Shown: positions 1 through 64,000, counted from the stretch's first letter. The stretch is 64,000 nucleotides of DNA from Lytechinus pictus (GCF_037042905.1 NW_026974140.1:15438001-15502000); one strand, 5' to 3'. Numbers and translations are program-made. Notes: generated by a model not told the origin, from the letters alone.

Positions 1-3000
1 ACGCTCAAGGAGAGCCAAGTAACCTCTTTCTTGTTCCTGGAGATGTTCCTGAAGGCGGTTTAGTTTGGCCACCTGGTCATCCTTCTCTGGATTGTCCATT
101 GAGTTTTGAAGAGTAGACATCATGGCATTGGCCTGTTTCACATAATCCTACAAAAATTGAGAAAAAGAATTAATGAAAAATGTTATAGTAAAGAATGTAG
201 AAATGAGATACCCAGTAACATTTTACAAAGTAACCATATGAAAGAACTAAATTTTTTTAATGCCCAGTAACATTTTAAAAAGTAACCATATGAAAGAACT
301 AAACAATTTTTTTAATGCCCAGTAACATTTTAAAAAGTAACCATATGAAAGAACTAAACAATTTTTTTAAATGCCCCCCCCCAAAAAAAAAAAAACTAAT
401 CGTTGAATAGCACATATCATAGATAACAGAACCATATTAATAATTATAGCCGCATTTCATTACTTAAACACAAAGAAAAATGATGGTCATTTTTAATTAA
501 AATTTTATTTCTTGAAATGCATAGACAGTGGCTACTTACTCTTATTTGCATGAGTCTGGCCACTATTTTATTTCGATCAGGCTGAAAGAAAATGGAAAAC
601 AAAATCATCCTTAAGTTTGATCATAGTAACTAGCTTACAGGAACTAATGTCACTCTAGAGAACTAAAGGTGGTGAGAATCTGCCAAACTCATTATATGGC
701 AAGCAGCTCTGATTACCCAGCATTCATGTCTTAAATTTTGAAAGCTTTAGAGCAAGCCTACTTTTCTACTATATAACAGCATAAAAAATCTCAAACTCCA
801 ACGAGAGAGGCCAGTTGAAGGGGCATCCACAGCAATGGCTTTCAATAGCCGTGAATAAATGTACTGCCAGCATTCATCATGATTTGATCATAACCTCTTT
901 TCCATTTGGGAATCGGCTGCATCTAGTTTGCTTAACCTTATTTCAAGCACAGGAATGTTATCAGGGTGACACCCTAAATAGAAGTATTCTGTAATCATGT
1001 CTCATTACTGGCCTAAGAAGGATGCAGGCAGACTAACAAATGAACAGGATTGTTCTTCATGTTTAACAGTGAAAATTGAAGGCTATAAGATATCAGGTCA
1101 ATTAAGTGATAATATTGATCAAATAACGTATAGCAGGAAGTGCAAATTGTAATTTTAAAATAATGTAGTTGCAGCAAACAATCATTTCATGAAAAAGTCT
1201 TTTAAATCAAGGTCAATTGTCAACCTTTTATCATGGATCTAGACCTGGAACATTAACATAAACTTATCTTTGTGAAATCATGAAATATTAGCTGATAACT
1301 GACATCACTAATGATCCCTAACACAGAAAAGCATATGTGGGACAGTGCATTAATAATATTGCTTGGAAAAATACCCTTATTTTGCTCATTTCTCAGCAAC
1401 TGCACTTTTTCTTCCAGAGCCATGTGGCACATATTTTTATTTGCACATGCAAACACCTGGGTGGTCATTTCATTGGATTCTGTTCGAAGTCAGTTTTAGA
1501 TTGTTACCACAACTGGCATTTCTTTTTAACCTGCTTAATCTGAAGAAAAAAAAAGTATGGCGATATCTTTATTACTGATATAAATAAGAGATATAGTAGT
1601 TTACTCATGACATTAATGCTTTGAATTTGTATCATAAAGTTTAATGCAGCCAATGAGTATTTGAAAATAGATTTACCTTCTCATTGACAAAGATTGTATC
1701 CAGTATGGAGGGAGGCCTTCTCATACCACTTTCAACTGATGATGTATCATCACCTAGTCTTGCATTGTTCACTCTATTGGCAATGCTCACTGATCCCAAA
1801 GCTTGGCTATCTGTGCTTTGCTATACATAACCAAAACAAGAAAGAACAGTTTACCTCTTATAAAAAAAGTAAGAAACTAATGATGTATAGTAGACACAAT
1901 GATAAGTATCATGCTGACTGTTTCACAAGTGTGTGTATACAAAGTATACAGATGAGCCACCAAAATATAGCTACTTCTTCACACTTTAACAATATGGTTT
2001 AACATGGTCAAAATTGGAGTTTTGTCTCATATTTGAAAAAGAAAGCCAAAAGCGCTCCTCACGTCAAATTTTATTAAATAAAGAGTATTACATGTAAGTT
2101 AGTAGGAGTCTGTAAATTGACTTGTTATTTAATACACCACTTATCAATACAAAAAAAAGAAAGCTTACATCATCAACATCACTGTAAGTAAGCTGTTGTC
2201 TGAGGTGCTCTAGCTCCTCTCTATCTAAAACGGAACTAACATGCTGTGTTCTGGGGTAGGTTGCGGGTGTGCGACGGCGGGAAGGACCATTACTCATCAT
2301 AGCAGCACCTTGTGCATCCTGTTGTGATAGATATGAAAACTTCAAATGATTTCTTCACAAAGGAATGCGATATGATTTTGAAAGAAGTTAATTAGCCTGC
2401 AGATGTATCTGTCTATATCAATTGAAAATTATACATGGTAAAAATCACACAAGTGAAGAGAAAAACTGTTATCTGTGATTGACGATCGTTCAACATCAAA
2501 CTATGCAAGAAGAAAAAAATCTCACAAATTCACACTTTTTCGGGGGAATCTAACCCAAATCAAAGTTGTTTTTTTAAGAAACAAATAAAGAGAAGCAGAT
2601 CTATATGTGAAAATTTGAACAAATAAGAAAAAAGCATTCAAAAAGTCAAGAATTTTAAAAAGTTGCAAAAAAATGCTATACCTACACATAGGTACCTAAT
2701 TCAATTGTAATGAATTTTGCTCCAATACATCAAACAAAATGACAACCTAAATCATAGTTCTCAAGTTTTTACTCAGAATGATATTTTTTCAGTTCTCACA
2801 AATCAGTCACTAACTTTATATTCTAAGTGATCTCATTTTTAAAACATACACAAATTTCCTACTTCTGTTTCCATTTCTGTCTGTTTTTCTGATTTTCATA
2901 TATTTTTGTTTTACAGTCATTTTATCAAAAAGGTTGGCTTCTCCATTAGAAACAAAATTAATATCAGTTCATGTAAATGTCCCAATTTTACAGGTCAAAA

Positions 3001-3736
3001 ATTACATATCTATTACATGTACTGATCAACATATTTATCAATGCTTTACAATTAATATTTCAAGGATTTACATGGACAAATTCATTGTGAACTTACTGCT
3101 TTCCCAGAGACATTTTGTTCCCTCTCCTTATTCTTTGACTTTTTATTCCGAACAACAGCTGAAGGTTGCTCAGCAAATGTAGAACTTGGCTTCCAATTGT
3201 ACTGAAATAGAAGTTGCAAATAATCAAATATAATTAATATCAAGTCATAACTACTCTGATCAAACTCCTATAAATAAGAAAAGGTCATGTACAGGTATGA
3301 ATAAATTTTTAAAACAAACCTAGTACACGCACTGCCAGTACCGTCCCCGCGTCCCTTCTTCTAAAAGTGCATGAAAATCCTACTAGCACTTTTTTCAAAT
3401 GTCGAAAACATGAAAGAAAGTAAATTATTGCATATGAAGATTGGACAGCACAATTACTCTACAAGAAGAAAACTATACTATACTATGGCCAAATTTCTTT
3501 TCAAGAATATGAAATTGAAGCTCACAGTAACAAGCTTTTTAAAACCTTTTCTATTTACACCACTTTTACAAATGAATACTTACATAATTATTTGGCTTGC
3601 TGTCCTCCTTCTCACCACCTATCAAATTAAAAAGGAAGTCATCCATGGGTTGTGTGAAGTTGTACCTAGGTACAGCATTCACCCGAGGCTCAGACATCAC
3701 ACTACGCTGAAGCGGAGGAGCCCTGCTGGCTGCCAT
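1..3736 (-). CDS. PCM1: Pericentriolar material 1 protein (centriolar satellite scaffold), 5' coding exons; gene continues beyond the left edge
   Basis: Six phase-0 GT-AG exons join in frame: 3736-3584 (MAASRAPP...SKPNNY), 3201-3097 (YNWKPSS...KKSKNKERE...), 2318-2169 (...SRRRTPATYPRTQHVSSVLDREELEHLRQQLTYSDVDD), 1820-1677 (QSTDSQ...), 581-540 (PDRNKIVARLMQIR), 147-<1 (DYVKQANAM...LNRLQEHLQEQERGYLALLER). These match the recalled vertebrate PCM1 N-terminal blocks (RRTKTPHTFP...ELEKLKQRINFSDLD; IVSRLVQIRDYITKASSM...HLKEQEKSY). Confidence 0.88.
211..376. repeat. Intronic tandem repeat, ~52-55-bp unit, 3 copies
   Basis: CCCAGTAACATTTTA(C/A)AAAGTAACCATATGAAAGAACTAAA...TTTTTTTAATG occurs three times head-to-tail. 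Confidence 0.9.
2542..2947. mobile_element. Degenerate Kolobok-like MITE
   Basis: Starts GGGGAATCTAACCC and ends GGTTGGCTTCTCC, resembling the TIRs and subterminal sequence of the TTAA-flanked element at 8434-9018. TSDs have decayed. Confidence 0.5.
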
Positions 3737-4494
3737 GCTGTTTAGGACAGAAAAAAAAATATTATCAGAGAAGAAAAAAAAAAGCACTGCAATACGGGAA
3801 AGCAAGAAAGGTTGATGTGATGGCAAACTAATGTTTTAATAGGTAAATAACCCGATGAGCTACTGTAACATGAAGAAAAGGCAGACTTCTGACACTTGAT
3901 GTCTCTAAAAACTCTCTACTGTTGAAATTGAACACTGCAATCAAAGATAGGCAAATAGATCAAAGAAACATTGTTGGAAGTAATATTTTGTGAAAAGAAC
4001 GTTCCAAGCTTAAGGTCCATAACCTGTCAGATCTCAGACAGTTAATCATAAACAAGTTTATTATGTTCCAATACAGATATATTGACCTAATCATGACATT
4101 TGTCACCTAGAGCTCTTCATGTGATCACTCATTCTGTTGTAAGGGGGCCCTAGAACTGAACGTAAGATGAACCATAAGTTGCTATTAACTTCCACACAAG
4201 TTTCAGTTAATATATAATATTGTTCTTTAATATTCTCAAAAGGGTGCCAAAATCCCATTAAAATTTGAGTAAAATATACAAATTTTTATAAGAAAAGTAC
4301 AACCCTTAACTTTTTTGCTTAAATTTGAAAAGACAATGGTGCTCAAATGTCTGCATACCCAATCACTTCAAACATCATTCAGGGTTTGGATGAGAAAAGA
4401 TGCAGTTTGCTTCCTTAATAAAATAAACAAGTATGAAATGCATGTGTCCATACGTAGGGCAATGTTTATATTCAAACCTAAAAAAATATCTTTA

Positions 4495-4731
4495 AGGCCC
4501 TGTCACATTGTACCGTGCAAGCCTTGCGGGTGATTGCCCGCAACTCGCCTGCAACAAAGTTTTGAGCATGTTCAATACTTTTCTGCATGCAATCAGACTT
4601 GCGTGCGCTTCTGCAGGCAACTGTGTGTGAAATACTGTCAATGCGGGCGACCTGTGGGCGACTTGCGGATGGCAAAAATAGTTGACTGCAAATCACACGC
4701 AAGGCTTGCACGGAACAATGTGACAAGGCCA
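4495..4731. mobile_element. PIF/Harbinger-like MITE
   Basis: TIR GGCCCTGTCACATTGTACCGTGCAAGCCTTGCG / CGCAAGGCTTGCACGGAACAATGTGACAAGGCC, with TWA trinucleotides on both sides. Confidence 0.8.
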
Positions 4732-5800
4732 TAATAGTCTGGTCTGTTAGCGAAATTATGTGGACACGGTGGACAAAAGCATGATTTTTTCTCCAGACCT
4801 TTGTTTATGTATAAGAATTAAAAATGGGGTATGCTCCAAAAAATCTGGCTGCAGGAACATAGAAAAAATGGGTGAAAATGTCAGAATTTATGAGTTTAGA
4901 TTGGTCTGATATATAGACTAGCGGTAGTGCAATACTCAATAGCAGTGCATTATTTTGCATTGGTTTAGTTCTTGAATTCAGACCCTTTTTTAACAGATGT
5001 TCTGTTTGTCCTCACATCTCAATGCACCAAATATCTGAATGCAGATGCTAAACAAGGCGAAGGGTGCCGGTGGAGGGGGTTGAACGTTGGTGTGTATGTA
5101 CATATTTTGGTCTTGGGGTAAAGATGTGCAAGATTCATTTTTTGCATGTGTTGGAAATTGTGTTGCCATGGTAACAGTGTATTATGGCAAAAATAAGGTA
5201 AAAATCTTGCAGTTAGAACTACTTCCTTTGTTTTCATCCGATTCTCATGAAATTTGGCACACACATTATCTTGAGATGAAGATGTCTAAAACACATTTTT
5301 GTGTGTCTTTCAGAAATCTTGTTGCCATGGTAACAACATATTATATGGTGAAAATTGGGGGGAAAATACTTACAATTCAAACTGCTTCATCAGTTTTCAA
5401 TCAATTCTCATGAAATTTGGCACACACATTGGTATTAAAGTAAACATGTACACGGCACTTTTTGTGTGTGTTTCAGAAATTGTGTTGCCATGGTAAAAAC
5501 ATATTATATGGCAAAATTTAGGTAAAAACCTTGCAATTTGAACTACTTCATCAGTTTGAACCAATTTTCATGAAATACGGCTCACACATTGGCCTTGAGG
5601 TAAAGATGTGCAAGAACCATTTTTGGGTGCATTTGTCAGAGAGTGCATTGCCATGGTAACCACATATGATAGCCAGAAATGAAGGAAAACTAATTGTGGA
5701 TCAAACTACTTCCCCTGTTTTTAGTCAGTGCTCATAAAAGTTGGAAGAAATATTCATCTTGGGGTAAAGTTTTATATTAGATTTTAAATGTCTTCTAAAA

Positions 5801-6324
5801 CAGTGCTTCTCAACTTTTTTTTACTCGAGGACCACTTTGACTCTCATATTTTTTTTCCGAGGCCCACCTACCCAAAATTTAAGAAAACGTCCATTTTGAT
5901 GTAAAAAAAAACGTTTCATGAAAATTGAACACAAAGCTCTGAAGCACATTCGCATCAAGCTGTTTGAGAACTAATCTGCATTCGGAAATGTCCGGTAAAT
6001 GGGCGACAATTAACTACATACACAATATGCATGCACATGAGGTTTACATCAAAGTTAGATCGAAAACATCATATACATGTAGTAAAGTGTGCATGTATAT
6101 GCTTTACAACATGCACGATACCAAAAATGTGTGCTTAGATTTTGTTTGACCCAAGTAGACCGATCGGACAAAACATTTTAACATGTTCAGACAGGTATAT
6201 GTGTATACCATAGTTTTCCTCTATTTTTTTTTTCTCTCTCTCTCTCTCTTCAGCTTATCGTGGCCCACCTGCAATTGCTTCGCGGCCCACCAGTGGGCCG
6301 CGAAGCATGGGTTGAGAAGCGCTG
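5801..6324. mobile_element. hAT (Charlie-like) MITE nested in the left arm of the foldback element
   Basis: TIR CAGTGCTTCTCAAC / GTTGAGAAGCGCTG; 8-bp TSD TTCTAAAA / TTCTAAAC, fitting the nTCTARAn preference of Charlie elements. Absent from the opposite arm. Confidence 0.85.
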
Positions 6325-8433
6325 TTCTAAACTGCATTAAAATGTTCACGCCAGATTGTGGGGGTATTAATCACCTTCAGTAATATTTTTAGGTTTTTTA
6401 GGGGAGGGGCGGGACTGGTCCTTAAAATCTGACATCAAAATAAAGAAGGTTAAAGGCGGTGGCCATTAGGAACATAAACATGATAAACACTCTTAAAATA
6501 AGCATCCCCTCAACTGCATAAGCTGGGGGTACACTGGGTGAATGTGAAGCCGTCCGCTAACGCAGAGGAGTTCCAACACTGGCAAGCAAAACGAAATATG
6601 TACCCCTTCTACTTTCAACAGCTGATTTTCCAAACCTTATTTCCACCTCCCCAAGATGTGCACCCCTCCCCATACCACTTTTAGTTCTACCCCCCATGTT
6701 CAAACCAGTCTACGCCTTTGCCCCTCAGGGGTCTTTGCATTTTTAAAGCGAGACATTACTCCCTTTTTTTTGGGGGGGGGGGGTCTTTAGAAAATGACCT
6801 TATAAATGTAAAAGTTAAAGGATTATGACTAGGAACTTACCCCCCCCCCGAAAAAAATAGGGGGCTGATATATTTTTTGAGCAGAAAAATGCCCCCCCCC
6901 CCCTTAAAAGGTAAGAAGAGTCATTTGCACTTCCGACCATTCATTTGAAGTTTAATGCATTCTGCTTTGACAAAAAAATTGTTTACGGTACCCAATTAAT
7001 CATTGTTTATTTATATTCTCCTACTCAGTCTTTTATTCATATTTCGTTTTAACTTTATCACATCACTTTTGATTTTGAGCTTCGCCATACCATCTCCTTC
7101 TGTTTCCTCTCTCCGTTTTTTACTCTCTTCTCTCTCCAAGTACATTTTTTCTGACATATTATAAAGTGTACCTTTAATCATGCAACTAATTATAGAAATA
7201 TATACATATACAAAAATCTCTGCACTTGTTTTAGAAATTCACTCGCAAATCCATGACTCAATAACATACCATATCAAAAATATACATATGTGCACAATAA
7301 ATTTTAGCCTTCTATTTTCTTTCATTTAATTTTTTCAGTATAATTCTGTGACAGCCCCTGCTTTATACATCGTACATCTCCCATTGTCAAAAACTGCCAA
7401 TATTATGTTTCAGTAGCAAATTTGTTGGATGCAAGCTGTGACTGTCATAAAAAAATGCAAATAATTTTCCATTGGAGTAAAGACAAACATATTCACTGTA
7501 CATTGAGGAAATGATGACTTTTTATTTCTCTACATATAATTATATTCTAGTCATATCCCTTTCAGATGGTGGTAACTGCAGGAATGGGAAAACTTAGTGA
7601 TAAAACTAAAATTTTCACAGAAAATAACTAAATCCATTTTTGTCAAGCAATAGTTATTCCATTCTGAATGCTGCAACCTTGTTAATATGAATTTGATGCA
7701 CCTTTACCAAAATAAAATATCATGACAGTCATTTCTTCAATTCTTTAAACTAGACATTAAATATTGCTAATAGTATTATTCAGGACAGAATGTAGCCAAA
7801 ATGGAGTTTAAACGATTATGAAAAAAAAATGTCATGGTATTATATTTCAGTGTAGGTGTAAGCATTCAAAATGGAATAATTGTTGCTAGATAATAATAAA
7901 TCAAAATAGCAAAAAAAAAAATGTACTTAGAGAGGGAGAAAAAGAGGGGGAGAGAGGAAACAAAACAAGAAGAAGGTATATGGTAAAGCTCAAAAGTGCA
8001 AAAAGTGATGTAAGAAAGTCAGAGTAGGAACTGAAATGAACAAAGACTGAGTAGAAGATAAATAAAATATTGATTATAAATTGGGCACCGGAAACGATCT
8101 TTTATCAAAGCAGAATGTTTAGGGCTTTAGATTAATACGCTGAAGTGTAAATGATTTTTCTTCGCCCCCCTTTTTTTTTTGGGGGGGGGGTTAAGTTCCT
8201 AGTCGTATAATGATTTCCTTTTACTCTTTATGTGGCAATTTTCTAAAGCCCCCCCCAAAAAAAAAATGGAAGGGGCGCTTTTTTTAAGAGTGTTTCCGTT
8301 CCTAATGGTCATAGCCTTTAACCTTCTATATTTTTATGTTGTCAGTTTTTAAGGACCTCCTCCGCCCCCCAAAAAAAGAACCTATAAATATTATTGAAGG
8401 TGATTAATACCCTGCGCTATTATATGACGTTAA

Positions 8434-9018
8434 AGGGGAATCCAATCCAAATAAACACTTGTTTTCAGAGGAAAAGGAAAAATCAGACAAGTTTATAGGT
8501 CGAAGTTTGAACAATATCGGACAAACCATAAGAAAGTTGTGAATATATAACTTGTAAACATTGGTAATCACTATACCCATGAAGACTTCAAATTGACCGC
8601 ATAAGTGATGTCATAGTGATGTAATGCAAGGACCACTGACTCTTCCATGTACTGGTATTGGCTAAAATGTCTTTTTTCAAAAGTTTTACTTTAAATTATA
8701 TCTTTCTATCATGAGGACATAAAACAATATACTACCGGGTTTATATTACGGCCCCAATGGAATAAGGATTTAGGAGAAAACCAAAAATCCTGATAATTAA
8801 GTACAAGGCCTATGGGAAAGTTGTCCTTGCGGCCTCGCCCCTTGTCATAATTTACTTACCCAGTTGCCAATTTGAAATCTACATACTAGTAGTCTTAGGG
8901 ATCTTAATTTTAAGACAGCTATAACTTTATTTTGCTTGTCCGATTTCTATCAAACTGTCACCATTCTTATTTTTCTCTTTTTCCACACAACATCTTATGA
9001 CCAAGGCTGGATTCCCCT
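8434..9018. mobile_element. Kolobok-like MITE nested in the right arm of the foldback element
   Basis: TTAA | AGGGGAATCCA ... TGGATTCCCCT | TTAA. Absent from the opposite arm. Confidence 0.85.
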
Positions 9019-11348
9019 TTAACACTGAATATGAATCTTTACCCAAAATGAATATTTGTGTCAACTTTTATGAGCATAGGCTGAAAACCGAGAAGTAGAT
9101 TGATCCACAATGAGTTTTCCCCGCATTTTTGGCTATCATATGTGGTTACCATGGCAATGCACTCTCTGACAAATGCAAAAAAAAGTTCTTGCACATCTTT
9201 ACCTCAAGGCCAATGTGTGAGCCGTATTTCATGAAAATTGGTTCAAAACTGATGAAGTAGTTTAAATTGCAAAGTTTTTACCTAAATTTTGCCATATAAT
9301 ATGTTGTTACCATGGCAACACCATTTCTGAAACACACACAAAAAGTGCCTAGTACATCTTTACTTCAATAGCAATGTGTGTGCCAAATTTCATGTGGATT
9401 GATTGAAAACTAATGAAGCAGTTTGAATTGTAAGTTTTTTTCCCTAATTTTCACCATATAATATGTTGTTACCATGGCAACAAGATTTCTGAAAGACACA
9501 CAAAAATGTGTCTTAGACATCTTCACCTCAAGACTAATGTGTGTGCCAAATTTCATGAGAATCGGATGAAAACAGAGGAAGCTAGTTCTAACTGCAAGAT
9601 TTTTACCTTATTTTGCCATAATACACTGTTACCATGGCAACACAATTTCCAACACATGCAAAATATGTATCTTGCACATCTTTACCCCAAGACCAAAATA
9701 TGTACATACACACCAACGTTCAACCCCCTCCACCGTCACCCTTCGGCTTGTTTAGCATCTGCATTCAGATATTTGGTGCATTGAGATGTGAGGACAAACA
9801 GAACATCTGTTAAAAAAGGGTCTGAATTCAAGAACTAAACCAATGCAAAATAATGCACTGCTATTGAGTATTGCACTACCGCTAGTCTATATATCAGACC
9901 AATCTAAACTCATAAATTCTGACATTTTCACCCATTTTTTTCTATGTTCCTGCAGCCAGATTTTTTGGAGCATACCCCATTTTTAATTCTTATACATAAA
10001 CAAAGGTCTGGAGAAAAAATCATGCTTTTGTCCACCGTGTCCTCAAGTAGGGTATTTTTGACGCTAACAGACCGGACTATAACAATCTGACATCACCAAC
10101 ATGAAAAGCAACCTAAAATTTTCCTACAACATAAATTTCTTTAGGAAAGGATCAGTATTTATGAAAATATTGACAAAAAGAAGGAATTTTTATTTTCAAA
10201 CTTTAAAGTTTAGTTTTAGCTCTCTGTGTGGTCACCCTAGGCTATAAGTATTGATCTAATCCTAATAATAATAATTCACAATTAGTCTACTTAGGGTCTA
10301 GATCTATGCCGTAACCGTATACGGATATAACATAAGCAGGTGCCATTATCCTCTTGGCTTTTGGATTTGTAAATTGTAGTTCTTAATTAATGTCATATTG
10401 TGTTCAGAATGTTTAAGTCGAATTGTATTCCCAATTAGGTCTAGATCTAGAGTCTATTACCAGGATACTTGAATTTACTCACATGATTCTCGACCCGTTA
10501 TATTTAAGTTGTATGGCAGTGAGTCCATACTTCGCAGACGGTCATTATCTCAAAAACTAGCCAATATCCTTAAAATATCTGACATCGTCAACGTGAAAAG
10601 AGACCTAAAATTACCCTTTAGTGTAAGTTTCTTCAGGATGAGTTCAGTATTCATGAAAATATTGACAAAAGATCGGCAAATTTTTCACTGTTAGCGCCCG
10701 TTCCGAAGAAATCTGATATTCTCAACAAGCATCACGATATCATCATTTTGCAAGCAGATATCATCAAAAATGCGAGTTCAATGTGGTACTGACCGATTCT
10801 GTAGCATATTGTCGTCAATCTGATTTTATATCTCACTTTTTGAGCTTGGGTTTTTGTTTAAATATCCACAAAACCTTTGGTCCACGAAGTTAGGTCACAG
10901 TTTTTCAGAACGATTTTCTAGCACAGCGTGCATTCGTCGATCAGAATAGAATTTTGAGATTGCGATACCGGCGAAACCCCTGAAGGTTTGACCTACTTCA
11001 CATTTTCGTCAATGATTTTATAGTTTACAATCTTGCCGTCAATGTGGTAACTATTTCTTGAATTGGGTTTGCATAAATTGTGAATATTTTTTTGTAAACA
11101 AATTTAAGCCTGAAGAATATTTTGAAAAGTTCGCGAAGTTTGGACACCCCATCATATTCGCCAATGATCTCTATATTTGAATGCATAATTAATTTTCGTA
11201 ATGGCGTTTTGTTTCTTTGTTTTACTGAGATATCTTGTATGATGGTGGGCCCCAAGTCTGCGCACCTAACAATTTGAGTTAAGATTTAACATGAATTTCT
11301 TCTTATTTCACAAAATCTTTTGGTTAATAGTGTTCCTTGTATTATTAA

Positions 11349-11931
11349 AGGAGAATGAAACTCTTGGAGCAAGTTAGCTTTTGTGAAAGCAGAAAAATCA
11401 AAGAATAAGATCAACAAAACTTTGAGTAAAATAGGACTAGCAATAAAAGAGTTATGAGCATTTGAATGTCGAGATCACTAATGCTATGGAGATCCTCCCA
11501 TTGGCAATGCGACCAAGATCTGTGATGTCACACACGTACAACTCTCCCATTTGGACACTGAAAATATACCCCAAAACATCTCTTTTTGCTCATTCTAATC
11601 ATATGACAAACGATTCATCAATGATATAATGTTGTGAAACCTCTGTACTTGTCATCTCATACAGAGAACACCTCACCTTGTGATAGACTCTATAAAAGTG
11701 AGAATATAAGTGAAATAAGTACTAAAGTAATGAGGGAGTTGTACGTGTGTGATATCACGGATCTTGGTCGCATTGCCGATGGGAGGATCTACATGGCACT
11801 AGTGATCTCAATATTCAAATGCTCATAACTTTCTTATTATTCATTTAATCTTCCTCAAACTTTCAACAATATGTTTCTTTGATTTTTCTCTTTGATATGG
11901 ATTCAGCTGGTTTCAAGGGTTTCATTCTCCT
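11349..11931. mobile_element. Kolobok-like MITE with long imperfect TIRs
   Basis: TTAA | AGGAGAATGAAAC ... GTTTCATTCTCCT | TTAA. Internal inverted match TGGCAATGCGACCAAGATC / GATCTTGGTCGCATTGCC. Confidence 0.85.
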
Positions 11932-12392
11932 TTAAGAGTAAGTGTACCAAATTTCTCATTAAAAAATGAAAGAAAATATAAGATTTTCTTGAAAAAACCT
12001 TTGGGCAGTCATTTTCAGATTGAAAAAAAAATGGTACCCCATGTCTGCGCACTCATTCACTTTGCACACGATTCAGGGATTTTGATGACAAAGCCAAAGG
12101 CTGCATTTTGAGGCCGTCACATGAAATGCCCTGAATTCATTATTTTTCCACCATTTGAGTCAGATTTTTTTATGAATACCAGTCTATGTATTGCATGTGT
12201 AAAGTTCGTGCTCGTTGCGTATCTTCTTTTACTAGAAAAGTAGAATCGCGCAGATACGCGGGTGCGCAGACTTGGGAGACCGCGCAGACATAAGGGAACT
12301 GACCATACACTTAATGACTTAGTCTAGGGATCTATTAATTCTTCTTTCTTAGCGCTTTGAGATCTAAAGCGCAATATAAATTTGGTATATTA

Positions 12393-12878
12393 CAGTAGAG
12401 GCGCACGGCCAAAAATGGAGACTGTCTCCGATGTGGGAGATTATCTCCAATATCAGAGACTTTTGTAAAGAATTTGGGTAGGCCCCTATCCAATTTCAGA
12501 GACAGTCTCCAGTTTTGGAGACCAATTTCCTTTGACGCTTTGTTTACATTTGCTGCAAAAGGAGACCTTGGCAGCAAATAAAAATGTGATGAGCAGATTC
12601 CTCATAAAAAATTACCACTTTTCACCATCTACTTAAAAATTTCACCGTCTACTTTTGTTTTGATAGGGATTTTTGGGCACGATTTTTGTTGTCGATCACA
12701 CACAAAACAAATGGGCTTCTGACCTCGGTGAGACAAAATTTTGGGTGGAAAAAATCCTGCTTTTGTTGGTGTTTCTTTTGTCCTTTTGCAAATTAAGCAA
12801 GTCTCCAAAAGAGTCCAATATGGGAGATTGTCTCCCATACTGGAGAGAGTCTCCCATATTGGCCGTGCGCCTCTACTG
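12393..12878. mobile_element. Tc1/mariner (pogo/Tigger-like) MITE
   Basis: TA | CAGTAGAGGCGCACGGCCAA ... TTGGCCGTGCGCCTCTACTG | TA, with subterminal GGAGAC/GTCTCC repeats. Confidence 0.88.
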
Positions 12879-13479
12879 TATTATTATGAAAATCTTAATT
12901 ATTTTGGCCTGAACTCAGGAGGCTCAGCGCGGGTCCGGTGGTCCAGGTACGGGGAGGCGCGTCTCATTCAAGTGCCGCCGGGCCACTTGCTTGAGAGACA
13001 CAGTCACCGCACTGCTGTGTCCTTGCTGCAGTGCCAGTGGTCCAGCAGTTCGCAGGCGCGAGCCTTGGACACAAGTTGCAATGCAATGCTGCACGATTTC
13101 TTCTGGGAACTGAACCAAATCTGACATTTATATGAAAGGAAAACTTGAGATAATTGACCTCAATTAAATGAGAAAAATCATGATATGGGTTTAAAACACA
13201 TTTCATATGCCAAACAACACTAAAAATCGTAAAACATAATGACATGTTTGACCTTTCACGTTCACAATTTTTCAACAAGATGGCGCTATCACCGCTTGCA
13301 AACACCATGACAACCATCCACTTAAATTTCATGTTTTGTAAAATATCAGCCGTAACGAAATTAATGAGCTGCAAAAATCAAAAGCCGAATATACCTTCTC
13401 GACAACCGAAGGTGTTTCTAAGCTGGGAACACCTCTATTGTCGTCTCATGAGCTGCAAAGTAAAGCTTTACTACGGGCA

Positions 13480-13946
13480 CTCTCACTGAGAAACGCACAG
13501 TCCGATCCAGGCTGCCATTTTGTATTCATTGCAGGGGAAAAATCGAAAACCCAAATATTGCGCATGCACTATTCAATATCAATTCGCCTATCAATTTTTA
13601 TGAAAATTTGAGCTTTCAGAAATATGGAGCAAAAACCCTTACAAGATTAATTGTAATGTACAATTGACAACTCTTTAGAAGATTACCTTACTTTGCCATC
13701 TATTTCAAACATGTATTTCATTAAAACCGTTACAAACAGAGAGCTACATGAAAAGGACTTAACATCATTTATCAATATAAGTGATGAGGCACACTGGCGC
13801 GCGTCTCGCTTCTAGATCTAATTGGCTAATCATATGGAGCTGAAACTATTTTCTTGCAGGTAATCCGTAAAAGTACTTCCGGGTATATCTAGACGTTCAT
13901 GTGAATTGTGATGGGATGTAACCCGGGGGCCGTAACTTCTGGTAAG
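13480..13946. promoter_or_regulatory. Putative bidirectional promoter between PCM1 (-) and TRAPPC2 (+), with non-coding first exons
   Basis: YY1-like AAAATGGCAGC on - (~13511-13521), NRF1-like TGCGCATGCA (~13559), CpG-rich GGCGCGCG (~13796) and ETS-like CTTCCGG (~13876). Donor-like sites point outward on both strands (+ GTAAGA at 13941; - GTGAGA near 13485). GC-rich patches flank it at 12905-13110 and 14080-14340. TSSs are not determined. Confidence 0.5.
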
Positions 13947-14429
13947 ATTTTTTTTTTCTACTGTTGAGTCACTTGAATGAGTAACATGAGCTGAATAATT
14001 GTAATATTGCCGAAAGCTGTATGTACTGAATGTTATCATGTTATGTATTCAAGTCAACTTACCAGGTTGAAAAAAATCCGTCCCCAGCAGCCACTGCCAC
14101 AGCGCCACTGGCTGCTTTCGCAGCAGGCAGAACAGCCAGGCCTGGCACGCCCGCGGCCCAGCTAGCTCAGTAGCTGTGCCGCCTGGCCTGCTGAACGGGG
14201 ATCCCTCGCAAGACAGAAGCTTGGCTGCGCTGGGTCAGAGCTAGCACTAGTAGTAGTATACTACCGGAGCCGGAGGTTACTCGGCCTCAGCTCAGGCCCC
14301 GGCAGCGGCAAGAGCCAAGTAAGAGCTTGCCTTGAGGACCCCATGATGATATTTTTTAATATCTTCTTCTTCTTCAAGCTACACTGCCTCCTTCAATCCT
14401 GAAGATTCTTGCAGTATTGTAGTACCGGG

Positions 14430-15273
14430 GACCGGCAGGTGCAATACACCGGGTGAACACCCTACTCTTTGACGAATAGTGTATTGGTTTTAACGTGCAT
14501 AGGTTGTGACTCTCCTATACACGTAACCCAGAGAGCTCCCGCCCGTGCAGCGGGCGGGAGCCCAGAAGCTTACCGTGTATTTTACCATTGTCACCGGACT
14601 AGGGTGATTTATGGTCTAAATATTTCTCCAAATGAATTGTGAAAACAGAAAGTATACAATTACCACGATTATATGGATGAAGGTCTAACGAGTGGCAGAT
14701 TCCTGACATCTGGGCACAGTCTGGAACCTCAAAAAAACGAAAAGTTCTCTCCTTCTACCCAGTCTCGATCGGCCATTTTGTTACGATTTTTAACAAAAAT
14801 GGCCGATCGAGACGGGGTAGAAGGAGAGAACTTTTCGTTTTTTTGAGGTTCCAGACTGTGCCCAGATGTCAGGAATCTGCCACTCGTTAGACCTTCATCC
14901 ATATAATCGTGGTAATTGTATACTTTCTGTTTTCACAATTCATTTGGAGAAATATTTAGACCATAAATCACCCTAGTCCGGTGACAATGGTAAAATACAC
15001 GGTAAGCTTCTGGGCTCCCGCCCGCTGCGCGGGCGGGAGCTCTCTGGGTTACTATACACGGGACCAACATTTGCGTCCTTTCCGATGGACGGAGTGTTTT
15101 CCAACTGCATTCACACCCGCACTGAACACAGCGGTGAGGCACGTTAACACACAACGCTAGCATCAGTTTTTTTGTTAGACGTCTTCCGGCATGCTGCGGG
15201 ACTCGAACCCACGCACGTTGAGATCTACGATCTTTTCCGGAACAGGCGCTCTAACCGACTGAGCTACACTGCC
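14430..15273 (-). mobile_element. tRNA-derived SINE with a Deu-domain-like body, interrupted by a palindromic DNA transposon
   Basis: Head GGCAGTGTAGCTCAGTCGGTTAGAGCG with A box, and B box GGTTCGAGTCC (15209-15199). The body (ATCGGAAAGGACG...GGTCCCGTGT...GCACGTTAAAA...CACTATTCGTCAAAGAGTAGGGTGTTCACCCGGTGT) resembles the recalled DeuSINE core. Confidence 0.75.
14524..15051. mobile_element. 528-bp near-perfect palindromic MITE with 9-bp TSD (MULE- or AcademH-like)
   Basis: CTATACACG | TAACCCAGAGAGCTCC ... GGAGCTCTCTGGGTTA | CTATACACG. Arms of ~260 bp, with a loop of a few nt near 14787. Confidence 0.92.
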
Positions 15274-16864
15274 TCTCCCTATATACCCGGTACTTCTTCA
15301 TCATGGAGCCTTGAATAAAGAGACACATCAAAACAAAGATGGATTTCCCTAGGAAATCCATCTTTGTAGATAGAAATCAAGTAAATGTTTGTGATTTTAT
15401 TTATTTTTACACCTTCATACGCCTAAAAAAATTGGTTAATAAAAAGGTGAAAAATTGAAGGTTTCTTACCAGACCGATCTCGTGTAGATCCCTCGATCCG
15501 CGTCCGTTTGCCAACAAAGCAAATACAATAGGTTTGACCCTTGAACCGCTTCGTTATGACGTACTTTCGATTAGCGATGTTACAAAATGCCGTTTTGAAT
15601 AGATAAAAATTATTATTTAACAAATACTGAAATTTAACATGTGATTATAATCACATACCGGGTACTAATTTTTAGTATACAAGTAATTCTTATACGATGT
15701 ATGTAGTTGATGTCCACACTGGCACACACGGTGGCTGCATCAGCCCAGTCCACAGGTATTGATGCAGTCAGCTTTTTTACATTTGACTTGTAAATTATAC
15801 ATTGTAATATCAATAATATTGACCTGAGTTTTTAAATGGGTCCCATATGGGACCTCCTTAACTCTGCCACACCTTACTATTTACTGTAAGGTTACATTCA
15901 TGTATATACCTTGTTATGCTGGAAAGGTGTGACCTTCATGGTAACTCCAGTACGACAATACACCAGACGGTGGACTGTACTGTTTCCAGAAGAAGAACTC
16001 ATGTTATCAATCGTACATGTATAATGGGTTGCCAGAATTTTGTTTCTTATGAATGATGGTTAGGCTATATTTTGCACCTCCTCTGTAGGAGAGTGGTCTG
16101 CTAGTGTTAAAGATATGAAAGGAAAATTGCTTTAGTCAACAATAAGATCATTTAATATTTTTATTTGCCACCTCCCCTGCCCCCCTCCCCCTAAAAAAAT
16201 TACAAACAATCAGTAGAAAAATAAATTTCTAAAAATAGATCTTTTATTGTTTTTGAACAGATGTTCATGTAATGGGGGAAAATAAAATAATCTCTTGTCA
16301 GGTGCAAATGACCTGCCCTTTAAACCCTTAACAAAGCCCTTATATAGTATAGACTTTCTATTTTACCAGTAGAATTTTTAATTGAGTGATATGCCAACAT
16401 TCCTTTTGGATGATGTGTAATTGAAAACTTAACTACCTTTGCAGTAGAGATCTGTTTTTGCAAGTAATTGAAATACCCCCACCCCCACCCCCCCCCCATT
16501 TTCCCTTCATTGGTGATTTCAAGTTCAGTGTTGACGTTTTGGTGTTACAAGAGTATAATGCCAAACATAAAATGGAGATGGTCCTGATAAGTCACCCACT
16601 AGGTGTTGAACTGTCAATATTGTGATATATGGATTATTTGTGTAAACTCAGAATACGTTTTGGGGGCTAGGAAACGCAATCCAAATCCAACACCAACACT
16701 TGAAATCACCCAATATTTGTAAGACTCCTCATTACTACTTCTTAGAAAAAGGCATAGATGAAGTTAATATCTGATAATTATTATTCCATAACTCTTTGTT
16801 TTGTTATTTCTTCTGGTAGAAAACGTATGGAAACAGTCCTCTTGAAAGACTAAGCACTCCGAAG

Positions 16865-21059
<4,195 letters not shown>

Positions 21060-21130
21060 GTTAGAATTTGTATCATAATTTTATAGTACTTTATCTTTGT
21101 TGAATTCAAGAAAATCAATATTTAAATGTA

Positions 21131-21357
21131 CCGTGGTGCTCAAAAGCTAGTGAACCCCACCAGAAAATGAACATATGTAAATTGTTCAAGTTTTGTCACG
21201 GTTTAGATATTTAATTCTGAAGTCGGATGATAAAATATTACATTCAATTAAGTTTGTTTCTCTGGGCTTTCCAAACATTGAAGTGTTGTCTACATTTAAC
21301 ACTCGGCATGAAATAGTGCATTTATGGCAGGGTTCACTAACTTTTGAGCACAACTCG
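21131..21357. mobile_element. Tc1-like MITE remnant in the TRAPPC2 3' region
   Basis: TA | CCGTGGTGCTCAAAAGCTAGTGAACCC ... GGGTTCACTAACTTTTGAGCAC inverted pair. Confidence 0.65.
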
Positions 21358-24300
21358 TGAGATTCTGTGAACATGTGTTTTTATAATGAGCACAATGAAT
21401 ATTTTTGTTTTGTTCCTATTTTCCTACAGATTTAATCATTTTGAATATATTCAACCCCCCCCCCCCCATCCAATAAAGTTAAATAAATGAATAAAGTTGA
21501 AAATAAATGGAAGGAAAAACAAATCAGGAATAATTTTGGGCTAATGAGTTTGCCATCATATTCCATTTGTTTGTAAGTTGGGACTTTTATAAACTTTAAA
21601 AATGTACACTTTATATTCCAGTTCATAAAGCCTTGCAAAACTTATGTTCAGCTTTATGAAACACCACAGGGTCTGGTGACACAAAGTTTTGTGATAGGTC
21701 ATATACTTGGTTTTCATGAATGATTGTACATTGTACTCTTATGTTATGAATCATAAAGATTTATTCTATGATCATTGTTAAGGTTTGTGTTACCCTTCAT
21801 GCCCAGTTACTTCACATCTTCTGTAGATATGTTGGAACCTGAAATTAGAACTATGGATGATACTTTTACATTATTTAAATTCATTTAGCCCAATATTCAC
21901 TAGAATATAAAGCATTTAATCAGTGAGTAAATAAAAAAATGGGTCAGCTAAGAGTAATGCTTGATTGCAGAATTGCATGTTACTTAACATATAATCTTAT
22001 TGTTGAACATGCTATAGCATGTGTTCTCTGAGCGTAATCAGTATTGTGTATACAACACAAGACTGGTTATGTGAGTGTGAATTTTAAATCAATGTTTAAA
22101 GAGTTAAGTCTTTATGAAACACTCACAAATTATACAACAGTGCACCAGAATGTATACATACAATATGTGTTTGTGATCATCTATCTTTTTGGTCACTTTC
22201 TTGTGACTTATTCATGTTATGCAAAGAACGTTCAAAGTTGATAATTTGATTTTAAGAAATCCTATCAAGACTCCATTACAGATGCGAGTGGTGTATATTA
22301 AGTGTATGTTTAGTTTGAGATACCCATTAGTGCAATATTTTGTTAACATCGATGTAAGAGCAAATTAAAAATTGATGTTTTTGTACATTGTAAATAAATA
22401 TTACAACTGTAAGCTTACATGTACTTCATACCAATGTCAACTTTATTATTTTATGCCTGTATTTGGTGTCAATGAAAGAGTTATACAAAAGTTAATGATA
22501 GTTAATTTCATAAGATGAATCTCCTCACAATGAACACTTTGAAAAAAAGGCAAATGAATTGAGAAAGCATCACAATGGGGGAAAGAGAGAGAGAGAGAGA
22601 TGGAAGCATAATGAAATCTGAGGCATGAGGCAAAAGTGACTGATATAATTCATTATCATAAATATAGATGAATGGATCAATTTGAGGAAATAAATATGTA
22701 GCAAATTTTTTAAAGAATTAAAGATGTAAAAGTAGATTGATGAAAAATAGTTCTGAATTCCCATTAAAATAGATGTACAGTGTATGGATAAATGTGGGTA
22801 TGGGCGAATATAACAGCTAAAGCGAAAGGAGTAAATTTTATCACTTCGCTTTTCCTCATTCCCAGATTGGGATTTTTAGGAAAATTGTCTCTCTTAGCTA
22901 CCAGAATAGGTTTTATTAGAAAGAAAATGCGTTCATATTCAGTTATTCACTCTGTTTTACTTGTATTTCTGTGAACTACGCAAGAGAAAAATATGTGCAA
23001 GAGAGAGGGAGAGAAAGAGTGGGATATTAGAGAGAGATGTGAAAGGAGAGACGTCACAGCAAATTAGTTGATGCTTGGTCAAATGTCTGGATATTTGGAG
23101 AATCATCGCAATGTTTTAGTTCTTATGAGGAGTTTAAAGTAATTTGATGACCCCCCAGTTTGTGAAATTAAAACATGAAAATAAAGAACTAAGAAAAACT
23201 AACATTTCCTTAATCAATTTAGCCAGGAACTCGCTGTTCCAGGCTGTTGTTGACGTTTTTTTACCTTCGCCTGAGCTCTGAAGCACTTTCATCCATGGAG
23301 ATTCTTGGGAGTGAGATAATGACTCTCAAGGCTAAGTCCACTGATCCAGGCAGGATCCAGGAGCATCACTGAAAATTCCATCAATATCAGATGTAAAATA
23401 AGTTATATCTTAATTTTTGTTAATTTCACAAAACATTTAAATTCGCAACCCGGGTAGTAAGCAAAAAAAAAATGGATACTACTACTACACATTACTATTT
23501 CTTTTGTATTTCGTTAGAATCATCCAAGATTCATAGTTTTTGTCGATTTGATAAATATAGAAGTTTTATATTGAATCATATGTTTCAATAAAGGTTATTT
23601 TACACTTTCAATGTGCATTCAACATGTCAAAGCTTGTGCATCGTAAGATAAAAAAAATAAGAAATTTCATTTTCTCATAATAAAAGTAGTGATAGCGAGT
23701 GTGTGATTTCGCGACAGACTCTTGATATGTTCGTATCACCTTGTACTGAACAGTTTTGTTAAATTGAACAAATATTGCAACTTGCTTATTTTTCAGTTAC
23801 ATCTGAAATTTAATGACATTCAATGTTACATGCTCATTAGATTTTTCCCCTTTTATCCATATCGACTTATTGTTGGGAGTGACCTGTATCATGCGAGAGA
23901 TAAAGCATCTCATTTCCAGTGACGGTTGGCGTAGGTGTAAATCCATGGTAAGATAAAAATCCCGGAAAAAAATATAGAGAGCCTTGGGGGATAGGAGAAG
24001 ATGAGCATACACACTTCAAGAGAACATGAATATCATTGAAAGATTAAAGATGTATATGCAAAATGGTGGTGGATATGTGCAATATGAATAATAATTGTTT
24101 GTGTTTAATATAATATAACTTATTTAAAAAGATGCTGATAAAAGGAAAATTGTGACATAATTTCGGGATCAAAAACGTAACAATGAAATTGTCTTATTTG
24201 CGCGAACGCTATGTGCAAAAGCGCGCGTTGTGCACGGTGACCGGTGGCGCATAGCGACTCTGTTTGGTTTATTTAGCAACGTGATAAAAGGAGATAAAAG

Positions 24301-24462
24301 AGAAAAATTTTGCTTAAATTTGTTTTCTCTCTTTTTAACTGCCTTCAAAATTACGGCCTATCATCACCATTTCTGTCCTTACCGCGGAGAAATAGGATTT
24401 CAGGACCGAGGGAGAGTGAATTTTATTTTGGGAAGTTGTATTTTGACAGAAACGAAGAAACG

Positions 24463-27400
24463 ATGTCGAAAGCTGAATGTCAGACGATCAAACAGCTAAG
24501 AGGACAAATTTCGGCATTGGCACGTGAGAATAAAATGCTGAATCACAAGATGAGTCTATTGGAGCACAACGCGACGCTGAAACAAAACCTTGAGCAAAAC
24601 GCTATGTTCTCAAACTTTCTAAAGTGGATGGAAGGAAATGGACCTAGGACAAATGATGACCACGGAATAGATGGCAAACACAAGACTGCTGAATTGTCTG
24701 TTAAAGAAGAACCCACATCAACAGCATCTCCATGCAGATCAAATGTTGGGAATGATGTTCCTACGGTGTATGATCAAAGAGGTTCAGACATGAATAAATC
24801 ATTAGATATGAGAGCTTCTTCTTTAAAATCAAAACCAGACAATGCTCAACTTGATCGTCATGATGAAAATCAAGCTGATTCAGATGTTAGACATGAGCCA
24901 AACGTGGATACATCGAGTCATGGTAAACCCACCGAAAGTAGGCCTACCTTGAATGATCATTTTCACAAGGAGAGCTCTCAAAATGGAGGAGTCTCTTTAC
25001 CAAACAGAAACCCATTCACAAAATACAGATTCCCGCCAAATTCTGAAGACTGGGCCCACCCTCCGTTGTATAATGATTCTTATTTTGTGCCTCATCCCGG
25101 TGAATCTGCCATCGCAGACAGCTCCGGTGCGAGAAACTGCTGCCCAACAAGTCGGAATGACGATCATGACGACGCCCAGTTGAGATCCACACCAATTACA
25201 TCGACCCCTAAACGACCAAGTGCTAGGTGCAAGAACACACGTCGGTATGACGAGCTAGAAACTCGAGTCTGGTCCCTCCTGGAAGAATCAAGATTGGCGG
25301 CAAGTCCGGGTCTGCGCGCTTTTGCAGCTGATGACGTTGCTAGAGACGCTGATTCTCGACCAGTGACGTCCACACCAGCGAAGACTCCACAGAAGAAAGT
25401 TGCGTTTGCAGATGAGATGAATGCAAACACATCACTGATTCACGGTGACCCAGTGTCATCGGTACCTTGCGCTTACAACTGTGACCCGTTTAATTTGACC
25501 ACCCCTCAGAAGACGCAGGGCTCTGTGTCGAGAAAGCTAGCGGATCAACGAGATGGTTCCTCGACGGCAAATGATGAACATTCAGCAGTTTCTCGAGATG
25601 AGCGATCATTTCGACGCCTTACGTTAAATGATAACTCCGATTCACGCAATTGTCAACGTGGTGGAAAGTCAAAGAGACCAACTTCATCTAGAAAAGAAGA
25701 TAAACATAATAGTATCAGCAAGAATGACGGGGCAAGATCAAAGTGTTCGCATGAAAATTTCTCGGCTAAGCGTGATCTGTCGTTCAATGACGATAAAACC
25801 TCTCCTCGTCCATCAGTAAATGTGAATAAATTATTTGGTAGTAGGCCTAGAGGAAATGGATATATCAACCATGAACATGTCAATAGTTATGGATCCCAGT
25901 ATGACCAAGCTTCTTTTGGAGGAGAAAGTAGAAGCAAACGGTCAAGATATGACGGGGCGACGAACAATTCATCGGGATTGTCTTCAGGTACGTCTCCACT
26001 TCAGTCGAAATTCCTGAGCGAACATAGATCCTTTGACACTGAGTCTGACATCTCAAACAATGATTCATCAATTGAAATATTAGAAAACGAACTTTGTGGC
26101 ATTTACAAGCAGAATCTGGATGATGAGGTAAAGATAACCGAAATTCGGCGGAACGCCGTCAAACGATTCGACAACTGGCGGGATGCGATGGAAAGTGAGA
26201 TGGTGAAATTGGAGAGGGATGGTAGAGAAAGACTTGCTGACAACATCAACAAGCTCAGTCAATCCTTGCCTCCGTGTTTGAAATGTGACTGTTCATCTGG
26301 ATTTGATGGTAGTTCAAGATCACTGGCAATTAGTGAGGGTCATTTGAGTGAACTTGAAGGGAAGCTTGGTTCAAGATTGGCCGATTTTGAAGAGAGAAGT
26401 GAAAAGAAACTTAATGATAGTGTCCGCGCAGAGACATACTTAAAAACAGAGTCACCATCGAGGAAGCATGGGATGGGTACGTAAGATTCACTCAGAATTC
26501 AATATTTGTGAAAACTAACCTTTATATGTGACAATGAAGAAACAATCTCTTGAAACAAATTATTTGTAATTTTGTGTTTATGATTATTCTTAATATAAAC
26601 TTAATTATGAAAAAAAAGATTTTATGTTAATGGCCCAAGATCAACTTTCAAGTTAATGCTTGGATTAAAAGCAACTGTAACTGTAACGAAGCAACCACAA
26701 GAATTTGATTTAAGTTGGGTTATGTACTTTGACTGATTCATTTTATATATTTGGAATGTAAACAACCTGCACATACTATATGATTTATTTTAGTATAAAT
26801 TTATATTAAATCTATATATTTAGTATAAAAAGTTAGTGGTGAATCCAAGATTTCATAAAATGTGAAAGCTCACGAAGGACAAAGAAGACTTTTCAATTTT
26901 GCTGTTTGCTTTGTTGATTCCTATGGGGGGGGGGGGGTTCTCGTTGACAAGAAATTGAGAAGTAAAAAAGAAAGAAATCACCCCAGATTTGGCGATGTGC
27001 TCAAGTAAATTCATATTCAAAATTAATTTATTGATCTCAAATCCTCACATTCTTTTTAGGGTAATTACGGGATGATTATTAAACAAAGATGCTCCAAAAA
27101 ATAAATAGAGTAATAAATTCAACAAATGGCCCCAAGAATAAGTGCAAAATGAAGAAATATAACTGATAAATACCCCCACCCAGATCCGCCACTGAACTTA
27201 CGAGAAATATACTGAATTTATCTACTGTATTTGGTTTCATGACAGAAAGAATACGGTCAGTTGATACGCAGACGACGTCTCCGAAAAATCTATTTATGGC
27301 TGGTTCCGACACCATCATCTTTGGTGAGATTGCTTTCCAGCTCGAACGAGTCGTTCTGTCAAGGGTCTTCCGAGGAGGCTCAAAGCAACTGACTGGTAAA

Positions 27401-29217
27401 CATTACCATTTTTAATTTATCATATTTATATGAAATCATAATACAAGGTATCAATCAGTATTACACATACAACATTTAACTCTTATATAAGCCAGTATGA
27501 AAAAATATTTAAGTTTTATATGCTCCAGCGTGATACACCATTTCATGAAAACATGACAAAGCCAAAGGGCCTCGGTCCTTTCCTCCATCTTCATCCTTCT
27601 TCTGTTCCCCCCCCCCCTCGATCTCTCTTTCCTTCCTTCTCTCATGATTCTAGATGACGTATTTACTTGAATTCATTGATTTTAATGACCAACTATGAAT
27701 GCTTTATAATCACACTTATTCGTTTTATTCTAAATTTTGCAATTTATGATTATTTCTGAAAGGCTATCGGATATCGACTGGTTTAGTCATGAATTATCTC
27801 CTTCCAAACAGCCTTTTATAAAATGAACTGCCAGTGTAATTTTGTTTTCATCGATCATAATTTAATCTAAGATCAACATTTATATTGATGTAGTTCTTTT
27901 GAATATTTGGTTCTTTATTACTACTCGTATAAGTAGCTTCCAATATTATGTTGTGCCGATGTTAAATTCATATCACCCAAGCCCCTATGGTCCCCTAGTA
28001 TAACAGCATTCTATAATAATTGATGGGGCTACCTGTTAAATAAAGAAGAAATAGATAAATAAATAAAGAGTGCAGAATATATATTTTAATTTGTATATTT
28101 CATTGAGATAGTGTTGACCGCGTTCATGGTTTGACTTGAGTAGATACTTGACCCTTTTGAGTGTTTACTTCATGCATAGACCTATTATGCTTCATGTAAC
28201 CGTTCTAGTGAAGCAAGTGTTTCTTTTCATCCGTCTTAACATCCAAGGTTACACTCTGTCGAACATTGAAAAGATGATTCGAAGTCACTATGATTACCAT
28301 GAACGACCAATGCTTCAGAGGCAGTTAGACGGGGTCAAAGGTGAATTGCAGATCTGTGGTTGGAATCACGAGTTTCATCCGAACCTTGTCGCTCATCTCA
28401 TCAAGAAATTTGGGACTTTCCCGACTAACGTCAGGGCAAAGAGTGCCGCTAGGAAAAGAGGTAGGTATACTATCCGGTGCTTGCATGTATAATTTAAAAC
28501 AATATGCTTTTCCCATCGTTTTTTAAGACATATTTCCTCTTGATTTTTCATGTTTAATAAACACTTCCTTCTCTCGTTGAGTCTATCCCCCTTAAAATTT
28601 ACTCGATTATTTTATTCTCTTATAACTTTCATATTTTTTCAGGGTTATTTATGAACCATCCACTCTCTATTCTTCTCTAAATATAATTAGTCTCAAATCT
28701 GCATTTTGTTTCATCTGAGCTTTTCTCCCTTTTATTTTATATTTGTAATCCACGCTTGTCTCTTTACATTCATCACTTTCTCCTCTTCATATCCCTGCTT
28801 TCACTCCCATTCCTTGTCCCCCTTCTTTGTCGCTTACTCTTTTTCATTTCGGTCCTTTTCATACTGCCCCGCCCATCTCTCCATATCCAACCCCTCCCTC
28901 TCATTTCTCTATCCTATCATATTGCCTTTACCCCCTTTCCTTTCCACACTCTTCACTCTGTTCCCCATTATCCATCTACACTCTCCATTCTTTTTCATGT
29001 CTTCTCTCTCCCTTCTCTATTCAATATCTGATTTTATCTTTCAATCTCTATCTCTTTTTCCTACAATTTCACTCACTCAGGTTGGCTCGAACCACAAGCA
29101 CTAAAAGAAGAAGTTCTGTGGAGGATTCCACAGAAATATATCCATGACATGATCATCATTCTCGACTGCCTCTTCTATCTCAGCAAGAAATATGACATCC
29201 CTCTCTTCACATGGTGA
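24463..29217 (+). CDS. Speriolin-family protein (SPATC1/SPATC1L-like), ~837 aa, with a long low-complexity linker
   Basis: Exons 24463-26476, 27246-27395, 28248-28460, 29081-29217 (2514 nt, all phase-1 GT-AG introns). The N-terminal coiled coil IKQLRGQISALARENKMLNHKMSLLEHNATLK resembles Speriolin_N. The C-terminus IIFGEIAFQLERVVLSRVF...LTGYTLSNIEKMI...HPNLVAHLIKKFG...IILDCLFYLSKKYDIPLFTW* resembles Speriolin_C (VGEIAFQLDRRIL...LYGFTVSNIPEKI...HP...KPMFIW). Orthology to SPATC1 versus SPATC1L is not resolvable. Confidence 0.88.
28700..29075. repeat. Pyrimidine-rich low-complexity tract in speriolin intron 3
   Basis: C/T-dominated sequence that produces spurious F/S/L/P-rich ORFs. Confidence 0.8.
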
Positions 29218-30618
29218 GGTACTGGGTCAAAGTTCACCAGTCAAAGGGTGCAGAATGTGACCAATTAAAATCTTTGGTCTGATAGGAATGTGAGAAGCAG
29301 AGCAGCATGAAGATGCAGAGTGACCACTCACATACAGAATCGAAGCTTATGTATAAAAAATGTGACATGGACGCCAATAACTTCTTTATGGCACTTTTAA
29401 TCAGAAATGTATCAATGGCATATAGTCATTTCAGTTAAATCAATCAGAATTACATACGTTATCTAAAAAAAATCACTTCGTAAAAGTTGTAAACATGATA
29501 CAAATTTAATGGCATCCTAAGATGAGCCTTAAAATTACCACATAAAACTTTACAGCTGAACCAACCTCAACGTTTGATTGATACTAGTTACCTTTACATG
29601 TACATTTATTGGAGAAAGTATATTGTTCCAGTAAAATTGAATTTAATATTTTATGAACACCAAGCTGGACATTTACCAAGATGACACTCCAGAAAATATA
29701 AACAATCCTGATCATCCCATGTTGACCTACCCTCTCCCAATATTGCAATTTCTGGAAGCTAGTTATGGTCTACCATAGTAATACCACAATTTTGGCAAAA
29801 TTATTTTTCACTTACCTGTGAAAATTGGTAAAGTCAGAATTACTTCATGTAGCTAATACCTTGGCAAGGCAATATTTTTTAAAATTGTTATTTTCATATT
29901 TAAGTGAATGAGATGTATAAGTGGTAATTCAGTGCCATGTTTGATGACCATAATTACAAGCAAGTGAGTATAAACATGATAAATTTAATTGATGGTTTTT
30001 TGCAAATTAAACCCAGGTTTAAAAAACTTCTATGAAATGCTAGGATTTATCTTCCTTCCTCGATATTCATGGCAGTGACACAATATAAAATGATAGAAAT
30101 CCATTGAATACTCACATCATGTTTCTTCTACCATCACTAAAAAAATTTAAGCCTTTCACTTAAGGATTAAGATCATTTGAACTTGGTAAATGATTTGGTA
30201 GCTAGCATTCCATACAAGTGTGATCTCAGTTAACCCTGGATACCATTGCTATGAACATACTAGTGTGCCCATGTTGAATTCACAGAGGCTATTCAAAACA
30301 GGAGTTAGGTTTAAACCTCCATGGGTGGTAAACCTAAGTTTAGCCCTCGTCTAAACTAGAATTTTAAACCACACTTCTATGGAATGCTGACTTCATAATA
30401 CTTCTTCCACATTATATTTTATCAATTAATTCATCAAAATTCATGATATTTTGCATTTTCCTATTCTTTCCATTTCACAACTCAAATTAATTTTTTGACA
30501 ACTATTTCCAGCAGAACAAATAACTTGGCATTCCATAAAAGTGTGGTCTAAGTAAACCCAGATTTGACTAAACCATGGCTATCAGGCTTAAATACTTAGC
30601 AGAAATTTTGCTAAAAGA

Positions 30619-31256
30619 CCTGGTGGATGTTTCACAAAGATTTAAGAGTGACTTAGAGTCGCACTTAAATTCCCAGTTGCGTAAGGTATAGAAGACATCA
30701 CCACATTGGTCAGATCATGCGCACAGGACACGTACTACCGCATATCCATCAATCAGATTGTATGTTACATATCATGTGTGTGTCGGCATTGAAGTGCGAC
30801 TCTAAAGGCGACCGCACACCATACGATTGGTCTGCGACCCGATTTCATAATAAAATGTAGTAGAATTTGATGCTAATATTGAGACTTGGAATATCTTATG
30901 TGTAATGTTCTAAATCATCATACGAATACAGATGTCCCAAATATGTGACTGTGCTATCATCCTTCTTAGAATAAAAGCGAATTTAATATCTAGTCGTAAT
31001 GACGTCATAGCAGTCGTACGATTGGCTACGATTTGAAACTAATTTGGCCTCTACTCCAAAGTAAAGGCTTCCAATCTTTCAAAATGGTTATATTAGTATT
31101 CTTTCAATTAATTTTTACCTCAAATAAAATGATATGTTCCATTCGTATTTTCAGAAAATGAGCAAAATGCTATTTGTTCAAAAATCGGATCGCGAATAGT
31201 CGTAAGGTGTGCGGTGGCCTTAAGTCATACTTAAATCTTTGTAAAACACCCCCAGG
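30619..31256. mobile_element. Palindromic MITE, host of a nested PIF/Harbinger-like insertion
   Basis: CCTGGTGGATGTTTCACAAAGATTTAAGAGTGACTTAGAGTCGCACTT pairs with AAGTGCGACTCTAA[insert]GTCATACTTAAATCTTTGTAAAACACCCCCAGG. Confidence 0.75.
30806..31220. mobile_element. PIF/Harbinger-like MITE
   Basis: TAA | AGGCGACCGCACACCATACGA ... TCGTAAGGTGTGCGGTGGCCT | TAA. Confidence 0.85.
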
Positions 31257-32347
31257 TTGTGTGTAGTATGTACCCTTTGAATACCAATAAATATATTCCT
31301 GGATTGCCACATAACTGAGATGCCTCCCCTGTTATACTCAAATTATTTGGGAGATCTATAAAATATATCACAAGATTAAATTTTTCCGTATTGACATACA
31401 AGAAAAACATTGTAAATTAGAAAAAAAAAAAATTTATTGCACAAGTACAATTTCTTATTGTATGTACAGAAACACAATGATTAAAACTTATTTTTAAAAC
31501 TAAGCCTATAGCATTGTCTTTATTCTGTCCCTGCCTCCAAGTCATTAGGCAAATAATCTTAATCCCTGTTGTCCTATTGCTATTACACTGTAGCATGCTG
31601 AAAAATAAACAATCCAAGATCTCAAGATAAAACATCATTTATATGATTACCTTGTCAAGAAACATGATAATGTATAGCACATAATAGCAATTTAGTTTTA
31701 GACACTGGAGTGTTTGGGGGAAATGCTAAATTCCTCTAATGGACTTAGATAAAAATTAATATTGATAGGCAAAGACAGATCCCTTTTCTTATAGAATGGT
31801 CTTCTTTGTTCAGTAAAATTCAAAAAATTTCAACTTTAAATTGAATTAATGTTTGTCACATATCATGTTCATCAATCACATTTGCAATGCATACAAAAGC
31901 ATAAATTATCTCTTGAAAGCACAATGATCAGACATACATATTCTATATTATTAATGATGTGGCTGGCTAAATTTCCATAGTTTAAGATTTGACTCAAACA
32001 ATTCAATCTAGACAGTTCAAACTGTCTAGATTAATTGTAAAATACCCGGAGAGAAGACCGGAAAATGAACAGGAGAAGTCTTTCATTTCTGTACCTGATG
32101 TGATGTGATGTAATGTGAGGTTTGGACCTAGCTGGGCCTCAGCACACAAAAGGTTTGAGATGGATTGCAAATATGAAAGACCAACCCTGATTGGTTCATG
32201 ATCAGTGTTTTGAACAGAATGCACATTAAACAATGATCTTGATTGACCATTGTTGATTACTGATGAATTGCCAACATTTCCCCTTGATCACAATATCAAC
32301 AGGTAGAAAAGTCTGGTCTAGAGTTAACCAGGAATCTTCAGGAGAAA

Positions 32348-35300
32348 TTAAAATAGGAATGGGAAAAAGGCCTTCCTCTCTTTAGGGTAACTTTCAAACT
32401 TGTCCTGGTACCACCGGTGGACCTTGGTCGATGCAGCTATCTGATTGGAAAACACAAAAGCAAGGACTAACCACCATGTTGTATGATAACCACCAAGGAT
32501 GACCCCAAGAGAAGCATAGATGAGGCATTCCGCAAAGTAGTGGGGACATGAGACGTAGTCAAACCAATCTCCTTGCGGGATCATATGACGGCTAACATCT
32601 GAAACAGATATGACAAAAATATATATATATATATGTCAGATGACGTACTAGTATAGTAATAATGATAGTAACCTAGTATAAATCTATAACAGGGAGTCTA
32701 TATGTGCTGTAAATCAATCAAATTGCACCATTTAGGTAGATCATTAGAGCAGCTTTAGCTTAAAATAAAAACAATTTTTTTAATGGAATAATGTGCTTGA
32801 ATATCAAGACTGAGATTTTATTAAATGATAATGACATCTATGTAATGGAGTTTTTACAGACAAGTAGCAATCAGATATGATTACTTTATCCAACTTAGGC
32901 CGACCTTTAACATCACCATCCAAAAAAAGCTTTGATAACAGTTGCATGTCACAATGAACAGGAATATGTATTATGTCCCCTTGTAATTGTACGTTGCTTG
33001 TAAACACAACTTTACATCTATGAATCATGAAATAAATATTCAAATTACACATAAAAGCTTTATGACATGTAGCCCAACAAAAAGTGAGATTTACTCTCTC
33101 ATCTGAAACTGTCTCAGAACCAACACTAAATTTTCAGTTGACTAGAAGTTTTTTTGCCTTACCTTTCTTTGTTTTTCTCAAACTAGCAAAGATGACATGA
33201 GCTCTATGATGATGCAAACTGGCCCAAATAAACATTAATAAGCCTGCTATGTGATACCAGCGGATGTGTTTCAAAAGATCCAGTGCTTGAATAGCTTCAC
33301 CTAAAAACAACATAAATAAAGTATCATTTCATAGCATTCTGAGTACTGCACATGCAGCATAGTGAGTATTTACAAAAAATATCCCATATTCATTTTTTAA
33401 TTAGAGCAACTGATAAAAATTTCCAAAAAAAAACGTGACAAAGAAAGATGTGATCAGGAATATAAAATGAAAAAAAAAACGTGACAAAGAAAGATGTGAT
33501 CAGGAATAGAAAATGTATTTGTAATGGTTTTAAATTTTGCATTTCATCAAACAGTAAATTAAATCAAATACAGAGCTTTTTGTTAGGCTATCAAGCTGCT
33601 AAATCCTTTATCCAAGACAATTGTCAATGGGCAATTCCATAAAATATGTATATCCGACCCCCTACATGTATATGTGGGACCTTCATGAAATTTTAATTTC
33701 TGTCCCTGATTTCTTTTTCTTTTGACAGTCTGTATTGTTCTCAAAGGACCATGACTTGGTCACTTTATGAAGTGAAGTAAGACTTGAGAAAAATGTGCGT
33801 CGGACGTACAAAAAGGTTGAATATTTGATGGAATTGCCCCAATGTTACTGTCATTGGGTGTACGCTTTTCTTTTTTAATGTTGAATTCTAGGATGGGAAA
33901 ATTACCATGCAAATCACCAGTCATTTTACTTGAATAATTTAAACAATATATTTTGCAAACCAAAATCAGCAAAAGCATTCATTAACAAAACAAAGTTATT
34001 TCATAATATTTAATTCATGTAACTAGAACCTTGAATAGATTCAATTAAAGGATTCCTACATAAATCACCCCAATCAATTATGACCAATAACTCTTTGGGG
34101 GTGGCTATAAGTGCAATATAAGAATTATAACTGTTTAGCTACTGTCTAAATATTTTTTTACACCTAATAATACAATCATCAACAAACCTTTTACACTAAA
34201 ACTTGGTCCCTCTGCCACAACACTGATGCCAATAAATGAGTAAAACATGATGCCTGTGATGTAGTGACTTATATGAATACTAGAGTTGGAGTATACACTG
34301 ATGGCAACACATTCATAGATTCTCCTGTGTGCATGGATAACAATGACTGCCATGGCTATTATGACAGTGAGTAGATCAGCTGGGTTTCGTTGGAGATAAG
34401 ATCAGAAGGGGAGACATTGTGAGCATGTAGTCAACATTTCATCTTTTAAAAATTCACAATAGTAGGGTATCCAGCATCAACTTTCACAAAGAAATGTATA
34501 GGCCCCGCCCAAGCACAATCATAATAGTCGTTACTGTTTCCAGACAAGTAGGCCCTTGAAATTCTTGGTAGGAGCTGATGCTGGATACACACCGGCAAAA
34601 GGTATCAAAATAATTTATCAGTTCAAAATTTCTTTTAAAATATATCAATATTTGATGCCTCGAGTATAGCAGGAAAGGATCCAAGATCGCCCGTGGGAGC
34701 AATTTTCTTACAAAACTCAACAACCAGAGGTCAAAGTTCATCACCACTTGAACAACCTAAGAGGTCAAAGTTCATCACCACTTCTGGGAAGCATTTTCCC
34801 AGATAAATTTTTCTGACAACCCCCCCCCCCCCCCTTCTCCACACCCCCAAATAAGTCCTCACAGACAAGGATAGGGAGGTGCAAATTATTTTTATTTTTT
34901 TTCTATCATCTTTTTCTACATTATGGATCTAGGGGGGCGGGCAAGGCCCACTTGCTTGCCCCTATTGTGGATCCGCCCATGATCTAGTCAAAATAAACTG
35001 TGCCTAACATACTAATGTAGCTCCTTCCTTCTGATTTACTCTATTTTTACTTCAATTTTGTCATTATTTCTGCACTAATGGACATACTATCTTGCTTTGT
35101 TTTATTGTTTATACCTAAAAAGAACCCAATATTATCACAGCAGTAATTCTTTGAGCAGCGTTAGTTGAGAGAATGTGTCAAGCTTAAAAGATTATAGCCT
35201 TATCACAAAATAGGCTTAAACAATAGAGTGGGTTTAACTTGAGATTGGTCATTTTGGTGTGCATAGTGGGTATGTGCCGCGGAGGGGACCCCCATTTTTA

Positions 35301-37284
35301 CACTCAAATTTCCGTTCCAAGGCATAGCATTTTTGTCTTATTGAGAAAAAGAACAAAGAAAGCCGCTCCAAAGCATAGCATTTTCTTCTTATCGAGAAAA
35401 AAGAAAAAATCCGCTCCAAAGCTACAAACATTTGTAGTTCCGAAGCCCGTTCCGAGGACCCTCCTTTTTACAATTAGCCCGCTCCAAGGCCCCCGTTTTT
35501 TGTCTCGCCCGCGGCACACCCCTACCACTTTTTTGGTTGAATGCCCCCCCCCCCCCCCCCCCCCCCGGGGTCAACTGCATGCAGACAGAAACAAAACATT
35601 TGTAAATTAATAATTTGGACTAAAATTTATATATTTTCTCTAAAGTTTATTTCTGAATAAAATCATTTAAAACAAATTGACAAAACATAAAAGGGATTAA
35701 TCATTAATAATCCTATAACATTTTGACAACACACAAAACAACAAATAACTTGGTGTAGGTATAAACAAGTCTTAGAATTTCAAAAAAATGCAAATCAGCT
35801 GGATCATCAACAAATCATGACATTTTTTTTTTCCTTCATACAATTTTTGTTAATCTGACATTACACTCACCTGAAGGGTGTGATACGGGATACTTTGTCA
35901 GAAATGTGATCATCTTAGTAAACCAATCTGGCAAGACTGAGCCTTGGAGAGTACACTGAAGAATATTCATCAAAATAAAGCCATTCCAGATGAAAGATAG
36001 GATGTAGAAATGGACAAACCAACTGCAAAAATATAACAAAGCTTTATTCATTGATTGATAGAGGATGAGCATCAATTTTACTATGATCGGACACAAGAAA
36101 ATTAGTTGTGTATGAAAGTTAAGCTAAGCCAAGGCCGTCACGAGGCCAAGCAGTGAAGGATGCACTTTGAAAGTAGGTAGGTTACAAAAGCGCCCTCTAG
36201 ATGCATTCTGAATGAGGCATTGCGTGTGCTGCCTATAATCACAGGGTGATTGTGGGGGCATTGCTTTGTATTGTGTTTGCATGTGCAAGGAAAGGTTATT
36301 CCCAATGACATCATTGTTTTTAAGTAGTTGAATGTTTATGGCAGCTGTCTACACTTGAAAAAAAATCTCACTCTGTGATCTTGCGACTCTGTGTGCTACT
36401 GGAACTTTGGCTTTGCTTTCAACCTCTTGCTATTCATATTTACAGGTATCATCCCACTCTAAAAGGTATTCATTCAGATTAGAACAACATTTCAACTACA
36501 TTGTGGTGAAATTTGAAAGAAATCTACTGACGCTAAGTATGTTTTTTAAGTCCGTTTCGGCGGCGTCTGTAGTTTTGGGGAGTGTTGTTGGGCATTTCCA
36601 TATGCCAATGTATGCGCATTGTTGTTTTCTATTAGTGCACCTTGGTCCCAATTAAGGTCACAACTTTTGTTTTCAAAACAAAGGAATACACAAGAATTGG
36701 ATAGGCAATTTGTACGAACTTAAAACTACCATATCTTTCATGTTACTGGGGCTATTGAAATGAATGAGGTATTAAATGAAAGGTCTTGATGAGCTCTAAA
36801 TGAGGCTATGAAGCAAACACCTAATTTCTCTCTTTTTTTTTTTTACATACCGGTACCCGTCTTTGAGTTTGACATTATACTTCATATTTGTTCTTCCCCC
36901 TCCTTTCTATACTTGTTCCCCTCCCCTCTTCTTCCCCTCCCCCTCTTTCTTCTTCTTCTTCTCTTCTCATCCTCAATCAGTAGTTATAGTTCTCTTTAAA
37001 AAGGAATCGCACGATAATGCTTTGTTAATGTGATGTCACACTAACTCAAATTAGAATATGTGGGACCGTTGTTAAATGCCCCATAAGCTTCTGCACACAA
37101 ACCTCTTTGGTACAAGCAGAAACTGCTGGATACTGGTCCGTTTCCGGGGGTCTAATAGCTTTCCGTAGACAACAACATCTTTCAACAGGTTCGGTAAACA
37201 ATTATACACAGTTTGTGAATAAGAAAGTATCACAAACAGAAATGACAGAGTAAAAACAAGCCAAATCCACGATAACAGATCCAT
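32348..37284 (-). CDS. SRD5A3: Polyprenol/polyprenal reductase (steroid 5-alpha-reductase 3 family), 304 aa
   Basis: Exons 37284-37103, 36022-35871, 34379-34188, 33300-33163, 32598-32348 (915 nt, phases consistent). Motifs YGK, VPKSWFVHFY, HRRIYEC, HISHY, RWYH...FIWASLHHHRAHVIFASLRK and IPQGDWFDYVSCPHYFAECLIY...HRWYQDKFESYPKERKAFFPFLF are diagnostic. Confidence 0.95.
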
Positions 37285-38235
37285 CTTGAGACTTGAATTG
37301 TAAATGTAATTGGGATCGGCGAGACACGAATTGCGTAATAACGTACATGGAGCTATTAATGCCGCGCTCATTGTATACGAGCCCAAGCGCCCCGCCCCCT
37401 TAATATTGATGAATCTTTTATCATTAAAAAAAAATTAATGTGAGATATCAAATTTGCATCCACTTGTTGTTGTACCAGAAATCCTATGACAAGCATTTCT
37501 GGGAGCATTTCATTTAGCCATGATAAGCAAATATTTTGATGGATGGGCATCGATCTCGATCACAGATAAATTGCATTACCATGCATGCAGCTCTTCGCAA
37601 ATAGGCAATTATTATCCCGGCGAGCATGAATGATATTTTGAAAATCATTTTTGTTAAATTAATTTTTCTTATGGCAAGTCGCAAAATCAAAACCCAATAT
37701 ATAGAGTGACCGATGAGGCTAAGATAGTACAACTAAAAACTTTTATTTTAAATTTTGATTTATCGTGTTGGAGATGCATGATGTCATAATTAACACTTAA
37801 TGTAGAATTTGTATAAGTGTTGATTTTTTTATTGTATGTTGTATATATTTTAGGGCCTATATAATTTTATGTAAAGGATTGATTTTATGAATTCGGCTTT
37901 TCGACCGCTATAGATACACTGACTGTTACAACATTTTTTTTTCCAGGGAGCAAATTTTCGGGAAAAACTTAAAAGCGAAGGAGCACTTTTTTCTAAAGTG
38001 AAATGGAATGATTTTATGCACACGTACGTAATTTGGTGAATTTTTGAAGAAAAAAAATCAGTAAAAAATGCAAGTTTTTGAAATTTCGGGGGGGGGGGCT
38101 GCCCCAAAGGTTATATACTCCTCCCACCCGGGATCATAATGTTTCTAACCACTTGCTATTTTTGTATGTACCAACTGACCAAGATAACCACGATCTGTAA
38201 TGCATAATTAATGTAAGCAAAAAAGCAAAACATTA

Positions 38236-38725
38236 AAGGACAAGTCCACCCAAGAAAAAGTTGATTTGAATAAAAGGAGAAAAATCAAACCAGCTTAACA
38301 CTGAAAATTTCATCAAAATCGGATAAGAAAGTTATGACATTTCAAAGTTTCGCTTAATTTCACAAAACACTTATATGCACATCCTAGCTGGTCGGTATGC
38401 AAATGATAACAGAGTGAGGACTGAAGACGTCAACCACTCACAATTTATTTTGTACTTTATTATATGAAATATGAAAAATTGTGATTTTCTCCTCATTGTC
38501 AGTGAAACAAAACTTTATTTCTCCCTGAATATGCGAAACTACATTACATGTATTTTAACAGTTTATGCATGATTAAGTCAAATTGGTCCTTATTGTCAAA
38601 TCTGTAAAAATTGAAATATTGTATAATTTCAAACAATAAAAAACAAAGGTGAGGGACATCATCGACTCTCTCATTTGCACGTCACTAAACTGTGCATATA
38701 ACTTTTGTGAAAAATAAGCTAAATA
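38236..38725. mobile_element. Kolobok-like MITE, right end lost
   Basis: TTAA AGGACAAGTCCACCC... followed by CTGAAAATTTCATCAAAATC...AAAGTTATGACATTT; related to the copy starting at ~63271. Confidence 0.6.
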
Positions 38726-38883
38726 TTATGCTTGTTTTATTTTTTTATCAGTGGTAGCTAGGCTTGTCTGACATTAGCCGCTGAGACTAGCCGTTACTTT
38801 TTAGAAAAATATACAGAACAAAACAAACAAAATGTCATCCTAGACTATAAAAAAAAAATTGGTATTTGCGTAAATATTCTATA

Positions 38884-39158
38884 CAGTGGCGTACAGATGG
38901 GGGCACTTGTCGCTCTCCCCTCCCAAAAAGTTTTGACGACCAAGAAGAAAAAATAAAAAAGGAAAGATAGAAGGGTGAAATTAATAAAATATGATATTAT
39001 TTTCTGAATATTTTATTAAAATCTATCACCATTGTTTTTGTAATAAATATGTAGAAATTTTTGCTCACTCACTTCCTTCGCTCGCTTGCAACTTTTTATA
39101 AAATTTGCCCAATATACCATATCTGGCCCCCTCAAAATCTTGGCTCATTAAGCCACTG
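38884..39158. mobile_element. Short hAT-like MITE (same termini as 52205-53355)
   Basis: CAGTGGCGTA ... TAAGCCACTG termini; TSD degenerate. Confidence 0.6.
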
Positions 39159-39330
39159 ATCCTTTTAATGATCGAACGTACGCCTATCAGTATCAGTCTC
39201 ACATGCATCGTTGGCATCATAGGCTCGTTAGGAGCTTGTTTAGCTCAGTCTCACATCGTTGGCATATAGGCGCTAGGCTCGTTAATTTGATTTTCAGTAT
39301 CACATCGTTGGCATCGTATGCCAATATTGC

Positions 39331-39652
39331 AGGGGCCGATTGCACGAAAGGGTCTTTCCAGCAAGGACCGTCTTTCGTGTCGCCCATCTTTTATGATACA
39401 CCATGTGAAACGCATTTCAAATAAATTATCTGCAAATATATTTTATTTGTCCGTTAAAATAAACAAAATATTTGTTTATAAAATGATGTGATATCTCATG
39501 AAATTGTATAAAATTTGATTTAAAAGCAAGCTAGCTTACGAATTTTATTTGTTTATCATAAATTTCAGAAACACCCCGCTTATAGCGCATCATAAAATAT
39601 GGGCGACACGAAAGACGGTCCTTGGAAAGACCCTTTCGTGAAATCGGCCCCT
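39331..39652. mobile_element. Palindromic MITE just upstream of the putative PFAS first exon
   Basis: AGGGGCCGATTGCACGAAAGGGTCTTTCCA...GGACCGTCTTTCGTGTCGCCCA pairs with TGGGCGACACGAAAGACGGTCC...TGGAAAGACCCTTTCGTGAAATCGGCCCCT. Confidence 0.85.
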
Positions 39653-39694
39653 TATAAGCCATCAAAAAACCCAAACAATGAAGGGTCCTTTTTT

Positions 39695-39932
39695 GAAGGG
39701 CGGCCCACTGCCCAGCCCACTGATCTGGACAGCTGAGTGAGGCGGCCGCGGAGTGGAAGGAAGACGGTTTTCGTTTTCTATTTGTACACTTGAAGATATC
39801 GATACCGAACATTGCGGTGGCGCGGCAGATTTCGTATCACAGAGAGAGCTGACACTGTCTTTTTTTGTACCTGTTTTGACAAGGAATCGTGATTCTTCGA
39901 ACCTTTACGTGATACTTTATACATCGGTGAGA
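39695..39932 (+). promoter_or_regulatory. Putative PFAS promoter and non-coding first exon
   Basis: Locally GC/CpG-rich (GGGCGGCCC, GGCGGCCGCGG) with a donor-like CG|GTGAGA at ~39927. The PFAS ATG exon has an acceptor just 5' of the ATG, so an upstream UTR exon is needed. Confidence 0.45.
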
Positions 39933-40149
39933 AATGAAGCGTGTAGTTGATTTTAAAAAATCTTACTGTTATTTAACAACAATGTTTCTGCCGCAATTGC
40001 AAGGCCTGATCGTGTGATACTGTCACTGAGGTCTGAGCTATGTAATGTCCCATTCGTTAAGTTTGATGTTGGTAAAGTAGAGTTAAGCCATAGTCATAGA
40101 GATATCTCTAAAGATAGAGTCTATGTCTGATGAGTGATGAGTTGAGCCT

Positions 40150-40600
40150 ACCTTTACTGCGGCAGCCCGAACACAGAAGAAAGGAAGGAATGAATGAAAG
40201 AAAGAAAGGGCTGAAAGAAGGAAGAAATAAAAAACAAGAAAGGGTAAAGAAAAGATGGATGGAAGAAAGAAACAAAGAATGAAGGAAAGAAAGGGTAAAA
40301 AAAGAAGGAAGGAAAGAAAGAAGAGATAAATATTATAGGATGGATGGACTCAACTTCTCAAGAGTCGAGTCAAGTCAAGAATTAGGAAAGAAAGAAATCA
40401 AAAAAGAAATAAAGAAAAATATTTTTTTAAACTTAAGTTAAAGGACAGGAAGCATGAAATAATTGAAAGACAAAGAAAAGAAGGAAAATTAAAAAAGAAA
40501 GACAGTAACAAAAAATGAAATAAGAGAGGGAAGAAACAAAGAAAGATTGAAAGGAAAGAAAGATAGAAAGAAAACAGAGGAAGAAACTTAGAAAGTTAAA
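40150..40600. repeat. Purine-rich (GAAA/GGAA) low-complexity tract
   Basis: Almost entirely A/G on the + strand. Confidence 0.85.
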
Positions 40601-42569
40601 ACTATCATCATAAATAAATTATCAGTTTCTTTTTGGCTCAATTAAAATATAGCTACGAAAGAAACCAAGTATACACACACCAAGTACACACACAAATGCT
40701 ATCATGTATTCAGACGATATCACTCGTACTCGAAACCCGATCTGTTTAAACTAAAAACAGAAGTGAAAATTTCTCCTTTTACTGCTTACAAATGACAGAG
40801 TTAGCCCAATTTTTAGGAAATATGGACATTATAAGAGCTTTCCATTAGTGTGAATTTTGACAGTTCTGAGAGATTTCTGCCAGAGGTTAGCCAAGCTTCG
40901 TTTGTGCAGCCAGTAGAAAATTTACCTCGTGGGCTGTTTGGCTGGCTAGGTAGGCTATACATGTACAATTTATGTTACCCTAGTAAAAATTGCATGCGAT
41001 TCATTCTGTGTGTATTCTGTATGTGAATGACAGAAAATGTTAACAGGAGGAAAATGGTTTGCAATTTGAGTCATGGAATATTTTTTAATGTTTATGTTGG
41101 TTCGGGGAATTTGACTATTTCTGGAAAAGTTACTGGCCCAACAATGGTTTTTATTATTGGTCATGTCGGACCCATAAATCTTGCTATTTTTGGAAAAATT
41201 ACTGGCCTGAAAATGATATATTTTTACTGGTCATGTTGGACCAGTAGATCTTGCGATTTCTGAAAATCTACTGGCCCGACAGCGATTTTGACCGATCTGG
41301 GACCGGCGCTATTGTCGAGCCCTGGTTGATATTCAGACCATAAAACAGAAACTCTTTGTAATCAATTTGTAAATCAAACAAAATAATGAAATCGATTTCC
41401 GAGCTGAAATGTGTTTGACTTCAAAATTTGATATTTTAAGCTCCATATTGAGCAAGATATGTAAATCACCTAAGTAAAAGGCAATGCGAGTTCTCGCTAG
41501 CAAAAATTATATAGTGACATGAAAGATTCTTTTTATTAGGCCTATTTACCAATTAAGTCTTCCCCTCATCTTTTTTATTCACTCGTCTTCCTCCTCTTAT
41601 GTTTCCCTTTTTTTTCTACTTTCTTTTCCCTTTTTCTTTCTTTCCCTCTTTTTTTTGTTTTTTTTGCTCCGCCAATTGGGGGGCCTGGGCCCCCCCCCCC
41701 CCTGGATCCTCCTATGACTACGCTACACCAACCTGAACATCAAGGTGGTGAACTCGCTCTGATACTCTGAGTGACGAAGGTGGGATTTTATGAGGGGAAA
41801 TAAAAACTCATGCACCAACACGATTTTAAAAAGAATTATCTTCCAACTTAGTTTTCATTCTAATAATTTCACTCCATATCCATCCTCCGGTTAGTCTCAA
41901 AATTGGTGATTAGAGCCAGTATTGACGTATTAATTCACTGCCAATTCCAATGCATCGCAAATGCGGAAATCGCAGCTCAAATTATGAATAGGATCTATTC
42001 ATGATAGGACTATAGATCGAGATCGTTTGAAATCGCAGCTCAATTATGAATATTCATGATAGGATTATAGACCTGTATACACGCATGTGCATATTTGCGG
42101 GATTGAAGAGGGATAGGAAAGAGTTTCATATGCACCCCCCACCAAAAATAACAAAAGATTGTTGGGACTTCCGGTTCATTCACTTCAGATTTTCTATCAT
42201 ATTTTTACTGTTGCTTACCTTAGAAAATAGTTGGGACTCAAACTCACCTTGTTTTATCTGCAGTCAAGACCCCTTCCCGCTATGCTAGCGAGAAGCGCTG
42301 ATACCGGAAGGGTATTTTTAACGATTATCAGCCGATAGTTCGACTAGTCTAGACTCACAGACCCTTTACTGACTAAATAAACCAATGTCTATGGACAATT
42401 ACACGCACTAGATCCTGCTCGAAATTTGACGGAATAAAGCCATATTTTGGTATGTATTTCCACCCCCCCCCCATCATATATGTTCTATATTAGGGCTAGA
42501 TATATTATTCTGAACCTTCTCCATGTTTTTATTTTCAATTTTAGTGGGGGGTGCATATGGAACTCATGC

Positions 42570-43270
42570 TGAGGAGGAAGATGCAATTTTGATTTAGGCC
42601 TATTTAGTAAATATGTAATTGAGGAAATAAAGCAAAGTTTTAATGGTGAGAAACATGAAATAGACAGTCCTGATTTATTTAGTAGAAGCATGGAGGTAGC
42701 CATGGTAAAAGTCTATACTTTAAAAAGTACTAATAAACACAACAGTTGACGAAAGAAAGCAATAGCAATTCTGATTTATTTAGTAAATTAACCGACAAAA
42801 TAAAGCAATGGGGACTGAAGAGGGATACTTTGTAGATGCAATTTTGATTTATTTAGTAAAAACCTAATAGACGAAATAAACCAGAGTTCCCAAGTTTTAA
42901 TTGTGGAAACATGAAAAGAGACAATCCTGATTTATTTAGGCCTAGTAGATGTCTATACTTTAAAAAGTATTAACAGTCAACAAAATAAAAGCAATGATTT
43001 ATTTAGTAAATTAACCGACAAAATAAAGCAAGGGACTGAACTTCTGAAGAGGAATAGAATTCTATAACTTTAGTATAGATGCATGCAATTTTGATTTATT
43101 AGTAAAAACGTAATAGACGAAATAAAGCAAAAATTTAATTGCGAGAAACACGAAAAGATTATGATTTATATAAAAATACTAGTCGACGAAATAAAGCAAT
43201 AGAGATTGAAAAGAAGTAGACGCAATTCTGTTTGAAGTCCCTATGCAATAAAGTGGAGACTGAAAAGAGA
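42570..43270. repeat. Degenerate tandem array (~60-70-bp units)
   Basis: GATTTATTTAGTA and GAC(G/A)AAATAAAGCAA recur, about 9-10 units. Confidence 0.8.
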
Positions 43271-44015
43271 CACGTATTACGAGGTTGGTAGAGACAGGAC
43301 TGACATAGGACATGTTTTACGTTATGAAAAATTGTCCGTGGATCCGGTCACCGGGGACTTGGATCACGATAAATATTCACAGGCACTGACAGACTGAGAC
43401 AGGCACAGCAGTCTCTCATTTTTATTGTCTAATTAGATCTAGATTCTAAGCAGCTTTTTCTAAGTCAATATTTTCAAGGTCAGTATGCCCACTGCTTTTC
43501 TGAATATTGGGAATGGGGAGTAACTTTACAATCCAATTTCATAATCAATTATGAGAGCATGGATACACACTGTAGTGTTAGAATGAGGCATTACACTTCA
43601 GTTCATGACATTGGATTCTAAAGGTAAGCCAGGGATGGCTGTATTTTGGCTCTGATTTTGACGTAGTTATTCAAATTCTCAGACATGGCTCATGTGCTAT
43701 GCTTGGTCTTGGATGTGCCGATCGCATTCGCAATTGAAATACGGCATAGATGTAGACTAGTTCATTCAGTTAGTTGAACTAAACTGAAGTTCAAAGCTTT
43801 GGGATGTTGAACGTTGGCACACAGTGACAGAAAGGGCCTGGAGCAGCCTCCTCCCTTCAACAATAAAAAAATTGCTGCCCATGCTTTTTGTTTTATTGTG
43901 AATGTATAATTACCATAATGATTGATTAGTCAGATATTGCATATTAGGCATACTTCTTCACATCTCAACTCTCTCTCTATATATATATATCTCACATTCT
44001 CTCTGTCTCTGCCTC

Positions 44016-44046
<31 letters not shown>

Positions 44047-44610
44047 CTCGAACCCCCTCCCCTCTCTCGCTCATCATTTTCTCTTGCTTTCTAATTCTGA
44101 GTCTTATTTTGATATCTATAATGTCTTCTTTTCTTTTGTTTTTGTTGTGATGATTCTTATAATGAAATGTTTTAGAAATCTTTATGTCATGAATGAGGGT
44201 AATAATGCAGAGCCCTGTGGAAGACCAGTGATTTTTAAGAACATTCTAATTGTACATGTTTAGTTTGACATATTTTTTTATAAAGCTGAACAGGCTACTC
44301 TGGATAAAGATTTGCAGTAAATAAATAAAAGTAAATAATTCCATGACAGAGAAAAAAAGTAGAAAGAAAATGAAAGGGATCTAGGGAAAGGGGTACAAAA
44401 ATATGAATTATTTCATTTAAAGTCACAATTTTTTTTTTGTCATTTTAATGAGGTGATATTTTTTGCTTACCTATGTTTTGCCCATTCACAACTATGTAGG
44501 TCTAGATATTTAAAAAAAAATTATGCCATGTTCTGCACCCTAAAATATTGTACTCATTAGTCCACTGACATGTAACATTTATTGAATTTGTATTTCATCT
44601 TTTAAAGGAA

Positions 44611-47600
44611 ATGGCTATCATCCACTACTATGCTGTTCCAGCTTTGAGTGATGGCGCCCACCAAGCTGTGATCAATAAAGTGATTGGTATCATGGGAAAG
44701 GAGGAAGATGTACAGCTTGAGACAGAAGCATGCTATAATATTGAAGTTCAAGGAGGTTAGTAAATACAGGGAAACCACAAGGGAGAATACATGGTGGCAA
44801 AGGGAAATTTGCCCCCCCCCCCCAAAAAAAAAGGGGGTGTCAACACAATGTAACAGAAGAAGGAAATATATTGACTGTGGAAACTGCACTCAGTAATAAT
44901 AATGATAATAAAATAGGTATATTTACCTATAGGCTGCCTAGGCGCTCAAGCATTCAAGGAATTTCTTTCTACCGGGTACCCATTCACCTCACTTGGGTTG
45001 AGTGCAGCACAATGTGGATAAATTTCTTGCTGAAGGAAATTACACCATGGCTGGAATTCGAACCTACGACCCTCTGTTTCAAGGTCAGAAGACTTATCCA
45101 CTGGGCCACAACGCTCCACATATTGTCACCACGAATTGTCCTGTACTGTGTAACTTTTAATTGGCTGTATATCTTGGCAAAGCTTTTATTGTCTTTTTTT
45201 TGTCTATATGGGAATCATTATTGGTCTTGGAGTTCAGCCATTTTCTTGTAAAAAAAATAGGTAAAAGTCAACTCATGTCCAGGGCAAAAATTAATCCAAG
45301 GCTACTCATGCCATAACTCTGGATTCCCTATAGTTTGGCCTTTTGATTTTTTGTGTGCCTTATTTATTTTTCCCATTTATGCTGTAATATAGAGATGAGC
45401 CCCTTAAAATTGGGCCTTGTCCTATAAAATTGAAGGCCTGTGTGTCTTCCATCATCAACTGTATAAGACTTTTAAAAATCTATTTGCAGAACTTACAACA
45501 GACGAGATAAAGAAGCTACTGTTCATCATTGGTACTCCATTCCAGAATGATAAAATCACAACAGTTTCTGTGTTGGGTGAAAAAAAGACAGGGGATGCTT
45601 TGCTCATTGAGATTGGTCCAAGGTGAGTCCTTCAGTCTTGAGAGGATTTTTTCTTTGTTACCAGAACCTATCCCCATATGATTTTTTTAATGGACATTTA
45701 TTGTTTTGAATTACAATACATGTATAGTATTTGTTTGTTTTTTCTTTTTCTTTTTTTGGAAGTAATATAGTATTTGTTAATGAATCTAAATCACATATGC
45801 AGATGCCAAATTATGGGATTTAAAATATAGTTATTTTTTCGTTTTAATTTTACTTTTCAAGCTGACCTGCTTGATAAAGTTTTTTATCATGCATGAAAAA
45901 TATATACCGGTACTGAATCATCAGTATTTTCTATGAATGTAATTCATAAAATAAATTTGAACGTAAATACAAAAAAGTCCTATTAAAAAAGAATAAGTAT
46001 CTCTTCTCAAATATGTATGCATTCAATATATTTTGTCATCAATAAAATATCTTTAATAAAGTATATCACTTATCTTGAGAATTTTATTAGAAAATAAGGG
46101 AAAAAAGTATAATCAAAATCTCTGAAAACTGCTCATTTTTTTTCTTCTTATAAATGAAGGAAAGACTCGTCCATCAACATTAAACTTGTAGTATCTGTAT
46201 GCATTCATTTTGCTTCTTTCTTAGGATGAATAACTTTATCGAATTGATTTGCTGTTTATTTTCAAAGGTTAAACTTCTCAACAGCCTGGTCAACCAATGC
46301 AGTTTCCATCTGTCAATCGGCTGGTCTCACAAAGATAACCAGGATCGAGCCCTTCAGACGTTTCCTATTCACCTCCACCAATCCCTCCATCCTATTAGAA
46401 TATGAGCAGGCTATCGTTGCTTCACTGCATGATCGAATGACAGAATGTCGCTACCTAGAACCCCTAGAGAGCTTTGAGATCCAAGTTAAACCTGAGGCTG
46501 TGTATGATGTGGATATCATGAGCCAAGGGAAAGAGGCTCTCAAGAAAGCTAATACAGATCTTGGTAAATATTATGAATAAAAATCAATTTATAATTTATT
46601 TGAGTATCTAGAGCAATGTCTATTTTTTCATTGCCATATGGTGCAGGTAATCATGGAAATTAAATAAAAAGTACATTTGTCCTCAGTATTGTGCAATGCA
46701 TACTTCAGAGTGAGGAGATAAAATGATTATATTTTTAAGGAAATCACTACCTCTATTCTCGTGCGACTGTGGGAAAATATTCTTCAGATTTGAGAGTCTG
46801 TTGCATCAGGGGGGGGGTATGAAATGAACTTCATGGTGACGGAGAAAATCATTGTTAAAATTTTATCATGTGTATTTCAACGCTTCTCTTTATGTCAATA
46901 GACCCAGACAATCTAATATCTTCTTGATTACTTTCTTTTCCTATTTCTGACTGTCCTTTTAACTAGGTCTTGCCTTTGATGACTGGGACTTGGATTATTA
47001 CCATGACATGTTTACTAATAAGATCAAACGGAATCCAACTAGTGTGGAATGTTTTGATCTAGCTCAGTCAAACAGGTATGCTACTACTTGTGTAACTTCA
47101 TGACATATTTCTTTTGATGTATTGATTTGAGAAGCTAAATTTGTGATACTGGTAGTTTGTAGTTTACTGGGGTTTATAGGGCCATCGAAAATGCTAAAGA
47201 ATGGTTTAACCCATTTTTTGTTGGGGGGGGGGGGGGTTGGCCCAATTATTATTCAATATTTGATTTACAATTTATTACTCATGCATAAATGTTTTAATGA
47301 AATATCCTGCAGAGAAAGGGAAAGTCTTATTGCCAATTTAGAGAATAAACGATGGTCAAGTAAGACTTCAAACAATTTCATACATAAATGCTAATATAAA
47401 AAAATACAGTATTGAAAGTGAATTTGTAATGTTGCCAATTTGTAGAATAAAAGGTGATCAAATTAGGTTTCAAATTCATTGTCCCAATTTAGCAAAATAT
47501 TTCTTACTCTTTTAAGGTCAAGAATAAAAATTAACCTTCTTGAATGTAATGAAATCTGATATTTTTCGATGGATCTTGGCTAGTATCATGGAAACATAAT

Positions 47601-50600
47601 TGATATGGATGTTCTAGGAAAGAAAAATGTTTGAAGATTCTTTTGTAATATTGGCAATATTAAAGTCATAATTTTTCTTAATCCATGTATTTCTTTATGT
47701 TGTTTTGACAGTGAGCACAGTCGTCATTGGTTCTTCAAAGGTCGTATGGTGGTAGATGGTGAGGAGAAGAAGGATTCATTGTTTGACCTTGTCATGAAGA
47801 CACAAGAGAATAGTAATCCTAACAATGTTATCAAATTCTCTGACAATAGTAGGTAAGTATTTTATATTCTTTATATTTTTAGTTCTGTTTGGAGTAGTTC
47901 TGAACATTCTTGGTTACACCAATACATTAGATGAAAGTCTTTCATTTGTGTGTAAAGGTGGTCTTTGACTGGTATATCATGAAAACAACAGTTTTAGGGG
48001 GTGTTGCAAGAAAATATTTGCGATCAATTGCAAATATTCTTTTGCAATTTTACAACTGATAGATCAACGTTATAGCAAATCAGATCAAACTTCTTGTTTC
48101 AAGGAGCAGATTAGCTATCAATCACTAATTTGCAATTAACCGTAAGACATATATGGTTGATTTAGGGACCAAAATGGACTTGCAATTGATCGCAAGTTTC
48201 TTGCAACACCCAATTAGTCTTTGAATATTTTCATTGTGGATAGATAGATAATAGAAGGGTTAACAGAATATCACCATGTGATAGTCCTGAAAAGCAAATA
48301 TTGTTTGTAATCTTTTGTGAGTAAATGTGAACTGTTGATGTAACCTAATGATATTTGTTAGCTGCTTGAGCAGATATAGGGAAGTAAATCAGTGATCATG
48401 AAGCAAATGCACTACTCTCCCTTTCTCTGGTTTAAGGACGAAGAATGATATTGTGTGGTAAAAAGAAATTTCATATGTAAATAAAATAAACAGTAGGATA
48501 AGTATTTGAGCAATGATATTGGTGGCATAGGGTGAAAATAAGCACACAGTGGGGAAATCTTAAGAATTATAAAGTTTATTGACTATGTGAACTATCTATC
48601 TGAAGAGCAGACAACTAATGAAAGGGAAATTGAGAGAATACTAGTATATGAAATTAGCCTAGTTGGTAGCTGGTTAAGCTTAGTGAGTAACATGAAATAT
48701 TATTGTTTCTTTTCTAAACAGTGCTATTCAAGGTAATTCCATCAAAGCTCTTTATCCAATGCGTCCTGGTTGCTCAGCAACCCCAATGACTGACAAGCAA
48801 CTAGTGCGGCACATCATCTTCACTGCTGAGACTCACAATTTTCCTACAGGTACATGCCACCTTATCAGATACTGTAAACTTAGATCGTCAATATCCAATG
48901 GAAGTTTCTGTGAGATTTTTTGTGTGTGTTTACAAACCTATTTCAAATAGAATGAAAACAAAATTTCAGAATGAGTAATAGAATTAATTACACAATAAGA
49001 TTCTACAGTCACCAATAGATTTATGTTATTACTGAAAATATATAGATTCATGATCTACTGTGATGGATAGGATATGCTTAAGGGGGAAAATAACCATAAA
49101 CCTTTACTGCTCATGATGCTCAGGCACTTGTCACCTTGCACTAACTTAATGTTGTTGTTTTTGGGCCAATTAGAAAGTTTGATTCCATTTTATGTCAATG
49201 TTTGTTCCACCCTGGGGCAGGAATGAATTACTACATAATTTGAATTTGCAGTCTTACTCTTGAAACATATGTTTTTCCAAAAAGTGCCAAAATTTATGAC
49301 AAAACTGTCTTTTGTTCTACCAAATGACACTATTTTAAGGGCTAATAACAGTAGTTTGAGACTTGTCATTGATAACAAGTTTATTGAAACCTGGCCCAAG
49401 TAAAGTTCACATGGGCTCGTATCCTGAAGTCAGGTTTAATTTAAAATCTGGTTTAAAGTTGTGGTTTAACTATGGACAGCCAATAGTTGCATAAATATCT
49501 AACGATATGATATATAAATGTATCAGCTCATTTTTCGCTAAAATCATTCTTAACTGTTTCGGAAAGATAGATAAGATAACTTTCTTCACCATTCATGAGT
49601 TAGGAAAGAGCACAGTAAGCATATGAAACATGCAATGTAAGAAAAATTTTGACATGTTTGGCTTTCCATAATTTTAGCACAGAGTTAGAACATGGTCTAA
49701 GTTAAACCTGACTTCAGAATACCGGCCATAGAGTATGTATAATATGTCTAAAATGTCTCCCATCTAGGAGTTGCCCCTTTTAGCGGTGCTACAACTGGTA
49801 CAGGAGGGCGTATCAGAGATGTCCAGTGTGCAGGAAAAGGATCTCATGTAGTCGCTGGGACAGCTGGGTATTGCTTTGGTAACCTGAATATACCAGGTAT
49901 CATATCATGTTGCTTTATTGTATTATTTTTTGTTAATTTTCAGATCATTAATAGATTATTTAAAAAAATTAAGTCTCTTATACTAAGAAATATACAATCT
50001 TCTGGAAGTTTTTGTGATTAATGACTCTGTACTCTTCAACATCTTCTCAATGGAATGATTTATTTCATGGAATGTTTTACCATTTCTTTAGTCTTTCATG
50101 AAATCTAATTTTGACAAACTGAGATTTATGTGAGAATCAGAATAAAATTGACATTTTAAGATGACCTTTGTTTAGGCCTAGCCTGCATATCGGCTGTCTT
50201 AGGTAATTTGAACAGAAGTTGCGTCCACTTGGCTTCAAATTTCACAGACTTCAATCAGGAAAGAAACTGAGGGATTTATTCTATAAAATGTCTCAGGATT
50301 TTATTAAGCTGCTTTAAATACTGTTTTGATTCTGGTAAATGGGTTTTTAAATATCTTTCTGCCATTCAGGATATAATCTTCCTTGGGAGGATGCCTCCTT
50401 TGTGTATCCTAGCAACATGGCCAGCCCACTGGAGGTTGCCGTGGAAGCAAGTAACGGTGCCTCAGACTATGGAAACAAGTTTGGAGAACCGGTTCTAGCT
50501 GGTTTTGCCCGTTCCTTTGGCATGCTTGTACCAGGAGATGAAAGGAGAGAATGGGTCAAACCCATTATGTTCTCAGGGGGGTTAGGTTCTCTTGAGGAGG

Positions 50601-53600
50601 GACACATCAAGAAAGATTCTCCTCAACAGGGTATGAAAAATGATTAGTATTCTAACTTTATTTCATTTATAGGAGATCAATTGAAATAGAATAGATTTCC
50701 TAGATGTATCAGATATTATTTTGTCTATGATGAAATCTGTCAGTCCCTTATATGTGCTTCACTGATATAGTATCTTCATGTATGTTATTATTTTTTTTTT
50801 TAAGTATGCTACAATAACTGATCAGACTTTAACTGGGCTTTAATTAATAATATTTAAAGGAAAAATGTCCTTTCTCATGGTCATTTCATTACAAGTATTT
50901 TAGCATTTATTACTATAATATTACTTGTCATGTTAGCCATGTATGATTAAAATTTGAATTAGAAAAAAAAGAAAAAGAGTAGAACTTCATGCCAAAATAT
51001 TTGAAACTCAAAGGCTACTACAAACAGTTATTTGGATCTGTCATTACAAGAAAGTTGTTTTATTTGATCCCTCTCTTTCCATCACACCCCTAGATATGAA
51101 AGTAGTAAAGCTTGGTGGTCCCATCTATCGCATAGGAGTGGGTGGAGGGGCGGCCTCTTCCATTCAGGTACAGGGGGATAATACAGAATCCTTGGACTTT
51201 GGTGCTGTACAGAGAGGAGATGCTGAAATGGAGCAGAAGTTAAACAGGGTTGTAAGAGCTTGTATTGAGCTAGGAGAGAGGAATCCAATCAAGAGTATTC
51301 ATGATCAGGGAGCGGGAGGCAATGGTAAGCTCTAGGGGAGCATTTCATGTCGAGCCTTGGTAATTTACTGACTAATTTGCTCTCAGCCACTCAGATGCTA
51401 TGATTTTCAGTAGCTTATAATGCTTTATCAGACAAAAAATGCACCCCTGGTTTCTATATTATATGTTTTCCATGGTACAAATGAGATTTATCTTTTTCAT
51501 AGTTAGTTTAGGGCAGTTTTAAAGAAGCAGCAAAATTTTTAGCTTTTGTTAGATAAATATATGATATATAATTATAATCAAACAATTACTCGCTCAAAAA
51601 TATGCCACAACTTTCAACTTCCATCATGCCTATTTTGACAGATCCATCCCTTAAAATGTAAATGTCTCTTGTCAAATAAGTTGTATAAAATTATTCCCTT
51701 TGATATTTGAATTTTGCAAGTACCCTGGTAGGCCCACCATTTTCATTCCCTTACTGCTTATAGTAAATTATGATATTGTTTATTCAGGTAATGTCTTGAA
51801 AGAGATCTGTGAGCCAGCAGGAGCAGTGATCCGTACCAAGGCCTTCCAGCTAGGAGACCCCACCCTGACAACCCTAGAGATATGGGGAGCTGAATACCAA
51901 GAGAGTAATGCTGTACTGGTAGATGAGAACGATGAGGAGTTGCTTAGTGATATATGTAGGAGGGAGAGATGCCCGGTGTGCTTTGTAGGAGAGATCACGG
52001 GAGATGGAAAGGTAGTAACTTTGATTCTTGCGAAGGGGGAACATTTCAAGAAGAATCTAATCATGAGGTGTTAAGTAACGGAGTTACTCTCAGCCAATCA
52101 GAAGCAATGATTATAGGAGCTCTGTTAGTGAAATAAAGGATGAATTAACTACAAATGTATTTTGAATATTTTGCAGTGGACTGTTTTTACATGATACTCT
52201 TCCTCAGTGGCGTACCGTGGGTCACGGCATTCGGGGGGCACCAGCAAAAATTTTGAGTCACTCGGTGAGCGCGCTTTGCGCGCTCAATTGCCAGGTATAG
52301 GCATTGACCTTATAGAGACATTTTTAAGGACTGTGCCATTAAACGGATATGTAATGTATCTCACTGATCAAATGATGCGAGCGCTAAGCGCGAGCTGAAA
52401 ATTTTTGATATTCAGACCTAAAAAGGGACATAGTAAGCAATAAAAAAAAAAAAATACGTATCTGTCTCGCTAAACAAACAATGCAAGCGCGAGCTGAAAT
52501 TTTTGTATTTATTTACCCCAAACAGAGACAGTTTAAGGAATATTTTTAGGTATCAAATAAGAGAATACATATCTCACCATACTCATCTAATTTGAGTGCC
52601 AATCGCTTGCTGATTTTGTTAGAAAACATGAAACACTTTTTGTAGTCATTGTAATCATGATTAAAATACGCATCTCACTAATCAAATATTGCAAGCGCGA
52701 GCTAAAAATATAGGAAATTCAGATCTGAAGAGGGGCATTTTAAGGCTCGTTTGTAGGAATCTACTAAGACCATATGTATTTCACTAACCAAATGATGCGA
52801 GCGCGAGCTGAAAATTGTTGATATTGAGTTTAGAAAAAGAGACATTTTAAGGACTGATTTTAGGAATTCATGAAGAGCAGGCATATCTCATCAATCCACT
52901 AATTCGAACGTAAGCACGTACAGGAAATGTTTTATATGCAGACCTTAAAATGGGGCAATCATTTAAGTAGTCATGAAAAAGAAGCATATGTCACTACATA
53001 AAACAATAATAACTCGAAGTGCGACAAAATATATTTGGTGCATATTGACTTGAAAACAGGACGTTTTAGTACATGTTTATATATCTCGTTAAACAGACAA
53101 TGCGAGTACCAGGAATAATGAACAAATAGGCCCTGAGGTAATTATGTTTTATAAAGTTATGAAAAAATATTTCTTATGTAATATAACATAACATATATAA
53201 TATAACATTATAATGTACAATAATTTCTTCTATCCCACTACGTTTCTTTCTTCTCCCTCTTTTTCTCCCGTTTTTTTTTTTTTTTTTTTTGACCAGCCGA
53301 TTGGGGGGGCATGTGCCCCCCCATGCCCCCCCCCCCCCCCGTAGTTACGCCACTGCTCTTCCTAAATATGGAAATAATTTGATAGCTAACAATGATTATT
53401 TCATCTTTACCACAGTGACTTTCATTCATGTTAAATGGTGTAGGAGAACAGTTTTATTCTGATTTGAGTCAAAGTGAACTCACTTTTGTTTAATGCTTAA
53501 AGATTTGTTTAGAGGAAGAGAAGCATGAGATGACGAATGGAGGAGGAGGAGGTGATGCTGATCATTCTCCAACCAAGAAGAGCAGAACTGTGTCCTATCC

Positions 53601-56600
53601 AGTTGACCTTGACCTGGAATGGGTCCTTGGCAAGATGCCAAGAAAGGTATTTAATAAATCTTCTGTTACAAACTCAATCAAATAATAATAGCTTGATAAA
53701 ACTTTTTTGATTGTTTTTGTTCAGATTATTCTGTGAAGTTTAAATTCAAATCTTTGTCAAAGTGATTTACTTGTACTTAACAATTAGGTTTATGTCCCCT
53801 TTGAGTTTTTGTTGTAAAATAAACAAAAGTGGTTTCTGCTATATAAATGAGTGAATATATATAAAATAAAAATAATGTTTTCTTCCACTCATGCCTTTCA
53901 TATGCCCCAATGTCCTACTTCATTTAATTTTTAGTGAATAATGAACTCAGAGTAGCCTCAATAAAACATGCTGCATGATCTTTCTAAACCTTTTCAAATC
54001 TTTTCTCTTGGTAGGTGTTCAATCTTAACAGGGTGGCCAAAACTCTGTTACCCCTAGACCTTCCTGATGGACTTACTGTCATTGATGCTCTTGACCGTGT
54101 TCTTAGATTACCATCGGTAGCAAGCAAGAGATATCTCACAAATAAGGTACGTTGATGAAATGAATAGGATTGAAAATAAGCTTTGAGAACTTCATGAATA
54201 TATGCCGTTAATCAATTATTGTATTATATAATCTGAATATTCCGTACCAGTTTTAATTTCACAAGTTTGCAACAAATCATTGCAAACAATACACTTCCTT
54301 ACATACACATGCATTACTCTTATAAATTGTCCCATCTTGAAGCAATCTCCAAAATATTATTTTGAAAAAAAGTTAGCTAATGCAATATACCAATATAACA
54401 ATCTGTGCAATTTTTTTTGTGTGTGGGGGTACTATAATTTGTTTTCTTCTTTCAAAGAAGATGTGCAAATTAATTTTTTTTTACCATCTCACTTTGAAAC
54501 CTTGTATCTTGTTCCTTCTAGGTTGACCGATCAGTAACAGGTCTTATTGCCCAGCAGCAGTGTGTAGGTCCTCTCCATACCCCACTGGCTGATGTCGCAG
54601 TGACTGCTCTATCTCACTTTGAAACCATTGGATCGGCCACAGCAATAGGAGAACAACCCATCAAGGGATTAGTGAATGCTGCCTCAGGGGCCCGTATGGC
54701 TGTAGCTGAATCTTTGACTAATCTTGTCTTTGCAAGGGTTACTGCACTCAAGGTGAGAACATTTTCTTAGATCTGAATGAAACCTTGATGTGTGCACTAA
54801 AAGGAAATACTCTATCCTGTTTAGGACTTAACATGCCTGTATGCAATAGCTTCTTGATTAGCATCAATGTATTTGCTTGATGGTCATATTTCTGGAAATA
54901 CATGTTGGTAGAAGGATGTTTTACAAATATAGATAAATTTTACATTATGAAATAAATTTATAAATAATACATACAACATGACATTGAAAGAACTGAGAAA
55001 TGATTTTAAAAATTGCTGAGTTTGTAAATATTATTGAAATGTATTACTATCATATGTAGCATTATCTAAATGTATCTATTTCTGCTTGTATCTAGGACGT
55101 GAAATGCAGTGGTAACTGGATGTGGCCAGCCAAACTCCCAGGTGAAGGGGCTGCCCTATACGATGCTTGTCAAGCCATGGGATCTCTCATGTCTGAGCTA
55201 GGGATAGCTGTAGATGGTGGCAAAGATTCACTCAGCATGGCTGCAAGGGTGGAGGGAAAAACTGTCAAAGCACCAGGTAGTTTAATATGATCTGCTATTT
55301 TGATTTCTTTGTGTGGAATTTTATCAAATAAAATGTTTTTATTTCTTTGAAACTCATAACCATGTAATTGGAAGCAATTAAACATCTTGTATATGTTTAT
55401 ATGTTGATAATAATGGCACTTATATAGCAAAAATATTTGTAAAATTTATGTTTCTAGCATACCTCATGCAAAACCACTGACCATACACTGGAGAATCACT
55501 TTTTTCAAGTTCTACATGATTTAATGTTTACATGTTTTGATTCTATGTTTAAATTATTAGTCATGGTTTCATTTACGTTATAAGTTATGAATTTATGTTA
55601 ATGTTATTAGTTATGATTTCATGTTTGCATTGTTCCTATTTTTGTTTTCTTCATGATTATATGAGTACATATATTATATTTTCTTTGTATAACTTGATAT
55701 TATCCAGGTGCTCTAGTGATCTCAACCTATGTGGGATGTCCAGATATCACTGCTACAGTTACACCAGATCTAAAATGTCCAGGTGGTCAAGGTAGGGTCA
55801 AACATGGTCAACTTCATAAATTAATCAACCTTTTTGTAAATGTGACCCTTTGTTTTCTACATTCTTATGTCACTTCATGAACTCCTCAAGCTGTGATAAT
55901 TCAAGAGCTTGTAAATATTCATATAAACTTGTATAACAAAAATAGAGACAAATCACTTCAGTAAGGTCCAACATATAGGGGATTGGACATGCATATTTCA
56001 TGAATAGCCTAGATCATGTTTACCTATTTTTCTTCATTTTTTTCCCATTCATTTTTTAAGCCATATAAATTTCTCCTATTCTTATAACATAATATTTTTT
56101 AATATTCTTTTTCTAAGTTAGGTTGTAAATGTATTAAAATCATTGACAGTATCATACTTTATTACAAAATGTTAGTGTAAATATCTCCTTAGGGACATTG
56201 ATAGTATTTGTAATATAAACATCATTTACCTTAGAATTGACTTTTATTCACATTCCTTTATTCAGTAAGTTACAAGAAAACACTTATGCGGAAGTGGTTT
56301 ATATTACAAAACCCTTTTGTGATATTCCCATTTGTTCAAGTACTGTCTTGAATGTAGGCTTTATCTATAGATATTAGAGGCTCTGCAGTTCTCCACTACT
56401 CGAGTCACATGATCCCATACAATATGCGGTCCATTATTCCATGAAATCAAGATATTCATATACATTTTCGTTCATATCCAGGTAACCTGTTGTATGTGGA
56501 CCTCAGTGGTGGTCATCGAAGGCTTGGTGGTTCTGCATTGGCTCAGTGTTATAATCAGATAGGTGATAATGTACCTGATGTCAATGATGCTTCCCTACTG

Positions 56601-59600
56601 GCTGCAGCATTCAATGTCACACAAGAATTGATTACAGGTAAATAATGATAATTATTACTTATACAAGGCATTTTAGTAAATAAATTAATGTCATATTTCG
56701 CTTGCTACTTTCAATCCGAGACCAACAGGGTAAACATTTTCCATGTTCCCCTCTACGGGCTTTGCCCATAGGAATACTGTACAAAAACAGAGGGCAATAT
56801 CGGCCATATTTCTGCCAGTGCGCTTGGCGCAGTAGGAACTGATTTTGATCGCTAATTTCAGTATTTGCGAAATCTGGTTGGAACCAGTTTGTGAACCAAT
56901 GCATTGTAGATAATGCGCAGCCAGTGCATACGTATTCCCAGCTAATCAAACCCAAGCGCAAGATTTTTACGCAATAAGTGTATGTGCGCGCCATACATGA
57001 TGCGCGACTGCACGGTAACAATTGAGTCACAATTGCTTAGCAAGGATTACTTCGCCAAATTTGTGAATAACCTGATATCAGAAGTAGTAATAAGCAAACA
57101 GGCATATAAATTGTTCCAAATAATAGCTTGAATTACACATTATACAGCTGTAGGTAATAATATTGATATTGACTGGCTCTCTTTCTAGAAACATCAAATA
57201 TATTGCCCTTAAACCAATCATATTGCCCTCGTCTAAAGACTCAGGCCAATATGATTATGTTGCAGGCAACATATTTGATGTTCACCTCAAGGCCAGTCAA
57301 TATTATATATAATAGTGCCAGTTTTTCCATGTCATGTGTGATAGATATGACAGTAATTGGAACTGCTTTATTCAGGTAATCATATTGACTCTTCATTCAC
57401 TGATGGTTTAAATAAATTAATCCTTTTGAATGGCTGGAAAAAACTGTCACTAAATACTGTTTGTGAATGACAGCTTATTGGTCATGAAAAAAATCAAGAA
57501 ATTTTCAGAACTTGAACTTGGAACTATGTGATTTAGTCTAGTGACATATTTGCTTGTAGTTCTGCATCATTTTCATGGCATTTTTGCAAGTGGATGAGAA
57601 ATGTTGGTTTGCATTCTCATTCAAGATGGTTTCTTTACTGACTATTGGTGGGCTGATCATGTATCACAGAGAATGGTCTAAATTATGGTATCAATGTAGA
57701 TCTAGCTACTAATGTTATATATGTTTACATTCTTATTTAAGATGGTCTACTTACTGCTGGTCATGATATCAGCGATGGTGGGCTGATCACATGTCTCATA
57801 GAGATGGCTTTTGCTGGTAACTGTGGGATTAATGTAGACCTACCAACTAATGATGATGGTGAGTGGACTTTGAATTTTAGTATATTTCAAGGAAAGGGTC
57901 TTTTAATGGGAAAGGAGGTTATGAAATGTAAAAACATATTATGATGTTTTGTCTAAGTACCTTGCATTTTACCTTATTAATGAATGGTTTGAGTAGATTT
58001 ATTGACATCTCTCACATGGATTTCACTTTAGCTTAGTTTGCAATAAACATGGACAGACAGTTCTAGGAAAACTTGTCTTAGAGACTGCCCAAGTTGTCTT
58101 CCAGGAGAGCATGATCATTAGCTCTGGTTGTCTGGCAAGTTGCCAGATCTGACAACTTTCCTTGATTTTGATTGGTGGAGAATATCATCTGACAAATCCT
58201 TTGATGAAAGACTCCCCTGGAAAGGAGGTATCCGCACAGCATTGTTCCCGGGGACTTGCCTGATCTCTGGGGCAGTTTTCGAGTGGGAATTGTAACAGAC
58301 AGTCTCCTTGTTAAGTTGTCATGTGTGGTCAAGCGATCCATACACAGAGCTGCCAACCATTACGTTTTTGCCGTAATCATTACGTTTTTTCATTCAAATT
58401 ACGGCATTATGGTTTTTCTTTTCAAATTCCGTTTTTTGACAATTTTGATAATGTGTGTACATAATTGTATGTATGTGGAGTGCGTGTTGAGCCCACTGAA
58501 CTAGAAATACGTATTTCTAGTTCAGTGGTTGAGCCCGAGATGAGCCTGGTATTTGCACGTGCGTAGTCGCCTGCCAGCCGGTTTTCCAACGCACTTTAAT
58601 AATTTGATAGCGTGCACGTACATATACGTTAGTTGAATATGCGAGCGGCATGCATGGTACGAATCGCGATGTATAGCGACTGGTAAATACGTCTGTAAGG
58701 ATGATGACGTCATCCAAGATGGCAACTTACGATGACAAACGAAAGGATCGAGGATGATTATGTTTTGATCATCATTTGAAAGGAAATAACAGTAACTGCG
58801 GTCTAAGGTACGATATTTCTGAATTTTATATATTTTATCTTAAATTTTCATGTAATTTCTTTCCTATAAAGTGATGTTTTATGTACAAAAAAACGATCCG
58901 AAAATTAGATTTCAGAATTTAGATCTAACGTTACTGCTAATACGTTGTCTTTACGCACGGGCCAACACTCTTCAGGTGATCGAGCCAACGTTTGTTCTTG
59001 CAGCGCAGAGCGAGGAGTACGATGAATTGGGTAGGGTAATTCCCAAATGTAGTAAGAGAAGAGTCCATTTGTAATGGAGGGGGATTTGGAGGTTTGAGGG
59101 AAATTATTATTCCATTTGCAAAATTTTACAAAAATACTCATCATATATATTAAAGATTGAATCATCAAAAGATATTTTTCATATACTTTAAAATTAATTG
59201 TTGTGATAAAGAAATGAAATTTTGAGGCTATTTTCTTGAATTGATTAATATCAATTCCCTTCGGATAACGGTACTGTCTGGTTAATTTTCATCAACTCGT
59301 AATCGTATCAAACAAATACGATGAATTCGGCTTTGAAAAGACCTGGAAAGCTCTTCATTGGCCCTTGAAGTAATAATTCTGGGTGATATTCAACATTTAT
59401 TGATAGTTTCACATGATTTATACTAGAGAGATGTCCTACTGCCTTTGGAATTCATTAAAAAAGTCGGCACTTTAGCATTCAGTTTAGCAGGAATGGGAAG
59501 ATTTCTTCCCCGGTTCTGGCGGCCTAGATGTCTGCTCTATAGTGCCGTCACTGCTGGGGATGATTGAGTGTGCGTGCAGTGTGATTGAGGCTGAGCTGTG

Positions 59601-62457
59601 CACATCGTGAAGTGATTTACGATGGGACTTTTGTGGAATGATTTCAACTTATCTATAGATCTATTTGAATTTTAGATTAGATTGATTTATGAATAATTTT
59701 TCTATATTTGTGGAATGTTACATGTACACTTCCATTTTATGACACTTTAATTTTAAAGGGTACTGTTTGGCAAAAACAATGTTACTTGGGAAGAGAAGTC
59801 TGAATTGATGTCAACTTTTTTTTTATATTTCTCTTAGTCTACAATTTGGTAGTTTTGTCAGGAAACTCAACATAAAACAATTAATTATTTTAGAAGTGGA
59901 AAGGAAGCCCCAGAAAAATGGGGCCCTAAAAATGTTCACCAGAACTGATTTTGGTGCCCCTGAAAGAATTTTTTCTCGACAGATCTTCACTTTGATAAGT
60001 GCCGGAATAGGTTGCACTACAAAATGAAAGGCCTACTTGTCATTTTTAGAAAAATTTGCCTAGGTGCCCATTTGACTAGAATAAAAGTGGCCTTCATGTC
60101 CTTTAGAATGGCCTTGATACCCCTTGAAATTTTGGGGCATCCAAGGCCACTTTGCCGGTTGCCCCAAGCTGAAAGTGCCCATTTGAAAATGGCCTTGCCC
60201 CTCTCAATTCTTAATTCAAGCCCTGCTACTGACTTAATTAAAATAAGGGTCCAATTTGTAACGCTCCGTTACTTAGCCCAGACTAGGCCTAGAGATTAAC
60301 TTTTTTTAAATTGTTCACTGCATACATACTTTTTGCATTGGATGTTTGTCGCATGTCGTTTTAAGGTTCGTTTTAACACATTCCTTTTTTTTGTTGGAAA
60401 TTCCTTTTTTTGGCCATAATGATTCCTTTTTTTGCTTGCACAAGGTTGGCAGCTCTGCATACATTTCAACATATTTGCATTTCAAGCATGTGTGTATGTC
60501 ATGAATGTACCTAAATATAATCATGTTATGAATTAATTACAGCTAAACCACTTGAGTTGCTGTTTTCTGAAGAACTGGGTCTCGTATTGGAGACTACTCA
60601 ATCAGATGCAGAGGCAGTGTGTAGGAGGTATACAGACCAAGGAATCACATGTAGTGTCATAGGTCAAACAGGGGGAGAATCAGCTGAAACCAAGGTAGGG
60701 GAAATTGAATTATTAATTGATATCAGCTCTAGGTCGAGCAGTACATCAATATAATCTTGTAGTTTCCAGACAGAAATTTAACATTCTGTCCTTCTAAAGA
60801 AAACATTATAATTAGTGATACACTAATACTGTGGCTAAATTGTTCATCTTAATTTAGAGTAAATATTCGTACCAAGATGTAAGTGGGGATATCAAAGTAA
60901 GTCTGGACAAGCAACTAAGAAATAAGAGAGATAAATTGGATGCTTGATGAAATTTTGACAAATTATCTGCCAGCACCATTGAAAAAGATTGCTTAGCAAA
61001 AAAGAGTTTGTATAGGTAGTGTTCAGGCTTTCAACCATAATGTCATTGAAAATGAGTTTGATTATTTTTTGCAGATTTAATAATCCCTAGTTCTTAATTC
61101 AAACACTGTCTGTCTTGTATATTCTTCATTCTAAGATTGTGATCAACATGAATGGCAATACCATCCTGGATGATTCTATGACACGCCTCCGTGATGTATG
61201 GGAAGCAACTAGTTTCCAGCTAGAACGCCTTCAGACCAATCAAGTTTGTGTTGTTCAGGAGGAAGCCCTGCTCAAAAATAGGAAAGCACCCCCGTACAAG
61301 CTGACCTTTGACCCTCAGCCGCCGACTCCAATCCAGGAGACAAGTGAGTTTATCGTCTTACTGAAATTAAAGCATGGCATTCTGTTTTTAAATGAACATG
61401 AATGTCAGATTTCAAAGTAGTGTTTATCGTTTCATCGAGTTTGCTGATCATACTACTAATTGCTCAAACATTTGGATTGGTGTGAACAGTATCTTAATAT
61501 GAATTTTTCATTGCACTTTTCAGAATTTCTCTGATTAAATTCTTTATTTTGAACATGAAAATTTTGTAATTTCAAGTACTCCAGTGGGGGATGGTGAAGA
61601 TGGACGATTGCAATCTGGAGTTGGGTCTCAATTGTGTATCTATAGAGTAGGAGTCAATTGAATCTCAATGTTTGGATTAATTTTAATTGCTAATTTTCAG
61701 ATTGACCCCAGATATTTGTTCATAACAGAAAATATATTTATCAATATCCTATCAAAAATGAAATACTAAACAAATGATCCTTTTTTTTTCTCTCTCCAGA
61801 CCGGCCAAAGGTAGCAGTGATCCGTGAAGAAGGAAGTAATGGAGATCGTGAGATGTTAGCATCGTTTCATATGGTAGGCTTTGAAGCTTGGGATGTCAAT
61901 ATGCAAGACTTAGCAAGTGGGACCTTATCTCTCAAAGACTTCAGAGGGGTAGCGTTTGTTGGAGGATTCAGCTTTGCTGATGTTATGGGTTCAGCTAAAG
62001 GTGAGTACTTTCAATCAAAGCTTTTATGATATTTCATGAACTTGATAAGCCTTAGGGCCAGGGGTCAAATGTAGCAGTGTCTTTAAAAAAACCTTGCCTC
62101 ACATCCGCGGCATTGTTTTATGTATTATGTTGTTTTGTATAACTGTTATGATGTAATTCCAAAATCTTTTGATTCTTAATGTATGTATTTTGCTTTTAAG
62201 AGATGAGGAAAAGGATAAACTTGAATTTTAACTTTTTTTCAAGAGGTTTTAGATAAATTGTAGACTTTTTCATTGTTTCCTGGTTCCCTTATTAGGATGG
62301 GCAGCAGCAATCCTATACAACCCTGTAGTGAGAGGAGAGTTTGATGCCTTCAGAGCTAGATCAGATACCTTCTCATTAGGAGTCTGTAATGGATGTCAGC
62401 TGATGGGTCTACTAGGTTGGGTGTCTCCTGATCAAACACAGTCTGATGGTAACCAAG
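44611..62457 (+). CDS. PFAS: Phosphoribosylformylglycinamidine synthase (FGAR amidotransferase), coding exons 1-21; gene continues beyond the right edge
   Basis: Phase-consistent exons: 44611-44755, 45490-45622, 46268-46563, 46967-47075, 47712-47852, 48722-48849, 49768-49896, 50370-50630, 51094-51324, 51788-52011, 53503-53646, 54015-54146, 54522-54752, 55096-55276, 55708-55791, 56482-56637, 57742-57858, 60543-60694, 61136-61343, 61800-62000, 62296-62457 (or -62448). Motifs: [118 protein letters not shown] (glutaminase nucleophile). Confidence 0.97.
44894..45117 (-). mobile_element. tRNA-derived SINE
   Basis: Head GGAGCGTTGTGGCCCAGTGGATAAG (A box), B box GGTTCGAATTCC, a non-tRNA body and a (TTA)n-like tail. 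Confidence 0.8.
47997..48211. mobile_element. Palindromic MITE
   Basis: GGGTGTTGCAAGAAA...TTGCGATCAATTGCAA pairs with TTGCAATTGATCGCAAGTTTCTTGCAACACCC. Confidence 0.8.
49411..49729. mobile_element. MITE
   Basis: TIR GGGCTCGTATCCTGAAGTCAGGTTTAA / TTAAACCTGACTTCAGAATACCGGCC. Confidence 0.8.
52205..53355. mobile_element. Non-autonomous hAT element with internal tandem repeats
   Basis: Exact 8-bp TSD CTCTTCCT on both sides; TIR CAGTGGCGTA / TACGCCACTG; internal repeated units containing GCGAGCGCGAGCTGAAA. Confidence 0.9.
57610..57713 (+). pseudogene. Decayed tandem duplicate of PFAS exon 17, including its acceptor
   Basis: CATTCTCATTCAAG|ATGGTTTCTTTACTG...TGGTGGGCTGATCA...AATGTAGATCTAGCTACTAATG parallels CATTCTTATTTAAG|ATGGTCTACTTACTG...TGGTGGGCTGATCA...AATGTAGACCTACCAACTAATG, with deletions. 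Confidence 0.8.
58345..60457. mobile_element. 2.1-kb non-autonomous hAT-like element with a 6-bp TSD
   Basis: CATACA | CAGAGCTGCCAACC ... GGTTGGCAGCTCTG | CATACA; subterminal ATTACG repeats. Confidence 0.85.
58494..58527. mobile_element. 34-bp perfect palindrome in an exact 8-bp duplication (candidate P-superfamily excision footprint)
   Basis: GTTGAGCC | CACTGAACTAGAAATAC GTATTTCTAGTTCAGTG | GTTGAGCC. Confidence 0.75.
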
Positions 62458-62935
62458 GCAAGTCATTAGATATCTTTTAGGTTGGGTGTCTCCTGATCAA
62501 ACACAATCTGATGGTAACCAAAGTAAGCCATCAGATATCTTCTCATTAGGGGTCTGTAATGGATGTCAATTATTGATGGGTCTGCTAGGCTGGGTGTCTC
62601 CTGATCAAACACAGTCTGATGGTAACCAAGGCAAGTCATTAGATATCTTTTAGGTTGGGTGTCTCCTGATCAAACACAATCTGATGGTAACCAAAGTAAG
62701 CCATCAGATATCTTCTCATTGGGAGTCTGTAATGGATGTCAACTAATGGGCCTACTAGGTTGGGTGTCTTTCTGATCAAACACAATCTTATGGTAACCAA
62801 GGTAAGTCATCAGATATCTTCTCATTGGGAGTCTGTAATGGACGTCAACTGATGGGCCTACTAGGTTGGGTGGCTTCTGATCTAACACAATCTGATAACC
62901 TGGTAACCAAGGTAAGTCATCGAATATATTCTCGC
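62361..62935 (+). repeat. Six-unit tandem amplification of the 3' part of PFAS exon 21 plus its splice donor
   Basis: The unit ...AGGTTGGGTGTCTCCTGATCAAACACA(G/A)TCTGATGGTAACCAA.G(C/T)AAG.CAT occurs 6 times, in the order long, short, long, short, long, long. Confidence 0.95.
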
Positions 62936-63270
62936 TTGATCTGTTTAATTTAATCTACTCAAAATTTGAACTCTATGTGCTCTCATTTAACTTTTCTACA
63001 AACTGTTATCTTACAATTTCCTTCAACATCAAGTTTTGTTAAGCCCATTTAGTCAGTTGTGCTCAGACAAACCACTCTGGCTAGGACTAAATGGTAATTA
63101 GACCAAATGATGATTAGTCTAAGTAGTCATGAGACCATCTGGCAATATGACCAAGTTCAACAGGGAAATCTGCTGGCTTGTTCTTTAAAACCATGTTGGC
63201 TTTGAGATGAGGATTGGGTATCAAGGATACACATCTCTATCTTATCAAACATATAACACACATAATTTAA

Positions 63271-63710
63271 AGGGGTTCTTCCGGCTGAAAATACTTACAT
63301 CTAAATAAATAGAGTAAAATTTGCAGAGCAAAATGCTGAAATTTCATCAAAATCTAATTACAAATAACAAAGTTATTGAATTTTCAAATTCAGCAATATT
63401 TTGTGAAAACAGTTTTGTGCATGTTGACATGAATATTCATTAGGTGGGCTGATTATGTCACATCCCAACTTTCCATACATGTGTGAATATGTCTCCCTTG
63501 TCATGAAATGAGTAGCTGCAATGAATATTCAATGCTCTAAATCAGTTATCAATACAATTTTTGTAGTTCTCAGAGGGAAAAAAATGAATATACCTTATTT
63601 CATATGAAAAAATGCAACAGAATCAGTGGGGATATGACATCATGAAGACATGCCTAGAACTGGTCACCGGAATATTGCAAATCTTTGAATTGCCCTAGCT
63701 TTGTTAAATT
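63271..63710. mobile_element. Degenerate Kolobok-like MITE
   Basis: TTAA AGGGGTTCTTCCGGCTG... with GCTGAAATTTCATCAAAATC and AAAGTTATTGAATTTT; related to 38236-38725. Confidence 0.55.
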
Positions 63711-64000
63711 CCTTGACCAATTAGCATTAGAATAATTACACACCTTAAAACAAACCAAACGTCCTCGCCTATGCCTCAGAGCTGTTCCAGAGATTCCTTA
63801 TGTGTAAATTCTTACTAATATCCTTGAAGAAGTATATTATTTGTATACAAGTTATTTCAGTGGAAAACAAATTGTGTTGTGCTAAGCCAAAACTTTACAT
63901 AATAGTGATATACCAATTTTACATGTACTATTGAATATTGATTAGATAATATCACATCATGAAATTCTAATTTTATTTTGGGTAAGTTGCATGTGTTCAT

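Follow-up and report, generated by a model that had tools for sequence, protein, structure and literature searches.

A 34-bp palindrome in a Lytechinus pictus repeat as a probable transposon excision scar, and the transposon family behind it

A perfect palindrome and the repeat that carries it

The window analyzed here is a stretch of 64,000 nucleotides from Lytechinus pictus (GCF_037042905.1 NW_026974140.1:15438001-15502000; C20:15438001-15502000 in the assembly), and within it two inverted arms abut between two copies of the same 8-mer, which raises the question of how such a structure came to lie inside a repeat and which enzyme was responsible. A letter-for-letter check revealed that positions 58486-58535 consist of GTTGAGCC, two adjoining 17-nt arms, and GTTGAGCC again, with no spacer between the arms and 100% reverse complementarity (Table 1); the 17+17-bp palindrome inside an exact 8-bp target-site duplication (TSD) described in the first-pass annotation was thereby confirmed base by base. 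A repeat finder run on the window reported fully matching (100%) arms of 18+18 nt, since one base is added to the palindrome by the last C and first G of the TSDs. A window-wide search located the 17-mer only in these two arms, and by arithmetic 64 kb of random sequence should contain ~6e-11 perfect palindromes of 34 bp enclosed by 8-bp direct repeats. The feature is very probably a transposon excision scar, namely the repaired donor site of an element that has left.

Table 1 Coordinates of the probable scar and its host repeat in the window
Feature	Position	Strand	Remark
Host repeat, 14-bp inverted ends CAGAGCTGCCAACC	58345..60457	+	CATACA flanks; carried the scar to ~32-34 places
Left TSD copy, 8 bp, GTTGAGCC	58486..58493		8-mer single in empty-site host copies
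Left arm, first 17 nt of the transposon terminal inverted repeat (TIR), CACTGAACTAGAAATAC	58494..58510	+	Same sequence as the 40-bp TIR tip in long elements (L031, L033, L065)
Right arm, first 17 nt of the other TIR, adjoining the left arm	58511..58527	-	Exact reverse complement
Right TSD copy, 8 bp, GTTGAGCC	58528..58535		8-mer single in empty-site host copies

The palindrome sits 149 bp inside a host repeat of 2.1 kb. The flanks of this repeat, which the first-pass annotation labels a hAT element (window 58337-58344 and 60458-60465), carry the 6-bp CATACA on both sides, and not an 8-bp TSD. We searched the genome with the first 556 bp of the host and found that, among the best 40 copies, 34 include the palindrome at 96-100% identity and six are shorter (514-517 bp). 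Three of the short copies were aligned and lack exactly 42 bp, with GTTGAGCC present once, and the flanking 8-mers are therefore a true target-site duplication. The left junction (host, 8-mer, and terminus) occurs 32 times in the genome, every time in a scar-bearing copy (32/32). Since both scarred and empty host copies exist and all 32 junctions are scarred, a single insertion-plus-removal took place in a master host copy, and the host then spread. The scar in the window is thus not an independent event and was inherited with the host repeat. Here the alternative offered in the first-pass annotation, that the scar had been copied along with its host, proved right for ~32-34 host copies, and the empty site that it proposed to look for exists as a single GTTGAGCC in at least six host copies, so that the palindrome is not a constant part of the host. 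No site with one occupied and one clearly orthologous scarred copy was found, and all 32 host junctions are scars.

The parent family and its scars across the genome

Allowing at most one mismatch, the 17-mer matched the genome 410 times in forward and 409 times in reverse orientation (819 in total; 812 Mb searched), and the reversed 17-mer, used as a control on the same genome, matched 3 times forward and 4 times in reverse (7 in total). A chance or host-intrinsic palindrome was ruled out by such reversed-sequence controls together with the empty host sites. The 17-mer forms the outermost part of a 40-bp TIR that is perfect on either side of the 395-bp element L033 and at the outer ends of L065, and the family is characterized by the termini CACTGAACTAGA(A/G)ATAC, 40-bp TIRs, and an 8-bp TSD. 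Long elements possess two types of ends, one with 83 copies and the other with 102 copies at no more than one mismatch, the latter count taking in the ends of a 163-bp unit. Pairing of end coordinates yielded ~60 elements that range from 1.7 to 8.75 kb, the majority being 3.0-3.2 kb long, and all long elements that were read have perfect 8-bp TSDs, e.g., GACATCAC (L031) and GTTCTAAC (L065). Longer parents with this terminus and 8-bp TSDs, for which the first-pass annotation had called, are consequently present. Long reading frames, Pfam matches, and similarity to the P-type proteins of the genome were all absent from L031, L032, L065, and L137.

Several family members have unusual arrangements. 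Two ~3-kb elements lie head to head in L065:493-6760 (C6:9010058-9016325), where GTTCTAAC is found three times (left, between, and right), an arrangement that represents successive insertions at a single target. A ~955-bp foldback with ~400-bp inverted arms (L004:1105-2059, L008:1097-2067, L033:318-1078) has the 163-bp (or 395-bp) family unit at its exact center. The 8-mers adjoining this unit are inverted (GCTTCAAC / GTTGAAGC) rather than direct, and the foldback is bounded by ends (TAGCCTGGAGGCG) and 8-bp duplications of its own.

A two-arm pattern (first 11 nt, a gap of 0-30 nt, last 11 nt) recovered 161 structures in the genome and none with the control. Perfect 8-bp TSDs at unrelated loci flanked 32 of the 37 two-arm structures that were fetched, and additional scars were found among single matches of the 17-mer. 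The excision-footprint reading of the first-pass annotation is supported by these results, in that TSD flanks, empty sites, and parent elements with the same ends are all present, and its proposal that further scars should exist was borne out by many at unrelated 8-bp TSDs, with arm lengths peaking at 17.

We compiled the insert lengths of 65 TSD-flanked sites and found that 36 carry 34 bp, reading as 17+17. Inserts of 28 bp (4 sites) have arms that overlap at AT (positions 14-15); those of 30 bp (4 sites) include three with overlap at TA (positions 15-16) and one, L096, that resembles a 34-bp scar with a 4-bp deletion; those of 33 bp (3 sites) correspond to 34 minus 1 nt; and those of 35-40 bp (7 sites) are mostly filler joints, together with L091 (38 bp), which is a 34-bp scar in a shifted reading. 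The fillers are mostly copied from neighboring bases (L026, L131, L132, L133, L135). Asymmetric joints were also detected, comprising 17+10 (L129), 17 followed by GG and 6 (L130), and 17+55 with a perfect TSD (L136). Further sites retain only one side between perfect TSDs, either as 17 nt plus G (L072, L127) or as 17 plus GTG (L081), and in other remnants 17 nt are followed by unrelated DNA (L027, L030, L068, L122-L126). The variants seen in the arms (A/G at position 13, CTGG, CTAA) match variants of the long elements, and the A/A type has more scars than long elements. One locus, L111 (C3:72038604-72038746), contains two 34-bp scars 109 bp apart in an apparent local tandem duplication, one of them with a C-to-A change at its center.

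The same collection bears on whether the 34-bp palindrome could itself be a mobile unit, a miniature inverted-repeat element (MITE) born of one internal deletion and then spread by transposition. The many identical 34-bp copies with fresh 8-bp duplications would fit such a unit, as would the excess of A/A copies over A/A long elements and the failure to find an occupied counterpart of a scarred site. We nevertheless regard it as highly improbable, since it leaves unexplained the one-sided remnants between perfect TSDs (L072, L127, L081) and likewise the 17+10, 17+55, filler, and AT/TA-overlap classes, and the arm variants match several parental TIR variants. Moreover, a 34-bp duplex would be too short for both ends to be looped into one synaptic complex.

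The sites struck by the family were further compared. The symmetrized target logo reads G (60%), T (44%) ... A (44%), C (60%), which fits the P motif GTCCGGAC and equally the hobo motif GTNCGNAC (PMC3276498). At L098 and L110, scars occupy the same position in two diverged copies of one repeat, and both TSD copies carry the variant of their own repeat copy (GATTACAC vs GATTATAC); these two are independent strikes on a hot spot. Similarly, GTTCTAAC has been struck many times; among paralogous copies of the host, this 8-mer harbors the 34-bp scar of L093 as well as additional elements. This site is common to the scarred L093 and the occupied L065, whose flanks are ~16% different, again as a hot spot. 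Because the targets are hot spots, shared sites in paralogues are not proof of excision.

Position and polarity of the cut

The TIR of the family runs on to position 40, and position 17 is therefore not where the homology between the two ends stops. The genome holds 29 matches in which the 17-mer gives way to a non-TIR base at position 19, ~10 of them one-sided remnants and ~8 asymmetric or filler joints. For the 20-mer with a non-TIR base at position 22 there are two such matches, and for the 19-mer with C or T next there are five, no more than one of which is one-sided. Among the 50 two-arm sites listed, no arms follow the TIR past 17-19 nt. On its own, an insert of 34 bp fits a stagger of 17, 18, or 19 nt, because positions 16-19 are the self-complementary ACGT. 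The one-sided remnants eliminate 19, which leaves a stagger of 17, or 18 at the most, an upper bound that draws on about a dozen such remnants. Accordingly, a 19-nt stagger with ACGT cohesive tips was ruled out, 19-nt one-sided arms being almost absent. The stagger read from the scars is thus likely to be 17-18 nt, and the claim of the first-pass annotation that ~17 nt are kept from each end through a long stagger, as with the P transposase, gained support from arms bounded at 17-18 nt.

A different route to 34 bp would dispense with a long stagger. In this scheme of abortive gap repair, flush excision would be followed by short copying of a sister element from both ends and annealing at the ACGT of positions 16-19, giving 15+4+15 = 34. 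The self-complementarity of ACGT makes the length fit exactly, and the 55+17 joint (L136) indicates that repair synthesis sometimes happened. Synthesis tracts should, however, vary in length, whereas the arms stop sharply at 17-18 nt even against unrelated DNA or the TSD, and the second ACGT (positions 25-28) was never used, with no 52-bp class among the 50 sites listed. We consequently judge this route very unlikely.

Excision by a hAT enzyme was also considered. Such excision forms hairpins on the flanks, so its scars lack TIR sequence. The excised element accordingly does not look like a hAT, as 17 nt from either end remain in the scars, against hAT hairpin chemistry.

With a long stagger as the preferred reading, the stagger, the strand polarity, and the repair route can be outlined, each inferred from the geometry of the scars. 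Integration leaves the TSD directly beside the element tip, so the transferred strand would be cut at the tip, and the retained 17 nt would then represent a 3' overhang on each flank. A cut-and-paste element may thus have inserted at GTTGAGCC in the master host copy and duplicated the 8-mer. Upon excision, the enzyme would have cut the transferred strand at the tip and its partner ~17 nt inward (18 at most), leaving each flank with a 17-nt 3' overhang of TIR sequence. End joining could have set these overhangs tip to tip, and fill-in would have produced TSD-17-17-TSD. The host repeat would then have amplified and brought the scar to ~32-34 loci, the window among them.

The excising enzyme and comparison with known systems

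Given that the first-pass annotation had assigned the excision to a P-superfamily (THAP9-like) transposase, we searched the genome with PF12017, PF21787, PF21789, and an 817-aa P-type protein, scoring all or most candidates. This identified ~25 P-type loci, several with open frames, and intact P-type frames elsewhere in the genome contain HTH, RNase H, GTP-binding, and THAP9_C domains. No P-type domain was detected inside the family, either in the ~60 paired long elements or in a giant member described below. Six P-type loci were inspected for the family terminus, inverted ends, and duplications, and none was found; neither such ends nor duplications lie close to the P-type genes at C12, C21/C4, C13, C8, and C7. 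The C12/C4 P-type pair was rejected as a source, its ends (...GGCATTCAC) being unrelated to the family terminus.

Two of the P-type genes are described here in their own right. A THAP9-like open frame of 817 aa lies at L052:7278-9728 (C12:261277-263727), and another of 959 aa lies at L053:6331-9207 with a twin on C4; neither has recognizable transposon ends. The 959-aa gene is inside a segmental duplication of at least 17 kb with 99.5% identity.

We then focused on family ends left without a partner and found two that face each other 60,568 bp apart (C1:37897384-37957951). This 60.6-kb element has GCACTAAC on both sides, with the left flank at L013 and the right flank recovered without mismatch by pattern search; the chance of matching the right-flank 8-mer is ~1.5e-5. 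No inner family ends occur within it in the match lists of the two end types, and it shares a colinear first 1.4 kb with the 3-kb elements. Given the perfect TSD, the lack of inner ends, and the colinear start, this member therefore looks full-length and the short ones look like deletion derivatives. A second candidate giant of 55.6 kb on C3 was discarded, its right end pairing with a normal 3-kb partner.

Inside the 60.6-kb element, four colinear pieces of the KDZ (Kyakuja-Dileera-Zisupton) domain (PF18758) were identified (C1:37907717-37912503), which span model positions 2-48, 51-104, 143-165, and 166-211. Their scores are weak (35, 30, 15, and 13 bits; the best being 35, or 50.5 with its in-frame neighbor), and a TAG interrupts one of the matches. 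Only one other over-threshold KDZ match exists genome-wide (C6:8777007-8777114), and by arithmetic the chance of the KDZ locus falling within those 60.6 kb is ~1.5e-4. No match to PF18717 (CxC4) was detected anywhere in the genome, and none of the six genome matches to PF04434 (SWIM) is in the 60.6-kb element (0/6). The KDZ-like match on C6 is part of a 460-aa open frame away from family ends.

An 8-bp TSD, TIRs, and a PF18758 domain, the last as a weak match, thus occur together in a full-length element, and this element looks like the only coding-capable member of the family, with a KDZ (Zisupton-like) domain. The KDZ gene may instead belong to an unrelated KDZ element nested within the 60.6 kb. 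If it is the family's own, the excising enzyme would most likely be the KDZ transposase of this single full-length member, and we consider it somewhat probable that a cognate KDZ-type transposase acted here. The P-superfamily assignment is not supported by these results, since no member has a P-type domain and the coding member carries KDZ; of the P-like excision proposed with it, the 17-nt geometry gains support and the enzyme does not. The 8-bp TSD and CA..TG ends do not secure a P assignment, because they fit KDZ equally (PMC12730594).

The same scar could still have been made by a P-superfamily (THAP9-like) enzyme supplied in trans, from one of the P-type genes in the genome or from an unassembled autonomous copy. 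To date, P transposase is the only enzyme known to cut with a 17-nt stagger (PMC10983969, PMC2895639); the 8-bp TSD, the CA..TG ends, and the GT....AC target preference fit P (PMC3276498), and the intact P-type frames could have provided the enzyme. Against this, the ~60 paired elements and the giant are devoid of P-type domains, the P-type genes inspected have neither family ends nor duplications nearby, and the full-length member of the family carries KDZ. The target motif and TSD length suit hAT and KDZ as well: a TSD of 7-8 bp, as expected of P, is present without being specific, hAT and Zisupton being alike in this respect, and an encoded P-type transposase is missing from the family. Supply in trans therefore appears unlikely. 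Taken as a whole, an account that combines P-like excision geometry, a KDZ enzyme, and copies borne by the host is one that we moderately favor.

How the scars compare with P excision can be specified. P transposase cuts 17 nt inside the element (Beall and Rio 1997, as cited in PMC10983969), and P donor ends are 17-nt non-complementary 3' overhangs, the "original sequence" being duplication+17+17+duplication (PMC2895639). Known outcomes of P repair include blunt joins, microhomology joins of the overhangs, templated insertions, and joints after partial synthesis (PMC2895639; PMC10983969). Like Drosophila P footprints, the urchin scars have 8-bp TSDs and at most 17 nt of each TIR, and they comprise blunt 17+17 joins, 2-3-nt microhomology joins, templated fillers, one-sided losses, and partial-synthesis joints; the urchin junction spectrum matches P excision class for class. 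In contrast to Drosophila P, the urchin scars are fixed genomic fossils rather than laboratory events, the 17+17 class dominates, and the family has no linked P-type transposase, its coding member having a KDZ domain. Such fixed scars locate the cut of an enzyme to within a base without any need for biochemistry, and they constitute a natural data set on how the deuterostome germ line repairs non-complementary 3' overhangs, with blunt joins, 2-nt microhomology, and templated fillers.

Among KDZ elements, Zisupton and Dileera have 8-bp TSDs and Kyakuja has CA..TG ends (PMC12730594), and members of the superfamily are notably large and carry extra genes (10.1101/2024.08.15.608186). The urchin family resembles them in its 8-bp TSD, its CA..TG ends, its very large element, and the RNase H-like KDZ domain. 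It differs in that neither CxC4 nor SWIM was found in the urchin element, and in size, at 60.6 kb compared with ~6-11 kb for Cryptococcus KDZ. Neither PMC12730594 nor 10.1101/2024.08.15.608186 describes an excision footprint or the cleavage geometry of KDZ, and a 17-nt stagger would, if the KDZ enzyme is true, add to what is known of this superfamily. Cutting with a long stagger is viewed as peculiar to P transposase, and KDZ/Zisupton may be a second superfamily with this geometry. We tentatively propose that KDZ/Zisupton transposases might cut the non-transferred strand ~17 nt inside, as P does, and that the long scars, which here outnumber surviving elements, might provide a countable and datable record of excision and germ-line end joining. 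Beyond the palindrome itself, the present analysis adds the parent family, a sharp 17-nt bound, the junction spectrum, the hitch-hiking on the host, and a link to KDZ rather than P.

Two more distant systems place these scars in context. Like MITEs and other internal-deletion derivatives (e.g., BuT5 with P, PMC3698922), whose non-coding kin share only ends with a coding master, the urchin family has MITE-like kin, namely the 1.7-8.75-kb elements and the 163-bp and 395-bp units. Unlike MITEs, the 34-bp structure is much smaller than any mobile unit known and displays a repair-junction spectrum. For annotation, this implies that 34-bp "MITE-like" palindromes can be scars, and that an 8-bp TSD with CA..TG ends is insufficient to name a P element. 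As with Tc1/mariner footprints, the urchin donor sites are marked by retained tips of both ends and can be counted genome-wide; whereas Tc1/mariner elements use a TA target and leave 2-3 nt per side, the urchin scars hold 17 nt per side within an 8-bp TSD.
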